Of a stretch of DNA of 64,000 nt, positions 1 to 64,000 are shown piece by piece (the first letter of the stretch is position 1; the number at the start of each line of letters is the position of its first letter). The position numbers and the translations under genes were made by a program. A model generated the notes under the pieces. It did no database searches, had not been told where the DNA came from, and saw nothing but the letters and a program-made list of their open reading frames with translations. Source of the stretch: an uncultured Thermoplasmata archaeon. Its GTDB lineage: Archaea > Thermoplasmatota > Thermoplasmata > RBG-16-68-12. The stretch covers positions 32,001-96,000 of the forward strand of contig CAVYJM010000021.1 of the NCBI GenBank assembly GCA_963768855.1, in the 5' to 3' direction.

Positions 1-641
1 ACGATGGCCTCCGCGGACCGCAGGAGGTCCACGACGGACGTGGCACCCGCAAAGCGCATCGCCTGGACCACCTCGGCCTCGTTGCCGAAGAAGTAGGTCG
101 CCATGCGGAAGAGCCGGCGGAACGACCGTCGATCGTACACGTAGCGGAGTTCTTGGGCGGGATCGAACGCGATCGGGCGTCCCAGCTCCTCCGCGGCCTC
201 GGCCACCTTCGTGTAGTACTCCGGGCGCCCCGTGCCGATGTGCACGAGCTCGACGTCGCGGACGCTGTGGCGGAGGACGGCGAGCCGCGGAGCGATCCGC
301 CACGGACCCTGGTCGATGATCGTCATCTGCTGCCCCTTGGGGTCCGAGAAGACCCAGGCCGTCGGGGTGGGATGGCCCGGCACCTTTCGGAGATCCCGCA
401 GGTCCACGCCGTCCTTCACGAGCGCGATTCGATAGTCCTCGGGGAAGTCGCTGCCCACGAACGATGCCAGGGACGCCTTCGTGCCGAGGCGGGCCGCCGC
501 CCGCGCAAGGTTCCCTGCCGTGCCGCCGAAGTAGCGTTTCCGGTCGAGGATCTCGATCGATGTGTCGGGTCGCGGCAGATGGGGGACCGTGACGATGTGG
601 TCCAAGACGACATGGCCGAAGACCCCCACGAAATTCCTCAT
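1..641 (-). CDS. PfkB-family carbohydrate/nucleoside kinase (3' end runs off the window)
   Basis: Own translation: MRNFVGVFGHVVLDHI...RYFGGTAGNLARAAARLG...FDPAQ...FFGNEAE, PfkB signature 1 and the N-x-x-E motif. ATGA overlap with the upstream gene; alternative ATG at 647. Confidence 0.85.
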   Translation of the reverse strand, partial: MRNFVGVFGHVVLDHIVTVPHLPRPDTSIEILDRKRYFGGTAGNLARAAARLGTKASLASFVGSDFPEDYRIALVKDGVDLRDLRKVPGHPTPTAWVFSDPKGQQMTIIDQGPWRIAPRLAVLRHSVRDVELVHIGTGRPEYYTKVAEAAEELGRPIAFDPAQELRYVYDRRSFRRLFRMATYFFGNEAEVVQAMRFAGATSVVDLLRSAEAI

Positions 642-1276
642 CGCCATCGTTCCATCTCCCGCTGGACATCGGCAAAGGTGTCGAAGGGGATGAAATCGAT
701 CTCCTCTTCGCGGCACAGGTCGGCGAGCTCCTTCTTCGCGAAAACGAGGTCCGCCTCGATGGCGGGGCAGAGGTCCGAGTGGCCGTCGCCGATGTAGGCG
801 ACCCGGTAGCCCTCCGTGCGCAGCTCGAAGAGCCGGTGGAGCTTGCACGTGCCGCAGAGGTTGCAGGTCGGGTCCGCGTACGGATACGAGATGACGACCC
901 GGCCCGCGTCGAACGTCGCGCGGTTCGTCCGCACAGGCAGTGCGATCCGCCACTTGTCCAGCAGATACCGGAGGTAGAAATCGAGCCCCTCGCTCACGAT
1001 TTCCAGGGGCATCCCACGCGCTCGGCAGAAGTCCGCGAAGGCCGGGAACGTCTCGTCGAGGCGCACATGGGCGTCGACGAAACGGAGCATGTCCGCCTCC
1101 GTCGCGTGGACGAGGGCGAACTGCCGGATCATCGTCTCCCGGGTGCCGATCCTCCGGGCGCGGTGCTCCTCCTCGATGTCCCACCATTCCGGGGGCGCGA
1201 ACTCCTCGAGGATGTCCTCCGCGACATCCGTCCGAGTCACCGTCCCGTCGAAGTCGGTCAGCACCGCGCGCTTCAC
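638..1276 (-). CDS. MtnX-like HAD-IB phosphatase
   Basis: VLTDFDGTVT (HAD motif I), IVSEG, YIGDGHSDLCPAIEADLVFAK, C-x2-CGTCK. GTG start at 1276. Confidence 0.85.
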   Translation of the reverse strand: MKRAVLTDFDGTVTRTDVAEDILEEFAPPEWWDIEEEHRARRIGTRETMIRQFALVHATEADMLRFVDAHVRLDETFPAFADFCRARGMPLEIVSEGLDFYLRYLLDKWRIALPVRTNRATFDAGRVVISYPYADPTCNLCGTCKLHRLFELRTEGYRVAYIGDGHSDLCPAIEADLVFAKKELADLCREEEIDFIPFDTFADVQREMERWR

Positions 1277-1301
1277 GGGTCCGCCTCGGGCCCCCGGAGG
1301 T

Positions 1302-2540
1302 TCAGGTGCCCTCGTGCCACGACTCCAGGTACTTCTTCTGTGCGGCGGAGAGGGAGTCGATGCGGATGCCCATCGTCTCGAGCTTGAGCCGGGCGACCTT
1401 GTCGTCGAGGGCTTCCGGGACCGCATAAACGCGGGGCTCGAGGTCTCCCGCATGCTTCGCGAGGTGGGCGGCGCTCACGGCCTGGATTGCGAAACTCATG
1501 TCCATGATCTCGACGGGGTGGCCCTGGCCTGCGGCGAGGTTCACGAGGCGTCCCTCCGCGAGCACGTAGATCCGCTTGCCTCCCGCGATCGTGTACTCGT
1601 CCACGAACTCCCGCACGCGGCGCTTCGATTTTGCCGCGCGCTCGAGTTCCTTGAGCGCGATCTCGTTGTTGAAGTGGCCCGCGTTCGCGAGAACGACGCC
1701 GTCGCGGAGGGCGGGGAAGTGCTTCGCCGTCACGATGTCCTTGTCGCCGGTCGCGGAGACGATGAAGTCCGCGACCTTGGCGGCTTGGGCCATCGGCAGG
1801 ACCTCGTACCCGTCCATCGCGGCCTCGATGGCCCGGACCGGGTCGATCTCCGTGACGAGGACGCGAGCGCCCATCCCCTTGGCCCGCATCGCGATCCCAC
1901 GGCCGCACCAGCCGTAGCCCGCGACGACGAAAGCCTTGCCTGCGATCAGCAGGTTCGTCGCGTTCATAATCCCGTCAAACGTGCTCTGGCCCGTCCCGTA
2001 GCGGTTGTCGAACAGGTGCTTCATCTTCGCGTCGTTCACGTCGATGACGGGGAACTTGAGCTCGCCGTCCTTCTCCATGGAGCGCAGGCGGATGACGCCC
2101 GTGGTCGTCTCCTCGTTGCCGCCGCGGACCCCATCGAGGAGTTCGCGGCGCTTCGTGTGCAGCAGGAAGATCAGATCCGCGCCGTCGTCGATGACGAGGT
2201 CGGGTTTCAGGTCGAGGACCTTGTGGAGGCTGTCGTAGTACTCCTCCGTGGTCTGCCACTTCTTTGCGTACACGTCGAGGCCGTGCACCTCCTTGAGCGC
2301 GGCTACGACGCTGTCGTCTGTCGACAAAGGATTACAGGAGGCCAGTCGGACGTCGGCCCCGGCCTCCCTGAGCGTGAGCGCGAGCACCCCCGTCTTCGCC
2401 TCCGTGTGGAGCGCCATCCCGATCCGGAGGCCCTTGACGGCCTTGGACCGCTGGAGTTCCGTGCGGATGGCGGCCAGGACGGGCATATGGTCCCGCGCCC
2501 ATTCGAGGCGGCGTGCCCCGCGCTCCGCGAGCTCGGACAT
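1302..2540 (-). CDS. ahcY: Adenosylhomocysteinase (SAH hydrolase)
   Basis: SCNPLST, EETTTG, KHLFDNRYGTGQS, GYGWCGRG, GRLVNL, GHPVEIMDMSFA. Confidence 0.97.
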   Translation of the reverse strand: MSELAERGARRLEWARDHMPVLAAIRTELQRSKAVKGLRIGMALHTEAKTGVLALTLREAGADVRLASCNPLSTDDSVVAALKEVHGLDVYAKKWQTTEEYYDSLHKVLDLKPDLVIDDGADLIFLLHTKRRELLDGVRGGNEETTTGVIRLRSMEKDGELKFPVIDVNDAKMKHLFDNRYGTGQSTFDGIMNATNLLIAGKAFVVAGYGWCGRGIAMRAKGMGARVLVTEIDPVRAIEAAMDGYEVLPMAQAAKVADFIVSATGDKDIVTAKHFPALRDGVVLANAGHFNNEIALKELERAAKSKRRVREFVDEYTIAGGKRIYVLAEGRLVNLAAGQGHPVEIMDMSFAIQAVSAAHLAKHAGDLEPRVYAVPEALDDKVARLKLETMGIRIDSLSAAQKKYLESWHEGT

Positions 2541-2567
2541 CGCCGCGCCGATGCGCCGGATGCGATT

Positions 2568-3053
2568 TCAGCCTTCCGGTGCGGCGCGGTGACTCCGATA
2601 CGAGTCGGCGATGACGAACACGACCCCGAGGCCCAGGGCGCCGTAGAAGGCCGCGTCGATCGGCCAGGCCGCGTGGATGGCCGAGGGTGTGGACACCTGC
2701 CAGAACTCGATGCCGAGCAGGGTCTGCTCGAGCACCGCCGGCATGTACACGACCTCGCCAGCGGTCACGACCGGGCGGGCGTCCCCTTCGACGTACACGG
2801 GCACGGGGTTGTTCGGGTCGCCGCTGTCGATCCAGAGGACCGTCACGGACGGCCCCAGGAATGACGTATAGCTCACGTTGTCGACTTTCTCGTGGATCGT
2901 GACCTGGGCACCGACCGCATACCCCAGGAACCCGTTGCCCTGCTCATCGGCGCGCAGCTGCGGCCCGCTCACGGAGGTGAGGGGCCAGTACGCTACCGCG
3001 AGGAGCAGGCCCACGAGGGCGAGGGCGATACCCACGATCGCGAGTCGTTTCAT
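2568..3053 (-). CDS. Hypothetical membrane protein (N- and C-terminal TM helices, beta-rich external domain)
   Basis: MKRLAIVGIALALVGLLLAVAYW N-terminus and a hydrophobic C-terminal helix. Confidence 0.6.
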   Translation of the reverse strand: MKRLAIVGIALALVGLLLAVAYWPLTSVSGPQLRADEQGNGFLGYAVGAQVTIHEKVDNVSYTSFLGPSVTVLWIDSGDPNNPVPVYVEGDARPVVTAGEVVYMPAVLEQTLLGIEFWQVSTPSAIHAAWPIDAAFYGALGLGVVFVIADSYRSHRAAPEG

Positions 3054-3204
3054 GGTCTTCGTGCCTCCGATTCTCTTCCTGTCCGGCATCGGTCAAGAAC
3101 CTTGGCTGTTGAACAGGGGCACGAGGGTCGCGGAACGTCCCTCGGGTCGCGCATCGCTTCACGGAGGCCACGAAAACGTCGGTGGCCGACCGAATGGGAC
3201 GTCG

Positions 3205-4485
3205 TCACGCCTGCTTCTCAGGATCCTCGTGCGGGCGCGGCCTCGCGGGGGCCGGGATCTCCGGGAGGACGTCCTGAAGATGGAACTTGCGAAGGAGGCG
3301 CTTCATGATCGGAGGCGCGGCGAGCGTCGTGATCAGCGTCATCACGATCAGGGCGGAGTAGAGATCGGGCCCAATGATCCCGGCCGCCAGGCCGACCTGG
3401 GCGAGGATAAGTTCCATCATGCCCCGCGCGTTCAGGCCGAAGCCGAGGGCGACGAGCGGGGCGCCGCGGAACCCCGCGACCAGCCCGCCCAGGATGCCGC
3501 CAACGAACTTGCCCACGAACCCGATCGCGGTGACCTCCACAATCAGAGGGAGCGAGGCACCCGTGAGCGTGAACTGCAGGCCCACGAACCCGAAGAACAC
3601 GGGCGTCAGGAGGCCGAAGCTCACCGCCGACATGGACCGGCGGATCTGGTTGAACGCCTCCCGGCCCACGAGCTGGGGTGTGATCAGGACGCCGGCGTAG
3701 AACACCCCGACCGCAAAGTGGATCCCGAGGCTCTCCGCCGCGGTCGCGAGCAGGAACGCGAGGGCGATGCAGAGCGCGAAGGCGCTCTCCGGGGCCCTGA
3801 GCTTCTCAAGGAGCCGCTGCATCGCGGACGTGCCGTCGCCCGCCTCGCCGCCGATCCGGCGCAGCCCCCATCCGAAGAGGAGGATCAGGGCGACGAACCC
3901 GACGATTTTGAGGAGCACCACGGCCACGGTCCCCGGGTCCAGCGGTCCGCCGCCGAGGTTGTACAGGCTGACAACCAGCCCGAGCACCGCGAACGCGATG
4001 AGGTCGTTCGCGAGCGCGACGGACACGATCGCCCTTCCGAGGCGGCTGTGGAGGAGGTTCAGGTCGAGGAGGATCCGGACGCTCACCGGCAACGCGGTGA
4101 CCGCCATCGCGGTCGCCAGGAACAGGGAGTGCGCGACGTCGAAGCCTAGGGTCCCCGCGAACGCGTAGCCCAGGAAGAAGGGGAGGATGAACTCCACCGC
4201 GGCCACCACCGCGCTTCGCTCCTGGAAAGCCTGGCGCAGCCCTTCCCGGCCGAGCTCCATTCCCGCGAGCAAGACGAGCACGAAGATCCCGAGGGTGGAC
4301 ACCACCCCGAGCGAGGAGCCCAGGGAGGTCGCCGGGTTCGGGTCGATCCAGCCGAGGAGCGTGGGGCCGAGGAGGATTCCCGCGAGCACCTCGCCGAGCA
4401 TCGGGGACTGGTGGAGGCGCTCCATCGCCTCGCCCGCCAGGCGGGCGATGCCGAAGAGGAGCAGGAGCGCGAGGATCAGGTCCAC
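3205..4485 (-). CDS. Cation:proton antiporter (CPA2/Kef-like)
   Basis: About 12 TM helices; GEVLAGILLGP, TALPVSVRIL, LANDL, LNARGMMEL. Confidence 0.9.
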   Translation of the reverse strand: MDLILALLLLFGIARLAGEAMERLHQSPMLGEVLAGILLGPTLLGWIDPNPATSLGSSLGVVSTLGIFVLVLLAGMELGREGLRQAFQERSAVVAAVEFILPFFLGYAFAGTLGFDVAHSLFLATAMAVTALPVSVRILLDLNLLHSRLGRAIVSVALANDLIAFAVLGLVVSLYNLGGGPLDPGTVAVVLLKIVGFVALILLFGWGLRRIGGEAGDGTSAMQRLLEKLRAPESAFALCIALAFLLATAAESLGIHFAVGVFYAGVLITPQLVGREAFNQIRRSMSAVSFGLLTPVFFGFVGLQFTLTGASLPLIVEVTAIGFVGKFVGGILGGLVAGFRGAPLVALGFGLNARGMMELILAQVGLAAGIIGPDLYSALIVMTLITTLAAPPIMKRLLRKFHLQDVLPEIPAPARPRPHEDPEKQA

Positions 4486-4679
4486 GGGGCACGACCGCAG
4501 GCTGCCCGCGCCACCTCATGCCGCGGTATATAGCGGCTCCTGCGCGGTTATCTGCACCGGAACGCAGAGAGGTCGCTCCATGGAGGCGGCGAAGTAGAAT
4601 CGAGGGACCGCGCTTCAGCGTACGGTCCGTAGGAAATCTATAAGGGGTCACGGCCCAAGGATACGGGTGAGGTGCCAGC

Positions 4680-5135
4680 ATGGTGGGGATCCAGACGGCC
4701 GGTGCGGCCGTGTCGCCGGGCTCGGCGGACGGCGAGCAAATCTTGGAAGCCTTCTACGGTCTCCAGGGATCTTCGTTTGGGCACACGATCGTCTATGACC
4801 TCGTCTTCACGGACCGGCGGATCGTGGGGGTCGTCTTTGGATACACGGAGGGTGGTAACACGGGCGGTCCCATCGCCGGCACGCTCCTCATCAGGGAGTC
4901 CCGGAAACCTCGTCCGGGGTACCGTCTCCAAGACTTGGACGCGATGGTGGCCAAGCATCCGAAGTCCTTCTCGTTTCCGTATCCCTCCGTGCAGGAGGCG
5001 GCGATCAAAGGGATCCTCGAGAAGGCGATTCAGATCCGGTCGGGCCGGGAGCGGTACTACATCTACATCCCGAAGGAGCAGTTGCCCCGGGTGCAGTCCA
5101 TTCTTGCCCTGGTCTTGCCTCACCTCCCCGCGTGA
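4680..5135 (+). CDS. Hypothetical protein (possible PH-like fold)
   Basis: 151-aa ORF with SD (GAGGTG) and plausible composition; YDLVFTDRRIV. Confidence 0.55.
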   Translation: MVGIQTAGAAVSPGSADGEQILEAFYGLQGSSFGHTIVYDLVFTDRRIVGVVFGYTEGGNTGGPIAGTLLIRESRKPRPGYRLQDLDAMVAKHPKSFSFPYPSVQEAAIKGILEKAIQIRSGRERYYIYIPKEQLPRVQSILALVLPHLPA

Positions 5136-5210
5136 GGCGGGGTTGAGCCGTCCAGGTTGCCCACTTTCGGCGAGTCTTAATCTCCCGCCGTGGTAATGGC
5201 GTCGCCCTCC

Positions 5211-6029
5211 ATGACCCTCAAGGACAAGCTCCGCATCGGCTGCAGCGGCTGGGGCTACGACGACTGGCTCGGGAGCTACTACCCGAAGGAGACACCGAAG
5301 TCGGACTACCTGTCCCTGTACTCGAAGGTGTTCGACTGCGTCGAGGTGGACTCGTCCTTCTACCGCAACCCGGGCCCCGCGACGACGAAGTCCTGGTACA
5401 AGACCACCCCACCCGGCTTCCTGTTCACGATGAAGATGCCGAAGCGGATCACCCACGAGAAGAAGTTGCGGCAGGTGACGGAGCAGCTCGGGTGGTTCTA
5501 CGCCTCTGCGAAGGAGCTGAAGGAGAAGGCGGGACCCCTGGTGGCCCAGCTTCCCCCCTCGATCAAGTACGACCGCGACTGGACCGTGATGCAGGACTTC
5601 GTCAAGTCGCTCGACGCCTCGTATCGCCACGCGATCGAGTTCCGGCACGCCTCGTGGTTCCGCGAGGACGTCTATGGCCTCCTGAGGGACCGGAACGTGG
5701 CAATGGTCTGGACGGAGAATCAGTACCTGCGCAGCCCGTCGGCGGTCACCTCCGATTCGATCTACCTGCGCATGGTCGGGGACCGCGAGATCACGGAGTT
5801 CCACGAGGTCCAGAAGGACAAGTCCGCGGAGATGCGTGCGTGGTACAAGGAGCTCGAGGATGCTGCGGACTCCGTGAAGGGCGCGATGGTCTTCTTCAAT
5901 AACCACTACGCGGGGTTCGGGCCGGGCAGCGTGAACGAGTTCCGGCGCCTCGCGGGGCTCATGGAGTACGAATTCCCCGCGCAGGCCGGCGCCGGGATGG
6001 GCCAGAAGAGCCTCGTGGATTTCGGATGA
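5211..6029 (+). CDS. DUF72 (UPF0759/YecE) family protein with C-terminal PIP-box-like motif
   Basis: RIGCSGWGY, VEVDSSFY, QLPPS, AIEFRHASW, YLRMVG, FFNNHY; ends QKSLVDFG. TATA-like box about 30 nt upstream favours ATG 5211. Confidence 0.92.
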   Translation: MTLKDKLRIGCSGWGYDDWLGSYYPKETPKSDYLSLYSKVFDCVEVDSSFYRNPGPATTKSWYKTTPPGFLFTMKMPKRITHEKKLRQVTEQLGWFYASAKELKEKAGPLVAQLPPSIKYDRDWTVMQDFVKSLDASYRHAIEFRHASWFREDVYGLLRDRNVAMVWTENQYLRSPSAVTSDSIYLRMVGDREITEFHEVQKDKSAEMRAWYKELEDAADSVKGAMVFFNNHYAGFGPGSVNEFRRLAGLMEYEFPAQAGAGMGQKSLVDFG

Positions 6030-6042
6030 TCGACTCCTGAGG

Positions 6043-7692
6043 ATGTCCATGGCCGAAACCGCTCCGGACTCGAGCCGCGGGTTCCCGGTCATCCTGGTGC
6101 CCTACGATCCGGATTGGCCCGCGCAATTCGAGACGGAGAGGGACGCGATCCTCCGCGCGATCGGCGACCGGGTCGTGGCGATCGAGCACGTGGGGAGCAC
6201 CGCAGTCCCCGGTCTCCTGTCCAAGTCCACCCTCGACATCATGGTGGGCGTCTCCCGCCTCGACGGGGCGCAGGCCTGCATCGCGCCGCTGGAAGGCATC
6301 GGCTACGCCTACCGTCCCGACCTGGAGGCTGCGATGCCCGAACGTCGGTACTTCAACAAGGGCCCACGGGGCGCCCGGAGCTACCATCTCCACCTGGTCG
6401 AGTTCGGCCGGGAGTTCTGGATGCGCCACCTGCTCTTCCGCAACTTCCTGCGCGTCCATCCGGACCGCGCGGCGGCGTACGCGACCCTCAAGCAGGAGCT
6501 CGCGGCGAAGCACACCGCGGACCGGAATGCCTACACGGACGCGAAGGGTCCCTTCATCGAGGCCGCGGTCGCCGAGGCCCACACCGAGTTCGCGGGTCCC
6601 GATCCCGCGCGGGTGATCTTCCACGTGGACATGGACGCGTTCTATGTCAGCGTCGAGCGGCGGGAGAATCCGGAGCTCGTGGGCAAATCCGTCGTCGTGG
6701 GCGCGGACCCACGGGGCGGGAAAGGCCGCGGCGTTGTCATGGCGTGCAGCTATGAGGCCCGCCACCTCGGCATCCGGAGTGGCATGCCGATCGGGATGGC
6801 CTGGAAGAAGGTTCCCGAGGCCGTGTACCTGCCGCCGAACTACGACCTCTACGGCTCCGCGTCGGAGAGCGTCCTGGGCATCCTCCGCGGCTTCGCGGAT
6901 GTGCTCGAGCACCTGAGCATCGACGAGGCCTTCCTCGATATCACGTCGAAGGTCCACGGGTTTGACGATGTGGCGGGCTACGCCCAGGGGGTGAAGGCCG
7001 CTGTCCGCGAACGGGAAGGCCTGGCCTGCACGATTGGCGTCGCCCCGAACAAGTCCACCGCCAAGATCGCGTCGGACCTGGCGAAGCCCGACGGCCTCCT
7101 CGTCGTGCGTCCGGAGGAGGTCGCCCTGTTCCTGGCCCCGCTCCCGGTGACTCGGATCAGCGGGGTCGGGACGAAGACGGGGCAGGTCCTGGAGCATGCG
7201 GGGGTTCGCTCCATCGGGCAGCTCGCCGCGTTCCCGGGAGGCGAGCTGAAGAAGCTCCTCGGGAAGAACGCGGTGTGGCTGTGGGGCATCGCGAAGGGGA
7301 TCGAGCGGATGCCGGTCGAGGAGCGCCCCGACCCGAAGAGCATCAGCGTCGAACGCACCTTCGACCGGGATGTGGGCGACTGGCCCAAGGTCCTCGCGAC
7401 CCTGGACAGCATCTCGCACAACGTGTACCTGCGGGCGAAGGGCCAGGGCGCGGCGTTCCAGACCGTCGGGATCAAGGTGCGGTTCGAGGGGTTCCAGACG
7501 TTCCTGCGGGAGCGGAAGCTGCCCAGCCACATCCTCGATGAAGGCGCGCTGGCCCAGGTGACCCGCGATCTCGTGAAGGAGTTCGAGTCCCGCGGCCGAA
7601 AGGTCCGCTTGCTCGGCGTCCGCGTGACAGGCCTCGTACGACCGGGGACCCAACAGCCCACGCTGACCGAGTTCGAGGACGGGCCGACTTGA
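6043..7692 (+). CDS. dinB: GrpB (UPF0157) domain fused to Y-family DNA polymerase IV
   Basis: N-terminal YDPDWP...IEHVGSTAVPGL..K..LDI...HLHLV...FRNFLR..P...AY..LK (GrpB). From about nt 6610: HVDMDAFYVSVE, SYEAR..GIRSGM, SIDEAFLD, AKIASDLAKPDG, GVG.KT, VRLLGV. Ends QPTLTEF. Confidence 0.93.
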   Translation: MSMAETAPDSSRGFPVILVPYDPDWPAQFETERDAILRAIGDRVVAIEHVGSTAVPGLLSKSTLDIMVGVSRLDGAQACIAPLEGIGYAYRPDLEAAMPERRYFNKGPRGARSYHLHLVEFGREFWMRHLLFRNFLRVHPDRAAAYATLKQELAAKHTADRNAYTDAKGPFIEAAVAEAHTEFAGPDPARVIFHVDMDAFYVSVERRENPELVGKSVVVGADPRGGKGRGVVMACSYEARHLGIRSGMPIGMAWKKVPEAVYLPPNYDLYGSASESVLGILRGFADVLEHLSIDEAFLDITSKVHGFDDVAGYAQGVKAAVREREGLACTIGVAPNKSTAKIASDLAKPDGLLVVRPEEVALFLAPLPVTRISGVGTKTGQVLEHAGVRSIGQLAAFPGGELKKLLGKNAVWLWGIAKGIERMPVEERPDPKSISVERTFDRDVGDWPKVLATLDSISHNVYLRAKGQGAAFQTVGIKVRFEGFQTFLRERKLPSHILDEGALAQVTRDLVKEFESRGRKVRLLGVRVTGLVRPGTQQPTLTEFEDGPT

Positions 7693-7701
7693 AGTCTCCG
7701 T

Positions 7702-8940
7702 TCACTTGGCCAAGGGTGCCAGGAGGGGCAACGCGCCCTTCTCCTCCCGCAGGACGTCGCCGAGGATGCCGATCCCCTTGCGGATGTTCGCGTCGCTCGG
7801 GAAGCTGAAGTTGAGGCGCATGTGGTTGACCTCGGGCTTCCCGGCGTAGAAGCCGTGGCCGGCGACGTAGATCACGCCTCGGCTTGCGGCCCGCGGCAGG
7901 AGCTCCTTCGTGTCGATGGAGGGATCGATCGTCGTCCACAGGAACAGGCCGCCCTGGGGGCGCGTCCACTCCGTGTTGTCCGGCCAGGTCTGATCGAGGG
8001 TCTCGAGCATCACGTCCCGCTTGCGGCGGTACAGCCGGCGGATTTTGGGCAGGTGCTTCTTCATGAGCCCCAGGCTCAGATACCGCTCCGCGACCCGCTG
8101 GCCGAAGCCGTTCGTGAAGAGGTCCACGCCCTGCTTCGCGAGGGCCATCTTCGCGATCAAGTCGGACGGTCCGTGCGCGAAGCCGACCCGGAAGCCCGGT
8201 GCGAGGACCTTGCTGAAACTGCCCAAATAGATGACCCATCCTTCCTTGTCGAGGGAGGCGATCGGTGGCACGGGCTCGCCTTCGAACCGCACGTCGTAGT
8301 ACGGATCGTCCTCGATGACGGGGATCTCGTACTGCGCCGCGAGGTCGACGAGCGCTCGCCGGCGGCGCAGGGACATCGTCACGCCCGTGGGGTTGTGGAA
8401 CGTCGGGACGACGTAGAGGAACTTGGGCCGGATGCGGTCCATGGCCAGCGCCCTCAGGTTCTCCTCGAGGACGTCCGTCAGGATGCCCTCCTCGTCCGTG
8501 GGCACGCCGTGGTACATCGGCTGGTACACACTGATCGCGGTGAAGATCCCCAGGTACGTGGGCTGGGTGACCATCGCGATGTCGCCCGGGTCCAGGAAGA
8601 CGCGGCCGAAGAGCTCGAGCGCCTGCTGGGCGCCGTGGGTGACGATGATCTGTTCCGGGTTCGCGGCGATCCCGCGCGACTTCATCATCGTCGCGAGGGC
8701 CTGCTTCAGGAGCGGGTCCCCGGGCGTCGGGCCATACTGTAACGACGGCGTGTCGTCCTCGTTCAGGAGTTCCTCGAAGACGATCTTGAGGTCCTCGACC
8801 GGGAACGCATCCGGGCTCGGCAGCCCGCCTCCGAAGCTGATCACCGTGGGGTCCTGCGAATACTTCAGGAGTTCCCGCACGTCCGACCCCTTCAGTAGCT
8901 TCGCGCGCTCCGAGAACAGAGGTTCGAGGTTGGGCGCCAT
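7702..8940 (-). CDS. PLP-dependent aminotransferase class I/II (LysN/ARO8-like)
   Basis: ISFGGGLP, QYGPTPG, PTFHNPTG, IEDDPY, GSFSKVLAPGFRVG, MRLNFS. Confidence 0.92.
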   Translation of the reverse strand: MAPNLEPLFSERAKLLKGSDVRELLKYSQDPTVISFGGGLPSPDAFPVEDLKIVFEELLNEDDTPSLQYGPTPGDPLLKQALATMMKSRGIAANPEQIIVTHGAQQALELFGRVFLDPGDIAMVTQPTYLGIFTAISVYQPMYHGVPTDEEGILTDVLEENLRALAMDRIRPKFLYVVPTFHNPTGVTMSLRRRRALVDLAAQYEIPVIEDDPYYDVRFEGEPVPPIASLDKEGWVIYLGSFSKVLAPGFRVGFAHGPSDLIAKMALAKQGVDLFTNGFGQRVAERYLSLGLMKKHLPKIRRLYRRKRDVMLETLDQTWPDNTEWTRPQGGLFLWTTIDPSIDTKELLPRAASRGVIYVAGHGFYAGKPEVNHMRLNFSFPSDANIRKGIGILGDVLREEKGALPLLAPLAK

Positions 8941-9034
8941 GGCTATCGAGCGAATATACGTCGGCCCCTGCCTCTGAACCAATTGCATATTCCGTAAGGT
9001 TGAGAAAACTTGACACGACGCGAGATTGCACGGA

Positions 9035-9715
9035 CTAACGATTTAGGTGGTCCGAGGCACGCAACACGCGTCCCGTCACGCCGCGGGATTCGTCGGAGGC
9101 CAGATACACGAAGACCTCCGTGACTTGTTTCGGCTCTTTCCCTGCGAAACCTGACATCTTCGTTGCCACCAGCCCGGGATTGACGACGTTCACCCGTTGC
9201 GGCAGCTCGGCCGCCAGCTCGAGCGACAGTCCTTCCAAGGCCCATTTGCTCAACGAGTACGGGAAATACCCCGTCGCGGGACCCTTGGAGAGCCCCGACG
9301 TCACGTTAATGATCGACCCGTCCCGCGGCATGTGCGGAGCCAGATGCTTCACGAGCAGCCACGGCGCGCGGAGGTTCACGGCCATCGTGCGATCGTAGTC
9401 CTCGACGGTCCCGCGGACGGCCGGGCCGAGCCCTTCGTAGATGCCCGCGTTGTTGACGAGCACGTCCACCCGTCCGAATCCCTCCACGCACCCGCGGGCG
9501 GCCGCCTCGATTCCTTCGGACGAGGTCAGGTCGCAAGGGATCGCGAGCGCGTTGCCTCCCTTGCTGCGGATGGCGGCGGCCGTTTCCTCGAGTTCCGCCT
9601 CGGACCGCGCGAGCAGGGCCACCCGGCCCCCTTCCTCGGCGAATCGCTCCGCGACGGCCCGCCCGATCCCGCGGCCAGCACCCGTGACAACCGCGGCCTT
9701 GCCCTCGAGCCTCAC
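9035..9715 (-). CDS. SDR family oxidoreductase
   Basis: VTGAGRGIG, VLVNNAG, YSLSK (YxxxK), NPG.VAT. GTGA overlap with the upstream gene. Confidence 0.9.
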   Translation of the reverse strand: MRLEGKAAVVTGAGRGIGRAVAERFAEEGGRVALLARSEAELEETAAAIRSKGGNALAIPCDLTSSEGIEAAARGCVEGFGRVDVLVNNAGIYEGLGPAVRGTVEDYDRTMAVNLRAPWLLVKHLAPHMPRDGSIINVTSGLSKGPATGYFPYSLSKWALEGLSLELAAELPQRVNVVNPGLVATKMSGFAGKEPKQVTEVFVYLASDESRGVTGRVLRASDHLNR

Positions 9716-10338
9716 AGTTCCGCCCTCCGGATGCGCGGCAGGAGGCGGCCCGTACGGGCCATGTACGCCTCGTACGCCCCGCCGAACGCCTGCGGAGACC
9801 GCAGGAAGTCCTCCTCCAGCCCGGCCCGGTATCGCGCGAGGAAGGCGAGGAGAAGCGACACGAGGAGGAGGGGCGCGCTCAGGAAGACGAGAGCGAGGCC
9901 GAAGGCGAAGGCCGCCACCGCCGTGTACGTCGGATGGCGGACGAACGCGTACGGGCCTTCCTGGACGAGCGTCTGGCCTTCCACAACCTGAATCGAGACG
10001 GTCATGAACCGTCCGAGGGTCCGGATGGCCCAGACCGCGAGACCCCCCGCACCGGCCCAGAGGAGGAGCCCGGCGACCTGGACCACCGTGGAGCCGGGGA
10101 AGTCCCCGAGCGACGGCGCTCCATAGAACCAGCCGGGTGCGAGGGCCACGCCCAAGGTCCACAGCTGGGCCACGGCAATCGCGCCGAGCCACAGGCCCTC
10201 GACGCGCCGGGCGGGATGGCGGGACCGCATGGTCCGATCCCTCGGACCGAACGCGGATCGCCCCACCGCGGCGGCTCCCGCGGCGGGAGCGAGGAAGAGC
10301 ACGGCGCCCACGATCTGGATGGTCCCGGGGTCCAGCAT
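9712..10338 (-). CDS. Isoprenylcysteine carboxylmethyltransferase (ICMT/PEMT) family membrane protein
   Basis: LVQEGPYAFVRHPTY, EEDFL, YEAY...TGR. Confidence 0.85.
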   Translation of the reverse strand: MLDPGTIQIVGAVLFLAPAAGAAAVGRSAFGPRDRTMRSRHPARRVEGLWLGAIAVAQLWTLGVALAPGWFYGAPSLGDFPGSTVVQVAGLLLWAGAGGLAVWAIRTLGRFMTVSIQVVEGQTLVQEGPYAFVRHPTYTAVAAFAFGLALVFLSAPLLLVSLLLAFLARYRAGLEEDFLRSPQAFGGAYEAYMARTGRLLPRIRRAEL

Positions 10339-10377
10339 CCGTCCCCTCGAAGCGGCGGGGGCTAATGGGCTTGCGCG

Positions 10378-11541
10378 TCAGTTCAGCGGCGTCGCCTCGT
10401 TGACCTCGTGCACGACCTTGAGCCCCATGCGTCCCATGAGCCGCAGGCTTTCCGCGGGATCGAGACATTCCGCGGAGATGACGCCGGTCTGCGTGATCTG
10501 CCCGCGGACGAGCTGGGTCGCGAAGACCGCCGCGCCCGTGCCGACGAGGTACCCCGTCGCGGTCGCGTTGTGCCTCCGCGCGGCGTCCTCGTGCCGCATC
10601 CCAGTGTAGAGCCGGTGCCTCACCCGCCGCCCGTCCTTCAGGCCGTCGACCTCGACGACGATCATCGCGGTCCCCGTCACCTTCCCGACCAGGTCGGCAG
10701 GCCGGCGGACGAGGCTCATCAGCATCTTCCGCGGGGAGACGCTCTTCCCCTCCACGGTCACCGGCTCCTCGCTGAGCAAACCGAGGCGGTGGATCGTGTG
10801 GAGGATCTCGTACGTGGCGTCGTCGATCGCGAGCTTCAGGTCGACGTAGCGGAGCCCCTTGCCGATGAACCTGCCAAGGGTCTCCGGCTCCTCGTGGTCC
10901 ATCAGATACACGGGCTGCGGGCCGACCGGCTCGGGGAACGGGTAGATCTCCTTCCCGCTCCACGGCGGCGGCCGGACGAGGCCGCCGTCCTCGAAGTAGA
11001 GTCCCGGGCTGAACACCTCGACGAGGAACGTCTCCGGGGACCACACGACGGGCAGGGGCGTGTCCGGCGAGGAGGCGGTGTCCCCGTCGCGGATTCGGAT
11101 GGCGTTCACGGAATCGAGCGCGTCCGCCCCGTGCCGCGCGAGGACGTTGCCGAGTCCGGGATCCTCGCCGCCGCCCAGGAGCGCCGTGAGGCCCGCTTTG
11201 CGGAACTTCGCGTCGTACGGCAGCTGCTTGGACGGTTCCGACGAGAGGTCCATGTAGTGCGACCCCGCGTCGAGGCAGGCTTCCATCAGCGGGAGGTCCA
11301 GGCTGGCGTGGGCCGCGTTGATCGCGAGGTCGGCGTCCTTCAGGGCTTTGGCTAGGACGCCGACGTCAAGCCCCTTCACGGGCGCCGCCCGCGCCTTCAG
11401 GCTCCGGAGCATGGCAGCGAGAGCCCGGGCCCGCGCCGGCACGAGGTCGGTCAGGACGAGGTCGTCGATCTCCTTCAGGCGCACCAGGTGGCGGGCGGCC
11501 ACGGTCCCCATGGCTCCCGCTCCGAACAGGACGATGCGAAT
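10378..11541 (-). CDS. Saccharopine dehydrogenase-like NAD(P)-dependent oxidoreductase (probable ATT start; upstream GTG at 11580)
   Basis: RIVLFGAGAMG, HYMDLS, GGEDPGL, WSPETF, HEEPET. Confidence 0.85.
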   Translation of the reverse strand: MRIVLFGAGAMGTVAARHLVRLKEIDDLVLTDLVPARARALAAMLRSLKARAAPVKGLDVGVLAKALKDADLAINAAHASLDLPLMEACLDAGSHYMDLSSEPSKQLPYDAKFRKAGLTALLGGGEDPGLGNVLARHGADALDSVNAIRIRDGDTASSPDTPLPVVWSPETFLVEVFSPGLYFEDGGLVRPPPWSGKEIYPFPEPVGPQPVYLMDHEEPETLGRFIGKGLRYVDLKLAIDDATYEILHTIHRLGLLSEEPVTVEGKSVSPRKMLMSLVRRPADLVGKVTGTAMIVVEVDGLKDGRRVRHRLYTGMRHEDAARRHNATATGYLVGTGAAVFATQLVRGQITQTGVISAECLDPAESLRLMGRMGLKVVHEVNEATPLN

Positions 11542-11599
11542 GCTGTCACTCCTTCGACGACGGGACCGCGGCTCCCCCACGTAAAGGCTTCGCGAGACC

Positions 11600-12190
11600 C
11601 TACCCCGCAGGGGGCTTCCACGAGCTCCGGAGGAGGGCGTACATGGCCAGGTCGACGTACCGGTCCTTCGTGATCGCGGCCTCCCGGAGGACCGCTTCCT
11701 GGGCGAACCCGAGGCGCTCCGGGATCGCCCGGCTCCTGCGGTTGTCCACGTCCGCGCGGATCTCGACGCGGTTCAGCCGGAGGGATTCGAAGGCGAAGCG
11801 CACGAGGGCCTGGCAGGCTCGGGTCATGATGCCCCGGCCCTGGGTCGCCTCGCTGATCCAGTACCCGACTTCCGCGCGCCGGTTGGCCTCGTCGACATAG
11901 ACGAAGCCGATCACGCCCGCCAGTTCGCCGCGGTAGCGGATGCAGGCCTGGAACCCCTGGCCCAGGCGGACCTGCTCGCGGGAGCGCTCGATGAACGCGC
12001 GAGTGTCCGCGACGCTGCGGGTGCCGTCGACCCACGGGAGCCACCGCCGCAGGTACTCCCGGTTCCGGTCCGTGAGGGCGTACAGGTCCACGGCGTCGCC
12101 CTCGTCGACGATATCGAGATCAATCTCGCCGTCGACCGGGATGCGCGCCGGATACCGCGTGGTGAGCCGGACCGCGCCCTCGTCGTCCAT
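11600..12190 (-). CDS. GNAT N-acetyltransferase, RimL/RimJ family
   Basis: NREYLRRWLPW, AEVGYWI..QGRGIMT, N.RSRAIPERLGF.QE. Confidence 0.92.
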   Translation of the reverse strand: MDDEGAVRLTTRYPARIPVDGEIDLDIVDEGDAVDLYALTDRNREYLRRWLPWVDGTRSVADTRAFIERSREQVRLGQGFQACIRYRGELAGVIGFVYVDEANRRAEVGYWISEATQGRGIMTRACQALVRFAFESLRLNRVEIRADVDNRRSRAIPERLGFAQEAVLREAAITKDRYVDLAMYALLRSSWKPPAG

Positions 12191-12245
12191 GGAAGGGACC
12201 GGATGACGGAGGCCCCGCCATGTACTTTGCGCCGGCCGGGAAGGC

Positions 12246-12779
12246 TCAGCGGTTTCGTTTCTTTGGGGCCTTCCGCGGTGGGGCCTTCACGCCGACGTTG
12301 CGGGCGAGCTTCCGAATCTCCTTCTCGTTCATCCACTCGACCTTGAGGTACTCGAACAGCTCGCGGTCCGTCATGCCGAGCCGGCGTCCCTCCGCGAGGC
12401 AGTGTTTGTATGCCTCGATTTCCGTCGGTGTGTCCGCGTATCCGATGCCGTCCGGGAAGAGGGTCTTGCCTTCCGCGAACTGGCGGACGTGGACGAGCTC
12501 GTGGACCACGTCGAGGTAGATGTCCCTCTCCTTGCCGGTCTTGAGGTAGTGCGTGGAGACGATGAGATGTCCGTCCGCGTCGCTGACGCCCATGTAGCCC
12601 CACGGCACGGAGAAATACTCGACTCGGAGGGAGCGCAGGACCTGGCGCGTGCGGGGACCGAAGATCGCCTGGACCGCGGCGACGTCCTCGAACCCGCGGA
12701 ACCGGTCTGCGAACCGCTCGTAGTGGATGGGGACCCTACGCGGAATGTGAACCCGAGGCAGCGGCACCTTGGAGGGCAT
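12246..12779 (-). CDS. Hypothetical zincin-like protein (HExxH)
   Basis: VVHELVHVRQ followed by EIEAY. Confidence 0.65.
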   Translation of the reverse strand: MPSKVPLPRVHIPRRVPIHYERFADRFRGFEDVAAVQAIFGPRTRQVLRSLRVEYFSVPWGYMGVSDADGHLIVSTHYLKTGKERDIYLDVVHELVHVRQFAEGKTLFPDGIGYADTPTEIEAYKHCLAEGRRLGMTDRELFEYLKVEWMNEKEIRKLARNVGVKAPPRKAPKKRNR

Positions 12780-13236
12780 GGTCCGGCTCCTGTTCGGCCA
12801 GGACCCGAAGCGCTCGTTCCACATGGGGTTTGGGGTTCATGGACTTGAATGAATCCACGATCGTGCCGTCCGGCCCGATGATGTAGGTCACCCGCTTCGC
12901 CATGCCCATCAGCCCGAGGGCGTTGTACGCGCGGCAGATGTCCTTCTGCGGATCCGCGATCAGGGGGAAGTTCAGGTGGTGTTTCTCGCGGAACTCGCGA
13001 TGCGAGGCGCCGTCCTGGACGCTGACCCCGAGGACCACGGCGCCCAGGGCCTGGAACCGGTCGTGTTCGTCGCGGAAGGCGCACGCTTCCATCGTGCACC
13101 CCATCGTCATGTCCGCGGGATAGAAGTAGAGCACGACGGGGTGACCTGCGTAGTCGGCCAGATGGACGGTCCGCCCGTCCTGATCGACGCCGGTGAAATC
13201 CGGGGCCTTCGTCCCTGATGCGAGGATGTCTGCCAT
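12736..13236 (-). CDS. bcp: Peroxiredoxin, Bcp/PrxQ family
   Basis: APDF, VVLYFYPADMTMGCTMEACAFRD (PxxxTxxC), KRVTYII. Confidence 0.9.
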   Translation of the reverse strand: MADILASGTKAPDFTGVDQDGRTVHLADYAGHPVVLYFYPADMTMGCTMEACAFRDEHDRFQALGAVVLGVSVQDGASHREFREKHHLNFPLIADPQKDICRAYNALGLMGMAKRVTYIIGPDGTIVDSFKSMNPKPHVERALRVLAEQEPDHALQGAAASGSHSA

Positions 13237-13409
13237 GGTCTCCATCCGAACGACAAATCGGTGATTCATCAACCCTTGCCCAGATTCGGATGGCCGAAGC
13301 GCTGTTATCGAATAGACAAGATTACATGCGTGCTCACTCTTTATCACTCTGTTTAGGCAACCATCACATCAAAAAGGTTAATAACCATCCCGCTTCTTTG
13401 CCTCCTCCC

Positions 13410-14402
13410 ATGTCCCCGCCCGGCCCGCTCCCCTCCACGGACGAACTGCGTACCTCGTACCGTCTCGTGCGGGACGTCCGGGCACAGCGGGTCCTGCGGG
13501 TTCAAGCCGCCCTGGGCATCGCGATCCGGGAGTACCTCAACGGTCAGGGGTTCACGGAGCTCCTCCCGCCGATCATCGGTCCCGCGACGGACCCGGGCAT
13601 CCGCGGGGCGAAGCAGGCCACGATTGACTTCTACGGCCGCGAGTACACGGTCATGTCGAGCGCGATTCTCTACAAGCAAATGATGGTTGCCTCGCTCGGC
13701 CGCGTGTACTTCTTCTCGCCGAACGTGCGCCTCGAGCCCCTCGAGACGGCCGCGACGGGCCGGCATCTCGTCGAGTTCGTCCAGGTCGACGTCGAGGAGG
13801 CGGGGGCGACCTACCACGATGCGATGCGTCGCGCGGAAGCTCTCGTTGCGTACGTCCACGACTACGCGAAGACACGGCTGGCGGACGACCTCGCGGGCTT
13901 CCCGAGGACCCTCAACGGGGCGCACGCGCCGTTCCGGCGTCTCTCGTACGACGAGGCTCGGGCGATCCTCGCGGGCCATGGTCGTGAGATTCCTTACGGC
14001 ATCGAGCTTCCCTGGGACCACGAGGAGTTCCTCTCCTCCCAGTTCCGCGAGCCCTTCTTCATCACGGACTACCCACGCGGGTCCCGCGGATTCTACGACC
14101 GCGAGGATCCAGACCACCCCGGGATCCTCCGGGATTTCGACCTGATCTACCCCGAGGGCTATGGCGAGGCGATCTCGGGGGCGGAGCGCGAGCACGAGTA
14201 CGCGAAGGTCATCGCCCGCCTCCGAGAGGCCGGCGAGAACCCGTCGAAGTACGAATGGTACCTCGACATGCTCCGCGAAGGCATCCCGCTCTCCTCGGGC
14301 TTCGGGATCGGCGTCGAACGCCTGACGCGTTACATCTGCGGCCTCAGGGCGGTCTGGGAAGCGAGGCCGTATCCCAAGGTCGCGGGCGTCTTCTCCCCCT
14401 AG
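13410..14402 (+). CDS. asnA: Archaeal asparagine synthetase A (class II aaRS-like catalytic domain without anticodon domain)
   Basis: TDPG, MSSAILYKQ, VRLEP...RHLVEFVQVDVE (motif 2), GEAISGAERE, SGFGIGVERL (motif 3); no N-terminal OB fold. Confidence 0.85.
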   Translation: MSPPGPLPSTDELRTSYRLVRDVRAQRVLRVQAALGIAIREYLNGQGFTELLPPIIGPATDPGIRGAKQATIDFYGREYTVMSSAILYKQMMVASLGRVYFFSPNVRLEPLETAATGRHLVEFVQVDVEEAGATYHDAMRRAEALVAYVHDYAKTRLADDLAGFPRTLNGAHAPFRRLSYDEARAILAGHGREIPYGIELPWDHEEFLSSQFREPFFITDYPRGSRGFYDREDPDHPGILRDFDLIYPEGYGEAISGAEREHEYAKVIARLREAGENPSKYEWYLDMLREGIPLSSGFGIGVERLTRYICGLRAVWEARPYPKVAGVFSP

Positions 14403-14658
14403 GCAGTCGTGTCGACGAGCGAACCCGTTTCCAAGCTGCACATGAAGTTCGCTTCCGTCTGGAGCGCCGCGTCCGCGGGAGAGGACTTCCCTGAGGCCAC
14501 CCAGACGGAAATCCGAACGTTCGTCTCGACCCTCGGGGAGTACCGTCTCCTGGACCTGCCCCGGGAAGACGTTGGTCCGTTCTCGTGAGATCTTGCGGGC
14601 GGCCTAAATGTCCCCTCCGTGGACGCCTGAAATCTCACGATTGAAGTAGGACGGAGGC

Positions 14659-15183
14659 TTGGCCCGGAACGTGGCCAGATTCGTCCGGTACGGGCCCGCC
14701 CCCCGCTACGGCATGCCCGAAGCCGGCTTCTGCGCCTCCTCGTTCGTGATCGTCCGGAAGGGGACGAAGGTCCTCGCGGGCATCCCCCGGGACCAGCGCA
14801 AGTGGCGGAATCAGTGGCAGCCGAACATCAACGCCTACAGCCCGCGGGACCAAGAGGCCGAATTCAATTCGTGGCGCCTGCCCGCCGCCTTTCTGTTCGA
14901 GGGCGAGCACCCCACGGACGCGGCCCGGCGCGTGATGAGAGACCAGCTCCGGATCGGCGCGAAGAAGCTTGGTCCGCCGGAGATCTTCTCGTTCTACGAC
15001 AAGAGCACCTGGTACCCGGGCCACCGGCACTACGATCTCTGTTTCGTGTACGAGGTCCGCGGCACGCAGCCTCGGACCCTGCCTCCATGGTGGCAGCGTC
15101 TCGAGTTCGTCGAACCGCGCTTCCTCCGGTCGGAGGAGCTCGGGAGCGCGATGAACGACCTGGTTCAGCAGCTCCGGTTCTGA
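14659..15183 (+). CDS. Degenerate Nudix-fold protein
   Basis: WRLPA.FL.EGEHPTDAARRVMRDQL, a Nudix-box-like segment lacking the REUXEE glutamates; HYDLCFVYE. Confidence 0.6.
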   Translation: MARNVARFVRYGPAPRYGMPEAGFCASSFVIVRKGTKVLAGIPRDQRKWRNQWQPNINAYSPRDQEAEFNSWRLPAAFLFEGEHPTDAARRVMRDQLRIGAKKLGPPEIFSFYDKSTWYPGHRHYDLCFVYEVRGTQPRTLPPWWQRLEFVEPRFLRSEELGSAMNDLVQQLRF

Positions 15184-15307
15184 GAGGCGTCACCGGAGCC
15201 CGTCCATCATTCGGAGGACGACGGGCCGCCACGCTTGGATGAATTCGTACGCCTGGTCAACCGTCATCCCCTTGTAGGGGTGCAGGAGACGGATGAACCT
15301 GTGGCGC

Positions 15308-16888
15308 TCAGCGGCTCCCGCGTCGCCGGTCCCGGAGAACCATCCGGGCCGCATTGCGCCCGGGCGCCCCGGTGATCCCGCCGCCCGGGTGGGCGCCTGA
15401 TCCGCAGAGATAGAGGCCCGCGATTGGCGTGCGATACTGGCTCCAGCCGGGCGCGGGCCGCAGGACGAGTTGCTGGTTCAACGTCATCTCTCCGTGGTAG
15501 ATGTGGCCGTCGGTGAGGCCGAACCGGTTCTCGAGGTCCAGCGGAGTCAGGACTTCCCGCGCGAGCACGAGCCCACGGAATCCAGGGAGGTGTTCGTCCA
15601 GGAGATCGGTCACCGCGTCGCCCAGTTCCTCGCGACCCGCTTCCCAGTCCCCTTTCTTCCGGTGGTACGGCTCATACTGGACCGCGACTGACATCACATG
15701 CTTGCCCGCAGGGGCGAGATCCGGGTCCATGAGGGAGGGGATCGTGATGTCCAGGAACGGGTCCTCCGAGGGCGCGCCGTATTTCGCGTCGTCGTACGCG
15801 TGCTCGAGGTACTCCAGGGAAGGTGCGATCCGGAGATGCGGCGCGACCACGACGTCGTCGCCGGGAACAGACGGAGCGCCGTCCAGGGCGAAGTTCACCT
15901 TCGCGACGACGCCTTCCGTCTGGAAGTGGCGGATGTAGTCGAGGAAGTCCCGGGGTAGCTCCGCGGGGTCGACGAGCCGGAGGAACGTGCGCTTCGGGTC
16001 GGCGTTCGAGAGGACGATCGGTGCGAGGAGGATCTCTCCGGAGACGAGCTGGACGCCGCTCGCACGCCCGTCCTTCGTGAGGACCTGCAGGACCTCCGCG
16101 TCGGTCCGGATGACGGCTCCGGATTCCTGGGCGGCGGACGCCAGGAGCCGGGTGAGGTTCCCCATCCCGCCGCGGACGAACCCCCAGCCTGTGCCGTGCA
16201 CCGCGGGGGCGTAGTGGTGGAGGAGACCGAACGCGGTCTCCGGGGAATACGGGCCGCGGAACGTCCCGGCCAGCGCGTCGACCGCGAGGCTGGCCTTGAG
16301 CCGCTCGCCCTCGAACCACTCGTTGAGCACGGCCCGCAGGCTCATGGGCACCATGCGGATCGCCTGGTTCATCACGTCGACCCCGGATCGGCGCAGCTTG
16401 AGCCCGCGGCGGAGGAGCGTCAGCTGGTCCACCCATCTCCAATCCGCCACCTCTGGGGGAGGCGCCACGAGGAGCGGGTCGATGATGCTCGCGAGGGTCG
16501 TGAGGAGGGAGTGGAACGCGGGGAAGGCGGCGGCGTCGTGCTGCGAGGACGCGGCGATCTCCTGCGCCGAGCGCGCGGGGTCCCGCCAGATCCTCAGTGG
16601 CTTCCTTTCCATGCCGAGGACGACGACCTCTGGGTCGATTGGGAGGATCTGCAGACCGCGCTGGGCCAGTCCGAGCTCCTGGACGATTTCAGGTCGCAGG
16701 TTTCCGCAGAGGCTCGCCCCCGGGAGGCCTCGGAACCCCGGATAGAACTCCTCCGTGGTCGCCGCCCCGCCGACGATGGGCCGGCGTTCCAGGACGAGGA
16801 CGCGGTGCCCTGCACGAGCCAGGTACGCAGCGGCGACCAGCCCGTTGTGCCCGGCCCCGATGACGATCACATCGTACCCGGAGGGCAC
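15308..16888 (-). CDS. FAD-dependent oxidoreductase, PYROXD2/phytoene-desaturase-like (paralog 1)
   Basis: DVIVIGAGHNGLVAAAYL, GGAATTEE, GGMG, SNADPKRTF, GHIYHGE, YLCGSGAHPGGG. Confidence 0.9.
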   Translation of the reverse strand: MPSGYDVIVIGAGHNGLVAAAYLARAGHRVLVLERRPIVGGAATTEEFYPGFRGLPGASLCGNLRPEIVQELGLAQRGLQILPIDPEVVVLGMERKPLRIWRDPARSAQEIAASSQHDAAAFPAFHSLLTTLASIIDPLLVAPPPEVADWRWVDQLTLLRRGLKLRRSGVDVMNQAIRMVPMSLRAVLNEWFEGERLKASLAVDALAGTFRGPYSPETAFGLLHHYAPAVHGTGWGFVRGGMGNLTRLLASAAQESGAVIRTDAEVLQVLTKDGRASGVQLVSGEILLAPIVLSNADPKRTFLRLVDPAELPRDFLDYIRHFQTEGVVAKVNFALDGAPSVPGDDVVVAPHLRIAPSLEYLEHAYDDAKYGAPSEDPFLDITIPSLMDPDLAPAGKHVMSVAVQYEPYHRKKGDWEAGREELGDAVTDLLDEHLPGFRGLVLAREVLTPLDLENRFGLTDGHIYHGEMTLNQQLVLRPAPGWSQYRTPIAGLYLCGSGAHPGGGITGAPGRNAARMVLRDRRRGSR

Positions 16889-16890
16889 GG

Positions 16891-18483
16891 TCACCTCCTC
16901 CACACGGACCAGTCGTTGAGCATCTCCCGCGCGGCGTTGTAGCCCGGGGCGCCCATCACGCCGCCCCCGGGGTGGGCTCCGGAGCCGCAGAGGTACAGCC
17001 CCCGGACCGGGGTGCGGTACTGGGCCCAGCCGGCCACGGGCCGGAGGAAGAACAGCTGATTCGGCGTGAGCTCCCCGTGAAAGATGTTGCCCTCGGTGAG
17101 CCCGATTGTGCGCTCGAGGTCCAGCGGCGTGAGCACCTGCCGTCCCACAATCGCCTTCGGGAGGTTCGGGGCGAACTGGGCGAGCGTCTCGACGACCGTG
17201 TCGCCGAGTTCCTCCCGCTTGTCGTCCCACGTACCGTTCTTCAGATGGTAGGGGGCGTACTGGACGAAGATGGACATGATGTGGTTACCCGGCGGTGCCA
17301 TGCCCGGGTCGATCGCGGAGGGCACCATGACGTCCATGTAGGGGTGCTGGGAGAAGTTCCCGTACTTCGCGTCGTCGTACGCCCGCTCGATGTACTCGAC
17401 GCTCGGGCTGATTGAGACGGCCCCGTGGAGGTGCGCCCCTTCCCCCGGCAGGCACGTGAAATTCGGCGGCTCCTTGAGCGCGAGGTTCACCTTCGCACTG
17501 GACCCTTCGATGTTGTACGCCTCGATGCCGCGGACGAAATCCCCCGGGAGGAGGTTGCGGTCGAGCATCTGGAGGAACGTGCGCTTGGGGTCGACGCCCG
17601 ATGCGATGATGTGCGAGGCGATCCGTTCGCCGCTCGCCAGTTCGACGCCGGTCACCCGGCCATCGGCGACGAGGATCTGGCGCACCTCGGCGTTCACGCG
17701 GATGTCCGCGCCGAATCCGCGTGCCGCGGAGGCGATCGACTCGCTGACCATGCCCATGCCGCCCTTCACGAAGCCCCAGGCGCGGAACGCGCCGTCGACT
17801 TCTCCCATGTAGTGGTGGATCAGGACGTACGCGGTCCCGGGAGACCGCGGCCCCAGAAAGGTCCCGATGATCCCGCTCGCGCACATCGTCCCCTTGAGCG
17901 CGTCCGTCTCGAACCATTCATCCAGGTAGTCCGCGCTCGACATCGTCATGAGCCGCGCGAAGGTGTACAGGGTCTCCTGGTCCGCGCTCCGGAACTGGCC
18001 GCGGAGCTCGAGCATCCTCCGCAGGTTCGCGGGGTTCATCGAGCCGAGGTCGGGCGGCGTCATGCCGATCTGCGGCTTGACAAATTTCGCGATCTTGACC
18101 ATGAGCTGCCCGAACTTCGGGTACGCCTCCGCGTCACGCTTCGAGAATTTGGAGATCTCCTTGCGGTTCTCCTCCGGATCCGCTCCGCGGAACAGGTAGC
18201 GGCCGTCCTCGAGCGGCGTGAGCGTGGATTCGACCGGGATGATCTGGTAGCCATGGGCTGGAAGGTTCAGGTCCCGGATGATCTCCGGCCGGAGGAGGCT
18301 GCAGACGTAGGAGCAGACCGTGAACTTGAACCCGGGGACGATCTCCTCCGTGACGGCGGCGCCCCCGACCAAGTGGCGGCGCTCGAGCACGAGGACCTTC
18401 TTCCCCGCGCGTCCCAGGTACGCCGCGGTGACGAGTCCGTTGTGGCCTCCGCCGATGACGATCGCATCGTACGCCTGGGCCAT
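16891..18483 (-). CDS. FAD-dependent oxidoreductase, PYROXD2/phytoene-desaturase-like (paralog 2)
   Basis: DAIVIGGGHNGLV, GGAAVTEE, VKGGMG, GNIFHGE, YRTPV.GLYLCGSGAHPGGG. Confidence 0.9.
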   Translation of the reverse strand: MAQAYDAIVIGGGHNGLVTAAYLGRAGKKVLVLERRHLVGGAAVTEEIVPGFKFTVCSYVCSLLRPEIIRDLNLPAHGYQIIPVESTLTPLEDGRYLFRGADPEENRKEISKFSKRDAEAYPKFGQLMVKIAKFVKPQIGMTPPDLGSMNPANLRRMLELRGQFRSADQETLYTFARLMTMSSADYLDEWFETDALKGTMCASGIIGTFLGPRSPGTAYVLIHHYMGEVDGAFRAWGFVKGGMGMVSESIASAARGFGADIRVNAEVRQILVADGRVTGVELASGERIASHIIASGVDPKRTFLQMLDRNLLPGDFVRGIEAYNIEGSSAKVNLALKEPPNFTCLPGEGAHLHGAVSISPSVEYIERAYDDAKYGNFSQHPYMDVMVPSAIDPGMAPPGNHIMSIFVQYAPYHLKNGTWDDKREELGDTVVETLAQFAPNLPKAIVGRQVLTPLDLERTIGLTEGNIFHGELTPNQLFFLRPVAGWAQYRTPVRGLYLCGSGAHPGGGVMGAPGYNAAREMLNDWSVWRR

Positions 18484-18635
18484 CCTCGCTCCGCCTCCCG
18501 CCGCCGCGACCTCGAGCGATTCGGAATGAACGAGTTCCATTTAACAATTCGTCTCAAGGGGCTCCGAATTTCGCCGCTCCTAAAGCTTTAACCGAACTCG
18601 AGGCTTGCCCATCCGGCGTCGTCGGGAGGAGAGGC

Positions 18636-19823
18636 ATGCCGCGCGGGACCCCGTTCCACTCGAGGACCTCCGCCCTGTGCGAGAGCTACAGCTGGCGGAA
18701 CTGGTCTGGATACGTGTGCGCGAGCTCGTACCAGCTCGTCCCGGAGATGGAGTACCATGCGATCCGGGGGGCCACGGGACTCCTCGACGTCTCGCCGCTT
18801 TTCAAGTACCACGTCCGCGGGACGGATGCGTTCCGGCTCTTGAACAAGGTCGTGACGCGGGATCTGGCGAAGTGCCGTCCCCATCAGGTCATGTACACGC
18901 CGTGGTGCGACGACCGGGGCAAGACGATCGACGACGGGACGGTGTGGAACCTCGGGGATGGCACGTGGCGCCTGACGTCGGCCGAGTCGAACCTCGGGTG
19001 GCTCGAGGAGAACGCGTTCGGGATGAAGGTGGAGATCTCGGACGTGTCGGAGGATATCGCCACGGCGGCCCTCCAGGGACCGACCTCGAAGGCCATCCTG
19101 GAAGACGCCTGCGACGGTGCGGTCGAGGGTCTCCGGTACTACCGCTTCACCGAGACCAAGCTCGATGGCATCCCCGTGACCGTGTCCCGCACCGGGTACA
19201 CCGGGGATCTCGGCTACGAGATCTGGACGGAGCGGGAGAACGCCGAGCGGCTGTGGGATGCCCTGATGGCGCACGGGAAGGGGCATGGGATCACGCCCGC
19301 AGGGCTCCTCGCGCTCGACATGGCGCGCATCGAGGCGGGGCTCATCCTCGCCGAGGTGGACTACATGCCCGCGCGGAAGGCGGTGATCGACTCGCAGGCC
19401 TATTCCCCGATGGAGCTCGGCTTGGACTGGACGGTCGATTGGAGGAAGGAGTCGTTCACGGGCCGAGCCGCGCTCCGGGCCGAGCAGGCTCGCGGGGTGC
19501 CGAGGCGGATCGTCGGCCTGGAGCTCGACTGGAGTGTTGCGGAGGCGTTCTACCAGAAACTCGGGTTGCCTCCCGAGCCACCGCGCGTCGCGTGGCGATC
19601 GAAGATCCCGGTGTACGGGAGCCTCCGCCAGATCGGCCACGCCACGAGCGGCGTGTGGTCCCCTCTCCTGAAGCGGTATCTGGCCCTGGCCACCGTCGAC
19701 GCCGCGTACGCCTCGCCGGGAACGGTCGTCGACATGGAGGTCACGATCGAGGACGAGCGCAAGCGCGTTCCCGCCGCGGTCGTGCCGCGCCCCTTCTTCG
19801 ACCCACCGCGCAAGAAGGCATGA
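18636..19823 (+). CDS. Aminomethyltransferase (GcvT-like folate-binding) family protein
   Basis: GLLDVSPL, YTPWCDDRGKTIDDG, ALQGP, SRTGYTGDLGYEI, GL.ALDMARIEAG, PFFDP. Confidence 0.9.
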   Translation: MPRGTPFHSRTSALCESYSWRNWSGYVCASSYQLVPEMEYHAIRGATGLLDVSPLFKYHVRGTDAFRLLNKVVTRDLAKCRPHQVMYTPWCDDRGKTIDDGTVWNLGDGTWRLTSAESNLGWLEENAFGMKVEISDVSEDIATAALQGPTSKAILEDACDGAVEGLRYYRFTETKLDGIPVTVSRTGYTGDLGYEIWTERENAERLWDALMAHGKGHGITPAGLLALDMARIEAGLILAEVDYMPARKAVIDSQAYSPMELGLDWTVDWRKESFTGRAALRAEQARGVPRRIVGLELDWSVAEAFYQKLGLPPEPPRVAWRSKIPVYGSLRQIGHATSGVWSPLLKRYLALATVDAAYASPGTVVDMEVTIEDERKRVPAAVVPRPFFDPPRKKA

Positions 19824-19907
19824 TGGGTCTCGATCTCGGCAATGCATCCCCGTGAGCAGGTCGAGAGCAACGGATTTATCGGATGGACGGTTCTCGGAGC
19901 CGGGAGC

Positions 19908-21470
19908 ATGGTCTCGTACGATGCGATCGTGGTCGGGGCAGGTCACAACGGCCTGGTCGCGGGAGCCTATCTCGCGAAGGCCGGTCTGAGGACGCTCATC
20001 CTCGAGCGTCGCGGAATCGTCGGCGGCGCCTGCGTCACGGAGGAGGTCCTGCCCGGTTTCCGCGTCTCGAGCCTGTCCTACACCTGCGGCCTCTTCCGCC
20101 CGGAGATCAAGGAGGAGCTGCAGCTCGCGAAGTTCGGGCTCGAGGAGCACTCGCACGATCCCGGCCTGTTCCTCCCGTTCCCGGACCGCCGGTACATCAT
20201 GTGGCGTCCCGACCCCGCGTGGAACCTCCGCGAAGTCGCGAAGTTCTCCGAGGCGGACGCGACGGCGCTCCCGAGGTACGAAGCGTTCTGGGAGCAGTTC
20301 GGGGAGCTCGTCGAGCCGACGATGCTCGCACCCCCGGTCAGCCTCGCGGACCTCGCCCAGCTCGTCACGACGCCGGAGGCGGAGGACTTCATCCGCAAGA
20401 CCCTCCTCATGTCCGTTCAGGACGTCCTGGACGACTTCTTCGAGTCCGACGAGGTCAAGGTCTCCCTGGGCACGAGCGCGGTCTCCGGCACGCTCGCAGG
20501 CCCGCGCACCCCTGGCACAGCGTTCGTCCTCGGCCACCACAGCATCGGGACGATCAACGGCGAGAAAGGCGTCTGGGGGTGGGCGAAGGGAGGGATGGGC
20601 GGCATCACCCAGGCGACTGCAAGCGCGGCCCGCCATTTCGGCGCGGAGATCCGAACCCGGGCGGGTGTGGCCCGCGTGCGGATCGAAGACGGGAGGTCCA
20701 CGGGCGTGGAACTCGAGGACGGCACGACGATCGAGTCGAAGGTCGTTCTGAGCAACCTCGATCCGAAGCGCACGTTCCTCGGGATCGTCGGGAAGGAACA
20801 CCTTCCCGCGGACTTCGTGCACGCGATCGACCGTTACCGCATGGAGCCTTCCTCGTTCAAGCTCAACCTCGCGCTCAAGGACCTGCCCGACTTCTCCGCG
20901 ATCCCCGGGACGAACCTACAGCTCCATCACAAGGGGATCATCGACATCGCCCCGGACCTCGACTACCTGGAGCGAGCCTACGAGGACGCGATCCACGGCC
21001 GCTGGTCCAGGGAGCCCTACATCGAGTTCGTCCTCCAGTCGACGGTCGACCCGACCGTGGCACCGAAGGGGATGCACACCCTGACGGCGTCGTGCAAGTT
21101 CGCGCCGTACGAACTCGAGGACGGGAGCTGGGACACGGAGGGCGAGAAGTTCGCGGAGGCGATCCTCGACTCCATCGAGGCCTACGCCCCGAACGTCCGC
21201 AAGATTATCCTGGGCCGGAACTGGATTACGCCGCTGGACATGGAGCGGGAGTACGGGCTGACCCGGGGCGACGTCTTTCACGGCGCGATCTTCCCGTACC
21301 AGATGTTCTCCTTCCGGCCTGTGCCGGGGTGGGCGCGTTACCGCACTCCGGTCGAGAGGCTCTACCTCTGCGGCGCGGGGGCCCATCCCGGTGGAGGTGT
21401 GCTCGGGGCGCCGGGCCACAACGCCGCCATGGCGGTCCTCGAGGACTGGCCGAAGTTCTCGTCGCCCTGA
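19908..21470 (+). CDS. FAD-dependent oxidoreductase, PYROXD2/phytoene-desaturase-like (paralog 3)
   Basis: DAIVVGAGHNGL, GGACVTEE, KGGMGGI, GDVFHG, YLCGAGAHPGGG. Confidence 0.9.
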   Translation: MVSYDAIVVGAGHNGLVAGAYLAKAGLRTLILERRGIVGGACVTEEVLPGFRVSSLSYTCGLFRPEIKEELQLAKFGLEEHSHDPGLFLPFPDRRYIMWRPDPAWNLREVAKFSEADATALPRYEAFWEQFGELVEPTMLAPPVSLADLAQLVTTPEAEDFIRKTLLMSVQDVLDDFFESDEVKVSLGTSAVSGTLAGPRTPGTAFVLGHHSIGTINGEKGVWGWAKGGMGGITQATASAARHFGAEIRTRAGVARVRIEDGRSTGVELEDGTTIESKVVLSNLDPKRTFLGIVGKEHLPADFVHAIDRYRMEPSSFKLNLALKDLPDFSAIPGTNLQLHHKGIIDIAPDLDYLERAYEDAIHGRWSREPYIEFVLQSTVDPTVAPKGMHTLTASCKFAPYELEDGSWDTEGEKFAEAILDSIEAYAPNVRKIILGRNWITPLDMEREYGLTRGDVFHGAIFPYQMFSFRPVPGWARYRTPVERLYLCGAGAHPGGGVLGAPGHNAAMAVLEDWPKFSSP

Positions 21471-21474
21471 CGAA

Positions 21475-22365
21475 TCAGCGGTCGCGGACCTGCGCGTCGT
21501 ACGCATTCGCGAAACCAGCGTCCCCAGCCTCGAGGAAGTTCTTGAGGCAGACGAGGAGGTCCGACCAGCCGCCGCGGTGGTACAGGATTTCCGCCTGCTC
21601 TGCCGCACCGTATCCTGCGCTCGTCACGTAGATCGCGGTCCCGCTCGACTTGGGTTCAAGGGTGAATGTGACGTGGAGGTCGCCCTGCTCCCGGGGCCAC
21701 CGCAGCACGAGGCGGTGCGGGGGCTCGAACTCCAGGATTCGGTCCGGACCGTGGTCCCAGCCCATCGAGAACGCTCCGCCCGCACGGGAATCGACTCGGG
21801 CCTTGCCGAGGGGAACGCCCCCGGTCGACCAATGGTCCACCTGCGGGGCGTCCGTGAGGGCCGCGAACAGGTTCTCCTGAGGCACCTCAATGAGGTTGGA
21901 GAGGCGTAGCTCGCGCGAGGCGACGGGCGCATGGTCCGGACGGACGCTGTCGCTCCGGCCCTCCCCGATGGACTTGAGGTTTCCGAGGCACATCCTCCAT
22001 GCGTCTTGGATCGTGCCGCACGTGCTGTCCTTCAACGGGACGCCCAGATGCCGGACCGTGAGCAGCGTGGCCTCCCCGCCCTGATCCTCAAGATCGTACG
22101 ACACGCGGGTGGCGTTCCCACGGATCGGCCACGTGAAGGCGAAACGCTTCAGGGTCTCCCCCTCGTCGATCGTGGTCTCCCAGCCGCGGCCCTCGGGCAG
22201 GACGAGGCACGTCTCCCCGCCGAACTGGAACTTGCCGCCCACCTTGGGTTCGATGCGGCACCAGCCGCAGAACCAGCGGGCCAGATGCTCGATGCGGAGC
22301 AGCTTCTCGAAGACGGTGGCCCGCGGGGCGTGGACCCGCAGGAGGAATTCGTAATCAGTCGTCAT
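21475..22365 (-). CDS. Tandem SRPBCC/AHSA1 (START-like) domain protein
   Basis: Two repeats of VF..L...E.L..W...GG.F...W...WRMCLGNLK / WSDLLVCLKNFLE. Confidence 0.8.
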   Translation of the reverse strand: MTTDYEFLLRVHAPRATVFEKLLRIEHLARWFCGWCRIEPKVGGKFQFGGETCLVLPEGRGWETTIDEGETLKRFAFTWPIRGNATRVSYDLEDQGGEATLLTVRHLGVPLKDSTCGTIQDAWRMCLGNLKSIGEGRSDSVRPDHAPVASRELRLSNLIEVPQENLFAALTDAPQVDHWSTGGVPLGKARVDSRAGGAFSMGWDHGPDRILEFEPPHRLVLRWPREQGDLHVTFTLEPKSSGTAIYVTSAGYGAAEQAEILYHRGGWSDLLVCLKNFLEAGDAGFANAYDAQVRDR

Positions 22366-22501
22366 CCCGACGCCCCGGCGCAAGGACTCGCGCCGTTTCA
22401 ACTTGCCTCCTGTATTTACCGCCCGACCCGAACCTATTTGCCCGTTCCCCGCGTCCCACACATGCTGCTTCGGATCGGCGTGTGCGCAGGAGCGGAAGAC
22501 G

Positions 22502-23668
22502 ATGGGATACCGGTACGCGGTCATCGGCTCGGGCCGCCAGGGGACGGCCGCGGCCTACGACTTCGCGAAGTTCGGCGATGCGGACGACATCGTGATGGGC
22601 GACATGGTCCTCGGGCAGGCGAGGCGCGCGGCCGCGCGGGTGAACAAGCTCGCCGGACGCTCCGTGGCCCGCTCCGCCCAGGCCGACGTCACGAAGCCCG
22701 CGACGATCCTGAAGGTGATCAAAGAGGCGGACGTCCTGCTGAGCGGCGTCCCGTACTTCTTCAACCTGGGCCTCGCGAAACTCGCCTTGAAGGCGAGGGT
22801 CTCCATGGTCGACTTCGGCGGCAACACGGACCTCGTGCGGAAGCAGCTCGCCCTCGACGCGAGCGCGCGCAAGGCGGGGGTCGGGTTCGTCCCCGATTGC
22901 GGCATGGGTCCGGGGCTGAACATCACGATGGGCGTCTACGCGATGGAGCTCCTCGACGTTCCGGAACACATCTACATCTACGACGGGGGTCTGCCGCAGC
23001 ATCCCCGGCCACCCTGGAACTACGAGCTCACGTTCAACGTGGAGGGCCTGACGAACGAGTATTTCGGCGACGCCACGTTCATCCGGGACGGGCGGGTCGC
23101 CCGGGTCCCGCTCTTCTCCGAGTTCGAGCTCGTGGACTTCCCGCCCCTCGGGACGCTCGAGGCGGTCGTCACGCCGGGAGGCCTGTCCACCGCCCCGTGG
23201 TCCTTCCAGGGCAAGTTGAAGACGTTCCAAAACAAGACCCTCCGATATCCGGGCCACTGGTCCCAGATGCAGGCATTCCAGGACCTCGGCCTCTTCGAGC
23301 TCGACCCGATCGAGGTCGACGGCCGCAAGGTCATCCCGCGCCACGTCTTCCACGCGCTGTTCGAACCCAAGGTCACCCCCGAGGAGATCCGGGACGTCTG
23401 CGTCGAGCGCGTGCGTGCCCTCGGCATGAAGGATCAGCACACCGCGGAGGCGGTCGTCGAACTCGTCGACTACTACGACGAGGCCACGGGCTTCACGTCG
23501 ATGGAGCGGCTCACCGGCTGGCATGCGGCGATCACGGCGGAGATGATCGCCCGCGGCGTCATCCCGCCCGGGGCGCACTCCGTCGAGCTCGGGATCCCCG
23601 CGAAGGCGTTCGTCCAGGAGGCGCGGAAGCGCGGCCTGAAAATCACGGAGCGCGTGAACGCGGTGTGA
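22502..23668 (+). CDS. Saccharopine dehydrogenase / lysine 6-dehydrogenase-like oxidoreductase
   Basis: YAVIGSGRQG, MVDFGG, PDCGMGPGL, YDGGLP, FNVEGLTNEY, KTLRYPGH, SMERLTG. Confidence 0.88.
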   Translation: MGYRYAVIGSGRQGTAAAYDFAKFGDADDIVMGDMVLGQARRAAARVNKLAGRSVARSAQADVTKPATILKVIKEADVLLSGVPYFFNLGLAKLALKARVSMVDFGGNTDLVRKQLALDASARKAGVGFVPDCGMGPGLNITMGVYAMELLDVPEHIYIYDGGLPQHPRPPWNYELTFNVEGLTNEYFGDATFIRDGRVARVPLFSEFELVDFPPLGTLEAVVTPGGLSTAPWSFQGKLKTFQNKTLRYPGHWSQMQAFQDLGLFELDPIEVDGRKVIPRHVFHALFEPKVTPEEIRDVCVERVRALGMKDQHTAEAVVELVDYYDEATGFTSMERLTGWHAAITAEMIARGVIPPGAHSVELGIPAKAFVQEARKRGLKITERVNAV

Positions 23669-23725
23669 GCCCGGCGCCCTGAGGACACGCACCTTCAAGT
23701 ATACCGCGGCCATCGAAGGCGGAAC

Positions 23726-24148
23726 ATGAAGGCCACGAAGGGTCGCAAGGTGGCGGTGCACTACCGCGGCACCCTCGAAGACGGCGAGGAGTTCGACTCC
23801 AGCGAAGGCCGCGAGCCCCTCGAATTCGTCGTGGGGGACGGCGACCTCATCCCCGGGTTCGAGAAGGCGGTCATCGGGATGGAGCCCGGCCAGAGCAAGA
23901 CGGTCACCCTGGACGTGGAGGACGCGTACGGTCCCTACGAGGACCAGCTCGTGGTCGAGGGGCCGCGGAATTCATTCCCCGACGGGGAGCTCAAGGTGGG
24001 CCAGAGCTACACGGTCCATCTTCACGATGGGCAGGAGGCCGTCGGCCGCGTGCTGCGCATCGGGAAGGACGCGGTGGCCCTCGACTTCAACCACCCGCTC
24101 GCGGGGAAGCGGCTCACGTTCCACGTGCGCGTCGTTTCCGTGGCGTAG
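23726..24148 (+). CDS. FKBP-type peptidyl-prolyl isomerase (SlyD-like)
   Basis: HYRGTLEDGEEFDSS, LIPGFE, AYG, DFNHPLAGKRLTF. Confidence 0.93.
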   Translation: MKATKGRKVAVHYRGTLEDGEEFDSSEGREPLEFVVGDGDLIPGFEKAVIGMEPGQSKTVTLDVEDAYGPYEDQLVVEGPRNSFPDGELKVGQSYTVHLHDGQEAVGRVLRIGKDAVALDFNHPLAGKRLTFHVRVVSVA

Positions 24149-25343
24149 CCCGCTTCTTCCGCCCGGGCGCCTTCGTGTACAGGTCCGACCGGCCCGTCAT
24201 CCGTTCCATGTATGCCTTGTCCAGGTCGTACACGAGCGGTTCCTGATTGCTGAACCGTCCTCGGGCCCAGGCGCGGGACCGGACGCCGAGCTGGGTGCGT
24301 TCGCACACGGCCCAGTCCTGGCGGTTGATCTCGTCCCACATGTCGACGGCATCGCTCGGGTCGAAGTCGGGCCTCGCCATGGTCTCCGGTTCGAAGTACC
24401 ACTCGCACTCGATCCGCGAGTGGGTCGGGCTCAGGGGCCAGTCGCGGTGAATCATCAGGTAGTCCGGGTGGACGCTGAAGAACATGTTCGGGAAGACGAC
24501 CCAGTAGTAGATCCGCTTCCGGTCGTCGTCGGTCATCCCCTTCAGAGGCGGCCGTTTCGTGTAGCCGGACACGGTCATCGAGGTGTAGTCGCCCGCGAAG
24601 GTCTGGAAGCCGCCGTTGATGTAGCCCGGCGTCGTCCCCCGCGCCATCCAGGCGTCGTTGTCCCCGGTGAAGTACGGCGTCACGCGGTTCAGCCCGGGGT
24701 GGATTGGGGCGCAGTGGTAGCACTCCGAGTAGTTCTCCGCGAGGATCTTCCAGTTCGCGTTCACCTCGTACACGTGCTTCGCGCCGAGGCGCAGGTCTGC
24801 GATGTCCCAGCGCTCCGTGCGCGTCAGGAGCGGACCGATCTGGTCCTTGAGGGGTTGCGCCTCCGGGTCCATGTTGGCCCAGATGAAACTGCCCCAGGTC
24901 TCCGTCTTGACGGGATAGAGCCCGAAGTCCTCCTTGTCGAAGTCCTCGAGCCCGTCCGTATGGGGAGCGCCGACGAGCTTGCCTTCCGTCGAGTACGTCC
25001 ACGCGTGGTACGGGCAGACGATCGAGCGGAGCTTCTCGCCGCGTTCCTCCGTGACGATGCGCGTGCCGCGATGGCGGCAGACGTTGTAGAATCCGCGGAC
25101 GCGGCTGTCGTTGCCCCGCACGAAAAGCAGGCTCTCCGTCCCGATGTCCCGCGTGAAGAAGTCGCCGGGGTTCGGGATCTGGGTGACGTGCCCGACGTTG
25201 AGCCAATTACGGAAGAAGAGCTTCTCCAACTCCTGCTGGAACACCCCCTCGTCGAAGTAGACAGCGCCGGGAGGGGTCCTCGCGGAGAGATGTTCATCTC
25301 CGGGTCTGGCGCGCGGGTTGTCACTGAACCGAACTCGCTCCAT
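24114..25343 (-). CDS. Rieske non-heme iron oxygenase alpha subunit (GbcA/CntA/choline monooxygenase-like)
   Basis: NVCRHRG...CPYHAWTY (Rieske), NWKILAENYSECYHC..IHP (mononuclear Fe), FPN, EINRQDW.VCE..Q.G. Confidence 0.92.
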   Translation of the reverse strand: MERVRFSDNPRARPGDEHLSARTPPGAVYFDEGVFQQELEKLFFRNWLNVGHVTQIPNPGDFFTRDIGTESLLFVRGNDSRVRGFYNVCRHRGTRIVTEERGEKLRSIVCPYHAWTYSTEGKLVGAPHTDGLEDFDKEDFGLYPVKTETWGSFIWANMDPEAQPLKDQIGPLLTRTERWDIADLRLGAKHVYEVNANWKILAENYSECYHCAPIHPGLNRVTPYFTGDNDAWMARGTTPGYINGGFQTFAGDYTSMTVSGYTKRPPLKGMTDDDRKRIYYWVVFPNMFFSVHPDYLMIHRDWPLSPTHSRIECEWYFEPETMARPDFDPSDAVDMWDEINRQDWAVCERTQLGVRSRAWARGRFSNQEPLVYDLDKAYMERMTGRSDLYTKAPGRKKRATPRKRRARGT

Positions 25344-25382
25344 AGGACTCCTCTGCTAGAGAGCGGAGGTAAAATTAAGAAC

Positions 25383-25398
25383 TTTCGGTGCACCGAAA
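25383..25398. promoter_or_regulatory. Perfect 16-bp palindrome upstream of the Rieske oxygenase promoter (candidate TF site)
   Basis: TTTCGGTGCACCGAAA is self-complementary and lies just upstream of an AT-rich TATA-like box about 30 nt before ATG 25343. Confidence 0.5.
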
Positions 25399-25607
25399 TC
25401 GGGCGAAACGCTCCATGTCCCTCATCGAGCGTTGTCTTTTCGCCAACGCACGAACGTCAGGGGAGGACTACCTTTTTCCGCCGGGGCGGGACCTTCGTCC
25501 TTTTCGACCGCCGTGCCGGAAACGCTTCTCCTTGGGGCGCGCGTCCTTCGGAGGACGCTCCTTGCGTTTCATGCGGAGGAGACTACCGCGAGACTAGATG
25601 AACCCGC

Positions 25608-25979
25608 TCACGCAGTCCGGGTCGGCTCACTGGGTTGGGCTGGGTTCTTGTGGTGGAGACGCTCAACCTCGTGGACCACGACTTCGAACTCCTTCTTCGC
25701 CTCCATCTCGGCCAGCACGGTGATCATGCGCAGCCACATCGCAGGGTAGGCGACGAGCCACACCGCGGAGGCGACCAGGATCGTGAGGACCGAGCTCGGC
25801 AGCAGGTTCCCGAGGCCGACGTAGCCGAGCGCGCTGTGCAGCACGACCTGGGTCGCGATGCTCGATGCGGCGAGGAACGCGAGCAGTCGGAGCCGCTTCA
25901 CCCACCGGTCATGCATCGTCGTCTGGGCGACGCGGAAGAGGTCGTGGTACCAGTCCACCATCCGTCGGGCCAGGGCCAT
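25608..25979 (-). CDS. Hypothetical membrane protein (2 TM)
   Basis: Two hydrophobic segments; ATG 25979. Confidence 0.55.
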   Translation of the reverse strand: MALARRMVDWYHDLFRVAQTTMHDRWVKRLRLLAFLAASSIATQVVLHSALGYVGLGNLLPSSVLTILVASAVWLVAYPAMWLRMITVLAEMEAKKEFEVVVHEVERLHHKNPAQPSEPTRTA

Positions 25980-26120
25980 GCCCTGCGCTACCCTTCCTCC
26001 GTAATAAAGCGTTCCAGTCGGATATCGTCTGCCGCCTGTTCGTCGACCCGAGGCGGTCCGGCTATTTCGTGCTTGTTCGGATGAAAGCCCATATGGCGGA
26101 GAGCCGTTCTCGGTCCGCCC

Positions 26121-26714
26121 ATGGACCCGCGCCGGCGTTCCGCACCGCCCTCGTTCCCCGTCCTCGAGACGGAGCGCCTCGTTCTCCGGGAGATCACCCC
26201 GGACGACGCGGGGTTCTGGCTCCGCAACTTCTCGGATCCCACGGTCGTGGAGCTGACCGCCTACGAGCCTCCCGCCGATCTCGAGGCGGCTAAGGCGGAG
26301 CTCATCCAGTACGGCGTCTGGCCGTTCGAGCAGGGCACGGGAATCCGGTGGGGCATCGCCCTCCGACCCTCCCCGGACCTCATCGGCACGCTCGGGTACC
26401 ACCAGTGGATGAAGGAGGGGGGTAACCATGCCCGGATCGGATACGACCTGCTCCCGGATTTCCGCCGCCGGGGCATCATGACCGAGGCGATGGAAGTGAT
26501 CCTGGCTTACGGGTTCGGGGCGATGAAGTTGAATCGCGCGGAGGTCCTCATCGATCCCGTGAACACGGCATCGATCCGACTCGTTGAGCGCCTGGGGTTC
26601 CACCGAGACGGCGTGCTGCGCGAGAACACGTACTTCCGTGGCCGTTTCGTCGACGATGCGGTCTACTCCCTCCTCGCGCGGGAGTGGCGGTCGAGGCCCG
26701 ACGCCAAGCGTTAA
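26121..26714 (+). CDS. GNAT N-acetyltransferase, RimJ family
   Basis: FPVLETERLVLR, RIGYDL...RRRGIMTEA, N.ASIRLVERLGF. Confidence 0.9.
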   Translation: MDPRRRSAPPSFPVLETERLVLREITPDDAGFWLRNFSDPTVVELTAYEPPADLEAAKAELIQYGVWPFEQGTGIRWGIALRPSPDLIGTLGYHQWMKEGGNHARIGYDLLPDFRRRGIMTEAMEVILAYGFGAMKLNRAEVLIDPVNTASIRLVERLGFHRDGVLRENTYFRGRFVDDAVYSLLAREWRSRPDAKR

Positions 26715-26739
26715 GCTCGCCTCCCCCTGTCGCGGCCCG

Positions 26740-27309
26740 ATGGAGTTCGACCCGACGATCTCCGTCTCCGAGGACCCCGGGGTCTACCGCCCCGCAGAGG
26801 ACTCGCTCCTCCTGCTCCGGGCCATCTCCCTCACTCCCGGCGAACGCTTCCTCGAGGTCGGCACGGGGAGCGGGCTCATCGCGTTGCATGCGGCGCGCCG
26901 CGGCCCGGCCGTGGCGACGGACGCGAACTCCGAGGCGGTCCGTCTCGCGCGGTCCAACGCCCGCCAGAACGGCCTCCCCCTCGAGGTCGTGCGGACGAAC
27001 CTCATGGAGGGCATCCGCGGTCCCTTCGATGTAATCGCGTTCAACCCGCCCTACCTGGAAGGTGCGCCCGCGGATGACCTCGATCGATCCTGGGCCGGCG
27101 GTCACCAGGGGTCGGCCGTCTCCGTGCGGTTCCTCGCGGACCTCGACCGCCTCCTGGCTCGGGGAGGGCGCGCCTATGTTCTCCTGAGCCGGATGAACGA
27201 GGCCGCGAGGCGAGCCGCTGAACGGTTCCAGGTCCGTGTGGTATCCTCGCAGAAGCTCTTCTTCGAGGAGCTCGATGTGCTGGAGCTCAAGCCCCGAGAT
27301 CCTTCATGA
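26740..27309 (+). CDS. HemK2/Mtq2-like protein-glutamine N5-methyltransferase
   Basis: VYRPAEDSLLL, LEVGTGSG, FNPPYL. Confidence 0.88.
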   Translation: MEFDPTISVSEDPGVYRPAEDSLLLLRAISLTPGERFLEVGTGSGLIALHAARRGPAVATDANSEAVRLARSNARQNGLPLEVVRTNLMEGIRGPFDVIAFNPPYLEGAPADDLDRSWAGGHQGSAVSVRFLADLDRLLARGGRAYVLLSRMNEAARRAAERFQVRVVSSQKLFFEELDVLELKPRDPS

Positions 27310-28540
27310 GTCTCCCGGATTTCCAGATCATCCGGACGTTCTCGGGCTTCGTCAGGACCGCGAGGTCCTGTGCGGGGTTCTTCGCGATGACGAGGATGTC
27401 CGCGTCGTAGCCCTCCTTGAGCTGTCCGGATTTCGGTGCCTGCGGGCCGAGGGTCAGCGGCCCCGTCGCGGTGGCGGCCTCGATGGCCTGCAGCGGTTTC
27501 ATCCCCGCCTCCTGGAGGTTCGTCAGCTCGAAGGCGTTCTGGCCCCAGTCCGCATAGCCCGTGACGCCCGTCGTGATGATGTCCGTCCCCGCGGCGATCC
27601 GCACTCCCTTCCGGACCGCGAGCCGAAGCGCCTCCTCATGGCGTCCGACCACCGGGACGATTTTCCGGAGGATGTACTCGGGCGAGCCCATCGCCGCAGC
27701 GGACTTCGCGAGTCGGTCGATGATGAACCGCGTCGGCACGAGGATCGCCTTCTTCTGCAGAAGGAGGTCCGCGGCCTCCTCGTCCAGGTACGTCCCGTGC
27801 TCGATCGTCCTGCAGCCCGCCTCGAGGGCCGCCATGATGCCCGGCTTGCCGTGGCAGTGCGCGGCGACGATCCGCTCCGCGCGGCCCGCCTCCTCGACGA
27901 TCGCGCGGAGCTCCTCCATCGAGAATTCCTGGTGGATCGGATGGTCCACCTCGCTCGCGACGCCGCCCGAGGCGCAGATCTTGATCACTCGCGCGTTGAG
28001 GCGCAGCATGGACCGGACGGCCTTCAGGCACTCCGGCACGCCGTCGCACAGAGCGCTCATCATCGTGCGCTCGAGCACCTCCGTCGTGAAAGGAAGGGGC
28101 AGTGCGTGGAGGTCCCCGTGGCCTCCCGTCGGGCTGATCATCCCGCCCGCGGCGTAGACGTGAGGTCCCGGGATGCTCCCCTCGTCGATGGCCCGCGCGA
28201 GGTAGATGCCGAGCCCCGCGACCTCCCGTACGCTCGTGAATCCGGCCTGGAGGCACCGCCCCGCGTCGGCCGCGGCCCGGGCGGCGAGCACGGCGACCGG
28301 GGTGCGGGCGCCTTCCTCGACGTTCGTGGTCTTGAGCCCCATGAAGTGCCCGTGGCAGTCCCACATCCCCGGCATGACCGCAGGGACGCGGCGGGTCTTC
28401 GCGTCGGTGGGGGCCTTGGGGGCGCCCTCGATCGGGCCCGCATAGGTGATTGTGGTCCCCTCGAACACAACGCAGCCGTTCTTCACGACCTCCCCGCGGC
28501 CGGGGATCAGCACATCGGCCTCGATCCGCTCCAGACTCAT
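27287..28540 (-). CDS. Metal-dependent amidohydrolase (Xaa-Pro dipeptidase-like)
   Basis: PGMWDCHGH, GFTSVRE, IKICASGG, AHCHG, IEHG, AGTD, GYDADI. Confidence 0.9.
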   Translation of the reverse strand: MSLERIEADVLIPGRGEVVKNGCVVFEGTTITYAGPIEGAPKAPTDAKTRRVPAVMPGMWDCHGHFMGLKTTNVEEGARTPVAVLAARAAADAGRCLQAGFTSVREVAGLGIYLARAIDEGSIPGPHVYAAGGMISPTGGHGDLHALPLPFTTEVLERTMMSALCDGVPECLKAVRSMLRLNARVIKICASGGVASEVDHPIHQEFSMEELRAIVEEAGRAERIVAAHCHGKPGIMAALEAGCRTIEHGTYLDEEAADLLLQKKAILVPTRFIIDRLAKSAAAMGSPEYILRKIVPVVGRHEEALRLAVRKGVRIAAGTDIITTGVTGYADWGQNAFELTNLQEAGMKPLQAIEAATATGPLTLGPQAPKSGQLKEGYDADILVIAKNPAQDLAVLTKPENVRMIWKSGRLMKDLGA

Positions 28541-28599
28541 TCCTCCCCCGCGGGGGAAACCGCGGGGGTCAATAAGAATTCGCTGAATCCACGCGGACC

Positions 28600-29169
28600 T
28601 CAGGATTCGTCGGCCTGTTGCTGCTCCGCGACCAGGTCCGCGATGGTCGGGTGGCCTACCCCGCCTCCGAGGGACTCGATGCGGTCCCCCGCGCCGACCT
28701 CACCCTCTTCGAGGACCCGCAGGTAGAACCCGGTGCGTCCGCTCGCGAGGAAGCGGTCGATGAGGTCCTCCCGCCCGAACTTGATGCCGAGCTTGTAGCA
28801 GGGGAACCGCGGCTTCGTGACCGCGAGGAGCGCAGACCCGATGCGGTACGTGTCCCCCACCCGGACCGCCGCCTCGGAGAGACCGGAGACGGTCAGGTTC
28901 TCCCCGAACGCGCCCCAGGGGAGCGGCGTCTCGGGCAGCTCGGCCTCCCAGAACGCGTAGTGCTCGCTCGGGTAGAGGTAGACCGCCTTGAGTGGGCCGC
29001 CATGGACCGCGAGATCAGCCTGTTCGTCGCCCTCGAGGCCGAGGGCCCGGACACGCACCCTCCGGGACACGGGCTCCTTGAAGATCCCCGTCCGGACGCT
29101 CCGTCCCTTCCACGGGACGGTTCGGCCGAGCGCGACGTTCACGGACAGGACTCGCCCTGCCTCGCTCAC
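28600..29169 (-). CDS. MOSC domain protein (YiiM-like)
   Basis: TGIFK.PV, DEQADL.VHGGPLKAV, FGENLT, PRFPCYKL, GRTGFYLRV. Confidence 0.9.
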   Translation of the reverse strand: MSEAGRVLSVNVALGRTVPWKGRSVRTGIFKEPVSRRVRVRALGLEGDEQADLAVHGGPLKAVYLYPSEHYAFWEAELPETPLPWGAFGENLTVSGLSEAAVRVGDTYRIGSALLAVTKPRFPCYKLGIKFGREDLIDRFLASGRTGFYLRVLEEGEVGAGDRIESLGGGVGHPTIADLVAEQQQADES

Positions 29170-30140
29170 CGACCCAGCACCTTCTGGTCGAACGTGAACT
29201 TCGGGGAGCGGCCCCGGTCGTTCGCGAGATACCAGGCGTACGCCTCCGCGAGGCCCTTGGTCGGATCGGTGGGCTGGAAGCCCAGGCTCCGCTGCGCCTT
29301 TTCGATGCTGACGCGGAAGTCGACCTCCGCATCGAGGGTGGCGCCGAAGTACATCGAGGCCCCGATCGCGGTGCCGCCCGCCGCGCGGATCTTCTCGCGG
29401 GGCACGAACACCTTCTCGACGGGTCTCCCTGCCACGCGCGCGAGGAGGTCGATGAACTCGGCGTGGGTCACCGGTTCGGCGTCCGCGATATTGAACGCCT
29501 GCCCCTTGCCCGCGGGATTCTCGAGGCACTCGGCGAGCGCCCAGGCGACGTCCTTCGCGGCGGCCCAGTGGAAGAGGGTTCGCCCGCCGTCGGGTATGAT
29601 CACGGGCCGTCCAGCCACGATGCGGTCCCAGAACCACGCCTCGCGCGGGATGTTGTTCCAGGGTCCATAGACGAAGGGCGGGCGGATCACGGACACGTCG
29701 AAGCGCCCGCCGCGGTGCGCGTCGAAGAGATAGTCCTCCGCGGCGATCTTGTCCTCGCTGTACGAACCGAGGGAGGGATCCCGTGGCCCGTCCTCGGTGA
29801 AGGGCAACGGGCCATCTCGGTACACGGACACGGAGCTGAGGTAGACGTACTTCCTCGTCGTGCCCTCGAGCGCGTCCGCGACGTAGCCGATCTCCCGGGC
29901 GCCCGTCCCGGAGTCCCAGGCGTACGCGACGTCCACGACGCCATCGTAGCGAGTCCCGTGCAGCGCGTGCGAGACGGAGGATACGTCGAGGCGATCTCCG
30001 AGGACTTCCGTCACCTGATCGCCGAACGGGCTGGGTGTCTTCCCGCGATGGAAGACCGTGACCTGATGGCCGCGTGCGAGGAGTTCCTGGACCGTGTGGC
30101 GACCGATGAACCGCGTGCCCCCAATGACCAGGACCCGCAT
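29166..30140 (-). CDS. NAD-dependent epimerase/dehydratase (atypical SDR)
   Basis: VLVIGGTRFIG, YLSSVSVY, Y...K..AE, RPPFVYGP. Confidence 0.88.
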   Translation of the reverse strand: MRVLVIGGTRFIGRHTVQELLARGHQVTVFHRGKTPSPFGDQVTEVLGDRLDVSSVSHALHGTRYDGVVDVAYAWDSGTGAREIGYVADALEGTTRKYVYLSSVSVYRDGPLPFTEDGPRDPSLGSYSEDKIAAEDYLFDAHRGGRFDVSVIRPPFVYGPWNNIPREAWFWDRIVAGRPVIIPDGGRTLFHWAAAKDVAWALAECLENPAGKGQAFNIADAEPVTHAEFIDLLARVAGRPVEKVFVPREKIRAAGGTAIGASMYFGATLDAEVDFRVSIEKAQRSLGFQPTDPTKGLAEAYAWYLANDRGRSPKFTFDQKVLGR

Positions 30141-30181
30141 CGGCGATGGCAGACCGCGCGTCGCACATCAAGCTTCGTTGT

Positions 30182-30571
30182 TCAGGTCCGGATGGCGGCG
30201 GATCGGGCGGGCCGTCGCCCGGCTCGCGCGGAGCGGAGCAGTCGCTTCACCGCGTCGACCTCCCTGTCCGCCGTCACCAAGGACACCATGCGCTCACACG
30301 TGATCGTGCTGTCCTCGTCACAGACGATGGAGTACCCGCGGGCGCTCAGCTGGGCGAGGTGCTCGCTGTGGTCCGCGAGCCGCTGCGGGCTCACGGAGGG
30401 TCGCTCGGGGAAAGGATCCAGGACGACCTCGATGAAGACGGCCGGTTTCCGGGCGGGAACCGTCCGCGCTCCCAGCCCAATCCGGAATCCCGGCCCCCGC
30501 GCCACCGAGGCGTACGCCTCGCCTTCGTCCGAATGCCGCGCCCGCTCCAGGAGCGACTTAGCGTTCACCAT
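30182..30571 (-). CDS. Hypothetical protein
   Basis: 129-aa ORF co-oriented with neighbours; plausible composition only. Confidence 0.45.
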   Translation of the reverse strand: MVNAKSLLERARHSDEGEAYASVARGPGFRIGLGARTVPARKPAVFIEVVLDPFPERPSVSPQRLADHSEHLAQLSARGYSIVCDEDSTITCERMVSLVTADREVDAVKRLLRSARAGRRPARSAAIRT

Positions 30572-30598
30572 GGGATGCGCCTCCAGGGGATGTCGCGC

Positions 30599-31768
30599 TC
30601 AGTCCTTCCCGAATCTTCGGAACAGGAGGATGCCCACGGCGAGGATGACGGTGCTCGCAAGGCTCACCATGGCGAGGTCGCCGAGGACCACGGCGTTCGA
30701 CGCAGGCACGCCGCGGAGGAACAGGTTCGTGAGCGCGTCCGTCACGTAGTACGCGGGAACGAACCGACCCGCGGTCGCCGTGACCGTCGAGGGCGCCATC
30801 CCGGACACGAAGGTCCCGAGGAACATCTGCGGGATGATGAACAGGAAGGCGATGCCCGTGGCGGCCGAGGAGGACTTCGCGAGCGTCGCCGTGATCAGGC
30901 CGAAGCCCACGCACGCCACTGCAAGGACCGACACGAGGAGGAAGGCCATCGCGAGTCCCGCGACGTCCGTGCTCGGGCGGTAGCCGATCGCGAAAGCCAC
31001 CGCAAAGACCAGTCCGACCTGGGCGACGCCAAGAACCATGTTCGACAGCACCTGGGAGGTCATGAACTCGGAGGGCGTCAGCGGAGTCGTGTTCAGTCGG
31101 CGGAGGCGCCCGTCCTCGCGGTCCGCGGAGAACGATCCGCCGACCGTCATTGTGATGAAGATGGCGCCGTAGGCGAAGACTCCGGGCACGAGGTAGTCGA
31201 AGGCGGCGCGGCGCGCGACGGCCACCAGGGCGGGGCTGCCGATCGTGATCGGCAGGGAGGCCGAGGCGCTCACGGTCCCTTCCAGGGTCCGCGCGAGGGC
31301 TTGGGCGACGATGGGCGGGATCGCCTGCGTCGCGACCATGGAGCCCTGATCCACGTAGAGCGCGAGGCTCGTGTAGATCCACGTGCTCGTGTTCCCCGGT
31401 GCGGCGCGGTACGCGTCCGCACTTGCGCCAAATTCCGCGGGGATGACCAAGACGGCCTGCAGGTTCCCGACCTGGAGGTCCGCCTGGGCCGTGTCGTTGG
31501 CCGCATACGCACGGGTCTGGAGGATCTGGGTCGCGGTCAGGTTCGCGACCAAGGCCGTGGACCAGTGCGCCGAAGGACCGGCGGCGTTCAGGTCGACGAT
31601 CCCCACCTGGTACGTGGTCGCACCGCTCCCGCCGATGCCGCCGAACGTGACGCCGAAGACGATCGTGAGCATCACGGGGAACAGGAGGATGATGAAGAGC
31701 GAGGCCGGCTCGCGCACGGTGTGCTTGAGATCCTTTCGGACGAGGGCGAAGACTCGCTGGCGGTTCAT
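30599..31768 (-). CDS. ABC-2 type exporter permease
   Basis: ALVRKDLK, six TM helices, DREDGRLRRL.TTP. Confidence 0.9.
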   Translation of the reverse strand: MNRQRVFALVRKDLKHTVREPASLFIILLFPVMLTIVFGVTFGGIGGSGATTYQVGIVDLNAAGPSAHWSTALVANLTATQILQTRAYAANDTAQADLQVGNLQAVLVIPAEFGASADAYRAAPGNTSTWIYTSLALYVDQGSMVATQAIPPIVAQALARTLEGTVSASASLPITIGSPALVAVARRAAFDYLVPGVFAYGAIFITMTVGGSFSADREDGRLRRLNTTPLTPSEFMTSQVLSNMVLGVAQVGLVFAVAFAIGYRPSTDVAGLAMAFLLVSVLAVACVGFGLITATLAKSSSAATGIAFLFIIPQMFLGTFVSGMAPSTVTATAGRFVPAYYVTDALTNLFLRGVPASNAVVLGDLAMVSLASTVILAVGILLFRRFGKD

Positions 31769-31769
31769 C

Positions 31770-32516
31770 TCACATCCCCTCCCGGATCCGGCGGCCCGTG
31801 AGCTTGAGGAAGACCTCCTCGAGATCCTTCGCGCCGTTCTGCTCCCGCAACTCGGCGGGCGTCCCGAGGGCGATGAGCTTCCCGTGGTCGATGATCGCGA
31901 CGCGGTCGCACAGGGCCTCGGCCTCCTCCATGTAGTGGGTCGTGAGGACGACGGTCCGCCGCCGCTCTTTGAGGCCGCGGATGAACTCCCAGACCGCGTG
32001 ACGCGACTGGGGATCCAGGCCCGTCGTGGGCTCGTCGAGGAACGCGATCTGGGGGTCTCCGATGAGGGCGGTCGCCAGGCTGATGCGCCGCTTCATTCCG
32101 CCGCTGTAGCCCTTCACCTTCCGGTCCGCCTCCCCGTCGAGCCCCATCTGACCCAGGAGGGCCTCCGCCCGGCGCCGCAGTTCCTCCCGCGGCACGCCGT
32201 AGAGGTCGCCGAAGAGGAGGACGTTCTCGCGTCCAGTCAGGTACGGGAAGATGCTGAAGTCCTGAGGGCAGACTCCGATCATCTCCTTGACCGCGGGGGC
32301 TTCCTTCGGGAGGGGGTGGCCTCCCACGCTCGCGCTCCCCGCGGTGGGCTCCAGGAGTCCGCACAGGATGTTGATCATCGTGCTCTTCCCAGCCCCGTTG
32401 GGTCCGAGGAGGCCGAACAGCTCGCCCTCCGCGATCCGCAGGGTCAGTCCCTGGAGGGCCGCCGTCTCGCCGAACCGCTTCTCGAGGCCTTGAACCTCGA
32501 TTGCCGCACCGGACAT
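31770..32516 (-). CDS. ABC-2 type exporter ATP-binding protein
   Basis: GPNGAGKST, YSGGMKRR, FLDEPTTGLD, LTTHYMEEA. Confidence 0.95.
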   Translation of the reverse strand: MSGAAIEVQGLEKRFGETAALQGLTLRIAEGELFGLLGPNGAGKSTMINILCGLLEPTAGSASVGGHPLPKEAPAVKEMIGVCPQDFSIFPYLTGRENVLLFGDLYGVPREELRRRAEALLGQMGLDGEADRKVKGYSGGMKRRISLATALIGDPQIAFLDEPTTGLDPQSRHAVWEFIRGLKERRRTVVLTTHYMEEAEALCDRVAIIDHGKLIALGTPAELREQNGAKDLEEVFLKLTGRRIREGM

Positions 32517-32665
32517 GTTTCGCCTCGTCCGTCGCAAACAATCAGGAGGGGATAGTTGCGCGTTCGTCCCTGCCTCATGAAAGCGGTCTCTTGGACCCGG
32601 TCCCGTGTCCCATGCGTTCGGCGGTCACCGCGGAAAACGGACATCCGCCGGGAGAGAAACCCGCG

Positions 32666-33580
32666 TCAGCCCGATTGTTCCTTCGGCCCCGCCCACTTCA
32701 TCAGAAGCGCGTCCCGCCACGTATCGAACAAGTGGCCCGTGTAGAGGACGTTCGGGACCGCCCGCGCGAACGGCTCTTCCTTCTGGATTCGCGCCTGGAG
32801 GTCCCGCAGGTCCTTCATCGAGCCGGTCCAAGTCGCGACGAGAAGAAGGCGCGGGAGGTTGCTCAGGGGCATCGCGAAAAGGAGGTTGCCCCCGTAGCGG
32901 TTCCAAAGGAGCGCGGAGGCCTGCTCCCGATTCGCAGCGGGCCGGAGTTCGAGCTCCCACATGCAGATGATGTCGTTCGCGACATCCGGATACCACTCCA
33001 TCGAGAGCTCGGCGGACTGCTCCTGCACCATCCGCTGGAGCCGCCGGCCCACCGTCTTCGTGGAGATGCCCAACTCCTCCGCGACGTCCGCGATGGACTT
33101 CCGCGCGTCCCGGTGCAGGGCGCGGAGAATCCGGCAGTCCAGACGGTCCAGGACGGGCTCCTCCGGCAGGCCGGCTCCCATGGGCAGGAGGCCGATGACC
33201 GGATCGGCGATTTCGGCCTCCTTCGCGATGAAGGAGACGACGGCATCGAGTTCGGCCGCCGAGCGGAGGTACGCGCCGACGTAGAGGACGCCCGCCCCCG
33301 CGACGGTAGCCCAGTAGATGTGGTCATCCCGCTTCAGGCGCTCCAGGATCGCCTCGGTGGGGGCCCCCCGTGACGTCCCCCAGACCAGGAGGGTGGTTGC
33401 CTGCAGCCGGAAGAGGCCGATCCTCGCCGTGAACGCCTTGATGATCCCTGCGGCCCGCAAGGACTCGATTCGACCGTGGACGGCCGCGACGGAGAGGCCG
33501 AGCTTGTCCCCGAGCTCCCGGACGGGCGTCCGCGAGTTCTGCAGGAGGAGGAGACACAGGGCGAGGTCTGTCTTGTCCAT
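32666..33580 (-). CDS. Transcriptional regulator with two Lrp/AsnC-type wHTH domains
   Basis: MDKTDL...L.NSRTPVRELGDKLGLSV.AV..RI and LDRLDCRILRAL.RDARKS..DVAEELGIS..TV.RRL. Confidence 0.85.
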   Translation of the reverse strand: MDKTDLALCLLLLQNSRTPVRELGDKLGLSVAAVHGRIESLRAAGIIKAFTARIGLFRLQATTLLVWGTSRGAPTEAILERLKRDDHIYWATVAGAGVLYVGAYLRSAAELDAVVSFIAKEAEIADPVIGLLPMGAGLPEEPVLDRLDCRILRALHRDARKSIADVAEELGISTKTVGRRLQRMVQEQSAELSMEWYPDVANDIICMWELELRPAANREQASALLWNRYGGNLLFAMPLSNLPRLLLVATWTGSMKDLRDLQARIQKEEPFARAVPNVLYTGHLFDTWRDALLMKWAGPKEQSG

Positions 33581-33656
33581 GTCCGGCCCGCGAACAGTCG
33601 GCGGGCGGTTAAACCTCGCGCCTGGGCTATTCCTCCACGACGGGCGGCCCTCAAGC

Positions 33657-34469
33657 TCACGCGCCGTGCGGTGCCGCCCGCACGAGGGATCGGACGTTCT
33701 CCTCCGTGACCTGGGAGACCGCCTCGCGGAACCATTCGATCGCCTTGCGGCACATCTCCGCAAGATCCTCGGGGGAGCGCACGAAGGAGAGCCCCTCGAG
33801 CCTCTGGACGACGTCGGAAGGGAGTTCGAAGTAGACGTACCGCACGCTGTACCCGTGGTGCGCGGGGTAGTGGCGCATCCGCAGCACTTGGGTCAGGGAG
33901 TCCAGGACGATCCGCTGGTATGCTTCTAGGGCGCCAAGCCAGTTGTGGCGGTGGAGTTCCTTGGACACGAAGGGGCCGAAGAGGGCCATCCGCAGGGCGA
34001 GGCGGTCGCGGCGCTCCAGGACCTTCTTCACGAACCCATCCACGTCGAGGGACGGCATCTTCACCGCATCTCCCTTATTGAAGGAGAAGATCGCGCGTCC
34101 ATGGAGCTCCGGCTCCAGGAACTTGTCCGGCGCAGAACGCTTGAGGACCGCCAGGTCCACGAGGAGGTACTCGCTCGTGCGTTCGAGGCGGTAGAAAGCC
34201 TGGGCGATCCCGCTCTCCGCCGGCCATGCGGGCTCGTACTTCCGCCGGATCGGCGAGAGGCTGCCGAGCGCGTCCTCCACGGCCCGGAACGTCGCATCGA
34301 CCCGGTCGTCCGCCGCCACGATATACAAGTCGATGTCGGACCATTCATCGAGCCGGTCGAACGCGGCCGCGCCGCCCTCCCACATCGCGTCCACGAAGGG
34401 AAGCGGCTCGAGCGCTGCGACGAGGGCGGAGAGGATTGCTTCGCGGTTCACGGGGTAGGTGTCGGGCAT
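33657..34469 (-). CDS. Nucleotidyltransferase-domain protein (MNT fold, LinB/AadK-like architecture)
   Basis: GGAAAFDRLDEWSDIDL (G-G...DxD), VDL, helical C-terminal domain. Confidence 0.7.
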   Translation of the reverse strand: MPDTYPVNREAILSALVAALEPLPFVDAMWEGGAAAFDRLDEWSDIDLYIVAADDRVDATFRAVEDALGSLSPIRRKYEPAWPAESGIAQAFYRLERTSEYLLVDLAVLKRSAPDKFLEPELHGRAIFSFNKGDAVKMPSLDVDGFVKKVLERRDRLALRMALFGPFVSKELHRHNWLGALEAYQRIVLDSLTQVLRMRHYPAHHGYSVRYVYFELPSDVVQRLEGLSFVRSPEDLAEMCRKAIEWFREAVSQVTEENVRSLVRAAPHGA

Positions 34470-34570
34470 GGGGTCCCACGGATGCGGGAGCCCCTGGCTC
34501 GGGATAAAGGATGCGAGGGATGTGGCTATATGTCCGCATCCGGCTTCCCGATTCGCGGGAAGGGACCATC

Positions 34571-35395
34571 GTGTCGAGCCTCGAGGGGAAGACCCTCTTC
34601 ATCACGGGTGCGAGCCGCGGGATCGGGAAAGCCATCGCGCTCCGGGCGGCCCGAGACGGGGCGAACGTCGTGATCGCATCGAAGACGGTCGAGCCGCACC
34701 CGAAGCTGCCCGGGACGATCCACACCGCGGCGGCGGAGGTCGAGGCGGCGGGAGGACACGCCCTCCCCATCGCGACGGACATCCGGTTCGACGAGCAGGT
34801 CGAATCCGCCGTGGCGCACGCCGTGGAACGGTTCGGTGGCATCGACATCCTCGTGAACAACGCGTCCGCGATCTTCCTCGCGGGGACGCTCGACACCCCC
34901 ATGAAGCGCTACGACCTGATGTTCGACATCAACGCACGGGGCGCCTTCGTCTGCGCGCAGGCCTGCCTTCCGCACCTCAAGAAGGCCGCGAACCCGCACG
35001 TGCTCAACCTCTCGCCTCCCCTCTCCCTGGAACGCCGATGGTTCGCGCCCCATGCGGCCTACACGCTGTCGAAGTACGCGATGAGCGCCTGGGTCCTCGG
35101 GATGGCGGAGGAGTTCCGCGACGATGGCATCGCCTTCAACGCGCTCTGGCCGCGGACCACGATCGACACGGAGGCCATCCGCCTGATCCTGGGCGCGGAG
35201 ATGCGGCGCCGTTCGCGGAAGCCCGAGATCCTGGCGGATGCCGCGCACATCATCTTGACGAAGGACAGCCGCTCCTTCACCGGCCGTTTCTGCCTCGACG
35301 AAGAGGTGCTCCGGACCGCGGGCATCACGGATTTCTCGAAGTACCGCCACGAAGGCGTCTCCGAGGACGACCTGCTCCCGGACTACTTCGTCTAG
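34571..35395 (+). CDS. SDR oxidoreductase, HSDL2-like
   Basis: ITGASRGIG, EPHPKLPGTI, VNNASAI, YTLSKYAMS, NALWPRT.I.T, SRKPEI.ADAA. Confidence 0.9.
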   Translation: MSSLEGKTLFITGASRGIGKAIALRAARDGANVVIASKTVEPHPKLPGTIHTAAAEVEAAGGHALPIATDIRFDEQVESAVAHAVERFGGIDILVNNASAIFLAGTLDTPMKRYDLMFDINARGAFVCAQACLPHLKKAANPHVLNLSPPLSLERRWFAPHAAYTLSKYAMSAWVLGMAEEFRDDGIAFNALWPRTTIDTEAIRLILGAEMRRRSRKPEILADAAHIILTKDSRSFTGRFCLDEEVLRTAGITDFSKYRHEGVSEDDLLPDYFV

Positions 35396-35414
35396 ACGCA
35401 GGGTCCGAGGCCCG

Positions 35415-35963
35415 TCACCGCAGGACGTAGGCGCGGACGATCTGCGTCGACAAGTGCCGGAACGCGGCCTCGACGCTCTCCCCCGTCTTCGCGGAGGAGA
35501 GGAACGAGGGGCAGCCGAGCTGGGTCGCCTTCGCCGCCACGTCGGAGGGCGTGAGCGCCGCCTGGGCCGTGAGGTCCTTCTTGTTCGCCATCAGGACGAG
35601 GGGCACGGGACCCGTCACATCCTGAACCGCCCGGATCCATGCGTCGATCCCCTCGAGAGTGCTCTTCCGCGTGAGATCGACCACGGCGAGAATCCCGCGG
35701 CTTCCGTGGAAGTAGGCCTCCTTCGCGAGCTCGCGGAAGCCCGCCTGACCCATGATGTCCCAGACGTTCAGCTCGAGGGAGACGTGGAGGTCATTGTCTG
35801 GGAGGTCGACCGCCTCGACCTTCTTCGTGACCTTCGCGCCGAGCGTCAGGAGATACCGGTCATCGAACTGGTCCAGGACGTAGCGCCGGACGAGGGAGGT
35901 CTTCCCGACGGCCTTGTCGCCGACGAGGACGGCCTTCGCCATGACTCGGTGCGTCTCGGGCAT
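35415..35963 (-). CDS. Rab-like small GTPase
   Basis: G1 GDKAVGKT, G2 Y..TLG, G3 WDIMGQ, YFHGSRG (RabF-like), G4 NKKD, G5 SAKTG. Confidence 0.9.
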   Translation of the reverse strand: MPETHRVMAKAVLVGDKAVGKTSLVRRYVLDQFDDRYLLTLGAKVTKKVEAVDLPDNDLHVSLELNVWDIMGQAGFRELAKEAYFHGSRGILAVVDLTRKSTLEGIDAWIRAVQDVTGPVPLVLMANKKDLTAQAALTPSDVAAKATQLGCPSFLSSAKTGESVEAAFRHLSTQIVRAYVLR

Positions 35964-36120
35964 TGCCGTGCGCCCCCGCGGGCGCTTCCGGCCACGTCGC
36001 CTCTCCTCTTAACTCTTGCTCGGTGGCTACCCGCGGCGAGAGGCGGATGTCCTCGTCTGTATCGCGACCGATAGCCAAGCCCGTAAGTTCAAACCCCCCG
36101 AAGCGTGTCGTCCGCGTCGC

Positions 36121-36414
36121 ATGGCCGGAAAGGACGTCGCGGAGAAGCTCCTCCTCGTGGACCGCGATTTCATCGAGGCGCTCAAGCTCCACCTCCGCGC
36201 GAATCCCAAGGACAACGACGCCCTGGTCGCCCTGGGCCTCTTCATGCTCTCCCGCGGCGAGCCGGACAAGGCCCTCGACTGCTTCAACCGCGTGAGCCAG
36301 GCCGATCCGAAGTATCCCGGGATTTGGCGGTTCAAAGCCAAGGCGTTCGACGCGCTCGGGGACAAGGCCGCCGCCGAACAGAGCCGGTTGCGCGGCTCGG
36401 ACCCGCGCTCCTGA
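36121..36414 (+). CDS. Small tetratricopeptide repeat protein
   Basis: NP..NDALVALG...GEPDKALDCFNRV...DP.Y...W..KA.A...LG...A. Confidence 0.8.
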   Translation: MAGKDVAEKLLLVDRDFIEALKLHLRANPKDNDALVALGLFMLSRGEPDKALDCFNRVSQADPKYPGIWRFKAKAFDALGDKAAAEQSRLRGSDPRS

Positions 36415-36520
36415 GGACCGCCTCGCCACAGCCTAATCGACCTGCGGCGGGCGGGGGCCATCGAGCTCACGCCGGGAGCCCATGGGCCGGCTTGTCCGCT
36501 CCAGGAGGCCGGCTTCCGGA

Positions 36521-36550
36521 GGCATCCCGACACATGCCGGGCGAAGGCAT
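36521..36550. promoter_or_regulatory. Alternating GGCAT/ATGCC half-sites upstream of the HTH-alkyltransferase gene
   Basis: GGCAT-N8-ATGCC-N7-GGCAT ending at a TATA-like CATATCAT about 25 nt before ATG 36580. Confidence 0.3.
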
Positions 36551-36579
36551 ATCATCCGCGAGCGCGTTAGGCGACGGCT

Positions 36580-37764
36580 ATGACCGCATACCGCGTCACT
36601 CTCCGTGCTCCCGCCACCGGACCCATCGCGGAGCTGACGCGGGTGCATCCGGGGCTCTGCGTCGAGGGCACGCCGGTGGGGAACCTCCTCCTGCTCCGGC
36701 TCTCCGGCGACTCGGGCACGATCGACGACGCCGAGCAGACCCTCGCCACGCACATGGTCACCCGGCACGAGACGAAAGAGTCGGATGTCCTGACGCTCGT
36801 CGTGGAGGCGCCGCCCTCCGACGTCGGAATCCTTGAGCGCTCGATCGCCGCGGACGCGCTCGTCCTGCCGCCGCTCCGGTGGTGCGGTTCGCAGGTCCTC
36901 ATCCGGCTCCTGCTCTTCGAACAGGTCCGGATGGACGTGCTCTCGGAGATCCTTCCTGGCGCGCAGCTCGAGTCCAAGTCCGTTCTGCACGGCAACGAGG
37001 TCGAGCGGGAGCTGCTGGCCTCCGGACTCCTGCTGCCCTCCCTCACCCGACGGCAGGGCCAGGCCGTCCTCGCCGCCCTGGAGTCGGGCTACTACGATGC
37101 CCCGCGGAAGGTGACGACGGGCGAAGTCGCCTCGGATCTCGGCATCGCTCGCAGCACGTTCGAGGAGCACTTGAAGGCCGCTGAGTCCCAGCTCGTGCGG
37201 GCCCTCGCGCCCGTCGTGCGGATGCGGCTCCTCCAGGCGGAGCAGGGACCCGAGGCGGCCGGTGCGGAGGCCCTCCACCTCTACGCGAAGTTCTCCGAGG
37301 ACCTCGGCCTCTTCGTGAACATGACCGTCCGCGGCGACCGCATCGCGGCCGTGACGATCGCGCCGAAGCCCCCGGTGGAGCCGCACGGCGAGGACCATCC
37401 CTATCTGTCGCGGATCCTCGAGCATCTCGCGACCGGCCGCGACGATCTGCAAGACATCCCGCTGGATCTCGATGTGACCCCCTTCGAGCAGAAGGTGCTC
37501 GAGTGCCTGCGCACGGTCCCCTCCGGCGAGGTCGTCACCTATGGCGACCTGGCGCGGCTCATCGGACGGCCGAAGGCCTCGAGGGCCGTCGGCCAGGTCT
37601 GCGCGAAGAACCCCGCGATCCTGGTCGTGCCCTGCCACCGGGTCGTTCCGTCTGCGGGCGGCGTGGGGAACTACGGAGGAGCGGGCGGCTCTGCGACGAA
37701 GCGCAAGCTCCTCGAGAAAGAGGGCGCGCTCCCGAAGGTCGAAGGCGTGAAGCCTCTCGACTGA
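36580..37764 (+). CDS. Bat-type HTH_10 regulator fused to methylated-DNA-protein-cysteine methyltransferase (Ogt/MGMT)
   Basis: LTRRQ..AV.AALESGYYD.PRKVTTGEVASDLGIARSTFEEHLKAAE (HTH_10); TPFEQKV...VP.GEVVTYG.LA..IG.PKASRAVG, NP..ILVPCHRVV, G.YGG.GG...KRKLLEKE (Ogt, active Cys352). Confidence 0.92.
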   Translation: MTAYRVTLRAPATGPIAELTRVHPGLCVEGTPVGNLLLLRLSGDSGTIDDAEQTLATHMVTRHETKESDVLTLVVEAPPSDVGILERSIAADALVLPPLRWCGSQVLIRLLLFEQVRMDVLSEILPGAQLESKSVLHGNEVERELLASGLLLPSLTRRQGQAVLAALESGYYDAPRKVTTGEVASDLGIARSTFEEHLKAAESQLVRALAPVVRMRLLQAEQGPEAAGAEALHLYAKFSEDLGLFVNMTVRGDRIAAVTIAPKPPVEPHGEDHPYLSRILEHLATGRDDLQDIPLDLDVTPFEQKVLECLRTVPSGEVVTYGDLARLIGRPKASRAVGQVCAKNPAILVVPCHRVVPSAGGVGNYGGAGGSATKRKLLEKEGALPKVEGVKPLD

Positions 37765-37880
37765 ATGGGATCTGCCACAGCGCCTCCGCACTTCTGGTTT
37801 GGCCCCCCGTACGACGGCTTCCGTCGCACCCGTCACATGCCGGCCCAATCCGTAAGGAGTCCGGAGGTCTCGTCGTTTCC

Positions 37881-38330
37881 ATGCTACCCATGCCTCCGAG
37901 CGGGACTTGGTTGTCCCGAGTGCGATACGACCGTTCCTCCCTGGAACTCAACGCCTACATGCGCGACGAGTGGAGATCGAACCCGGACTGGCTCGTCCGG
38001 CGTCCGCTGCGGCGGGATGGCTCCCTCTGGAGTCGGCTGCGCCGGTGGTTCGTTGTCCGTGCCAGGGAGCCGGCGCGATTGCGGGTGGGTCTTTCGGATC
38101 CCGCACCCTCGGACTGGCTCGCGCGCGCGGATGCCTGCCCGCACCTCGTGACGGAAGACCTCGGCCTCGGAACCCAGGCGCAGTTCCTGCGTTGCACGGA
38201 GTGCGGGGACGTCCTGGTCCTCCATGCCGGGCGCGAGTGGCACGTCGGCTCTGCGGCTGAACCCTCTCCGAAGGAGCCGGCCGCTGGAGAACTCCGTCCC
38301 GCGTCGCTGGAGGAGCTGCCGGAATGCTAG
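37881..38330 (+). CDS. Hypothetical protein with possible zinc ribbon (CPH...CTEC)
   Basis: GGAGGT upstream; C-P-H and C-T-E-C motifs. Confidence 0.45.
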   Translation: MLPMPPSGTWLSRVRYDRSSLELNAYMRDEWRSNPDWLVRRPLRRDGSLWSRLRRWFVVRAREPARLRVGLSDPAPSDWLARADACPHLVTEDLGLGTQAQFLRCTECGDVLVLHAGREWHVGSAAEPSPKEPAAGELRPASLEELPEC

Positions 38331-38346
38331 AGGCGGCGGTCCGGAC

Positions 38347-39552
38347 TCAAACGGCCCCGCTCGCGGCCCAGTAGGCGGCCAGGAAGTCCATCCAGCCGGC
38401 GCTCGGGAACGCGAACGCTGCATAGTACCCCGGTACCTCCTTCGCATGGTTCGGGAGCGCGATGCCGATGCCGTTGAGCTGGTGGTCCGTCGTCTTCGTG
38501 GCCTGGAGGGCGACGACTGTGGCGTCCACATTGGCGGCCACGAGGGCGCACGCGTTCTGGATTGCCGCCGAGTTCGTTGCAGCTCCGAGCCGCTGCGCGA
38601 AGGTCTTGAGGTCCACGAGGTTGAGGGCGTTGGCCCCGTAGCTGTACACGGCGTCGGCCCGCGCCTTGGATATGAGGTCCGCGTTCGACTTCATGTCGGG
38701 CATCAGCAGGTTCCCGAGCCGGAGCACGGACGCGCCGAGGGCCGGAATCGTGCTCAGGTCAATGGCGGCGTGGGCGTTGATCTCCTCGCCGCTGTGCGGC
38801 GCGGCGCTCAGGAGCCGCTGGGTCTCCTCAATCATCATCGTCGCCGCCTGCCGGGCGCTCAGAGCCGGATGGTCCACGAGCGCCTGCAACGTCCAGTCGT
38901 AGGGGAATCCCCGCCACCCGGTGTACGTCTCCGCGGCGACCAGATAGTCTGTTCGGAGTCCGAGGGCGACGTATTCGTAGGCGACCTCGAGCTGCGCGAC
39001 GAGGCACTCGTCCGCGGCGATCACGTCGACGTGGTATCCGTCGAGGGCCTGGACGACCTCCTGGTGTGTCAAGCGATCCGAGCCGCCGGCCGGTCCCGCG
39101 TGCTCATCGAAGGCCACGTAGTCCGGGGAACCGTGGTCCCAGAAGATCAGGAGCGTGTGGTCGGGCCGCGCCGCCGCGGATGCGTATGCGACGAAGCTGC
39201 GCAGGGTGCCCGGATCTCCCATGTTCGCCTCCTGGCCATCGAGGGCGAACGGAGTCTGTTCCACCAGGGCGCCTTTCTCGACCCGGAACAGGTTCGTGGG
39301 TCCGGCGTAGCGGTCCACCAGGACGTAGACGGCCACCTCGGGCGTCGATCCGACCGACATGAGCTCGTCGAGATCGCTCTGCACGACCGGCACATGGTGC
39401 GCGCCCGCGTACACATCCAGGCTGTTGTCGGCATCGAGGTATAGGAGGTACAGCCACTTCGCGTGCGGTTGTGTTGCGCTCGCCGCGGGGACGAACACGA
39501 CCGCAGTCGCCAAGACCAGCACGACGAACGCCAACGCGATGCGCTTCGCCAT
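38347..39552 (-). CDS. Secreted clostripain-related (C11) cysteine peptidase
   Basis: Signal peptide; W...LYLDADNSL, EANMGDP.TL..F, LIFWDHG (His), DVIAADECL (Cys), LEVAYE, VAAE. Confidence 0.85.
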   Translation of the reverse strand: MAKRIALAFVVLVLATAVVFVPAASATQPHAKWLYLLYLDADNSLDVYAGAHHVPVVQSDLDELMSVGSTPEVAVYVLVDRYAGPTNLFRVEKGALVEQTPFALDGQEANMGDPGTLRSFVAYASAAARPDHTLLIFWDHGSPDYVAFDEHAGPAGGSDRLTHQEVVQALDGYHVDVIAADECLVAQLEVAYEYVALGLRTDYLVAAETYTGWRGFPYDWTLQALVDHPALSARQAATMMIEETQRLLSAAPHSGEEINAHAAIDLSTIPALGASVLRLGNLLMPDMKSNADLISKARADAVYSYGANALNLVDLKTFAQRLGAATNSAAIQNACALVAANVDATVVALQATKTTDHQLNGIGIALPNHAKEVPGYYAAFAFPSAGWMDFLAAYWAASGAV

Positions 39553-39735
39553 CCGCCCCTTCCTCCTGCCGTTCGCACGGAAGGCGGATGCCCTCCGTAC
39601 GGGTTGGCTGGGCATCGGGGTGGGCGTAGATGGTCCCTGCCTACTTACCGTACGGCGTCGGGTAGATGTCCGCGGCTTCCCCGGGGCGGGAGAGAACCTT
39701 TAACCTTCCACTCCGAATCCCCAATAGGGGTGCAC

Positions 39736-40866
39736 ATGAAGATCGAACCGTTCACGATGGAGCGGTACCAGTCCGTCTACGAGTACATCGTCGAGTACGA
39801 CCTCGCGGAGAGCGGCGTCCATCCCCTCACCCTGCGCGAACTCCTCGGATCCGAGGAGGCGGCTGAGACGCTCCTCGATGCGCGCCTCGGCTATCCCCAG
39901 TCCGAGGGGACGCCGGAGTTGCGGGCGACGATCGCAGCCCTGTATCCCGGCGCGGCGACCGAGAACGTCCTCGCCACGAACGGGTCCTCCGAGGCGATCT
40001 TCTGCGCGGCGTGGCGGCTCCTCGAGAAGGGCGACGAGATCGTCCTGATGCAGCCGAACTACCAGCAGCTCTGGGGGCTCGCGAAGACGTGGGGCGTGAA
40101 GGTGAAGCCCCTGTGGCTCAAGGAGGAGCTTGGCTGGCAGTTCGACCCGGAGGAGCTGAAACGCCTCGTCACGAAGAAGACCAGGGCCGTCCAGGTCTGC
40201 AACCCGAACAACCCGACCGGCGCGATCATGGCCGCGCCCCAGCGGAAGGCGCTGCTCGACGCGGTCGAGGACGCGGGCACCTGGCTCCTCTCCGACGAGG
40301 TGTACCAGGGAGCGGAGCGGGAGGCGCCCCGGACGAAGAGCCTCTGGGGCTCTCACGACCGGACGCTCGTCACGAACGGACTGAGCAAGGCGTACGGCCT
40401 CCCGGGCTTGCGGATCGGCTGGCTCGTCGGTCCTCCGAAGATGATCGAGGAGCTCATGGCCTACCACGACTACCTCACGCTCACGCCGACAATGTTGTCG
40501 GACCGCCTCGCGCGGACCGTCCTCGAGAGGCGGCGGCGGGAGGAGATCCTCCTCCGCACGCGCGACATCCTCCGCAAGAACTACCCGGCCGTGCGGGACT
40601 GGATCGAGGCTCATGGCTCCCTCTTCTCCCATGTGCCGCCCGCCGCGGGCGCGATCTGCTACCTCCGCTACGGGCTGAAGATCAACTCGACCGAGCTCGT
40701 CGAGCGCCTCCGAAAGGAGAAGTCCGTGCTCCTCGTGCCCGGCGACATGTTCGGGATGGACGGCTACGTGCGGATCGGGATCGGCCCGCCAACGGAGTAC
40801 CTGCTCGCCGGGCTCGACCGGTTCGACGCTCTCCTGCGGGAGCTGAAGGCCGGCAAGACGAGGTGA
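39736..40866 (+). CDS. PLP-dependent aminotransferase class I/II (VioD-like subgroup)
   Basis: YDLAESGV, LGY...G..ELR..IA, NPNNPTG, DEVY, LSKAYGLPGLRIGW, RIG.G. Confidence 0.9.
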   Translation: MKIEPFTMERYQSVYEYIVEYDLAESGVHPLTLRELLGSEEAAETLLDARLGYPQSEGTPELRATIAALYPGAATENVLATNGSSEAIFCAAWRLLEKGDEIVLMQPNYQQLWGLAKTWGVKVKPLWLKEELGWQFDPEELKRLVTKKTRAVQVCNPNNPTGAIMAAPQRKALLDAVEDAGTWLLSDEVYQGAEREAPRTKSLWGSHDRTLVTNGLSKAYGLPGLRIGWLVGPPKMIEELMAYHDYLTLTPTMLSDRLARTVLERRRREEILLRTRDILRKNYPAVRDWIEAHGSLFSHVPPAAGAICYLRYGLKINSTELVERLRKEKSVLLVPGDMFGMDGYVRIGIGPPTEYLLAGLDRFDALLRELKAGKTR

Positions 40867-40868
40867 CC

Positions 40869-41858
40869 ATGGTCGAGATCCGCCTTCTCCTCGAATCGGA
40901 GATCCGCAGCCTCCTGGGGCCGAAAGAAGCGTTCGAGGCCGTGCGCGAGGCGTTCGTGAAGCTCGCCCGCGGCGAGGTCGTCCTCCCGGGCATCCTCGGC
41001 ATCGACATCCCCGAGACTCGGACGGAGGCCCACGTCAAGGGCGCGTTCCTCCGAGGAGCGCCGTACTTCTCGGTGAAGGCGGCCTCCGGATCCTACGACA
41101 ACCCGACGCGGGGGCTCCCGGTGAGCGGCGGCCTCGTGATGGTCTTCGACTCGACGACGGGGCTTCCCCGGGCGATTCTCTTCGACAACGGTTACCTGAC
41201 GGACGTGCGGACCGGGGCCGCGGGCGCGCTCGCCGCCGACCTTCTGGCCAAGAAGGAGGTGGACCGCGTCGGGATCATCGGGGTCGGGACCCAGGCGCGC
41301 TACCAGATGGCGGCCCTGCTCGGCGTGCGCCGCCCCAGGACCGTGCTCGCCTACGGCCGGTCGACCGTGAAGGCGGCCGCGTACGCGCGGGAGGTGGAAG
41401 CGCGCCATGGGGTCCGCGTCACGGTCGCGCCCACGATGGAGAAGGCCGTGCGCGGGTCGGATATCGTGATGACCGTGACCCCGTCGACCCAGCCTCTCGT
41501 CCAGGCGGACTGGGTGCAGGACGGGACGCACATCACCGCGGTCGGCTCGGACGGGCCCAACAAACAGGAGCTCGACATCCGCGTCCTCCAGAAGGCGGAC
41601 AAGATCGTCGCCGATCACCTGGAGCAGTGCCTCCAGTTCGGCGAGATCCACCATGCGGTCGAGGCGGGGGTCCTACGGAAGGAGGATGTCTACGGGGAAC
41701 TGGGCGAGATCGCCGCGGGGATGAAGCCCGGCCGCGAGTCCGACGACGAGATCACGATCGCGGACCTCACTGGAGTGGGCGTGCAGGACACGGCCGTGGC
41801 GAACCGGGTCGTCGAGGAAGCCATGCGCCGCGGCCTCGGCCGGATCCTCGAGGTCTGA
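40869..41858 (+). CDS. Ornithine cyclodeaminase / mu-crystallin family protein
   Basis: LTDVRTGAAGA, G.GTQA, HITAVGSD...KQEL, GEL, TIADLTGVGVQD. Confidence 0.9.
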   Translation: MVEIRLLLESEIRSLLGPKEAFEAVREAFVKLARGEVVLPGILGIDIPETRTEAHVKGAFLRGAPYFSVKAASGSYDNPTRGLPVSGGLVMVFDSTTGLPRAILFDNGYLTDVRTGAAGALAADLLAKKEVDRVGIIGVGTQARYQMAALLGVRRPRTVLAYGRSTVKAAAYAREVEARHGVRVTVAPTMEKAVRGSDIVMTVTPSTQPLVQADWVQDGTHITAVGSDGPNKQELDIRVLQKADKIVADHLEQCLQFGEIHHAVEAGVLRKEDVYGELGEIAAGMKPGRESDDEITIADLTGVGVQDTAVANRVVEEAMRRGLGRILEV

Positions 41859-41875
41859 TCCGCCGGATCACCGCT

Positions 41876-43222
41876 TCAGATCGCCGAGAGGCCGCGTGCC
41901 TTCAACGCCTCGCGGATCTCGCCCGCCGCGCGAACTCCGGAATCGAGCGCGCCATGCACCGTGGCGTATTCGCCCGCGAAGTGGGCAGACTCCCCGGCGA
42001 AGAAGAGCACGCCCTCGATGGGTTCCGCCAGGATGCGACGTTGCTCGATCCCGCCGCCGACCTTCGGGAACGTGTAGCCGCCGCGGACGTCTGGGTCGGC
42101 GGACCAGTCGATGTACCTCGCGGCGATCAGGTGCGAGCGGAGCTCCGCTCCCGGGACCATGGACTCGAGTTCGCGGACGATGGCGTCGACGACTTCTGAC
42201 TCGGGCCGGCCCGAGAGCGCGATCGCGCGCCGGCCCGACAGGAATCCCTCGAGGACCACGGGCAGGTCCTTCCTCCCGTGATACGGGAAGAAGAACCAGG
42301 ATCCCTCCGTGGATGCGGCCGAGGTGGCCCGCCCGAGGACCGTGCGCCGGACCCCGGCGTCGAAAACGAGGAGGATCTTGTCCGCATGACCGAATCCGAG
42401 GGCATTCACCGCGCCCAACTTCCGCTCCGGCAGTTCCGGGACGAAGTCGATGGCCTTGGCCTGGAGGACTCCGAGGGAGACCGTGACGACCACCGCGGCC
42501 CCTTCGAACGTCTCCGGGCCCGCGGGTCCCGTGGCCTGCACCCGGACGCCTTCCTTCGTCCACTCGATCCGATGGACCCGCGTCTTCAGGCGGATCGCAT
42601 CGGCGAAATCCTTCGCGCGCCGTTTCGCGAGCTTCGCATAGCCTTCGAGGACCTGATAGTTGGCCCACGGGAGGCCGAAGGATTGCGCGTTGGCCTCTTC
42701 GGCGAGGCCCCGGACGCTGACCTCGTCCGGATCCGCCGCGTTGATGCTCGCGTACATCGCCCCGACGAACTTGCGGGCGGTAGGCAGGGCGTGCTCGGCC
42801 TCCAGGAAGCGGTCCAGGGTGATGTCCGGGCCGGCGTAACGCGCGACCGCCTTCGGGAGCCGGCGGAGGGTCTGGAAGGAGGACCGGAGCGGCTCGAGCC
42901 CACTCAGCGCGACGCCGAGGGAGCTGCGGAGCTTCCCCTTCAGGAAGAACCGCGCCCCGCGGAACTCGGGCACTTTCTTCGTCGTGAGGCCGAACTCCTC
43001 GATCCAGCGGAGCACGGAGGCGTCGCTGCCGTGCACCATCATCGCGCCGCCCTCGATCGGGTGGCCGTCGAGGAGATCGTACTCCGTCCGCACCCGGCCG
43101 CCGACGCGGTCCTTCGACTCGAGGATGACGAATGGGATGCCGGCCTGCTTCAGAGTATGGGCGCATCCGAGCCCGGCGAATCCGGCGCCGACGATGATGA
43201 CCTTCGGCTTCTCGGCGGACGT
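41876..43222 (-). CDS. Flavin monoamine oxidase family protein (probable ACG start, or frameshifted 5' end)
   Basis: In frame upstream of the ORF-track GTG (43093): KVIIVGAGFAGL...ILESKDRVGGRV. Also VTVSLGVL, DW..DP..RGGY, FFAGE, TVHGAL.SG.RAA. Confidence 0.88.
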   Translation of the reverse strand, partial: TSAEKPKVIIVGAGFAGLGCAHTLKQAGIPFVILESKDRVGGRVRTEYDLLDGHPIEGGAMMVHGSDASVLRWIEEFGLTTKKVPEFRGARFFLKGKLRSSLGVALSGLEPLRSSFQTLRRLPKAVARYAGPDITLDRFLEAEHALPTARKFVGAMYASINAADPDEVSVRGLAEEANAQSFGLPWANYQVLEGYAKLAKRRAKDFADAIRLKTRVHRIEWTKEGVRVQATGPAGPETFEGAAVVVTVSLGVLQAKAIDFVPELPERKLGAVNALGFGHADKILLVFDAGVRRTVLGRATSAASTEGSWFFFPYHGRKDLPVVLEGFLSGRRAIALSGRPESEVVDAIVRELESMVPGAELRSHLIAARYIDWSADPDVRGGYTFPKVGGGIEQRRILAEPIEGVLFFAGESAHFAGEYATVHGALDSGVRAAGEIREALKARGLSAI

Positions 43223-43319
43223 GTTCTCCCTGCCGAGGCGGGAACGCGGATGGATGTATTACCTCTCCTGTCCGGGAGTCCCTCATCCCCCCTCACTGAA
43301 ACGCGTGAGGTTTAAGTAG

Positions 43320-43343
43320 ATAATTCAACATGTGTTGAATTAT
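43320..43343. promoter_or_regulatory. 24-bp palindromic operator (probable TetR site)
   Basis: ATAATTCAACA-TG-TGTTGAATTAT, 11-bp perfect arms, between TATA-like TTTAAGTA (43311) and ATG 43342. Confidence 0.75.
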
Positions 43344-43833
43344 GTCCATATCCGACCGGGGAAAAGAACGCTCCCGTTCCCGGAACCGACTGCGGTCCCA
43401 GATTGCACCGTGGGCATGGGCGCTCCTCGCCCTGCTCCTGCTCCAGAACATCCTCGGAATCTACCTCAACCTGTTCGTTGCGCTGCCGGCGTCCCAGGAC
43501 CTCGCCGCCCTCCTCGCCTCCTACTCGGTCCTGGCGATGCACGTGACCGTGGGGTTCCTGATTCTCGCCACCGCAGGTGTCATCCTCTTCCTCGGCGCCC
43601 GCACCCACCGCGGGGCCCTCTGGATCCCCGCCCTCGCCGCGCTCGTGTTCGCCCTCCTTGCGTTCTCGACCGGCGTCGAGTTCACCATCGGAGGTCAGGA
43701 TGACGTCCTCTCCTTCCTCATGGAGATCGCGTTCCTCGGCGTCGTCGGGTCCGACGTCCTCGTGCTCTATGCAGCGAGCCGGTCCCGCTCGCCACGCGAC
43801 GCGGCGACCTCATCGCTATCCGTCGAAGAGTGA
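43342..43833 (+). CDS. Four-TM membrane protein, cotranscribed with TetR
   Basis: Four hydrophobic helices; probably leaderless start. Confidence 0.65.
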   Translation: MSISDRGKERSRSRNRLRSQIAPWAWALLALLLLQNILGIYLNLFVALPASQDLAALLASYSVLAMHVTVGFLILATAGVILFLGARTHRGALWIPALAALVFALLAFSTGVEFTIGGQDDVLSFLMEIAFLGVVGSDVLVLYAASRSRSPRDAATSSLSVEE

Positions 43834-43841
43834 GGTGGATC

Positions 43842-44456
43842 ATGGGGGCGTCCTCGCGCACGCGGTCCGGGAAGCGCGGACGGAGGCCGAAGGGAACCGG
43901 GGATCCGCGGAAGGACATCCTGGATGCGGCCCTCCGGGAGTTCGCGAAGCGCGGCTACGATCAAGCGACCGTCCGCGCAATCGCAGAGGATGCCCAGGTC
44001 GACCCTGCCCTGGTGTATCACTACTTCGGATCGAAGGAGGGCCTGTTCCTCGAATCGATGCGAACCCAGATGCGCAGGCCGACCTCGTCGGAGTTGCCAT
44101 CCTCCGAGCCGCCCGCGAAGCAGGCTCAGCGCGTCGTGGGCCTCTTCCTGGAGCGGTGGGGGGGTGCCCGGGAGCCGACGCCCCTCCTGGCGCTGCTACG
44201 GTCCGCCGCCTCCGACCCGAAGGCCGCAGCTCTCCTCCGGCGCCTGTTCGCCGAGCAGATCACCCCTCAGGTCTCCGCCTCCCTCCCGAGCAAGGATGTC
44301 GACCTGCGGGTGGCTCTCATCGGATCGACCCTGTTCGGCGTGGCTCTCCTTCGCGACATCGTGCGACTCGAGCCCCTCGTTTCCGCGTCCCCGGAGGATC
44401 TCGCACGATGGATCGGGCCGGTCCTCACCCGGTACATGACCGAGCCCCTCGGCTAG
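43842..44456 (+). CDS. TetR/AcrR family transcriptional regulator (TetR_C_16-like C-terminus)
   Basis: ILDAALREFAKRGYDQATVRAIAEDAQVDPALVYHYFGSKEGLF; LRVALIGSTLFG. Confidence 0.93.
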   Translation: MGASSRTRSGKRGRRPKGTGDPRKDILDAALREFAKRGYDQATVRAIAEDAQVDPALVYHYFGSKEGLFLESMRTQMRRPTSSELPSSEPPAKQAQRVVGLFLERWGGAREPTPLLALLRSAASDPKAAALLRRLFAEQITPQVSASLPSKDVDLRVALIGSTLFGVALLRDIVRLEPLVSASPEDLARWIGPVLTRYMTEPLG

Positions 44457-44569
44457 CTGCGCGTCCCGCAAGAGGGCTTAGCACGTGGACCATCCCGCTC
44501 GTGTTCCCCGAGTCCCTGTGAGTCCTCGGGAAAAGGGTCATCTAGCGCAGCGGTTGTCCCTCTCCGGTC

Positions 44570-44692
44570 ATGGTCGCCCCTTCCGAGTCCCGGCCGCCTT
44601 CCGCCGTCGTGCTCTTCCTGCGGCAGAACTGGAAGTGGCTCCTGATTGTGGTCGCTGCGGCGGTCTTCGTGATGATGGTCGCATCGGACTGA
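44570..44692 (+). CDS. Small single-TM protein (40 aa)
   Basis: Own translation: MVAPSESRPPSAVVLFLRQNWKWLLIVVAAAVFVMMVASD. Confidence 0.45.
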   Translation: MVAPSESRPPSAVVLFLRQNWKWLLIVVAAAVFVMMVASD

Positions 44693-44736
44693 CCGTCGCG
44701 GGGTCGCCCCCGTGCGCACCCTCGGACGCAGGAGGC

Positions 44737-45015
44737 CTAGGGTCCCAGGTGCTTCATGCGCTCGTACTCGCGCTGGGCCGCGTGCTCGACGTAGCCCTCA
44801 CCCGCGAACACGGCCACGAAGTGTCCCACGACACCGATGCCCCAGCCCGCCATCGGAATCCAGAACCAGGGGTATAGACCCAGGCCGCCCGTCATCCACC
44901 ACATCAGGACCAGGAAGGCGTTGACCGCCAGGTAGATCCCAAAGTGGATGAAGAAGCCGGCCTTGTCCTCGGCCCTTTTCCGGGCCTTCAGCCAGACCTT
45001 CTGGTCTTCCTCCAT
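44737..45015 (-). CDS. 2TM domain protein
   Basis: F..HFGIYL.VN.FL..M, PWF..P..GWGIG...H. Confidence 0.85.
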   Translation of the reverse strand: MEEDQKVWLKARKRAEDKAGFFIHFGIYLAVNAFLVLMWWMTGGLGLYPWFWIPMAGWGIGVVGHFVAVFAGEGYVEHAAQREYERMKHLGP

Positions 45016-45119
45016 GATGCGCGCAACTTCGGAGCCCGAGAAAAAGAATCGCTATGTAGAAACCCTACGCGACCCGCCGCAGGGGCGGGATTCGTCGACC
45101 CTTCTCCGTTCGAGATCGG

Positions 45120-45380
45120 TCACGCTCGGAGCAGCACCGCGAGGAAGAGGGCCACGAACGCGACACATCCGACCAGGAACCACGGACGGCTGAACGGCGT
45201 CCCGGTCTTCTCCGAACGGTACAGGTAGGAGACGAGGGCGAAGGCCAGGAGATCCACTCCGAGGAGCGTGGCGAAGGCCGCCTGGCTCGCGGTGTCCGTG
45301 GGGTTGAGTGTATACAGGGTGATCGTCGCACTGACCTGCAGCAGGAGAAGGAGGAGGACGAGGCGATAGGCCAGCCTCAC
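45120..45380 (-). CDS. Small three-TM membrane protein coupled to cytochrome b
   Basis: GTGA overlap with the cytochrome b stop; three hydrophobic segments. Confidence 0.65.
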   Translation of the reverse strand: MRLAYRLVLLLLLLQVSATITLYTLNPTDTASQAAFATLLGVDLLAFALVSYLYRSEKTGTPFSRPWFLVGCVAFVALFLAVLLRA

Positions 45381-46669
45381 CCGGGCACCCCCTTTCCGTC
45401 GCGGGCCCGGACGAGCCGGAACAGGAAGAGGGTCCCCACGCCGACGATGGCCGCGGTGCCCCCGATGACGGCCGCGCCCTCCCAGGTCGGGATGACCTGG
45501 CCCGGCGTGAGCAGTCCCCAACCCGCGAGCACGGCCAGCTCAGCGATCAGAATCATCCCCGTCGTGACGAAAACGGGCCGATGCAGGATCTGCCTGGACT
45601 CGTTCACGTCGAGGAAGGGCAGGAGCGTGAGGATCGCCAGGAGCAACGTGACCGCTGCGAGGACCGTGATGGTGGCGGCGAGGACCGTGGCGATGCCCGC
45701 GGCGAGGAATCCGAGGACCCACTTCTCCTTCCGGAAGAACCAGAACGACGCCAGGACAAGCAGCACGGACGCCCCTCCCGCGAGGATGCCTGGAATGCCG
45801 GTCAGGCCCGGTCCCTCGAATGCGGCGATCTTGAGGATCTGGTAGAGCCACAGGAAGTACCAGTCGGGCTGGGCGACATACTGGCCCGCGGTGGATGGCG
45901 AATACCCGGGCGGCAGGTTGAGCGGGAAGAGCGCGCCCAGGAGGAGCATCCCGGTCCCGAAGACGGCGGCGAGCTCGAGGAGGTAGAGGGTCACATCGGG
46001 GAAGACTGGTGCGGTCTTCTGTTTCTCCGCGGTTCGGCCCCGCTTGGTGATCGGGTCCGAGATTCCATGGGCCTCGAGCATGTACATCTTGACTGCGAGG
46101 AGCACGAGGAGCGCCGCGGGCAGTACGACCACGTGCAGGTCGTAGAACCTCAGCAGCTCGGCCGCGTCCCCTCCGGTTCCGACGACCAGGAAGCTCACTA
46201 TGGGGGCGCCGAACGGCAGCGCATTGATCATCCCGACGGCCACATCCGTCGCGGACTTCGAGATCACCGTCCAGGGGAGCAGGTACCCCGTGAACGCGAA
46301 TCCGAGCGTAAGCCCGCCCATGAGCATGCCGACCAGCCACATGACCTCTCGCGGCCTCTTGTGGACGGACGCGAAGAAGCCCCGCATCATGTGGGCGAAC
46401 ATGAGGAGGACCATCGCGTACGCGGTGTACAGGTGGACCGTCTCGATGAATCGTCCGTACGCGACCTGGTTGAAGATGTAGGAGGTCGACGCGTACGCCT
46501 GGGAAGGTGTCGGCACGTAGTAGAGCATCATGATGATGCCCGTGACCGCGAGGATCGCGAACGCCACGACCGTCAGCGCGCCGAGCCATGCGAAGGGATT
46601 CAAGGAGTACAGAGGGGCGTCCCGCAGCAGGGGGTACGAAAGGCCGAGCCGCGTGTCGACCCACTTCAC
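45377..46669 (-). CDS. Cytochrome b of a Rieske/cytb complex (SoxN-like; possible ACG start at 46711)
   Basis: TGIIMMLYY.P, G..I..VH, HMMRGF, W..G, GYLLPW, RFYDLH, H, PDWYFLW (PEWY-like). Confidence 0.93.
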   Translation of the reverse strand: MKWVDTRLGLSYPLLRDAPLYSLNPFAWLGALTVVAFAILAVTGIIMMLYYVPTPSQAYASTSYIFNQVAYGRFIETVHLYTAYAMVLLMFAHMMRGFFASVHKRPREVMWLVGMLMGGLTLGFAFTGYLLPWTVISKSATDVAVGMINALPFGAPIVSFLVVGTGGDAAELLRFYDLHVVVLPAALLVLLAVKMYMLEAHGISDPITKRGRTAEKQKTAPVFPDVTLYLLELAAVFGTGMLLLGALFPLNLPPGYSPSTAGQYVAQPDWYFLWLYQILKIAAFEGPGLTGIPGILAGGASVLLVLASFWFFRKEKWVLGFLAAGIATVLAATITVLAAVTLLLAILTLLPFLDVNESRQILHRPVFVTTGMILIAELAVLAGWGLLTPGQVIPTWEGAAVIGGTAAIVGVGTLFLFRLVRARDGKGVPG

Positions 46670-46715
46670 GGCCCGCGTGATCAGGCCGTCCGACTCGGTT
46701 TCCGTGACCGTGTGC

Positions 46716-47378
46716 TCACCCCACCAGCGTGCCGCCTTGGAGGTCCGCGCTCACGTCGCTCGATCCCGTGTTGTGCCCGAAGATCGTCGGGGTTCCCATC
46801 CCGACCGCGAAAATCGCGCCGGACGCGTCGACCTCGAGGGTCACCTGGGGCTGGGGTCGGGGTGAGGGTCCTCCGATCACCCGCGCGGCGCTCGTCAGGT
46901 CGAAGACGCTCCCGTGGCAGCAGCAGTATCCAACCGGCTCAGGCGCCTTGTAGGTGGGGCTGCACGGCGGCGAGCCTCCGGTCGGGAGGAATCCCCAGAT
47001 GCACCCGAGGTGCTGGCAGATCAGGCTGAAGGCCACGATATCGCCGTCCGGTCCGATCCCGTTCGTCGCGGGCACGCCGAGCTTGACGAGGACGTTCGGC
47101 TCGTCGTCGAGGGGATAGTTGAAGATGATCGGCGCGCCCACGGCGAGGTCGGTCAGGTTCGCGACTTTCACCCGCGGGAACGTCGTCGGCGCGACTTGGC
47201 TCGGGGCCGCGGTGCTGATCACGGACCGCAGGATGGACCCCGCCGCCCCGGCGGCGAGGAGTCCGGAGGCCACGACGGCCACCTTGAGAAACACTCGCTT
47301 GCTGTCATCCTCGGGTGCGTCGGGCTTCTCGTTCTTCGCCCGGGTCGGCTCCGCCTCTCCCTTCGCCGCCACCCTCAC
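46716..47378 (-). CDS. Rieske 2Fe-2S protein, SoxL/AioB-like
   Basis: KR.FLK Tat-like anchor; FNYPL.DEPN, GIGPDGDIVAFS.ICQHLGC, CCCHGSVFD, GP.PRP.P. Confidence 0.92.
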   Translation of the reverse strand: MRVAAKGEAEPTRAKNEKPDAPEDDSKRVFLKVAVVASGLLAAGAAGSILRSVISTAAPSQVAPTTFPRVKVANLTDLAVGAPIIFNYPLDDEPNVLVKLGVPATNGIGPDGDIVAFSLICQHLGCIWGFLPTGGSPPCSPTYKAPEPVGYCCCHGSVFDLTSAARVIGGPSPRPQPQVTLEVDASGAIFAVGMGTPTIFGHNTGSSDVSADLQGGTLVG

Positions 47379-47400
47379 GTCCTCCTCGCGCGAAGGCGTC

Positions 47401-48552
47401 TCACTTGTCCTCCCCCTTCCGGGAGGACCGCACGACCGCGCCGATCATGACGCCGACGAGGAGCATGCCGATCCCCACCCCCGTAGCAACGGTCAGCGAG
47501 ATGCCGCCCTCCGGCGCGGGCGCCTGGGCTGCGGTCAGGTTCGAGATCGTCAGGGTGTACCACTGGGAGACGGACTTGTATGCGGAGGATTCGCCGAGGC
47601 GCCCGTTCCAGGTCGCGAAGGCGACGTAGTACGACACGCCCGACGTAAGCTGGACACAGTACGGGTTTGTCTGGGAGGTCGTGAAGGAGCGGACCATCTC
47701 GACGGTCCACGTCTTGCTCGCGTTGTCGTAGAGGGAGCCCACGTGGATCAGGAACGGATCCGCCTCGGGCACCAGGTTCGGCGCCCCCGCGCCGAAGTTC
47801 CCGGGGACCGTGAAGAAGCCGGTCATGTTCGTGTAGTCGTCCTCCGCGAACGATAGGTTGTCCGCGGGGTAGATGGGGTTGCCCAGGGAATCCGTGTAGC
47901 CTCCGGGGAACCCGGTGTCGAGCGCGTTGTTGTCCGTGGGGTTGGACTGCCAGTGCCAGATCTCCGCCGCCCCGCCGGAGAGCGCGCCATCCGAACCGAG
48001 GACCATCCGGGGCGTCTGGTCCCGCCCGAGGGACTGCGGCAGGAACCACAGGAGGGCGGCGCGGTCCTGGTAGTAGTACGTCGCATTGAAGTAGAGCTGC
48101 TTCACGTTCGCGGTGTCCGCGGAGTCGAAGGGCATGATCGTGCCGTTCGGCGCCTGCCAGACCTCGTCGTTCGACTCGAAGGAGGCACCCTGGCTGTCGT
48201 TCCAGCGGAACAGGACGTAGACGTTGTAGCCGTCGTTGGCCGACTTGATCTGCACGTCGGGCGTGTGCCCTCCCCCGGGAGTGATCGAGGCGACCAGGGG
48301 AACGTCCGTCACGGGGATCGAGCTCCAGAACGACTCGCCTCCGGGATCCGTGTAGTTCACCGCACCGTCGACCCGGTGGGAGACGACGTTCGAATCGGAA
48401 GCCGCTGAGACGGCCGGTGGGGAAATGAGGATTGCGAATGCGCTGAAACCGAGCAGCAACGTGAGGACCAGGACCGCCAGTCGACACCCGGACGATTGGG
48501 GCGGGCCTCGCCGCGAGCTCGTGGAATCGTGCGGAACCGACTCAGCGCTCAT
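47401..48552 (-). CDS. Membrane-anchored DOMON-like heme-b cytochrome (EB_dh / CbsA-like)
   Basis: N- and C-terminal TM; IKSANDG..VYVLFRWND, DRAALLW, M, AEIWHW, WTVEMVRS, VAFATWNG...YKSVS. Confidence 0.75.
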   Translation of the reverse strand: MSAESVPHDSTSSRRGPPQSSGCRLAVLVLTLLLGFSAFAILISPPAVSAASDSNVVSHRVDGAVNYTDPGGESFWSSIPVTDVPLVASITPGGGHTPDVQIKSANDGYNVYVLFRWNDSQGASFESNDEVWQAPNGTIMPFDSADTANVKQLYFNATYYYQDRAALLWFLPQSLGRDQTPRMVLGSDGALSGGAAEIWHWQSNPTDNNALDTGFPGGYTDSLGNPIYPADNLSFAEDDYTNMTGFFTVPGNFGAGAPNLVPEADPFLIHVGSLYDNASKTWTVEMVRSFTTSQTNPYCVQLTSGVSYYVAFATWNGRLGESSAYKSVSQWYTLTISNLTAAQAPAPEGGISLTVATGVGIGMLLVGVMIGAVVRSSRKGEDK

Positions 48553-48758
48553 CGCCTTCCCTCGCTCCCAATTCGCGGAGCGCGATGGTCCGACCGAGGT
48601 GATAAGGGTTTCTCGACGTGCTGATGCCTACGCGCGGCGGCCACCTGATGAATGTGCGAGGCGAGGACTCCCGATCTCGCGGGGGAGGCTCTTCGTACGA
48701 CGTTCCGGCAGGGGCTACCACCCGCCGGGGCCTGCGTCCGCCGGATCAGCGCGGAGTC

Positions 48759-49217
48759 TCAAGGAGCGACGCCGGTTCCGACGGCGGTATGCGGGGTGCG
48801 GTGAAGCAAGCCGCCTCCCAGCCCCGTGACGATCATGGTGAGGATCGTGGCCCCCGCCCATGTGAGGGTGCCGACCGTCGTGGCGACGAAGACCGGCCCC
48901 ATCCATCCGTAGACCATCAGATAGAAGGCGGCCGCGAGCAGGGCGAAGGCGAACAGGAACGAGAGGCCGCGGACCGTCCAGGCGAGGAGGCCGAAGACAA
49001 CGATGCCGGCGAGGAGGATGCCCCCGGCGACGAGGACGCTGTGCAGGGACTGCCACTCTTGGTATGCGAAGGCCGCGACGGCGAGGACCCCCGCGACGAG
49101 CAGCATACGGCTGATTGCCCTCCCGAGGAGCCGCACGGCAATCCCTAGGCCGAGGAGCGCCAGCCCGACCCACTGGGCGTGCGCTAGGATGTACGGGATG
49201 ATCTGGGAGAGATCCAA
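48759..49217 (-). CDS. Hypothetical multi-TM membrane protein
   Basis: TTG start with GGAGGAG SD; about 5 TM helices. Confidence 0.6.
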   Translation of the reverse strand: MDLSQIIPYILAHAQWVGLALLGLGIAVRLLGRAISRMLLVAGVLAVAAFAYQEWQSLHSVLVAGGILLAGIVVFGLLAWTVRGLSFLFAFALLAAAFYLMVYGWMGPVFVATTVGTLTWAGATILTMIVTGLGGGLLHRTPHTAVGTGVAP

Positions 49218-49372
49218 CTCTACCGCTCCTCCGCCTTGAACATGCCGCGATCGAGGTCTAATATCTTTGCACGGAACCCCGGGTTGACATCGCTCAGTCG
49301 TGGTCTGGTGACCGGATTCGCGGCCCCACCGCCAAGCGCGAGTCGCGCCCCCGAGGCCGCGAGCGGCCGCCC

Positions 49373-50110
49373 TCACACCTTCTGCCGGAATTCCATGCTC
49401 TGGAACAGGAACGTCGCCAGGACTAGCATGGCCAGGGAGAAGGCCAGAAGGATCCCCGCGGCAACGGGCGCGGACACATCCGTTGCGAAGCCCGACAGAG
49501 GACCCACGCCGATTGTCCCTTTGAGGACGGAGCGCAGGTAGTAGATCAGGCTCAGTTTGGGCACGCTCCCGGGGAGGGATCCGACGATGGACTCCCACAC
49601 GAAACCGATGAGCAACCCGATCGTCAGCGGTTTCCGGAAGGCTACGGAGAGGAAGAAGAACAGGGCGCCGTACGCGATCGCGGCGAGTGCAGTCGCGGCA
49701 AGGAATCCCGCGAGGACGTCCGCATCCGTCCCGAGCCCGCTGCCCGCGTACGCCTCCGTGACGGCGTAGGACGCGACCACGGGCGGCAGGAGCAGCACAA
49801 GGGCCGCAACGACGTAGCCCACGTACTTGCTCACGGCGACGGTGGGTTTCGAGACGGGCCGGGTGAGGAGGAACGGCAGGGTGTTGTCCTCGATCTCTTC
49901 ACGGATGAGGGCCGTCGCGTCGACGAGGGTCACGAAGATGAGGACGATCTGCAGGAAGAGGGGGACCATCAGCGTCTGGAACAGGAGGATGTCGAACGAA
50001 GCGACCCGTGCGACGGCGAGCGAGCCTACGAGCAGAAGGGGGATCCAGGACAGAGCGAGGGTCACGAGGCCGCGCCGAGTCGACAGGAGGTACCGGACAG
50101 TGAGGGTCAT
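49373..50110 (-). CDS. ABC transporter permease (possible ACG start at 50149)
   Basis: EEIEDNTLPFLLTRPVSKP...SK; six TM helices. Confidence 0.85.
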   Translation of the reverse strand: MTLTVRYLLSTRRGLVTLALSWIPLLLVGSLAVARVASFDILLFQTLMVPLFLQIVLIFVTLVDATALIREEIEDNTLPFLLTRPVSKPTVAVSKYVGYVVAALVLLLPPVVASYAVTEAYAGSGLGTDADVLAGFLAATALAAIAYGALFFFLSVAFRKPLTIGLLIGFVWESIVGSLPGSVPKLSLIYYLRSVLKGTIGVGPLSGFATDVSAPVAAGILLAFSLAMLVLATFLFQSMEFRQKV

Positions 50111-50153
50111 CACGACCCAGCCTTTCCGGAATGTGTCACCGAGCCCCGTGTTC

Positions 50154-51074
50154 TCACCCCACCAGATAGCGGAAGACCGCCTCGAGGCTGTCGTCCGGGC
50201 TTTCAAGGCCGTGAATGTCGAGGTGCCGGTCCACGACGATCTCCGGGAGCTCCTTGTAGAACACGTCGGGCTTGCGGGTGCGAATGAGCAGGGTGTCCGC
50301 CCCGGGGAATTCAACAGACACGACGTGGTCCATCGTGGCGAGCGCCTGCGCAAGGTCCCGCGGCTGGGTCGTCGCGATGCGCACCGCGTGCGGGTGCTCG
50401 TCGATGAGCGCGCGGATTGCGTGGAGGTCCCCCGATGCAATCGCCTTCCCGTTATGGATGAGGACGATGTTGCTCGTGACCCGCTCGACCTCGTAGAGGA
50501 CGTGGGTCGACATGATCACGTGGCCGCCGCGCTTCGCGAACTCGGTGATCGCACGCAGGATCTGGACGCGGGCCATCGGGTCGGCCCCGGACAGCGGCTC
50601 GTCCAGAATCAGCAACTCAGGGGCGTGCGCAAGCGCCTGGGCGAGCTTGGCCCGCTGCCGCATCCCGCGGCTGTACGTCCGTAGCGGGCGGTCCTTCGCC
50701 CCCGTGAGTCCGACGAAGGCGAGGCTTTCCTCCGCGTTCTTGCGCGCGTCCCCCCCGTACATCCCGTTGAGCCGGAGGAGCATCTCGACGAACGCTTGGC
50801 CCGTGAGCCATCCGTAGAGCTGGTTTGACTCCGGGCAGTATCCGATTCTCCGTTTCAGCTCGACGTTGTTCCACGGATCCTCCCCGAGGAGCCGGAGCTC
50901 GCCGCCGCTCGCCCGGAGCTGACCGATCAGTAGCTTGAACAGGGTGCTCTTGCCCGCGCCGTTCGGGCCGACGAGCCCGGTGATCCCCGGATTGAAGGAC
51001 GCCGTGAAGCCGTTGAGGCCAAGGACCTCCCCGTACCACTTCATGATACCCTTCGCCTCGACGATCGAGGTCAT
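50154..51074 (-). CDS. ABC transporter ATP-binding protein
   Basis: GPNGAGKST, YSRGMRQR, LDEPLSG.D, STH. Confidence 0.95.
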   Translation of the reverse strand: MTSIVEAKGIMKWYGEVLGLNGFTASFNPGITGLVGPNGAGKSTLFKLLIGQLRASGGELRLLGEDPWNNVELKRRIGYCPESNQLYGWLTGQAFVEMLLRLNGMYGGDARKNAEESLAFVGLTGAKDRPLRTYSRGMRQRAKLAQALAHAPELLILDEPLSGADPMARVQILRAITEFAKRGGHVIMSTHVLYEVERVTSNIVLIHNGKAIASGDLHAIRALIDEHPHAVRIATTQPRDLAQALATMDHVVSVEFPGADTLLIRTRKPDVFYKELPEIVVDRHLDIHGLESPDDSLEAVFRYLVG

Positions 51075-51913
51075 CCGGAGACCACCTCCACGGCCTTCAT
51101 CCGAAGCCACGTGGCGAGCGCGGTGAGGATCGTGGCGCCGAGCAGGATCGCCAGGGCGGGAACCCAGTCAATGGCTCCGCTCGACGCGCCGAATGCGGCC
51201 CGGGCGACCGCGAGGAAATCCTCCCAGGGAGAGAGGTAGAGGAGGGCGGAGTTGTTCACGGATCCCGGGGACGCGAGGATCTGTGCGGGGACCGTGAGTC
51301 CGAAGACGATTGCGAACACGGCTGCGGCCGCATAGGCGCGGCGCCGCGTGAGGCTCGACAGGAAGAGGGCCAGCGCCGTGAAGAACCCCGTAATGAGCAG
51401 GCCCAGGGCGATCGAGATTCCGACGGCTTCCAGGGCGATGTCCCAGGGGAACAGGCCGAGGAGGGCCGCCGTGAGCGGCGTGATGACCAGGGGGAGGACC
51501 GCGATCATCGACGTGAGCGTCGCCAGGATGGCAGCCTTTGCGGTCAGGTAGTCCGCCGCCGTCAACGGCCGACTGAGGTACAGCGTGAGGGCCATCGAGT
51601 CGAGGTCGTCCGCGATGAGCCCCGCCCCTACCGTCGCGGCCATCAGGGTCACGAAGAAGAGCATCGCCGGGTTCGACGCGGGGGTCGTGAAGAAGGTCAG
51701 GTCGAGGCGCTGCCCGGCCAGGAGGAACGGTGCGAAGAATAGCAGGACGATCGACACGATCGTGGTGATCGCCGTGCCGACGCCCAGCGTGAAGATCGCG
51801 GCGGGTCGCCGGATCTCACGGCGCAGCCCCGTGCTGATGATCGCCCACATCCGGTGGCGGCGGCTCAGGAGCGGGATCTCCCGCCGCGTGTACGTCGGGA
51901 GGGAGATCGACAT
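51071..51913 (-). CDS. ABC transporter permease
   Basis: IADDL...ALTLYLSRPL...DYL..K; multiple TM helices. Confidence 0.85.
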   Translation of the reverse strand: MSISLPTYTRREIPLLSRRHRMWAIISTGLRREIRRPAAIFTLGVGTAITTIVSIVLLFFAPFLLAGQRLDLTFFTTPASNPAMLFFVTLMAATVGAGLIADDLDSMALTLYLSRPLTAADYLTAKAAILATLTSMIAVLPLVITPLTAALLGLFPWDIALEAVGISIALGLLITGFFTALALFLSSLTRRRAYAAAAVFAIVFGLTVPAQILASPGSVNNSALLYLSPWEDFLAVARAAFGASSGAIDWVPALAILLGATILTALATWLRMKAVEVVSG

Positions 51914-52834
51914 CTAGCGGCCTCCCGTGTTCCGCTCCACGAGTTCCAGGAAGAGCTCCTCGAGGCTCCGGATTTCCTGGCCCAAATAGCGCACCTCCAC
52001 GCCGCTCGCCTTCGCAGCCCGGAAGATCTCGGCCTCGACTCCCGCCTTCCGGGCGATGTGCACCCCGGTCGGACCGGATTCGGCGTCGACCCCGGCTTCC
52101 TTGAGCGTCCGGAGGAACCCGACCCGATCGCCGCGCAGGTCGACCCGCAGGCGGTCCTGGGCCCCGCTGAGCAGCTTGGACAGCGGCCCGGCCGCAATCT
52201 GGTGGCCCCCGTCGAGGATCACGACGTACTTGCAGATCGTCTCGACGTCCGGGAGGAGATGGCTCGACAGGATCACGTTGCGGCCCTCCGAGACGGCGAT
52301 CTTCCCGACAAGGTCGAGCATCTCGGTCCGGCCGCGGGGATCCAGTCCCGTCGTGGGCTCGTCAAAGATGTACAGCTGGGGGTCGTGGACCATCGCCTGA
52401 GCGAGCTTCACCTTCTGCTTCATGCCCGTCGAGTACTCCGCGACCTTGCGGTACCGCTCCTCCTCGACCCCGACGAACTGGAGCACGTCGTGCGCGCGGC
52501 TCATCGCCGTGCCGGCGTCCAGGCCGCTCACGCGGCCCATGTAGGAGACCAGACCGATCCCCGTCATGTCCGGGATGAGGCAGTCGTGCTCGGGCATGTA
52601 GCCCGTGCGCTCCCGCACCGGGATACCCTCTTCGATGCCGTGGCCGAGGACCCGGCCCGAGCCCGCCGTGGGCCGCAGGAGGCCGAGGAGGAGGCGGAGG
52701 AACGTGGTCTTGCCCGCTCCGTTCGGGCCGACGAGGCCGATGGCCCCCTCCGGGATGGACACACTCAGATCGTCGACGGCGCGGATCTCCCCGAACGCCT
52801 TCGTCAGTCCGGCGGTCTCCACGAGCGCGGTCAC
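51914..52834 (-). CDS. ABC transporter ATP-binding protein
   Basis: GPNGAGKTT, YSTGMKQK, FDEPTTGLDP, SSH. Confidence 0.95.
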   Translation of the reverse strand: MTALVETAGLTKAFGEIRAVDDLSVSIPEGAIGLVGPNGAGKTTFLRLLLGLLRPTAGSGRVLGHGIEEGIPVRERTGYMPEHDCLIPDMTGIGLVSYMGRVSGLDAGTAMSRAHDVLQFVGVEEERYRKVAEYSTGMKQKVKLAQAMVHDPQLYIFDEPTTGLDPRGRTEMLDLVGKIAVSEGRNVILSSHLLPDVETICKYVVILDGGHQIAAGPLSKLLSGAQDRLRVDLRGDRVGFLRTLKEAGVDAESGPTGVHIARKAGVEAEIFRAAKASGVEVRYLGQEIRSLEELFLELVERNTGGR

Positions 52835-53898
52835 GGTTCGCCTCCCGGGTTCTTGGGCGGAAGCTCCCCGACGGGCCCCGCGCCGCTTGAGGTCTTCGCT
52901 GGTCCTTCCGTCCGCTTGCGTCGTCGGAGCAGGAGTAGGACGAGAAGCACCGCGACAATGGCGATCGGGAGGGCGAGAAGGATCGTGTCGAGCAGGGAGG
53001 CGCCCGTGGGAGCGGGATAGGTGTAGGACTTGAGCCGCATCTCCGCAACAGGAGTGCCGTTCACGTACGCAACGCGCCGCACGTAGGAGCCGACGTCGTT
53101 CGAGAACCAGGCGGTCTCGTTCGCTCCGCTCGCGGTCGCCACGCCCGCGAACCCGGGGAACGCCCCGAGGCTCTCGTTGAGGCGGTACGCGCTGAATGTC
53201 CCCGCCTCCACGGTGACGTTCTCCACGCCTAGGACCTGGCGCATCCACGATCCCACGGCCACGCCGGAGGTCACGTTGTGCTGGGAGAACCCGAAGGAGG
53301 AGACGCTCGTGGCCAGCTGGACGTCCGAGGTGAAGGGCGCGGACGCCGAGTCGCCGACGCTCAGGTTGAACGGCGGGATCGACGTGTAGGCCGTCGTCGC
53401 GTTGAGCCACATGCTCGCAGTGACCTTGGCCGTGATCACGAACGTCACGTCGATCCGGTAGGCCGTCGAGCTGTTCGAGGCGACGGGCAGGTAGCTCTGC
53501 CCCTCCCACACCTCGGACGCGTCCGAGGAGAAGGTGCCCGAGACGCCAATCGTGGCGTTGCCGGGGATCTGGAAGGTTCCGTTGAGGAAGCCGGACGAAT
53601 GGGTCTCCGCCTGCACCCCGCCGGCCAGATTCGATGCCGGTCCCGTGATGTCCACCTCGACGATCCCGGTCAGGTCGAGACCGAAGAAGCCCCCCTGGCT
53701 CGCGTTCATCCCCGGGAGGCCCTCGAGCGAACCCTGGACCACGTAGACCCAGCGATCGCCCGTGGTATACGCGGGCTTCGCGAGGGCGGCCCGAGCGGGC
53801 CTGGTGCTCGCGAAGAGGATCGCGAGTGCGATGAGGAGTGCGAAGACGACGGCACTCGCGCGGGCGGGGCGGATTTGGATCGACCTCGGCGCGGCCAT
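52831..53898 (-). CDS. Secreted, C-terminally anchored beta-rich surface protein
   Basis: Signal peptide; P...GDRWVY; ENVTVEAGTFSAY; C-terminal TM followed by RRRKR. Confidence 0.7.
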   Translation of the reverse strand: MAAPRSIQIRPARASAVVFALLIALAILFASTRPARAALAKPAYTTGDRWVYVVQGSLEGLPGMNASQGGFFGLDLTGIVEVDITGPASNLAGGVQAETHSSGFLNGTFQIPGNATIGVSGTFSSDASEVWEGQSYLPVASNSSTAYRIDVTFVITAKVTASMWLNATTAYTSIPPFNLSVGDSASAPFTSDVQLATSVSSFGFSQHNVTSGVAVGSWMRQVLGVENVTVEAGTFSAYRLNESLGAFPGFAGVATASGANETAWFSNDVGSYVRRVAYVNGTPVAEMRLKSYTYPAPTGASLLDTILLALPIAIVAVLLVLLLLRRRKRTEGPAKTSSGAGPVGELPPKNPGGEP

Positions 53899-53941
53899 GG
53901 CCACGCGGGAGAAAACGCTTTCCCAGGAAACCCCAGCGCGA

Positions 53942-54805
53942 TCAGGCTCCAGACAGCAAGAGGATCCCGAGCCCGAAGGCGACCAGAGCGGCCGCGATCC
54001 GCCAGTCGAGCTTCTCCTTGAGGAAAGCAGCCGCGCCGAGCGTGGCGATGATGGGATACGTGCCGGAAATGGGCGCGACGAGCGCTGCGGGCCCGAGGTC
54101 ATACGCGATCGTGAGGGCGACCGCGCTTAGCCCGCCTGCAAGGAACACGAAGAGGCCGAGCTGCCAGGTCTTCCGTGACGGCGGATCTCCAGGGACTCCG
54201 TGGCGCCTTCGAAGGACCGCATACGCGAGCGTGACGCCCAGGTACCCGGACGCGAGGAGCAGATCGAGGTTGCCCTCGCCGAGCGCGTCCACACTTGACT
54301 TAACGAGGAAGCCCCAGATTCCCCAAACGAAGAACCCGGCGAGGCTCAGGAGGACCGCCGCCCGACGGGAGGCGTCCCGGCGCTTCGGCTCGTACGCCAG
54401 GATGAGGATGCAGAACATGATCAGGGCGACCCCGAGGATCTGGAAGAGCCCGAGGGTCTCGCCCAGGAAGGCGACGCTCAGGACGACCGTCAGCATGGGG
54501 CAGGCTGCGGAGATTGTGCCGACGAGGCCCACGCTCCCCACGCGCATCCCTTCGTAGAAGAAGAGGTAGCCGATCGCGCCCAGGGTGCCTGCGGAGACCG
54601 CGGCGGCCGCGAGGAGCGGGTCCGCGGGGATCGGACTGTGCGGGAGGAGGAGCCCGACGAGGCCGAAGGCCACGCCCTCGATCAGCGTCGTGCCGAGCCC
54701 CATCGTCCGCGGGCCAAGGCGGTCCGTGCTGGGTTTCGCGGCGAGCGTGCCCAGTCCCCAGATCACGGTGCCCCCGAGGACCCACGCGAGCCACTCCAGC
54801 GCCAT
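53942..54805 (-). CDS. DMT/EamA family transporter
   Basis: Two EamA repeats (P.LTVVLS..FLGE; PI.ATL.A..FLKEK). Confidence 0.9.
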   Translation of the reverse strand: MALEWLAWVLGGTVIWGLGTLAAKPSTDRLGPRTMGLGTTLIEGVAFGLVGLLLPHSPIPADPLLAAAAVSAGTLGAIGYLFFYEGMRVGSVGLVGTISAACPMLTVVLSVAFLGETLGLFQILGVALIMFCILILAYEPKRRDASRRAAVLLSLAGFFVWGIWGFLVKSSVDALGEGNLDLLLASGYLGVTLAYAVLRRRHGVPGDPPSRKTWQLGLFVFLAGGLSAVALTIAYDLGPAALVAPISGTYPIIATLGAAAFLKEKLDWRIAAALVAFGLGILLLSGA

Positions 54806-54894
54806 TTCGCGCCGGGAGGGGGGCGCGGGTCATGAGGTTTGCCGTGAGGACGTGAGCCCCGGGGCTGCCGCGTTCGACCCGTTGCCGCGACGAA

Positions 54895-55374
54895 TCACAC
54901 GGTGGTGAGCGCGTGCCCGCACCGGACGCACAGTCCGGTCCCTACCGTGGCGGGTGCGGCACACTCGGGGCAGCGCCATCGCGCGTCCTGCTCCCGCAGC
55001 CAAGCCGTGACCCCGGCCTCATGGAGGCGGAGTGCGTCCCGGCACAGCGCGGGCAGGTACGGAGTCGATCGCAGCGCCTGACGGATCGCATCGCACGGGT
55101 AGTCCGCGCAGTCGGGGCAGAAGGCGACGCCGCGTCCTCGGGCGCACTGCTTAATCCCGCAGTCCCCGCCCAGGCAGAATGCCGCCGGGGTGCGGCAGCC
55201 CGTGCACATCAGCCGTTCCACGGAGGTGCCCAGCTGGGCGGCGAGGGCCTCGAGGCGGGCCATGTCCCGGGAGGTCCACGCGCGGTACACTGGACAGGCA
55301 CCGCAGTACGCGCCGCAAACCGCGGCGAGGCTCGCGTCCAGCTCGCGGTCGTCGGGAACCATTCGGAGGGCCAT
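54895..55374 (-). CDS. DUF3795-like cysteine-rich protein
   Basis: CGAYCGACP, CTGC, C.IKQC, FC..C..YPC, CPEC...CVRC. Confidence 0.8.
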   Translation of the reverse strand: MALRMVPDDRELDASLAAVCGAYCGACPVYRAWTSRDMARLEALAAQLGTSVERLMCTGCRTPAAFCLGGDCGIKQCARGRGVAFCPDCADYPCDAIRQALRSTPYLPALCRDALRLHEAGVTAWLREQDARWRCPECAAPATVGTGLCVRCGHALTTV

Positions 55375-55491
55375 GGGACTCGCATCCGTGGGTGGGTGTA
55401 TGGTCCCTGCCTAAGGATTGTCGATACTCGCTCCACGGCGGCATCCGGGAGTGAGGTGCTTTATTGGGGTCCTGGGCGTTGGGGTTCCCAC

Positions 55492-56562
55492 GTGCGAGTG
55501 GGGTTTGTCATCGCCCTGGGGATGCTTCTAACCCTTGGGGCCTTCGCCGGCATGTCAGCGCCGGCATCCGCGTGGGAGGTCGATCGAACCGATACGGTCA
55601 CTCGGGTCATCGACGGAGACACGTTCAACTGCTCGCTGCCCACGGGGGTCCGGCTCGCGGACATCGATGCGCCGGAGTACTATGAAGCCGGATACCAGGA
55701 GGCCAAGGACTACCTCACCGGGTTGATCGCCGGCCAGGCCGTGTACCTGGACATCGACGACGTCTATGGCACGGACATATACGGCCGGTGGGTCGCCGTG
55801 GTCTACGTGCGGCACAACTCGACGCACCTCCTGAACGTGAACCAGGCGATGCTCGACGCCGGCCATGCAGTCATCTGGGACTTCCTGAATGAATTCAACC
55901 CGGCCACATGGCCCCGGTATGCGTTCTACCCCATCGACGCCCCCGCGCCGACGGTCACGGCAACCGCGGATGTGACGGAGGGATTCGCCCCCTTGACCGT
56001 GGCCTTCACATCGACGGCCTCCGGAGGCATCCCGCCCTACACCTACGTCTGGACCTTCGACGACGGAGGGACGAGCTCCGCTCCAAGTCCTTCCCACTCG
56101 TTCCTGATCAGCGGGACGTTCTCCGTCGTGCTCACCGTTTCGGATTCCGCCCAGCGGTCCGGGTCGCACAGCATACTCGTCACGGTCCATGCCCCCGTGA
56201 GCGTCGCCTCCTCCGCGTATCCGATCCGTGGGGTCGCCCCGCTGACGGTGTCGTTCACCGCCACGGCGGCCGATGGCAGCCCGCCGTACACGTATCGATG
56301 GGCGTTCGGGGACGGAAACACGAGCACGAATCCGAAGCCTTCGCACACGTACACCGTCCCGGGGACCTACACGGCGACCGTGACCGTCACGGATTCCGAG
56401 AACCACACGGACACGGAATCGCTCCAGGTCACGGCCTCCGCGCCACCCCCGACCCCGACCAGTGTTCCCGCGGAGGCGATTGGAGCGGCTGCGGTGATCC
56501 TCATTGGAGTCGCAATCGTCGCGTACGTCCTCGTCCGGCGTAGTCGTCGCCACTCCAGGTAG
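55492..56562 (+). CDS. Surface-anchored thermonuclease (SNase) with two PKD domains
   Basis: Signal peptide; RVIDGDT, VRLADIDAPE, DIYGR, N..ML..GHA; two G.APLTV.F...YTY.W.F.DG repeats; C-terminal TM. Confidence 0.9.
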   Translation: MRVGFVIALGMLLTLGAFAGMSAPASAWEVDRTDTVTRVIDGDTFNCSLPTGVRLADIDAPEYYEAGYQEAKDYLTGLIAGQAVYLDIDDVYGTDIYGRWVAVVYVRHNSTHLLNVNQAMLDAGHAVIWDFLNEFNPATWPRYAFYPIDAPAPTVTATADVTEGFAPLTVAFTSTASGGIPPYTYVWTFDDGGTSSAPSPSHSFLISGTFSVVLTVSDSAQRSGSHSILVTVHAPVSVASSAYPIRGVAPLTVSFTATAADGSPPYTYRWAFGDGNTSTNPKPSHTYTVPGTYTATVTVTDSENHTDTESLQVTASAPPPTPTSVPAEAIGAAAVILIGVAIVAYVLVRRSRRHSR

Positions 56563-56568
56563 GTTCCG

Positions 56569-57042
56569 CTACGGCGAGGTCTTCGGTCGCATCCGTTCGG
56601 GCATCTCCACCGCGAGGATCTCGCCCTTCACGGTCACCTCTCCTGCGGCGAGGATGCGGGCTTCCACGGCGACCTTCCTCCCCTCGATCGACGTGGCCCG
56701 CCCGCGGACCTCGAGCTCGATCCCCAGCGGAGTGGGCTTGAGGTACTCCACCCGGAGGGAGGCCGTCACGAAGCGATGGGCCGGGAGGGTGTCGGGTTCG
56801 CGGTCCTCCGCGCGGTACGCCGCGGCGGCCGCGGTGCCCGTGCCGTGGCAGTCCAGCAAGGAGGCCAGGAGCCCTCCGTTCACGTATCCGGGGATCGCGA
56901 TGTGCCACGCCTGCGGCGTGTACCGCGTGACCGTCTCGTCCCCGTCCCAGGAGGTCCGCAGGTGGAGGCCGTGGTCGTTTAGGCGGCCGCAGCCGTAGCA
57001 GTGGGCAATCTCGTCCGGGTAGAAATCCTGGATCGCGGACAT
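56569..57042 (-). CDS. PaaI-like hotdog-fold thioesterase
   Basis: CYGCG..N..GL, G.VNGG..A.LLD, VTA.L.V.YLKPTP. Confidence 0.85.
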   Translation of the reverse strand: MSAIQDFYPDEIAHCYGCGRLNDHGLHLRTSWDGDETVTRYTPQAWHIAIPGYVNGGLLASLLDCHGTGTAAAAAYRAEDREPDTLPAHRFVTASLRVEYLKPTPLGIELEVRGRATSIEGRKVAVEARILAAGEVTVKGEILAVEMPERMRPKTSP

Positions 57043-57146
57043 GGGAACCGCCCGCGGGATGACGCACCCGACGCATGAGCGTTGCCCACGACGGGTGCGC
57101 AACGGTTATCCTCCGGCCACCGCATCGTGGTGCCTCAGGGAGCCGC

Positions 57147-57311
57147 ATGCCGATCAACGTGACTTGGCACCGGGCCCACCCGATGCCGAAGAACTCCACC
57201 GTGGACGAGCGCATCCGGTGGCACGAGGATCACGCGGTGGAGTGCGGATGCCGGCCGATTCCCGAGGGGCTCAAGAAGGAGATCACAAAGAGGGCGAGGG
57301 CGGGCCGCTGA
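57147..57311 (+). CDS. Small His/Cys-rich protein (54 aa)
   Basis: WH..HPMPKN...ERI.WH..H...CGCRPIP; SD-like GGGAG upstream. Confidence 0.65.
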   Translation: MPINVTWHRAHPMPKNSTVDERIRWHEDHAVECGCRPIPEGLKKEITKRARAGR

Positions 57312-57503
57312 ACGGCGAACCGCCCCGTGGCCGCGCGGCGGATGCCGCAGGTCTACGTCCAAACGAGCGTCGGGACGGCCGGTGGGTTCGGATGAGCGCT
57401 GCCCGTAACTCGAAATCGCGTTCCCGCCCCAGGGACCGGACTCACCGGACGAAAGACCGCAAAGGCTTCCCACTCCCGCACCCTTTCCCTCTGGGGATCC
57501 CGC

Positions 57504-58001
57504 TTGGCCGCAATCACCGATCCGCTGATTCAAGTCCTGGGCCTCGTCGTCTCGTTCGTCGGGACGTTTGCCGCCGCCGCGGTGGGAATCCGCTCGACGA
57601 TGGCTTCCGTGAACACGTGGTACGTGCAACTGCGGAAGCCCAGCTGGGTCCCATCGGGTCGAACGATCGGCCTCGTCTGGACGGTCCTCTACGTGCTCAT
57701 GGCCGTGTCCGCCTGGCTCGTGTGGCGAGAGCGGGGGCTCGATGCGTCGATCCCGCTCGCCCTGTTCGCGGTCCAGCTCGTCCTCAACTCGCTCTGGTCC
57801 ATCTTGTTCTTCGGTCGTCGGGACCCGAGGTCCGCCCTCCTGGAAATCTGGGTTCTATGGGTCGCGATCCTGGCCACCTTGGTCTCGTTCTGGACCGCGA
57901 CACCCCTCGCGGGCCTCCTGCTCGTGCCCTACCTGGCCTGGGTCACGTTCGCGGGGAACCTGAACCGGATCGTGGTGCGGATGAATCCGGGGACCGCGTG
58001 A
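57504..58001 (+). CDS. tspO: TspO/MBR family protein
   Basis: WY..L.KPSW.P, WTVLY.LM, QL.LN..WS..FF, LL.PYLAWV.FA..LN. Confidence 0.93.
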   Translation: MAAITDPLIQVLGLVVSFVGTFAAAAVGIRSTMASVNTWYVQLRKPSWVPSGRTIGLVWTVLYVLMAVSAWLVWRERGLDASIPLALFAVQLVLNSLWSILFFGRRDPRSALLEIWVLWVAILATLVSFWTATPLAGLLLVPYLAWVTFAGNLNRIVVRMNPGTA

Positions 58002-58059
58002 GGGCACATCCGGGGCGGACGGGGTCCCCCGGCGCCTGTTTTCCGGCGACCGGTGCGGC

Positions 58060-58359
58060 CTACTTGTCGAACGTGACGACGTTGACCGTGGCATGCGGCT
58101 GGCCGGGGTAGTACGAGACCCGCACGAATCGCCGCCCCACGAGGAGGGCGAGTTGCACGAAGCCGTCGCTCCCGGTCTCCAGCTCCCCGATGGGTTCCAG
58201 TTCCTCGTCGACGACGTTCACGATCTTCTTCGTCGCGTCGACGGGGAACCATCCCGAGTAGGGATCGAGATGGAGGATCTTCTGGCGCAGGTCCTCAACC
58301 CGGATGTCCAGCGACTTGCGGGTCTTCGTGGCGGAGGACTTCTTCTTGGTCTCGCTCAT
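58060..58359 (-). CDS. Hypothetical protein
   Basis: About 100-aa ORF with typical codon use. Confidence 0.5.
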   Translation of the reverse strand: MSETKKKSSATKTRKSLDIRVEDLRQKILHLDPYSGWFPVDATKKIVNVVDEELEPIGELETGSDGFVQLALLVGRRFVRVSYYPGQPHATVNVVTFDK

Positions 58360-58503
58360 CTGTTGCCTGACGCGCTCGCGGTACATAGGCTTGAGGGCCT
58401 TGCCCGCGAGGAGGTGTCGGAAAGCCCAAGCTGGGTCTTTCGATTCCCGGTTCTGGGCCAGGGAACCGCGTGGGGCCGAGCAAGGGAGCCGGTCTCTCGT
58501 TCC

Positions 58504-58893
58504 TTACATCCTGCCCATGTCCCTGGCGATCCTCTCCGAGTCCGTGTAAAGCCGGTGGCTCTTGACCTTGCCCTCGTGGAGCTCGAAGACGTTCAGCGCC
58601 TTCTGCTTCGTTTCCTTCCCGTTCGCCAGCTTCCCTTCTTGCGTCCACTCCACGAACACGAGGTCCCCCGTCTCGTGGAGGTTCTCCACGTTCAGGCGCA
58701 GCCCTTCGGGCCAGGTCGTCCCGATCTTCTGCATCCATTCCTGGACGCCCTCTCGTCCCCGGAATGTGCCGCCCGCGATGGTCCCGCTTGATTCGATGTC
58801 GGCCGCGGGGTCGTACAGTTCCAGGACCGCGGGGATGTTCCGCCGGTTGAAGTGCTCGATGCCTTCCTTAATCCGCTCCGCGTTGTCTCCCAT
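58504..58893 (-). CDS. SnoaL-like / NTF2 family protein
   Basis: G.F.GREG..EW, GDLVFVE, VFE...GK......Y.D. Confidence 0.85.
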   Translation of the reverse strand: MGDNAERIKEGIEHFNRRNIPAVLELYDPAADIESSGTIAGGTFRGREGVQEWMQKIGTTWPEGLRLNVENLHETGDLVFVEWTQEGKLANGKETKQKALNVFELHEGKVKSHRLYTDSERIARDMGRM

Positions 58894-59095
58894 TGTCTCA
58901 CCCCCTCCGTGCAAGCCGGTGGTTCGAGAATTTGGCCAGGCGCCCTTTGTCGGCGCGATGATCAGGGCCCCGTACGACTACGCAAGAAATCCGAGTTCCC
59001 CGACCGTGTTACGCAATAGCATGCAAGGGTAAGAACCTGTCGACATCCCGCTTACCTCCGGCGAGGCCCCTGGAATCCTCCGGAGGAGCACGAAG

Positions 59096-59686
59096 CTAGG
59101 CATTGTGCCGCAGGACCTCGGTGGCCACGCCGTCCAGGCAAAGCGGGGACATCTTTCCGACCGAATCCTCTTGCTTGCAGACGCGACTGAGGTCGCATTC
59201 AGGGCAGAAGCGGGCATGGAGGTCGTCCTCCGTGACGCCGAGGACGTCCGCGTCGTCGAAGAGCTCGTAGAGAAGCTTGAGGTACTTCCCCTCGGCGAGG
59301 CGGGGGACGTCGTACTTGGCCGCCTTGAGGCCGCCCTTGGCCGTCGTGTAGTATTCGTAGAGGCGCCGCGGCCCCTTCGAGGCGTTGCAGGACCGGCAGA
59401 CCCAGGCCGCGTTCTTCTCGTCCTGAGGACCGTGGAACGCCTTGGGCATGAGGTGATCTAGGGTCAGGTCCCCTGCGCGACCGCAGTAGAGGCAGCGGTG
59501 GAAGTCGTTGTGCTCCTTCACGTACTCCCGGATCGAGTCCCAGGCAATCTCCCCGGACTGGAGCTTCTTGAAGCGCTCCATGACGAAGGCCCACTGCTTC
59601 TTGCCGACGCCCGCGGAGTCGGCGATGATCTTGGCGTACTGCCAGTACATCAGGTCGCGGAGATCGCGGATCGCGGCGGGCGGCAT
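59096..59686 (-). CDS. HNH endonuclease family protein
   Basis: CLYCG....TLDHL.P...G...N....CRSCN..KG; extra C-terminal CPEC..C...C cluster. Confidence 0.85.
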   Translation of the reverse strand: MPPAAIRDLRDLMYWQYAKIIADSAGVGKKQWAFVMERFKKLQSGEIAWDSIREYVKEHNDFHRCLYCGRAGDLTLDHLMPKAFHGPQDEKNAAWVCRSCNASKGPRRLYEYYTTAKGGLKAAKYDVPRLAEGKYLKLLYELFDDADVLGVTEDDLHARFCPECDLSRVCKQEDSVGKMSPLCLDGVATEVLRHNA

Positions 59687-59951
59687 GCAGTTTCCCCGAT
59701 GCGCGAGACGAGGACGAGCGGCTATGAAGGCTCGGTACGCATTGTGACCACGTTTTGATGGTCCAGGCCGAGGGGTCGCGAGTTAGGATGACTACACCTC
59801 AGAGGCCTTTCACACCGAAGCTTGCGTCCCGTGGGGCTCAGGAAGTTACTTCTTTCCGAAGTCATTAGCCGCTCGCGAGAGCGGCAGGAACAGGACGCGG
59901 TGAGCCGTGAGGAAACGCCGAGCCGGTCGGTCGGACGCGAGGGGTCAGGGG

Positions 59952-61082
59952 ATGAAGGTGCGCAAGCCGCGACTGAACGACACGGCGTTCTTGGGCATCT
60001 GCTATCCGTCGAAGAGGCTCCTCCTGAATGAGAAACGCCTGTTCATGCCCGCGTCCACGACGAAGCTCTACACGTCCTGGCTCGCGTGCGAGTCCCTGGG
60101 CGAGGACTTCGTCTTCCACTCCGAGTACTCGGTTCAGGGCAGGACACTCTACCTGAGCCCCCGGGCCAACCCCCTGCTCTCCGAGGAGTCCTTCCGTGAT
60201 CTCCTGCAGGATGTCGGAGGCCACCGGATCGAGGAGGTCGTCTTCGCCCCGCATTTCCCCCATGCCCCTCGCTATCCGTCCACGTGGGCGATCGGGGATG
60301 TGCGGGAAGCGTGGGGTGCACCCATTTCCGACGTCTGCTTCCGGGAGAACTTCATCACGGTCGACGGATCGAAGGATTGCGCGGTCACGCCGTCGAGCAC
60401 GTACTACGTTCTCCGGAAGGTGCGGGGGCTCAAACGCCCCTTCGTCCGAGGCCGGGTGGTCTCGGTCCCGACGGGATACACGGGGACCTTCGAGTTCCCC
60501 ATACGCAACCCTGAGGACTTCCTCGCCTACTGGTTGGGAGAACGGATGGGTGGACGCCCCCTGAAAAACCGGAGCGGGAACTTGCGCGGGCCCGCGACGG
60601 CCTTCGCCCATGTGCCGCTGAGGGACGTGCTGCGGACGATGAACAAGCGGTCCGTCAACATCCTCGCCGAGCTCCTCCTCCGCCATGCCTCGTCCGCGCG
60701 AAGCATCCCGCTCGACGACCAGCAGCCCCAGGCCGCGTTCACGCACGCGCTCCACCCCATCCACGTGGACGACGCCCTCCTGTACGACGGCTCGGGCGTC
60801 TCCCGGTACAACCTCGTCTCGCCCGCGGGAACCGTGCGGCTCCTGGAGGCTTCGAAGAAATATCCCTCCATTCTGGACTCGCTGCCCATTGGCGGCCGGG
60901 ATGGCACACTCGCGGACCGGAAGCTTCCTCGGAGGATCCGTGCGAAGACCGGCTCCCTCACCGGGGTCCAAGCTCTCGCAGGCTACGATGGCGACGAGCC
61001 CTTCTCCATCGTGATTAACCACGGCCCTCCCGACGAGCGGGTCATGGTGCAAGCCATCGACCGGATCGTTCGAGGTCACTGA
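59952..61082 (+). CDS. dacB: D-Ala-D-Ala carboxypeptidase/endopeptidase, PBP4 (peptidase S13) family, no signal peptide
   Basis: PASTTKL (SxxK), SVN (SxN), DGSG.SR.N, G.DGTL..R, AKTGSL.GV (KTG). Confidence 0.88.
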   Translation: MKVRKPRLNDTAFLGICYPSKRLLLNEKRLFMPASTTKLYTSWLACESLGEDFVFHSEYSVQGRTLYLSPRANPLLSEESFRDLLQDVGGHRIEEVVFAPHFPHAPRYPSTWAIGDVREAWGAPISDVCFRENFITVDGSKDCAVTPSSTYYVLRKVRGLKRPFVRGRVVSVPTGYTGTFEFPIRNPEDFLAYWLGERMGGRPLKNRSGNLRGPATAFAHVPLRDVLRTMNKRSVNILAELLLRHASSARSIPLDDQQPQAAFTHALHPIHVDDALLYDGSGVSRYNLVSPAGTVRLLEASKKYPSILDSLPIGGRDGTLADRKLPRRIRAKTGSLTGVQALAGYDGDEPFSIVINHGPPDERVMVQAIDRIVRGH

Positions 61083-61095
61083 ACCGGTTCTGCGG

Positions 61096-61413
61096 CTACG
61101 CCCGCCTCTGCTGCGGTGCCTTCATCCTGCGGTAGAGGATGGACTCCGCGGCGAGGGCCGGCACGAGCAGGACGACGAACACGATCCACGAGAAGCCGCC
61201 CTCGACCACCGAGGCGACCCACGGGAGGAGGATGCCGTCCGCGAGGACGCACGCAGACAGGTAGAGCGATTGCAGCGTCAGGGTCGACAGAGGCTCCTCG
61301 GCCAGGCTCACCAGGCGCTCGCGCCTCCAGCGGCTGTATCGCCGCATGAGGCCATCGAGGCCCCCGGCCTCGGTTTCCGAGGCCGCGCGGTCCGAGGCTT
61401 CAGCCGTCCCCAC
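61096..61413 (-). CDS. Hypothetical two-TM protein
   Basis: Two hydrophobic helices; overlaps the end of oppF. Confidence 0.45.
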   Translation of the reverse strand: MGTAEASDRAASETEAGGLDGLMRRYSRWRRERLVSLAEEPLSTLTLQSLYLSACVLADGILLPWVASVVEGGFSWIVFVVLLVPALAAESILYRRMKAPQQRRA

Positions 61414-62425
61414 GGGTCACCTCCGGGGCTGCCGGTGGACTCGAGGGACCGAAGACATGGCAGGCGACGTAGTGCCCCGGCTCCATCTCGACGAGTTCGG
61501 GTTCCACCTTGTCGCATGCGTCCACCTTGTAGGGGCATCGAGGATGGAAGTGGCATCCCGACGGGAGGGAGCGCAGGCTCGGCGGTTCTCCGGCCAGGGT
61601 GACCTCGAGGTCCGTCCCCTCGGCCTCCGCGATGCTGAGGAGGGCGCGGGTGTAGGGATGGAGGGGGTTCGTGTACAGGGACCGCGTCTCCGCCCGCTCG
61701 ACCACCTTGCCCGCGTACATGACCATGATCAGGTCGCACATGTGGTATACCACGGCCATGTCATGGGAGATGAACAGGTACGTCAGGTCGAGCTCCTTCT
61801 GCAGGGTGGCGAGGAGCCGGAGGATCTGCGCCTGCACGGACACGTCCAGGTTCGAGGTGGGCTCGTCCAGGATGAGGAGCTTGGGCTTCAGGGCGATCGC
61901 GCGCGCGATGCCGAGCCGCTGCTTCTGCCCGCCCGAGAACTCATGCGGGTAGCGGTAGAGCTGGGGCTTCTCGAGACCGACCTTTTTCATTAGGTCGGTA
62001 ACCTCCCGGGTGAGTTCCTCCCCATGGAGCTTGAAGTGGATCTTGAGCGGTTCGCCGATGATGTCGACCGCCAGCTTCCGGGGGTTCAGGGAGGAGATGG
62101 GGTCCTGGAAGACCATCTGGAAGTTGACCCGGAACTTGCGCAGCTTCTTGCCGTGGAGCTCGACCAGGGGTTGTCCGAGGAGGGCCACGGATCCGCCGGT
62201 CGGATCGATGAGGCGCGCGATCGTCCGAGCGAGGGTCGACTTCCCGCTCCCGGATTCGCCGACGATGCCGAGCGTCTTCCCGTGCTCGAGCTCGAAGGTC
62301 ACACCGTCCAGGGCGCGGATGTAGCCTTTCAGGAGGGACAGGAGGCCCGACCGGATCGGGAAGTGCTTCTTGAGATCCTCGACGTCGAGCAGGCTCGCAG
62401 GTGCGGGTTCGGGTTCAGCCTGCAT
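61400..62425 (-). CDS. oppF: Oligopeptide ABC transporter ATP-binding protein OppF/DppF
   Basis: GESGSGKST, FQDP, YPHEFSGGQKQR, LDEPTS.LD, SHD, HPYT..LL, GCHFHPRC. Confidence 0.95.
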   Translation of the reverse strand: MQAEPEPAPASLLDVEDLKKHFPIRSGLLSLLKGYIRALDGVTFELEHGKTLGIVGESGSGKSTLARTIARLIDPTGGSVALLGQPLVELHGKKLRKFRVNFQMVFQDPISSLNPRKLAVDIIGEPLKIHFKLHGEELTREVTDLMKKVGLEKPQLYRYPHEFSGGQKQRLGIARAIALKPKLLILDEPTSNLDVSVQAQILRLLATLQKELDLTYLFISHDMAVVYHMCDLIMVMYAGKVVERAETRSLYTNPLHPYTRALLSIAEAEGTDLEVTLAGEPPSLRSLPSGCHFHPRCPYKVDACDKVEPELVEMEPGHYVACHVFGPSSPPAAPEVTRGDG

Positions 62426-64000
62426 GGCCACCTTCCCCCTTCAGCGGATGGAAGCACGCGGCGGAGCGTCCGGTCCCGAGGACCTCGAGCGGCGGATCCT
62501 TCTTGAGGCACTCCTCCGTGGCGCGTTCGCAGCGGGGCGCGAACACGCACCCCACCGGGATCGCCTTCAGCTCGGGCAGGGAGCCCTGCATCGTGTAGTA
62601 CTCGCCCTTCGGGACGAACGCGCCCCCGCTCCGCACCTTGGGCAGGGACTTGATGAGCCCGTTCGTGTACGGATGCCACGGGTCGGAGAAGATCTGGGCC
62701 AGGGGACCCTCCTCCACGAGCTTCCCCGCGTAGACCACTCCGACGCGGTCGCAGAACCGCCGGATCACGCTGAGGTCGTGGGAGATGAGGAGGACGGAGA
62801 CGCCCAGTTCCTCCTTGAACTTCTTGATTAGGTCCAGGATGTTCCGCTCCGTGACCACGTCGAGCGCGGTGGTCGGCTCGTCGCAGATGAGCAGCTTCGG
62901 GTTCGAGGCCATCATCATCCCGATCATGACCCGTTGCTTCATGCCGCCGGACAGCTCGAAGGGATAGAGGTCGACCGTGCGCTCCGGATCGGGCACCAGC
63001 GCGCGCCGCAGGTCCCGGACCGCGAGCCTCCGGCAGATGTCCCGGGTCCGCGGGTCCGGGGGTCGGTCCGGGCCGAGCTTGCGCTTCTCGTAGGTCTGGT
63101 AGAGTTCCCGGTACTTGAGCAACTGGGACCGTTGCCTCCCGGAGAACTGCTCGGGCACGACGTCCGCGGGGGACCGTCTCGCCCCCTTGGGCGGCTCGAC
63201 GATGGAAAGGCAGCCGGTGCAGATCCACGCACCCTCCTTCACGGTGGCGCCGCAGTAGTCGCACGGCCGCTCGATGAAGGACTGCTCCATCTCGCCCACC
63301 GCGATCTCGAGGACGAGTTCGAACTGGTGCAGGAGGTAGGTCTGCCCCATCTGGAACCCGACCTTGTACGAGGGATGGAGAGAGTCCGAGACCTCCTGGA
63401 AGATCATCGCGATGTCCTTCCCCCGAACCGCGTTCATCTCGTTCTCCTTGAGCAGGAGGAGGTTCGTGTACGTGGCGGCGTTCGCCCGGTCTCCCGCGAA
63501 GAAGATGTCGCCGGACGCGATCCGCGTCGAGCGCGGCGGGAGCAGTCCCATGATAGCCAGCGCGACGGTCGACTTTCCGCTCCCGCTCTCCCCGATGAGG
63601 CCGTACGCCTCCCCCGGCTTCACCTCGAAGCTCGCGTTCCTCACCGCATGGACCGGTCCCTCGTACGTGAGGTAGCTGATGGAGAGGTCGTCCACCTGGA
63701 GCAGGGCCCCGGGCGCCGCGGGCTCCGGGGATTCCTTGTGGACCACATCGGGCAGCCCGCGGATCGTCTGCGACAGCCACCGCCTCGAGGTCGGGTCGAA
63801 CACGTCCCGCAGCCCGTCCCCGAGCAGGTTGAACGCGAGGGACGTCGTGATCAGGAAGATGCCCGGGAAGATCGGGTACCACCAGGCGACGAAGAGATAG
63901 CTCAGGCTCTGCGAGATGAGGAGCCCCCACTCGGCCGTCCCCGGGGTGGCGCCGAGGCCTAGGAAGCTCAGGGCGGCGATGGACAGAAGGACGCTCCCCA
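62415..64000 (-). CDS. Fused oligopeptide ABC permease OppC plus ATPase OppD with zinc-ribbon insert (5' part outside the window)
   Basis: ALSFLGLG...EWG...WWYPIFPG...AFNLLGDGLRDVFDP continues with no stop into GESGSGKST, IFQE, CDYC-x10-CTGC insert, YPFELSGGMKQR, DEPTTALD. Confidence 0.9.
   Translation of the reverse strand, partial: GSVLLSIAALSFLGLGATPGTAEWGLLISQSLSYLFVAWWYPIFPGIFLITTSLAFNLLGDGLRDVFDPTSRRWLSQTIRGLPDVVHKESPEPAAPGALLQVDDLSISYLTYEGPVHAVRNASFEVKPGEAYGLIGESGSGKSTVALAIMGLLPPRSTRIASGDIFFAGDRANAATYTNLLLLKENEMNAVRGKDIAMIFQEVSDSLHPSYKVGFQMGQTYLLHQFELVLEIAVGEMEQSFIERPCDYCGATVKEGAWICTGCLSIVEPPKGARRSPADVVPEQFSGRQRSQLLKYRELYQTYEKRKLGPDRPPDPRTRDICRRLAVRDLRRALVPDPERTVDLYPFELSGGMKQRVMIGMMMASNPKLLICDEPTTALDVVTERNILDLIKKFKEELGVSVLLISHDLSVIRRFCDRVGVVYAGKLVEEGPLAQIFSDPWHPYTNGLIKSLPKVRSGGAFVPKGEYYTMQGSLPELKAIPVGCVFAPRCERATEECLKKDPPLEVLGTGRSAACFHPLKGEGGHAG

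Follow-up and report, generated by a model that had tools for sequence, protein, structure and literature searches.

The locus considered here raises two questions: is a GrpB domain really joined to a Y-family DNA polymerase in the window (the whole stretch of 64,000 nt that was analysed), and, if so, what could it be doing there? The GrpB/UPF0157 family is widespread in bacteria and archaea and has two crystal structures and no assigned function. For families of this kind, a fusion with an enzyme of known role is one of the few hints that computation can offer.

One reading frame for GrpB and DinB

The coordinates of the fused gene, of its domains and of the two flanking genes are given in Table 1. 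The frame is single and uninterrupted over its whole length, and the description given in the first-pass annotation (549 uninterrupted codons, GrpB joined to DinB) is confirmed by the ORF and by the Pfam matches. All the motifs quoted at that time were found, namely GSTAVPGLLSKSTLDI (aa 51-66), DMDAFY (aa 196-201) and SIDE (aa 292-295). The true start is probably the second ATG (position 6049, giving a protein of 547 aa), since the TGAGG motif is located 6 nt 5' of it and the database copy of the protein is also 547 aa long; comparable GAGG-type motifs precede the start codons in four other fused genomes (L005-L008). The match of the N-terminal domain spans positions 1-157 of the 159 positions of the PF04229 profile, for which the curated cut-off is 25.5 bits.

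Table 1. Position of the GrpB-DinB gene, its domains and its neighbours in the window
Feature	Position	Strand	Residues	Remarks
DUF72 gene, upstream operon partner	5190..6029	+	279 aa	Pfam PF01904, E 2e-58
TGAGG Shine-Dalgarno-like motif	6036..6040	+		6 nt upstream of ATG 6049
GrpB-DinB fusion ORF	6043..7692	+	549 aa	from ATG 6043; stop codon 7690-7692
GrpB / UPF0157 domain	6085..6570	+	aa 15-176	Pfam PF04229, E 5e-49, 166.9 bits
Junction	6571..6624	+	aa 177-194	18 residues; conserved in fused clusters
Y-family polymerase palm + fingers	6625..7077	+	aa 195-345	IMS PF00817, E 6e-43
Thumb / helix-hairpin-helix region	7111..7302	+	aa 357-420	PF21704 + PF11798
Little-finger domain	7333..7665	+	aa 431-541	IMS_C PF11799, E 2e-20
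PIP-like motif QPTLTEFE	7654..7677	+	aa 538-545	C-terminal; candidate PCNA-binding tail
Class I/II aminotransferase gene	7702..8988	-		convergent; downstream boundary of array; PF00155, syntenic in congeners

The polymerase half scores 310 bits on the NCBIfam Pol IV model PRK02406 (cut-off 256) and contains the complete Y-family set, i.e. an IMS palm and fingers, a HhH thumb and an IMS_C little finger. Residues D196, D198, D294 and E295, as well as the steric-gate Y201, are invariant in 18 fused proteins; we take the catalytic carboxylates and the steric gate to be the counterparts of Dpo4 D7, D105, E106 and Y12. The AF2 model of the full-length protein (pLDDT 91.6, pTM 0.85) was compared by Foldseek with Dpo4 and DinB-DNA complexes and matched them at E values of about 1e-30, with target-normalised TM of 0.79-0.85. 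Judging from its sequence, the polymerase half would be a complete translesion polymerase, presumably an active one. The genome encodes two Y-family paralogs, the fused DinB being one of them.

The protein ends with the motif QPTLTEFE, of which residues Q538, P539, L541 and F544 are invariant among the fused proteins; the unfused DinB orthologs end in the same Q-P-x-L-x-x-F motif. We presume that it corresponds to the PIP consensus, with a single aromatic residue only. The N-terminal position of GrpB would leave this candidate PCNA-binding tail free. As to base composition, GC3 is 0.90 in the GrpB half and in the polymerase half alike; a recent foreign origin of the GrpB half was considered and rejected, its GC and GC3 values matching those of the polymerase half and of the neighbouring genes.

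A conserved, indel-free junction

The junction is made up of the end of the last GrpB helix, a stretch of about eight residues (EFAGPDPA) and the first strand of the palm (RVIFH). Beside the protein of the window, the fusion architecture was found in 17 further 90%-identity protein clusters (544-549 aa), and the fused clusters derive from NCBI, ENA, JGI and Logan assemblies. Across the 18 clusters the junction is free of indels, with A179, E182 and G185 invariant and P188 and R190 conserved at 90% or above; pLDDT there is about 90 in the full-length model.

The genome is of the metagenome-assembled type (24 contigs, 7.7% estimated contamination), which could make one think of two genes merged by an assembly, frameshift or gene-calling error, but the probability of such an artefact is close to nil and it is refuted as far as the sequence data go: an identical uninterrupted frame with an identical indel-free junction is present in 5 species genomes and in 18 protein clusters from four independent sources, the genes on either side are syntenic with their counterparts in congeners and 80-95% identical to them, and neither a stop codon nor a Shine-Dalgarno-like motif precedes the internal GTG at aa 190.

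Distribution of the fusion and of standalone GrpB

The fusion is restricted to a seven-species subclade of one Thermoplasmata genus, and 5 of the 38 species genomes of this genus possess it. GrpB is absent from 30 of the 38. In 6 of the 8 genomes that do have it, GrpB is either fused to, or immediately 5' of, the same DinB ortholog. The unfused DinB orthologs are 72-83% identical to the polymerase of the fused protein. No GrpB-DinB fusion from outside the subclade was seen among the best 150 of 1.84 billion representatives, no further one in a word-indexed search of 5.8 billion proteins with the GrpB part as query, no other one in 301 genomes of the class and none among the large ESM Atlas clusters; a description of it was not found in the searchable literature either. 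The first-pass annotation had envisaged that the fusion might exist in this assembly only or be split in relatives. The architecture search disposes of the former, the fusion recurring in several independent assemblies; the latter is partly true, as the two genes are split in one relative and the fusion is absent from most.

Standalone GrpB is common, GrpB being found in 72 of the 301 genomes of the class, and it was also detected in a control set (Bacillus subtilis, Deinococcus radiodurans and Methanosarcina acetivorans). The partners of GrpB in other fusions (kinases, GNATs, NUDIX, SIR2 and deaminases) are enzymes that work on nucleotides, cofactors or small molecules. The fusions with dephospho-CoA kinase or GNATs that the first-pass annotation had given as established were verified. 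In the related families of the order that were examined, no repair gene was found next to a standalone GrpB gene: the neighbours were a PIN-ATPase-KH protein, a SAM hydroxide adenosyltransferase, a lysyl-tRNA synthetase, a DUF885 protein and an ANT(2'')-like protein.

A variable slot between DUF72 and DinB

Throughout the genus the order of the array is DUF72, a variable slot and DinB, with DUF72 directly 5' of this DinB ortholog; in the window the DUF72 gene ends 13 nt ahead of the fusion ORF. DUF72 proteins are TIM barrels that resemble UV-damage endonucleases, and they are enriched in the vicinity of PolB2 translesion operons (PMC11791011). A glyoxalase-like VOC gene (PF18029) fills the slot in 16 congeners, as it does in 2 genomes from an outgroup family, and in about 10 congeners the slot is empty. 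It contains a separate GrpB gene in one species, G004 (GrpB has its own stop codon there and DinB is in another frame), and a GrpB fused in frame to DinB in 5 genomes.

In a tree of the locus (polymerase, DUF72 and aminotransferase), which recombination between species could distort, the seven species form a clade with a support of 100/100. Two species without GrpB nest inside this clade, and a clade made of the fused species alone is rejected by the AU test (p 5e-14). Moreover, the GrpB-less DinBs of both nested species retain, at the N-terminus, a PP-x-E-x-R leader similar to the one in the fused proteins. Together, this supports a single fusion event, after which the GrpB domain would have been lost twice. 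The G004 species sits on a distant branch of the locus tree. An independent entry of GrpB into its slot was considered: the GrpB tree sets its copy apart from the fused domains, but a common origin was not rejected by the AU test (p 0.39). In another genome, G027, a similarity extending past the stop codon of a standalone GrpB gene into the DinB N-terminus had been considered as a fusion remnant and turned out to be a chance match beyond the stop.

Purifying selection acts on both halves of the fused protein, with dN/dS values of 0.16-0.32 for GrpB versus 0.10-0.17 for the polymerase, at dS of 0.6-1.0. Both halves appear functional. Since the fusion is limited to a subclade, is missing in most relatives, has its two genes separate in one of them and was lost again twice, GrpB is to be seen as an accessory rather than as something built into the polymerase; that the domain was lost on two occasions and is missing in most congeners also means that the link between GrpB and DinB is weak or conditional.

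A typical GrpB domain with an incomplete nucleotidyltransferase motif

The AF2 model of the GrpB domain (pLDDT 92.6) superimposes on the structure of Enterococcus faecalis EF_0920 (PDB 2nrk) with a Z of 23.4 and an rmsd of 1.7 A over 164 of 165 residues, the sequences being 37% identical (E 7e-30); for the GrpB domain of mycobacterial CoaE (PDB 6n39) Z is 20.5 and the sequence match has an E value of 2e-14. The GrpB family residues are all kept (W25, H49, G51, S52, T53, K61, D65, G87, Y88, H115, H117, R133, R137, Y146, K150, Y164 and K168), so that the domain satisfies the family pattern H-x-G-S-T...K...D, H-x-H, R..LR, Y...K, Y...K. An Asn in place of the Asp of the FRD motif (D134N) was considered as a fusion-specific change of an invariant residue and rejected, because 2nrk has Asn there too.

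Of the nucleotidyltransferase motif, the hG[GS]...D part is present (G51-S52 and D65). The second carboxylate of [DE]h[DE]h is missing: it is replaced by Met67 in the protein of the window, all fused proteins have an uncharged residue there (Met, Leu or Gln), and the carboxylate is likewise absent from both solved GrpB structures (Leu in 2nrk, Gln in 6n39). The shortfall is thus family-wide. It lowers the claim of a classical nucleotidyl transfer but would be compatible with another mechanism, and the term 'two-nucleotidyltransferase enzyme' used in the first-pass annotation was an overstatement. Without the canonical Pol-beta-type second carboxylate, GrpB may not be that kind of enzyme at all. 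CD-NTases, TUTases, OAS1, PAP and Pol X match GrpB at Z values of 6-8 over 150-165 residues, a range that may arise without kinship; a published review groups GrpB with families of the CD-NTase/TUTase/OAS/PAP/Pol X type (PMC7288161). A literature search (GrpB, PF04229, UPF0157, nucleotidyltransferase) found no activity assigned to GrpB.

What GrpB could do on a translesion polymerase

The explanation that we prefer, to which we give a probability of about 0.5, is that the fusion is genuine and lineage-restricted, and that GrpB is an accessory nucleotide or small-molecule module in a shared stress response. A GrpB gene would have entered the slot between DUF72 and DinB, a state that the unfused gene of one species would still show, and in the ancestor of the seven-species subclade it would have become an in-frame N-terminal extension of DinB. 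A short conserved tether would then fix the folded GrpB to the strand with the first catalytic aspartate. We infer that GrpB is a dispensable module of the same stress response, standing outside the polymerase reaction; its most likely task would be to bind or modify a nucleotide or a small molecule that damages DNA. In other species the glyoxalase-like VOC protein encoded in the same slot, and in E. coli YafP, may play a comparable part, a parallel that we infer from position only. Fusion would give GrpB the same dosage as the polymerase bypassing the lesions that result, and would keep the two in one place; DinB is known to bypass the methylglyoxal adduct N2-carboxyethyl-dG (PMC3901139). On our best reading, GrpB was recruited from an operon neighbour and probably handles a nucleotide or a genotoxic small molecule; we do not take it for a further polymerase-like activity directed at DNA. 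As for the high pTM and the fixed junction, they would be as compatible with a rigid module physically built into the enzyme as with an independent one.

A more daring proposal is that GrpB is a DNA-damage-stress enzyme, the pocket of which binds or nucleotidylates a genotoxic compound, a damaged nucleotide or a DNA end. We hold it to be doubtful. If it were true, the fusion with DinB beside a UVDE-like DUF72 would be the first 'Rosetta stone' for the role of GrpB, and GrpB would be interchangeable with the glyoxalase-like VOC as a first line of detoxification in the service of one and the same lesion-bypass polymerase.

Alternatively, GrpB could be a structural or regulatory N-terminal module without catalysis of its own, for example an aid to folding or solubility, a handle for dimerisation or a regulator that senses nucleotides, in line with what has been proposed for UPF0157 in the dephospho-CoA kinase of mycobacteria. 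[quoted passage not shown] Fusion to many unrelated enzymes is what one would expect of a generic helper, the incomplete [DE]x[DE] motif agrees with such a role, and so does the short, indel-free and partly invariant junction, the pTM of the full-length model suggesting in addition that the arrangement of the domains is fixed. However, polymerases as close as the unfused orthologs all do without GrpB, as do the two lineages of secondary loss, and standalone GrpB is common in the class. Furthermore, every family residue is retained, among them histidines and charged residues of the sort found at ligand or metal sites, which a mere scaffold would not need. All in all, we regard such a module as possible but unlikely.

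It is distinctly unlikely that GrpB acts as a second nucleotidyltransferase on DNA, primer ends or damaged nucleotides together with the polymerase (by tailing, end activation or nucleotide-pool processing at a stalled primer, for instance). The nearest solved folds outside the GrpB family are indeed template-independent nucleotidyltransferases acting on 3' ends or NTPs, at Z of about 7-8, but values around 8 are common for unrelated folds, and the second catalytic carboxylate is absent. The tether puts GrpB about 8 residues away from the strand bearing the catalytic D196, and the DUF72 protein encoded upstream may be a damage endonuclease; yet no GrpB is known to bind nucleic acid, GrpB genes in other parts of the order have no link to repair genes, and the domain was lost twice while the polymerase was kept. 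DinB is occasionally fused to other nucleotide-transfer domains (Thg1 and a MobA-like NTP transferase), each of these fusions being a singleton. The suggestion of the first-pass annotation that GrpB processes damaged nucleotides or DNA ends is unsupported: the context fits a partner handling small molecules or nucleotides at least equally well, the slot being filled by a VOC gene in most congeners.

The fusion might also be a neutral accident, the loss of a stop codon and of a spacer having created a read-through protein with independent and functionally unrelated halves. The fluidity of the slot 5' of DinB (VOC, empty or GrpB), the youth of a fusion limited to a seven-species clade, the repeated deletion of the GrpB domain and the promiscuity of GrpB as a fusion partner all go in this direction. 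Against it, the fused state has persisted through a dS of about 0.6-1.0 under purifying selection on both halves, the junction has been conserved without indels, and the pairing with the same DinB ortholog in 6 of the 8 GrpB genomes of the genus includes G004, on its distant branch. We consider an accident improbable.

Two observations connect GrpB with a translesion polymerase and with a putative damage endonuclease (DUF72), namely the fusion itself and the unfused GrpB gene that a congener has in the corresponding slot; this connection suggests concrete assays. The first-pass annotation expected that the locus would give a rare functional clue for GrpB. It does hint at an involvement in DNA-damage stress, but the hint is modest: the fusion is young, present in few species and lost twice.

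Comparison with known systems

GrpB-DinB is a new accessory-domain architecture for Y-family polymerases. Residues 190-549 share the palm-fingers-thumb-little-finger architecture of DinB, Pol IV and Dpo4 (PDB 1jx4, 1n48, 4irc and 6juo), whereas none of the characterised Y-family polymerases has GrpB, which here forms an N-terminal domain of 185 residues. On the GrpB side, EF_0920 has the same conserved residues as the fused domain but is a free protein. Mycobacterial CoaE-GrpB (PDB 6n39; PMC2765170) is closer in that a GrpB of the same fold is covalently joined to a nucleotide-using enzyme. There, however, GrpB is C-terminal and its partner is a P-loop kinase, whereas in the protein of the window it is N-terminal and the partner is a DNA polymerase; furthermore, the CoaE-GrpB fusion is widespread in Actinobacteria while that of GrpB with DinB is limited to a handful of archaeal species.

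The position just 5' of this dinB appears as an exchange slot for small enzymes (VOC, GrpB). The dinB-yafP operon of E. coli, itself variable, comes to mind here. In this bacterium dinB is co-transcribed with yafP, coding for a putative acetyltransferase that alters the toxicity of nitroaromatic genotoxins (PMC3105422). The dinB-yafN-yafO-yafP operon thus likewise ties the Pol IV gene to a small enzyme of the xenobiotic-modifying type, and its gene content varies between strains (PMC3105422). The likeness would be one of logic only, since the yafP product is of the GNAT type, is encoded separately and downstream, and is not homologous to GrpB. Finally, an in-frame DUF72-DinB fusion (P0305) offers a parallel in which an upstream operon partner has likewise been joined to the N-terminus of DinB; the fused domain is a TIM barrel and the lineage is another one, whereas in the window DUF72 stays a separate gene.

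Organization of the fusion gene

The GrpB-DinB gene is a single open frame without interruption, in which a complete GrpB domain precedes the domains of a Y-family polymerase (see table). It passes the NCBIfam Pol IV model PRK02406 with 310 bits (cut-off 256), and each of the motifs quoted in the first-pass annotation was found in it. The true start is probably the second ATG (6049): a TGAGG motif lies 6 nt upstream of it, the fused genes of the other genomes have similar motifs ahead of their start codons, and the protein as deposited in the database has 547 aa. The G+C content of the window is 67%; GC3 is 0.90 in the GrpB half and in the polymerase half alike, and similar in the neighbours.

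The genome (2.87 Mb in 24 contigs, the window being on contig 21; 93.6% complete, 7.7% contamination) contains one GrpB, the fused copy, and two Y-family polymerases, the fused DinB and a free paralog 42% identical to it, which is also present in nearly all congeners. The gene order is Na+/H+ exchanger (-), DUF72 (+), GrpB-DinB (+), aminotransferase (-) and SDR protein (-), with the DUF72 gene ending 13 nt upstream of the fusion; this order is kept across the genus, and the neighbouring proteins are 80-95% identical. DUF72, a TIM-barrel relative of UV-damage endonuclease, is reported to be enriched next to the translesion polymerase PolB2 in archaea and bacteria (PMC11791011). In one ORF of the window (9035-11044), the short-chain dehydrogenase domain is confined to the last 220 residues and the first ~440 have no Pfam match, an arrangement kept in congeners.

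Coordinates of the features discussed (aa numbering from the ATG at 6043)
Feature	Location	Strand	Details
GrpB-DinB ORF	window 6043-7692	+	549 aa
GrpB domain, complete	aa 15-176	+	Pfam, E 5e-49, profile positions 1-157 of 159
IMS (Y-family polymerase)	aa 195-345	+	Pfam
Helix-hairpin-helix motifs	aa 357-420	+	Pfam
IMS_C little finger	aa 431-541	+	Pfam
ORF with dehydrogenase domain	window 9035-11044	-	669 aa
Free Y-family paralog	L002:1459-2586 (window's genome, contig 12)	+	375 aa
VOC gene upstream of DinB	L013:1070-1447	+	PF18029
VOC genes, equivalent position	L012, L019, L020, L022, L024, L025, L028, L029, L031-L038, L040
Frameshifted GrpB	L018 (G018 contig 26), ~2218-2678	-	split over two frames
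Standalone GrpB, neighbouring family	L041:1499-2035	+
Divergent neighbour of that GrpB	L041:818-1399	-	PF10706, E 4e-8

Both halves look intact

Residues D196, D198, D294 and E295 and the steric-gate Y201 of the polymerase are invariant among the fused proteins, and the AF2 model (pLDDT 91.6) matches the DNA complexes of Dpo4, DinB and MsDpo4 with a target-normalised TM of about 0.8. The C-terminal Q-P-x-L-x-x-F motif, which we take to be PIP-like, is kept by orthologs with and without the fusion; it stays free since the added domain is N-terminal.

On the GrpB side, all residues conserved over a diverse GrpB set are retained. The model of the domain (pLDDT 92.6) gives Z-scores of 23.4 with E. 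faecalis GrpB and 20.5 with the GrpB domain of mycobacterial CoaE; the following matches, whose Z of 6-8 is weak evidence by itself, are CD-NTases, terminal uridylyltransferases, OAS1, poly(A) polymerases and Pol X, the very families with which a review groups GrpB (PMC7288161). Classical two-metal nucleotidyl transfer is not assured, as only the first carboxylate of the canonical [DE]x[DE] pair is there: the residues after D65 are I66 and M67, and the position of M67 has Leu or Gln in the two solved GrpB structures. The conserved H115-x-H117 motif, together with several Arg and Lys, suggests a different kind of site, for metal and phosphate. The protein is a Pol IV of functional appearance to which a folded GrpB domain under selection is attached. 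A tether of about eight residues leads from GrpB to the β-strand bearing the first catalytic aspartate, and the pTM of 0.85 for the full-chain model suggests that the two parts adopt a defined arrangement.

The fusion is confined to one genus

A search of 5.8 billion proteins gave 18 clusters (90% identity) that share all five Pfam domains of the fusion, one being the window's own protein; their lengths are 544-549 aa and their identity to the query 72-82%. They derive from NCBI, ENA, JGI and Logan assemblies, and one deposited member is HYM40725.1 ('DNA polymerase IV [Thermoplasmata archaeon]'). Their alignment shows no indel around the junction, where A179, E182 and G185 never change and P188 and R190 seldom do, unlike the first 12 residues, which differ in both sequence and length. 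The same architecture in independent assemblies and the indel-free junction show that the fusion noticed in the first-pass annotation is no artefact. Among the five fused genomes (pairwise dS 0.6-1.0), dN/dS was 0.16-0.32 in GrpB and 0.10-0.17 in the polymerase: both halves are maintained by selection, with a somewhat looser constraint on GrpB.

The fusion recurs in five species, all of one Thermoplasmata genus. A query with the GrpB part returned the same clusters as the only GrpB-polymerase fusions, HMMER against 1.84 billion representatives gave no further GrpB+DinB protein in the best 150 matches, and no large ESM Atlas cluster shows this architecture. Among 301 genomes sampled from the class, 72 have GrpB, with open frames of at least 500 aa in the fused species only; a full-text literature search found no paper describing the fusion. 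With GrpB-DinB, a well-known polymerase family gains a new domain architecture, present in a few species of one genus.

Other fusions were met in passing. The multidomain GrpB proteins retrieved (301-961 aa) show numerous fusions, to a second GrpB, CMP/dCMP deaminase, AAA_33 kinases, DUF4127, GNAT, NUDIX, SIR2, HAD, RimM, hexapeptide transferase and CoaE. In the tandem GrpB-GrpB proteins (P0123-P0134, 357-369 aa) the two copies come from separate branches of the GrpB tree, with Gln often replacing the conserved His115 in the first; such a protein may be a pseudo-dimer in which one site has degenerated. The representative search gave rare DinB fusions: DinB + DUF6504 (P0311, 492 aa), DUF72 + DinB (seen as DUF72 + IMS; P0305, 696 aa), DinB + a MobA-like NTP transferase (P0216, 578 aa) and the 3'-5' nucleotidyltransferase Thg1 + DinB (P0260, 600 aa, MHC4984124.1, from a Planctomycetota MAG); the last two are one-member clusters and possible artefacts. 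In a neighbouring family, a standalone GrpB (L041) is flanked by a divergent gene whose product weakly matches aminoglycoside-2''-adenylyltransferase, and by genes for a PIN-ATPase-KH protein and a SAM hydroxide adenosyltransferase.

A variable slot upstream of DinB

Among the 38 species genomes of the genus in the collection, every one with the region assembled has the DinB ortholog (72-86% identity), and the interval from DUF72 to DinB forms a slot with variable contents. It holds a VOC (Glyoxalase_6) gene of ~130 aa in 16 species and in two outgroup-family genomes, the fused GrpB in five species, and nothing in about ten. In G004 the slot is taken by a GrpB gene of 190 aa that stands apart from DinB; it ends in a TAG stop of its own, and after a spacer of ~40 nt DinB follows in a different frame. 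The VOC-occupied slot is probably the older state; the VOC-DinB pair, then both older and commoner than the GrpB fusion, may link electrophile detoxification with lesion bypass. Just eight genomes out of the 38 carry GrpB, and six of these have it fused to, or immediately upstream of, this DinB; the two remaining copies are at other places, and one is frameshifted (L018, a pseudogene or a sequencing error).

In a tree from concatenated protein sequences (polymerase, DUF72, aminotransferase), which inter-species recombination at the locus could distort, the five fused species and the GrpB-less G014 and G016 form one group (support 100/100, the group having been chosen after a first tree was seen). 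Both GrpB-less species are nested within it, and a tree uniting the five fused species alone is rejected (AU p 5e-14). The DinB of G014 and G016 begins with M-(K/T)-P-P-x-E-x-R-T before RVIF, resembling the P-P-E-S-S-R leader of the fused proteins; in the sister species that never had GrpB it begins with M-A-R-V-I-F. From this nesting and the retained leader, the simplest history would be a single fusion event, after which the GrpB domain was deleted in frame on two occasions. In the GrpB-domain tree the fused domains group with the standalone GrpB of a congener, G027 (SH-aLRT 89); the G004 copy is placed elsewhere, yet the AU test does not reject a common origin for all of them (p 0.39), so that one or two entries of GrpB into the slot are both compatible with the trees.

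Possible role of the GrpB domain

Read-through between operon neighbours would have joined GrpB and DinB, and GrpB may take part in one stress response together with DinB and DUF72. We infer that GrpB most plausibly serves as an accessory that acts by itself on a nucleotide or on a small genotoxic molecule, the fusion giving it co-dosage with the polymerase. The glyoxalase-like VOC gene in the same slot of other species points this way, as does the bypass by DinB of the methylglyoxal adduct N2-CEdG (PMC3901139).

Ranked second, GrpB would be a structural or regulatory helper of the polymerase, as reported for CoaE (PMC2765170, PMC13629385). In its strong form this is opposed by the two secondary losses and by the 30 of 38 congeners without GrpB, which show that DinB can do without GrpB. 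The same evidence weighs against the strong form of the third-ranked role, direct processing of DNA ends or nucleotides. That was the idea of the first-pass annotation, which read the protein as a two-nucleotidyltransferase translesion or repair enzyme. Its observation holds and its interpretation is borne out in part; the fusion ties GrpB to DNA-damage tolerance by a genuine yet weak functional association. A neutral fusion, ranked last, fits poorly with its persistence and conserved junction.

Two further observations favour an accessory activity of GrpB: the other proteins fused to it come from the chemistry of small molecules and nucleotides, and in E. coli dinB is co-transcribed with yafP, a putative acetyltransferase gene that changes the toxicity of genotoxins (PMC3105422).

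Follow-up and report, generated by a model that had tools for sequence, protein, structure and literature searches.

To our knowledge, the only enzymes described so far that couple N-demethylation to folate are the DAO-family flavoenzymes (DMGDH, SARDH, DMGO, and Sox), Tdm, and Dmm. In DMGDH, SARDH, and DMGO (PDB codes: 1pj5 and 4p9s), the flavin oxidises an N-methyl group and a GcvT-fold module captures the C1 unit on THF, with the DAO-family FAD domain fused at the N-terminal side. Heterotetrameric sarcosine oxidase, SoxABDG (or N-methylglutamate dehydrogenase), couples N-demethylation to folate with several subunits, the GcvT-like module (in SoxA) and the catalytic flavoprotein (SoxB) being on different chains. 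DmmD is encoded together with an N-demethylating redox enzyme, the dimethylamine monooxygenase DmmDABC. It is annotated as a stand-alone 'aminomethyltransferase family protein' (bioRxiv 10.64898/2026.06.26.734754). Tdm (PDB code: 9q5a) is composed of a DUF1989 Zn domain and a C-terminal domain, which binds THF and turns channelled formaldehyde into methylene-THF (PMC13619132). For human PYROXD2, a flavoprotein whose reaction is unknown, GWAS have repeatedly linked variants with N6,N6-dimethyllysine, N2-acetyl-N6,N6-dimethyllysine, and trimethylamine (PMC7878905, PMC13352909).

Judging from sequence and gene context, a locus of an uncultured wetland archaeon (Thermoplasmata MAG; genome 93.6% complete) probably encodes a split, THF-coupled enzyme for the oxidative demethylation of N-methyl amines, both tertiary and secondary. 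In the window, a stretch of 64,000 nucleotides, three paralogous FAD flavoproteins of about 530 aa (FP1, FP2, and FP3; pairwise identity 40-48%) flank a 395-aa GcvT-family gene (Table 1). This arrangement had been proposed in the initial annotation and agrees with the Pfam domains found in all four reading frames. FP2 and the GcvT-like gene are divergent, as described there, and are separated by a spacer of 95 bp; phytoene synthase, GcvH, and GcvP are indeed missing from the window. The FP1 reading frame extends to 17230; however, the start is most likely GTG at 16894, since this codon overlaps the FP2 stop (as GTGA) and is preceded by a Shine-Dalgarno-like run, GGAGGAGG. FP2 probably starts at M20 (18483), since residues 1-20 have a pLDDT below 50 and are disordered in the AF2 model (pLDDT 81.7), and the orthologues begin at M20. 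FP3 probably starts at M23 (19908).

Table 1. Features of the flavoprotein/GcvT-like locus, numbered from the first letter of the window. The three flavoprotein frames match Pfam Amino_oxidase/NAD_binding_8.
Feature	Position	Strand	Basis
FP1, B-type PYROXD2/CrtO-like FAD flavoprotein, 528 aa	15308..16894	-	Pfam Amino_oxidase; clade B in tree
FP2, A-type flavoprotein, most conserved subunit, ORF 549 aa	16891..18540	-	Pfam, NCBIfam; clade A
Divergent intergenic region	18541..18635	.	alignment of 7 archaeal loci
GcvT-like stand-alone folate-binding protein, 395 aa, Tdm C-terminal-domain type	18636..19823	+	Pfam, NCBIfam, PDB match
FP3, C-type flavoprotein, directly downstream of GcvT-like gene	19842..21470	+	Pfam, NCBIfam; clade C
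Double SRPBCC/AHSA1 protein	21475-22524	-	Pfam
Saccharopine-dehydrogenase-fold protein	22403-23668	+	Pfam
Rieske oxygenase alpha subunit, betaine (GbcA-like) type	24114..25343	-	Pfam Rieske + Ring_hydroxyl_A

The proposed logic is the same as that of DMGDH, SARDH, and DMGO, and the entire GcvT-like protein can be aligned with their folate domains. However, the flavoproteins belong to the Amino_oxidase/CrtI-PYROXD2 branch, they are present as two (here three) paralogous chains, and the folate module is encoded on its own. SoxA also matches the GcvT-like protein (NCBIfam and PDB); in contrast to the mutually paralogous flavoproteins of this locus, SoxB is of the DAO family, and equivalents of SoxD and SoxG are absent here. 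DmmD and the GcvT-like protein are both stand-alone, but their redox partners differ (DmmABC versus flavoproteins). The closest sequence relative of the GcvT-like protein is the THF domain of Tdm; here, a DUF1989 catalytic domain is absent, an FAD flavoprotein pair is the partner, and an N-oxide substrate is not expected.

The GcvT-like protein matches Pfam GCV_T and GCV_T_C (E 7.6e-60) and has both domains and the conserved core of the GcvT-fold folate-binding superfamily. Its best NCBIfam match is positions 386-760 of Tdm (285 bits; cut-off 1100 bits), leaving out the N-terminal DUF1989 domain, and its best PDB match is residues 407-783 of Tdm (9q5a, 184 bits). The match takes in the N-terminal 36 residues, which are missing from alignments with canonical GcvT. 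The IDDG and SRTGYTGDLGYE motifs (D100; R185-G193) do not vary among 25 orthologues, and their counterparts in Tdm and Bacillus subtilis GcvT align with them.

In the tree, FP2 and FP1 belong to two distinct and old clades, A and B (SH-aLRT 88 and 93), which always occur as a pair, and FP2 is 51-64% identical to its bacterial orthologues. Clade C (SH-aLRT 100), to which FP3 belongs, contains archaeal sequences only, including two further copies from this genome, one beside MttB/corrinoid genes and the other beside a homocysteine S-methyltransferase; in total, the genome encodes seven flavoproteins of this type. The FAD motifs GGGHNGL (the N-terminal GxGxxG) and HPGGG (C-terminal) are conserved within a CrtI-like fold, features that are common to the whole superfamily. 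FP1 retains both motifs, but B-type pockets vary in the segments that show no variation in clade A; therefore, the B-type chain may be non-catalytic. At least 21 of 30 ESM Atlas neighbours of FP2 (0.99) fall in cluster sets automatically named PYROXD2, and both PYROXD2 (PMC12010460) and the FP proteins are most similar to CrtO-type proteins. The link to PYROXD2 thus consists of automatic cluster names and a common likeness to CrtO, the tree containing neither eukaryotic PYROXD2 nor cyanobacterial CrtO; moreover, unlike the genes studied here, PYROXD2 is encoded singly, and no GcvT partner is known for it.

The conserved unit is a trio of the GcvT-like gene, the A-type gene (FP2), and the B-type gene (FP1). 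Adjacent trios are present in Thermoplasmatota, Gemmatimonadota, Chloroflexota, Fidelibacterota, Myxococcota, Acidobacteriota, and cultured Alphaproteobacteria, that is, in seven phyla and two domains. Among 27 loci from other genomes, which were retrieved with the GcvT-like protein alone (at least 46% identity), a full-length A-type flavoprotein is adjacent in 26, and the B-type is absent only at contig ends or, in one locus, reduced to a fragment; this arrangement is far beyond chance. Thus the association with the GcvT-like gene that the initial annotation expected holds elsewhere, but the conserved unit includes two flavoproteins rather than three, with clade C being seen only in archaeal loci. 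Start and stop codons of the three genes overlap in several bacteria (ATGA-type), as those of FP2 and FP1 do here (GTGA), and such strict translational coupling suggests a single enzyme. The trio was found in 24 of 24 species of the genus, whereas searches of 16 genomes from the order's other families and of 300 genomes sampled from the phylum gave none, which points to an acquired and retained catabolic trait. An independent second association is seen for the more distant clade D: in Shinella sumterensis, a different GcvT-family gene directly follows the single flavoprotein. Distant relatives in Agrobacterium, Rhodococcus, Halocatena, Sphingobium, and Paracoccus aminophilus have no GcvT neighbour. 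Three apparent flavoprotein-GcvT fusions (P0127, P0129, and P0130) were rejected as frameshifted neighbouring genes with Arg-rich out-of-frame linkers or scrambled motifs; therefore, they lend no Rosetta-stone support, and adjacency alone is confirmed. No description of the trio was found in the literature on PYROXD2, GcvT/flavoprotein N-demethylases, and butyrobetaine/Rieske systems.

The gene context fits N-methyl-amine catabolism. The Rieske alpha subunit has GbcA as its best NCBIfam match (213 bits, below the cut-off of 670), and the trios of Anaerolineales, Rhizobium, Fuscovulum, and Parasedimentitalea likewise have homologues next to them. Elsewhere, the trio also neighbours DMGDH-like DAO-GcvT fusions, class-III aminotransferases, aldehyde dehydrogenases, Lrp/TetR/IclR regulators, and polyamine or amino-acid ABC transporters and permeases. 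Next to a second trio in this genome (GcvT-like 57%, FP2-like 64%, and FP1-like 56% identical) are two non-Pyl MttB genes and a corrinoid protein gene, together with MetF/MetV and a class-III aminotransferase; the genome also encodes FolD, Fhs, and MTHFR. The SRPBCC/AHSA1 and saccharopine-dehydrogenase-fold genes are kept beside FP3 in four archaeal loci (L001, L003, L004, and L011). NCBIfam gave neither of them a specific assignment; since this includes the saccharopine-dehydrogenase-fold protein, a link of the locus to lysine is speculative. A tRNA-synt_2 gene at 13218-14402 was considered as a lysine-related EpmA and was rejected, the NCBIfam match being archaeal asparagine synthetase A.

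A possible scheme for the demethylase can be described as follows. The A-type FP2 and the B-type FP1 would act together, probably as a heteromer, and would oxidise an N-methyl group of a tertiary, and then of a secondary, N-methyl amine to the iminium. The C1 unit, either as iminium or as released formaldehyde, would pass to the GcvT-like protein and form 5,10-methylene-THF, from which FolD and formate-THF ligase could produce formate with a gain of ATP. FP3 may be an additional paralogue of this lineage that serves a different substrate or methylation state. Upstream, the GbcA-like Rieske oxygenase of the window probably removes the first methyl group of a quaternary amine to give the tertiary amine, a step that the non-Pyl MttB/corrinoid methyltransferases may perform at the second locus; downstream, the primary amine could be handled by an aminotransferase and an aldehyde dehydrogenase. 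Candidate substrates are omega-N-methyl amines, for instance 4-(di)methylaminobutyrate from gamma-butyrobetaine, and N6-methyl-lysines or dimethylglycine/sarcosine. This N-demethylase reading is favoured by the conservation of the trio, the A/B pairing, the codon overlaps, the second trio, and the amine and C1 neighbours, as well as by the association of clade D with GcvT, the Tdm-type relative, the presence of FolD, Fhs, and MTHFR, and the genus-wide retention. It is weakened by a fold closest to CrtD and CrtI, the distant relatives without GcvT, the artefactual fusions, and the variable B-type pocket.

Could the genes instead belong to the better-known families that they resemble? The flavoproteins might be carotenoid or isoprenoid desaturases, ketolases, or isomerases (CrtI/CrtD/CrtO/CRTISO) with an unrelated GcvT-like neighbour. 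With CrtI, CrtD, and CrtO they have the fold and the FAD motifs in common, CrtO and crtI_fam are their best NCBIfam matches, and CrtD (4rep) and CrtI (4dgk) are the top Foldseek matches of the predicted fold, followed by the flavin amine oxidases NicA2, putrescine oxidase, and MAO, so that the fold does not separate C-N from C-C oxidation. However, every score is under the curated cut-offs (CrtO 291-318 bits versus 1000; crtI_fam 115-130 versus 238.1; CrtD at most 98 versus 550-580), and the identity to Pantoea CrtI, which sits on a long outgroup branch of the tree, is 24.5%, so the grouping with true CrtI/CrtD that would have contradicted the initial annotation is not seen. Phytoene/squalene synthase (PF00494) gave no match in the whole genome in spite of its seven flavoproteins (a control search was positive in 8 of 14 genomes), the surrounding genes are those of amine and C1 metabolism, the GcvT neighbour is kept across the seven phyla, and bird PYROXD2, a CrtO-like relative, showed no carotenoid activity (PMC12010460). 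From the scores, the CrtI identity, and the genome without phytoene synthase, the flavoproteins are not carotenoid enzymes, and a carotenoid role is very improbable. Still less credible is an ordinary glycine-cleavage T protein beside unrelated oxidoreductases: in spite of the Pfam match and the public annotation of some relatives as 'glycine cleavage system T protein', both GcvT equivalog cut-offs are missed (TIGR00528, 168.7 bits versus 235.85; NF001567, 230.1 versus 300), and the GcvT-like orthologues always travel with flavoproteins. GcvH (contigs C10 and C17), GcvP (C11 and C12), and two more GcvT-family genes, the strongest at 273 bits, are all on contigs other than that of the locus. 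By its sequence, the GcvT-like protein is not a glycine-cleavage T protein.

The two other alternatives keep more of the proposed biochemistry. The GcvT-like protein may be a non-oxidative methyltransferase of the DmdA/LigM style, moving an onium or ether methyl group to give 5-methyl-THF, while the flavoproteins act on the same carbon skeleton by a separate redox reaction, e.g. C-C desaturation or deamination of an amine to an imine. There are stand-alone demethylases in the GcvT family, the models of DmdA, LigM, and DesA match weakly, and DmdA-like paralogues (382 bits, cut-off 410) adjoin the trio in four loci; some loci also have acyl-CoA synthetase, acyl-CoA dehydrogenase, and CaiB-type genes nearby, and the closeness of the fold to C-C desaturases and the MTHFR (MetF/MetV) of the second locus are also in line with it. 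However, the Tdm capture domain scores far above DmdA (123 bits) and LigM (50 bits), the MTHFR is already accounted for by the adjoining MttB/corrinoid system, and the three-gene coupling speaks for one enzyme; overall, this explanation appears unlikely. It is less likely again that the chemistry is as proposed but that the system simply takes the place of the non-orthologous dimethylglycine and sarcosine dehydrogenases in the breakdown of glycine betaine. Such a role would suit a genome that has GbcA-like Rieske, MttB (MtgB-like), and BHMT-like genes and that lacks a DAO-GcvT fusion of about 800 aa. In contrast, class-III (omega) aminotransferases and aldehyde dehydrogenases recur beside the trio, and glycine needs neither; DMGDH-like genes adjoin the trio in four Chloroflexota loci rather than being replaced by it, and the alphaproteobacterial loci have transporters of the polyamine type, not of the betaine type.

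We know of no member of this flavoprotein branch with a demonstrated amine substrate. A broader and more tentative proposal is that the PYROXD2/CrtO-like branch may in general consist of N-methyl-amine oxidases with a GcvT-fold folate partner, the prokaryotic trio being a so far undescribed heteromer that demethylates, with channelling, tertiary and secondary omega-N-methyl amines (e.g. N6-methyl-lysines and methylaminobutyrates derived from gamma-butyrobetaine). If the demethylase reading holds, a second, unrelated flavoprotein lineage, split into two or three subunits, would perform folate-coupled N-demethylation, and soils, wetlands, groundwater, and the sea would have a new route of methylated-amine turnover, as would archaea that acquired the trio. 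It would also be the first functional hypothesis for the PYROXD2 family with experimental handles, and biochemistry on the trio as a model might reveal the reaction of human PYROXD2. The demethylase idea is directly testable since cultured carriers exist, namely Rhizobium sp. SL42, Shinella zoogloeoides, Ensifer adhaerens, Fuscovulum ytuae, and Parasedimentitalea marina.

The spacer between FP2 and the GcvT-like gene may contain back-to-back archaeal promoters. On the FP2 side, an A/T-rich box, TTTAACAATTCG (18540-18551), is kept in five of the seven aligned archaeal loci. The core of another A/T-rich box, CCTAAAGCTTTAACC (18579-18593), which includes the palindrome AAAGCTTT, is kept in all seven, and a GGGAGGAG run (18624-18631) lies ahead of the GcvT-like ATG.

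The window stems from a Thermoplasmata archaeon MAG, in agreement with the annotation of the nearest relatives of its proteins. The locus in the window comprises four neighbouring open reading frames, three of which encode the paralogous PYROXD2/CrtO-like FAD flavoproteins FP1, FP2, and FP3 (Pfam Amino_oxidase and NAD_binding_8), and the fourth a stand-alone protein of the GcvT family (GcvT-like). FP1 starts with a GTG codon that overlaps the stop codon of FP2 (GTGA) and is preceded by a GGAGGAGG run; therefore, FP2 and FP1 look translationally coupled. The divergent FP2 and GcvT-like genes are separated by 95 bp with two A/T-rich boxes in a window of 67% G+C, each box lying about 45-60 nt upstream of the likely start codon of its own gene, with an SD-like run ahead of each start. 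Among seven related archaeal loci aligned, the FP2-side box is retained in five and the core of the other box in all seven, and both boxes may serve as promoters. The perfect palindrome AAAGCTTT, which falls within the conserved A/T box, may represent a TATA element or a site for a regulator. The initial annotation described two minus-strand paralogs diverging from a GcvT-like gene and a third paralog on the plus strand; by the gene arrangement found here, this description is correct.

Coordinates of the features in the window and in related loci from other contigs and genomes
Feature	Sequence	Position	Strand	Remark
Asparagine synthetase A, archaeal type	Window	13218-14402	plus	489 bits, cut-off 368
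FP1	Window	15308-16894	minus	Start corrected
FP2	Window	16891-18540	minus	Likely start 18483
Palindrome	Window	18582-18589		AAAGCTTT
GcvT-like	Window	18636-19823	plus	Pfam GCV_T and GCV_T_C
FP3	Window	19842-21470	plus	Likely start 19908
GbcA-like Rieske oxygenase, alpha subunit	Window	24114-25343	minus	
Classical flavin amine oxidase	Window	41876-43258	minus	460 aa; Pfam Amino_oxidase, 204 bits
Region with second trio	Own genome, G000:C6 (L040)	786001-806000		
GcvT-like with in-frame TGA	L001 (G309:C12)	1440-2624		90% identity
Second GcvT-family paralogue	L001	8856-10001		
Second GcvT-family paralogue	L009	4173-5300		
Second GcvT-family paralogue	L014	8648-9748		
Second GcvT-family paralogue	L018	15670-16779		
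Locus with single flavoprotein and gcvT	Shinella sumterensis plasmid NZ_CP132306.1 (L032)	49978-65549		

A search with the GcvT-like protein alone, with one genome per species, gave 28 loci, of which the 27 with at least 46% identity were used for neighbour counts. An FP2-type (A-type) gene adjoins in 26 of these 27, and a second (B-type) flavoprotein is present wherever the contig extends, with the sole exception of one locus (L025) that has only a fragment. The resulting trio occurs in Thermoplasmatota, Gemmatimonadota, Chloroflexota, Fidelibacterota, Myxococcota, and Acidobacteriota, and the bacterial loci have the order GcvT-like, A, and B on one strand, frequently with ATGA-type overlaps. 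In plasmid records searched with FP2, the trio was also found in cultured Alphaproteobacteria (Rhizobium sp. SL42, Shinella, Ensifer, Fuscovulum ytuae, and Parasedimentitalea marina) in the order A-B-GcvT with overlaps of 14, 4 or 1 nt, the GcvT proteins being 37-38% identical to that of the window. The locus tags of these trios are IM739_RS21775-21785 in Rhizobium sp. SL42, QF092_RS19765-19775 in Fuscovulum ytuae, and EBB79_RS23545-23555 in Parasedimentitalea marina; the Shinella carriers include Shinella zoogloeoides. The adjacency of flavoprotein and GcvT-like genes thus recurs; however, of the unit of three flavoproteins and a GcvT-like protein proposed earlier, it is a trio and not the quartet that is conserved.

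The GcvT-like gene is present in all 24 species of the window's genus and was not found in 16 genomes from other families of the order, nor were FP2 relatives found among 300 sampled genomes of the phylum. This distribution fits an acquisition of the trio from bacteria and its maintenance as a catabolic trait. Near-identical DNA turns up in metagenomes of three studies, sampled from wetlands and freshwater sediments. In the closest relative (L001), the invariant GDLGYE motif of the GcvT-like gene reads GDL*YE due to a single in-frame TGA, which a sequencing error, recent pseudogenisation or a polymorphism could explain. The 'fusion' proteins in public clusters (P0127, P0129, P0130, and P0125; flavoprotein + GcvT or GcvT + GcvT) are frameshift read-throughs of neighbouring genes with Arg-rich, out-of-frame linkers, and such artefacts inflate the domain-architecture counts for both families.

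The best model for FP1-3 is CrtO, with 291-318 bits versus a cut-off of 1000, and their crtI_fam scores are 115-130 bits versus 238. In a tree of 73 flavoproteins they stand apart from Pantoea ananatis CrtI (flanked by crtY and crtB), which is 24.5% identical and forms a long outgroup branch, and no phytoene/squalene synthase was found in the own genome, which has seven flavoproteins of this type. On these grounds, FP1-3 were rejected as carotenoid enzymes, and the grouping with true CrtI raised by the initial annotation did not appear. Since the AF2 model of FP2 (pLDDT 81.7) is nearest to CrtD and CrtI and then to flavin amine oxidases, the fold does not decide which bond the modelled enzyme attacks. 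A glycine-cleavage T protein was likewise rejected for the GcvT-like protein, which is below both GcvT cut-offs; GcvH, GcvP, and two further GcvT-family genes are on other contigs. The GcvT-like protein matches best to TMAO demethylase (Tdm), over the C-terminal half of that enzyme (NCBIfam, 285 bits, alignment from residue 1), and in the PDB it scores 184 bits with Tdm (PDB code: 9q5a) versus 164 with B. subtilis GcvT.

The flavoproteins fall into four clades: A (SH-aLRT 88) with FP2, all 'first' bacterial genes, and the alphaproteobacterial 'a' genes; B (SH-aLRT 93) with FP1 and the 'second' genes; C (SH-aLRT 100), archaeal only, with FP3 and two more copies from the own genome; and D with single genes. 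The 'b' genes of the Alphaproteobacteria sit on a long branch without resolution. Among 131 columns at least 95% conserved in clade A, 82 are kept in clade B and 91 in clade C (group majority residue matching clade A at 80% or more), the losses in clade B clustering in segments 77-82, 224-256, 346-354, 425-428, and 485-491; both FAD motifs are intact in every clade. From these patterns, A may supply the catalytic subunit that stays constant, and B a partner that varies and might serve as a second active site or a scaffold.

A second complete trio on contig C6 of the own genome (GcvT-like 57%, FP2-like 64%, and FP1-like 56% identical to the window's) is surrounded by genes for a class-III aminotransferase, MetV/MetF (MTHFR), a MetE-fold (Meth_synt_2) protein, a corrinoid protein, a C-type flavoprotein, a thiolase, a CaiB-type CoA-transferase, and two MttB-family proteins, the latter without in-frame stops and below the trimethylamine equivalog cut-off, i.e. 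of the non-Pyl type. Such a predicted gene set for demethylating quaternary amines is unusual for a Thermoplasmata archaeon. A third C-type copy adjoins a BHMT-like homocysteine S-methyltransferase gene. In the window, FP3 is followed by a GbcA-like Rieske oxygenase, a double SRPBCC protein, a saccharopine-dehydrogenase-fold protein, and GNATs, syntenic across archaeal loci; no reductase/ferredoxin gene lies near the Rieske alpha subunit. Recurrent neighbours of the bacterial trios are aldehyde dehydrogenase (five loci), class-III aminotransferase (four loci, and three alphaproteobacterial loci viewed), DMGDH-like DAO-GcvT fusions (four loci), GbcA-like Rieske oxygenases, classical amine oxidase, ADP-forming acyl-CoA synthetase, acyl-CoA dehydrogenase, Lrp/AsnC, IclR or TetR regulators, PotA-type or polyamine-type ABC systems, and APC permeases. 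Beside the trio, L001, L009, L014, and L018 have a second GcvT-family paralogue, missing from the window, that nearly reaches the cut-off for the DMSP demethylase DmdA (382.6 versus 410 bits).

Stand-alone GcvT-family partners of N-demethylating enzymes have a precedent in DmmD. Quaternary amines are demethylated to tertiary amines by non-Pyl MttB enzymes (PMC8604678, PMC13080624) and are likewise used by GbcA/CntA-group Rieske enzymes (PMC10952381). A probable scheme is that, after such a step, the trio would act on the tertiary and secondary amines and the aminotransferase would then take the primary amine, so that the trio would fill exactly the gap between the two. A and B would oxidise the N-methyl group to an iminium, and the GcvT-like protein would trap the C1 unit on THF, as the fused folate domain does in DMGDH/DMGO and as was shown structurally and biochemically for the C-terminal domain of Tdm (PMC13619132). 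The resulting methylene-THF could be processed by FolD, formate-THF ligase, and MTHFR, all present in the genome. From conservation, gene coupling, and context we infer this chemistry, an A/B heteromer, and its contact with the GcvT-like protein. The split folate-coupled N-demethylase proposed earlier is thus partly supported by the rich methyl-amine/C1 context and refined to a trio instead of a quartet. No publication on the trio system was found in the literature; compared with known folate-coupled N-demethylases, it is best classed, by sequence, as a different flavoprotein lineage with a split and paralogous architecture.

The nearest FP2 clusters in the ESM Atlas are automatically named 'PYROXD2', and both groups are CrtO-like, FP1-3 by best model match and PYROXD2 by its reported ~35% identity to Synechocystis CrtO; cell assays of PYROXD2 gave no carotenoid activity (PMC12010460). 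In humans, variants of PYROXD2 show association with N6,N6-dimethyl-lysine, N2-acetyl-N6,N6-dimethyl-lysine, and trimethylamine; in the literature found, the latest from 2026, no reaction is assigned to PYROXD2 (PMC7878905, PMC13352909). A bearing of the trio on PYROXD2 is plausible, and the link should be taken as a lead, not as a finding.

No GcvT neighbour was seen beside the more distant flavoprotein relatives inspected. In Shinella sumterensis, the gene immediately after a clade D flavoprotein gene is a GcvT gene of another, more canonical kind (32% identical), and this arrangement ties the flavoprotein branch to GcvT-fold proteins a second time, independently of the trio. This pair of a single PYROXD2-like flavoprotein and gcvT lies in a carnitine-like cluster with enoyl-CoA hydratase, ADP-forming acyl-CoA ligase, 3-hydroxyacyl-CoA dehydrogenase, class II aldolase, and a BKACE-family enzyme. 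Elsewhere in the window, a class-II aaRS-like gene with a superficial resemblance to EpmA/LysRS encodes an archaeal-type asparagine synthetase A, and the separate classical flavin amine oxidase, 20 kb downstream, belongs to another branch than FP1-3.

Follow-up and report, generated by a model that had tools for sequence, protein, structure and literature searches.

An HTH_10 regulator fused to an O6-alkylguanine alkyltransferase: a candidate regulator of the alkylation-damage response in archaea

In E. coli, the Ada protein couples an alkyltransferase to an AraC-type activator. Could an archaeal protein that joins a regulator to an alkyltransferase combine repair and gene control in the same manner? 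The question is raised by a gene within the 64,000-nt stretch of DNA analysed here (called the window), which reads from an ATG start as one intact ORF of 394 aa. The first-pass annotation of this DNA had described a single ORF with an HTH_10 domain and a complete Ogt/MGMT domain; the ORF is exact and both Pfam domains score above their cut-offs. The motifs quoted there (LTRRQ, GYYD.PRKVT, LGIARSTFEEHL and RAVG) are all found in the translation, and its numbering is correct in placing PCHRV at residues 350-354 and the cysteine at residue 352. The observation of an HTH_10 regulator fused to an intact alkyltransferase in one protein is confirmed. Table 1 gives the features of the locus.

Table 1. 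Features of the fusion gene and its surroundings, in positions of the window
Feature	Position	Strand	Residues	Basis or remark
Candidate operator, imperfect palindrome CCGACA-CA-TGCCGG	36527..36540			Directly 5' of the BRE/TATA-like element
BRE/TATA-like promoter element, GCGAAGG + CATATCAT	36541..36555	+		Sequence reading; conserved block in orthologue upstream alignment
CDS of fusion protein P0001	36580..37764	+		394-aa ORF; Pfam, NCBIfam and homologue searches
Tandem ferredoxin-like domain, HVO_A0563_N-like	36580..37029	+	1-150	AF2 model and hhalign
HTH_10 DNA-binding domain	37042..37197	+	155-206	Pfam PF04967
HTH helix extension and linker	37198..37269	+	207-230	Last HTH helix lengthened (predicted dimer interface), then flexible linker 223-230
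Alkyltransferase N-terminal domain	37270..37473	+	231-298	Foldseek against two-domain AGTs
Alkyltransferase catalytic/DNA-binding domain (DNA_binding_1)	37480..37728	+	301-383	Pfam, TIGR00589, PDB sequence match
Cys352 codon, alkyl-acceptor cysteine in PCHRV	37633..37635	+	352	Motif and conservation
Second palindrome CCGTCA-CA-TGCCGG, 1 mismatch	37830..37843			Then N9 + TAAG + 28 nt + ATG
149-aa ORF 3' of the second palindrome, candidate co-regulated gene	37881..38330	+		Promoter geometry

The two halves of the protein

The HTH_10 domain is recognised by Pfam with an E-value of 5e-18 (65.1 bits against a cut-off of 23.1), and its fold resembles sigma-70 region 4 and LuxR-type HTH domains (Z 7-8). 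Residues G170, Y171, Y172 and P175, and the run R191, S192, T193, F194 and E195, are invariant in an alignment of 54 family members. The region before it consists of a beta-alpha-beta-beta-alpha-beta unit that occurs twice in the AF2 model (pLDDT 88). When the profile of the N-terminal half was compared by hhalign with stand-alone proteins of the PF24280+PF04967 type, the probability was 100 with an E-value of 1.4e-48 over 217 columns, although the Pfam scan of the fusion protein itself gave no direct PF24280 match at E <= 1. The N-terminal half therefore appears, from this profile comparison, to be a whole regulator of the stand-alone type, with an HVO_A0563_N-like tandem ferredoxin-like domain followed by HTH_10. 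It resembles these stand-alone regulators in aligning over their full length, in its size of about 215 aa and in sharing the same invariant HTH_10 motif, and it differs from them in that a 170-aa alkyltransferase is added at the C-terminus and three cysteine-rich columns, conserved in the stand-alone relatives, are missing from the fusion clade. The HTH_10 activator NarO has conserved N-terminal cysteines. The alignment of the fusion family holds no conserved cysteine in the N-terminal half, and the loss of the cysteine columns of the stand-alone relatives suggests that the original sensing site of the N-domain is gone. The label "Bat-type" in the first-pass annotation holds for the HTH_10 domain only; unlike Bat, the N-terminal region is tandem ferredoxin-like and shows no PAS, GAF or BAT domain in Pfam at E <= 1. 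The best PDB match of residues 1-150 is Ta1207 (VIA Z 9.2, 137 residues aligned, rmsd 4.1; TM 0.42 by Foldseek) and the other matches are generic ferredoxin-like folds. With matches so moderate, no function can be transferred to the N-domain.

The N-terminal half is also predicted to form a homodimer, with an ipSAE of 0.50 compared to 0.00 for the best of three controls. Among proteins of solved structure, 20 of 30 homodimers and 1 of 23 monomers reached this mark. At least 37% of the contacts agree between the runs, the pLDDT of the partner is at least 75, and the predicted interface is made of residues 152-176 and 199-217. This result may reflect the likeness of the model to solved HTH dimers.

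The C-terminal half matches PF01035 (DNA_binding_1) with an E-value of 1.2e-30 (105.7 bits against a cut-off of 27) and the NCBIfam ogt model TIGR00589 with 92.1 bits against 46.4, while the Pfam scan gave no sequence match of the fusion protein to PF02870. The complete two-domain alkyltransferase, residues 231-390, was recognised by structure: Foldseek aligned 154-171 columns with whole two-domain AGTs at a target-normalised TM-score (TMt) of 0.76-0.83, with M. tuberculosis OGT (4wxd) at an E-value of 6.7e-11 and S. solfataricus OGT at a TMt of 0.81-0.83. The catalytic domain also has a PDB sequence match to Ada-C (1sfe) with an E-value of 5.8e-21. The protein carries VPCHRV with the acceptor cysteine, which is the signature that distinguishes AGT from ATL; P351, C352, H353 and R354 are invariant in 54 diverse members and PCHR is kept in all 118 full-length matches. 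Human Tyr114, Arg128, Asn137 and Cys145 correspond to Y321, R335, N344 and C352, and His146, Arg147, Tyr158 and Glu172 to H353, R354, Y365 and E381, with the register verified against both Ada-C and M. tuberculosis OGT. These eight residues are invariant or nearly so in the 54 members down to 41% identity, so that the arginine finger (R335), the Tyr114 equivalent (Y321), the asparagine hinge (N344) and the Glu-His-Cys network (H353, E381) are all present. The C-terminal half is apparently a complete and active O6-alkylguanine repair enzyme. It shares the two-domain fold and the full catalytic residue set with canonical Ogt/MGMT proteins (S. solfataricus and M. tuberculosis OGT, human MGMT) but, unlike them, has about 225 residues of regulator in front of it. 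Its identity to the stand-alone Ogt of the same genome is only 47%, and it falls in a separate clade of the tree.

The linker between the two halves is conserved across the family, while its residues 223-230 are modelled with low confidence (pLDDT below 50). Because the full-length AF2 model has a pTM of only 0.47, no confident contact is found between the halves that could transmit a signal.

Distribution of the fusion and its relation to known systems

A relevant question is whether the architecture is absent from related genomes. It is present in more than 110 protein clusters from NCBI, JGI, ENA and Logan assemblies and in 28 species-representative genomes of Thermoplasmata and Methanomassiliicoccales. 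In principle the ORF might be an artefact, produced when an assembly error or a frameshift joined two genes, or a decaying gene or pseudogene, and one relative (P0113) is indeed a frameshifted copy with an internal deletion. Against this, the same uninterrupted ORF recurs in all these clusters at 43-98% identity and from independent assemblies, it is carried by the species representatives, with a conserved linker and invariant catalytic and HTH residues, and we regard the artefact explanation as scarcely credible. In the tree the fusion appears as one old monophyletic clade, in which two lineages (L013 and L109) secondarily lost the N-terminal half and kept Ogt. A canonical Ogt is encoded separately in most carriers. 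In the G100 genome, which is 98% complete, no cysteine-bearing AGT other than the fusion seems to exist, and therefore the fusion must serve there as a plain repair enzyme too. Gene neighbourhoods were compared as well, and no conserved repair operon was found around the distant orthologues; a Tag-type glycosylase lies 4 kb from the fusion in L005, which looks coincidental.

When compared with Ada, the fusion is similar in placing a sequence-specific HTH regulator and a PCHRV alkyltransferase in one polypeptide, but its DNA-binding domain is the archaeal HTH_10 instead of AraC, and the Pfam scan found neither PF12833 nor PF00165 (AraC HTH) in the protein. The switch of Ada is its N-terminal Zn-Cys4 methylphosphotriester acceptor (Cys38), and its AGT cysteine is not the switch. 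The fusion is without such an acceptor: PF02805 is found neither in the protein nor in the genome (93.6% complete). As the N-terminal half also has no conserved cysteine, any switch would have to be Cys352 and to work by a mechanism other than that of Ada. The Ada equivalog model NF011964 gives 78.7 bits against a cut-off of 345, and its match is limited to the AGT part (249-349 of 354). The domain combination arose independently of Ada, and the fusion is a variant of the Ada idea that stands outside the Ada family.

Other alkyltransferase fusions are known from archaea, namely AGT-EndoV of Ferroplasma acidarmanus and the ATL-EndoV proteins (PMC10779285). The present fusion is similar to these in its Thermoplasmata lineage and in joining an alkyltransferase-type domain to a second DNA-acting module, and it differs in that the partner is an N-terminal transcription-factor module instead of a nuclease and that the whole two-domain AGT is retained. 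The source genome encodes an ATL-like-EndoV fusion (L003) of its own. A 2023 review of the alkyltransferase family includes Ada, EndoV and histone-like fusions and does not include an HTH_10 fusion (PMC10779285). The first-pass annotation knew of no description of this architecture. None was found in the papers that we searched (HTH_10 with methylguanine, and archaeal adaptive response), but the architecture itself is widespread in public data, where it is annotated only as "methylated-DNA--protein-cysteine methyltransferase".

Promoter palindromes and candidate target genes

The BRE/TATA-like element upstream of the gene is inferred from its sequence to act as the promoter, and the mRNA is probably leaderless because the distance from TATC to the ATG is 30 nt. 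The palindrome next to this element has the consensus CCGRCR-NN-YGCCGG, 9 nt upstream of the TATA-like box and at about -52, and it is found with at most one mismatch in 11 of 29 orthologue promoters, compared to a chance expectation of about 0.01 matches per promoter. Counted from the ATG, its position is -51 to -53 in L006, L015, L016, L017, L018, L019, L107 and L004, and also in L108, where it has one mismatch; in L019 both arms have changed in a compensatory manner (CCGGCG..CGCCGG). The orthologues with this fixed position span 52-100% protein identity. The promoters of the "EA" clade, at about 40% identity, show no motif except L027 and L031, which have it at -63. In the two lineages that lost the N-terminal half (L013 and L109), the promoters hold a decayed palindrome rather than none. 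The composite of palindrome, N9 and TATC occurs once per genome in five relatives, always at the promoter of the fusion itself, and the control gave 0. On the other hand, the bare palindrome is enriched neither genome-wide (25 matches against 30 in the reversed control) nor in the window at one mismatch (11 against 20.9 expected). Only the promoter-anchored geometry is informative, not the bare motif.

A genome-wide scan of the source genome (G000) for this geometry, with parameters picked after examples had been seen, gave 4 matches against 1 in the reversed-genome control. Besides the fusion, the geometry occurs at three genes only: the stand-alone ogt, the ORF downstream of the fusion and a glyoxalase-EamA cluster. 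Apart from the fusion, only the stand-alone ogt encodes a cysteine-bearing Ogt in G000, and the chance of the geometry at one given promoter is about 4.6e-4. Its site is conserved in G201, while the corresponding promoters of G202, G203 and G204 have a half-site only. The downstream ORF has no Pfam family. The arrangement of its palindrome recurs in the relative G202 (L118, position 1853), where a homologous ORF of 140 aa has the same promoter geometry; beside the fusion in the more distant L107, the ORF is not conserved. Conservation of the site at the glyoxalase-EamA-glyoxalase cluster is only partial, and the palindrome is absent from the ATL-EndoV promoter. A larger regulon is supported mainly in G000, G201 and G202, because the strict composite search of the five relatives found only the fusion's own promoter. 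As in Ada, a candidate operator lies just 5' of the gene's own core promoter and a further repair gene has the same element. A regulatory role gains support from this conserved promoter palindrome, which the fusion and the stand-alone ogt have in common, and a factor other than the fusion protein could bind it.

Proposed mechanism and its alternatives

The best overall explanation, which we hold with about even confidence, is a bifunctional protein: a repair enzyme that is also an autoregulatory HTH_10 transcription factor, with regulation inferred to be coupled to the alkylation of Cys352. Residues 231-390 would act as a suicide alkyltransferase, moving the alkyl group of O6-alkylguanine irreversibly onto Cys352. 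Residues 1-218 would be a complete HVO_A0563-type HTH_10 factor that dimerises via the HTH and the terminal helix, and this dimer would bind CCGRCR-NN-YGCCGG abutting BRE/TATA at its own gene, the stand-alone ogt, the downstream 149-aa ORF and the glyoxalase-EamA-glyoxalase cluster. Alkylated AGTs are destabilised and degraded, and in S. solfataricus ogt RNA rises and the protein falls after MMS (PMC7216122). Since each repair consumes one molecule and destabilises the alkyltransferase, the alkylated fraction would report damage stoichiometrically and shift promoter output. That Cys352 is itself the switch, so that each repair would irreversibly convert one molecule of a dimeric HTH_10 factor and the output of the promoters with the palindrome (those of the fusion, the stand-alone ogt and a glyoxalase/exporter cluster) would track the alkylation load, is a tentative proposal that we lean somewhat against; the route could be a conformational change, or unfolding of the AGT domain followed by proteolysis. 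The characterised HTH_10 proteins NarO, DmsR and Bat, our functional reference (PMC11218638), are activators, and because the operator also lies upstream of BRE/TATA, activation is favoured over repression by analogy.

The two halves may instead have been joined while each kept its own work (a Rosetta-stone fusion), with the HTH_10 half controlling ogt-type promoters or other genes by some other signal that its N-domain reads, the Ogt half doing plain repair and the alkylation of Cys352 having no regulatory effect. As a regulator the N-terminal half is complete and its family works alone, the Ogt half works alone too, as in the lineages that dropped the N-terminal half, and no confident contact joins the domains across the disordered linker. 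However, the N-domain of the fusion clade is without the cysteine columns of its stand-alone relatives, and the long-kept fusion with strong constraint on both halves argues for functional coupling. Moreover, alkylated AGT domains unfold (PMC7216122), and a suicide enzyme on a DNA-binding dimer cannot escape a change of properties. We consider this explanation unlikely, though a serious one. Another explanation limits the protein to repair; the HTH_10 half would have no role in transcription but would dimerise the protein and tether it to DNA, so that the local concentration or processivity of the AGT on DNA rises. The modules added in other AGT fusions, EndoV and a histone-like domain, do act on DNA without being regulators (PMC10779285), and in G100 the fusion is apparently the sole cysteine-bearing AGT. 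The invariant HTH_10 recognition motif is, on the contrary, what sequence-specific binding would predict, the palindrome is fixed in the promoters of orthologues and recurs at the stand-alone ogt, and most carriers have a separate canonical Ogt. It is quite improbable that the protein only repairs.

We therefore return to the bifunctional repair enzyme and regulator. In the papers searched, no transcription factor controlling archaeal alkylation repair is described, and the fusion is a testable candidate for a regulator of the archaeal alkylation-damage response. The entry point that it offers consists of a single protein, a single cysteine, a site of 14 bp and four promoters as candidate targets. 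Should DNA binding or stability be controlled by alkylation of the AGT cysteine, the fusion would solve the problem that Ada solves independently and by another mechanism, and a natural AGT ("SNAP-tag-like") domain would serve as a covalent chemical sensor in gene control. If Cys352 is the switch, the system would represent the first adaptive response to alkylation in archaea, with a mechanism distinct from that of Ada.

Architecture of the fusion protein

The single ORF proposed in the first-pass annotation was confirmed, and its composition is unbroken within a window of about 67% G+C. The coordinates of all features are collected in the table. The Pfam search placed the claimed HTH_10 domain (PF04967) at residues 155-206 (E 5e-18), while DNA_binding_1 (PF01035), the alkyltransferase domain, matches residues 301-383 (E 1.2e-30), both far over their curated cut-offs; the protein also passes the NCBIfam ogt superfamily model. 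The PCHRV active-site motif was found with its cysteine at residue 352, again as claimed. Among 54 diverse members of the alignment, the HTH_10 core (G170, Y171, Y172, P175, R191, S192, T193, F194 and E195) is invariant, as are the alkyltransferase residues Y321, R335, P351, C352, H353, R354, Y365 and E381, with N344 nearly so. When Cys352 is aligned to human Cys145, the human equivalents are Tyr114, the Arg128 finger, the Asn137 hinge, His146, Arg147, Tyr158 and Glu172, whose catalytic roles are taken from PMC10779285; the register was confirmed by comparison with M. tuberculosis OGT and Ada-C. Two features of the fusion are well supported: a bona fide HTH module of the sequence-specific type and a predicted suicide alkyltransferase that is catalytically intact.

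The AlphaFold model from the family alignment (mean pLDDT 84, pTM 0.47, disordered at 223-230) indicates two well-folded halves with a flexible joint. The C-terminal half (about 231-390) superposes on whole two-domain alkyltransferases over 154-171 columns, the matches being M. tuberculosis OGT (E 6.7e-11), Ada-C, human MGMT and S. solfataricus OGT (TMt 0.81-0.83). Therefore, it is a complete Ogt and not the C-terminal domain alone, whereas EndoV fusions contain the C-terminal AGT domain only. Modelled by itself, the N-terminal half (pLDDT 88, pTM 0.70) consists of two ferredoxin-like beta-alpha-beta-beta-alpha-beta units (1-137) followed by HTH_10 with a long last helix (191-217). Among solved structures the N-domain is best matched by Ta1207, an uncharacterised protein of Thermoplasma (Z 9.2, 137 residues, rmsd 4.1), and the HTH fold is similar to sigma-70 region 4 and LuxR-type domains.

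Among the 1489 relatives that an exhaustive HMMER search with residues 1-218 gave, all the closest ones are fusions, and the more distant are stand-alone proteins of 210-260 aa with PF24280 (HVO_A0563_N) and HTH_10 that can be aligned end to end (profile-profile probability 100, E 1.4e-48, 217 columns). Since the other half is complete too, the protein consists of an entire regulator and an entire Ogt joined end to end. The "Bat-type" label of the first-pass annotation holds for the HTH but not for the rest, because no PAS, GAF or BAT domain was found by Pfam. In the stand-alone relatives (P0143, P0136, P0178 and others), three cysteine-rich columns (about C29, C73 and C91, plus nearby His) may form a metal or redox site; these columns are absent from the fusion clade, in whose N-half not one cysteine is conserved.

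A homodimer of the N-half was predicted with an ipSAE of 0.50 (best control 0.00). Of proteins solved as one-chain pairs, 20 of 30 attained this value; of those solved as single chains, 1 of 23 did. At least 37% of contacts are common to the runs, with partner pLDDT of at least 75, and the predicted symmetric interface comprises residues 152-176 and 199-217. The model supports dimerisation of the N-half; the score may also reflect likeness to solved HTH dimers.

Coordinates of the features discussed (positions are those of the window unless a contig or locus is named; G000 is the window's own genome)
Feature	Position	Strand	Remarks
270-aa protein	33657-34469	-	no Pfam match
Ras/Roc-like small GTPase	35415-35963	-	
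Small TPR protein	36121-36414	+	
Candidate operator CCGACA-CA-TGCCGG	36527-36540		directly upstream of TATA-like element
Fusion CDS, HTH_10 and alkyltransferase	36580-37764	+	single 394-aa ORF, ATG start
Second palindrome copy CCGTCACATGCCGG	37830-37843		then N9, TAAG and 149-aa ORF (region 37830-38330)
Clostripain-family (C11) peptidase	38347-39615	-	signal-anchor-like N-terminus
Canonical stand-alone Ogt, 148 aa	G000 contig C6, ~219668-220165 (locus L001, ORF 1492-1938)	-	
Glyoxalase/VOC (131 aa), EamA transporter (299 aa), second VOC	G000 contig C6, 238542-240300 (locus L096)		
ATL-like domain and endonuclease V	G000 contig C11 (locus L003, ORF 745-2040)	-	KVVRADG replacing PCHRV
Stand-alone Ogt, regulator half lost	locus L013 (relative G156), 1495-2034	-	
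Stand-alone Ogt, regulator half lost	locus L109, 2501-3166		

Distribution and alkyltransferase complement

The first-pass annotation had left the fusion to be looked for in related genomes, and it is present there. A search of 5.8 billion clustered proteins (assemblies from NCBI, JGI, ENA and Logan) returned more than 110 clusters with the PF04967 and PF01035 architecture, 43-98% identical and mostly of 385-430 aa, and PCHR is kept by every full-length member. Where a source is named, it is a MAG of Thermoplasmata, Thermoplasmatota or Methanomassiliicoccus, and the protein names are limited to "methylated-DNA--[protein]-cysteine S-methyltransferase" and "O-6-methylguanine DNA methyltransferase". 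In GTDB, the fusion is present in 28 species-representative genomes, whose labels are Thermoplasmata, Methanomassiliicoccales, "Methanobacteriota archaeon EA_x" and RBG_19FT_COMBO_69_17. An evenly drawn sample of the class gave 7 carriers among 201 genomes, and these are concentrated in the genus of the window and in two further families. In the maximum-likelihood tree the fused Ogt domains form one clade, within which two stand-alone proteins, that of G156 (179 aa) and P0114 (221 aa), are nested with support 98/98 and 99/95; the regulator half was therefore lost secondarily in both. It is well supported that the fusion is real, ancient and selectively maintained. One relative's copy, P0113, is internally deleted and frameshifted and is probably a pseudogene.

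Three genes of alkyltransferase type are present in the window's own genome (2.87 Mb, 93.6% complete), namely the fusion, a stand-alone Ogt only 47% identical to the fused one, and a fusion of endonuclease V with an ATL-like domain that lacks the cysteine; ten other carriers have analogous weak PF01035 matches in long frames. In nine of eleven carriers checked, a separate Ogt-sized PF01035 gene accompanies the fusion, and in G205 the second strong PF01035 match is of ambiguous kind. No such gene was found in G163 (85% complete) or G100 (98% complete), so the fusion must be a competent repair enzyme there. No conserved repair operon was found around the fusion, and its neighbours differ between carriers. 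A homologue of the 270-aa neighbour adjoins the stand-alone Ogt in G156.

A conserved palindrome and its candidate targets

The 165-bp region upstream of the fusion ends in a TATA-like CATATCAT, 30 nt ahead of the ATG, and no Shine-Dalgarno motif was found in it, which would fit a leaderless mRNA. The palindrome block is preserved among orthologous upstream regions that otherwise cannot be aligned. Eight loci (L006, L015, L016, L017, L018, L107, L019 and the Methanomassiliicoccus locus L004), whose proteins are 52-100% identical to the query, have CCGRCR-NN-YGCCGG at -51 to -53, with a constant spacing of 9 nt to the TAT(C/G) that follows. It is perfect in L016, L019 and L004, and in L019 both arms have changed jointly (CCGGCG..CGCCGG). 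One mismatch is present in L108. With L027 and L031 (see below), 11 of 29 orthologue promoters have the motif. The promoters of L013 and L109 both hold a decayed form with GGCCGG replacing TGCCGG. In five relatives, the palindrome followed by N9 and TATC occurs exactly once per genome, each time at the fusion promoter (reversed-pattern control 0). That the fusion gene has a conserved cis-element, a candidate operator, in its promoter is well supported. The promoters of the "EA"-type clade (about 40% identity; L022-L039, L005 and L042) are without it, except for L027 and L031, where it lies at -63. What EA-type promoters have in common instead is a block, GGAGCCAAAACCTAT, with a CATG-containing element upstream, about 55-80 nt ahead of the start. 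This suggests that EA-type fusions may have a 5' UTR, and that their operator may have diverged or be a different one.

The whole of G000 was scanned for the palindrome (at most one mismatch), 8-11 nt, TA[TA]N, and a start codon 22-39 nt on with an ORF of at least 60 aa. Four sites were obtained, before the fusion gene, the downstream 149-aa ORF, the stand-alone ogt and the glyoxalase(VOC)-EamA-glyoxalase cluster, compared with one match on the reversed genome. These parameters were fixed after examples had been seen, so the list is a prediction. Its strongest point is the apparent recurrence of the palindrome at both ogt genes. In a hypothesis-driven look, the stand-alone ogt promoter has CCCGCG-TT-CGCCGG, a TATA-like box and an ATG 35 nt later, the same geometry as the fusion promoter. 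The chance of an in-register motif at one given promoter is about 4.6e-4. The ogt site is retained in the relative G201 (L113), and more distant relatives have a half-site only. The 149-aa ORF, which has no Pfam family, has a homologue behind the same promoter in G202 (L118); the ORF in the window carries a CTEC motif, which may point to a zinc ribbon. The VOC cluster follows the only other exact palindrome, N9 and TATC of the genome, divergent from an ACT-domain gene, and is a possible electrophile-detoxification target; relatives have partial palindromes only. The palindrome was not found in the ATL-EndoV promoter of G000.

Proposed regulation and relation to Ada

A palindromic site implies a dimer. 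We consider it probable that the fusion protein binds the palindrome as a dimer, and would so autoregulate its own gene and co-regulate ogt. The operator abuts the upstream side of the BRE/TATA element and the known HTH_10 proteins Bat, NarO and DmsR are activators (PMC11218638), and by this analogy we favour an activator. The alternative is a repressor-homeostat, in which alkylation leads to protein loss and hence derepression. Alkylated AGTs become destabilised and are then degraded, and in MMS-treated S. solfataricus the ogt RNA goes up and the protein down (PMC7216122). Because of these two observations, and because every repair event irreversibly modifies the protein and the sensor domain has lost its ancestral cysteine site, alkylation of Cys352 might modulate this regulation; we put this more tentatively than the binding, at even chances or somewhat below.

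The first-pass annotation proposed an archaeal analogue of Ada. In outline only, the likeness stands: a regulator joined to an alkyltransferase, an own-promoter element and, if the regulation is as proposed, other repair targets. The fusion has neither the PF02805 zinc domain nor the AraC HTH of Ada, scores 78.7 bits against the Ada model NF011964 (cut-off 345) and by these sequence comparisons is not in the Ada family; PF02805 was not found anywhere in G000 (93.6% complete). The Ada-like interpretation is partly supported, now with a concrete cis-element. A 2023 review of the alkyltransferase family lists the fusions Ada, AGT-EndoV, ATL-EndoV and histone-like, and the present architecture is missing from it (PMC10779285); no description of an HTH_10-Ogt fusion was found in the limited collection of literature searched. 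The switch of Ada is Cys38 in the zinc domain and not the AGT cysteine (PMC10779285), and therefore a Cys352 switch, if true, would be a new mechanism, distinct from that of Ada.
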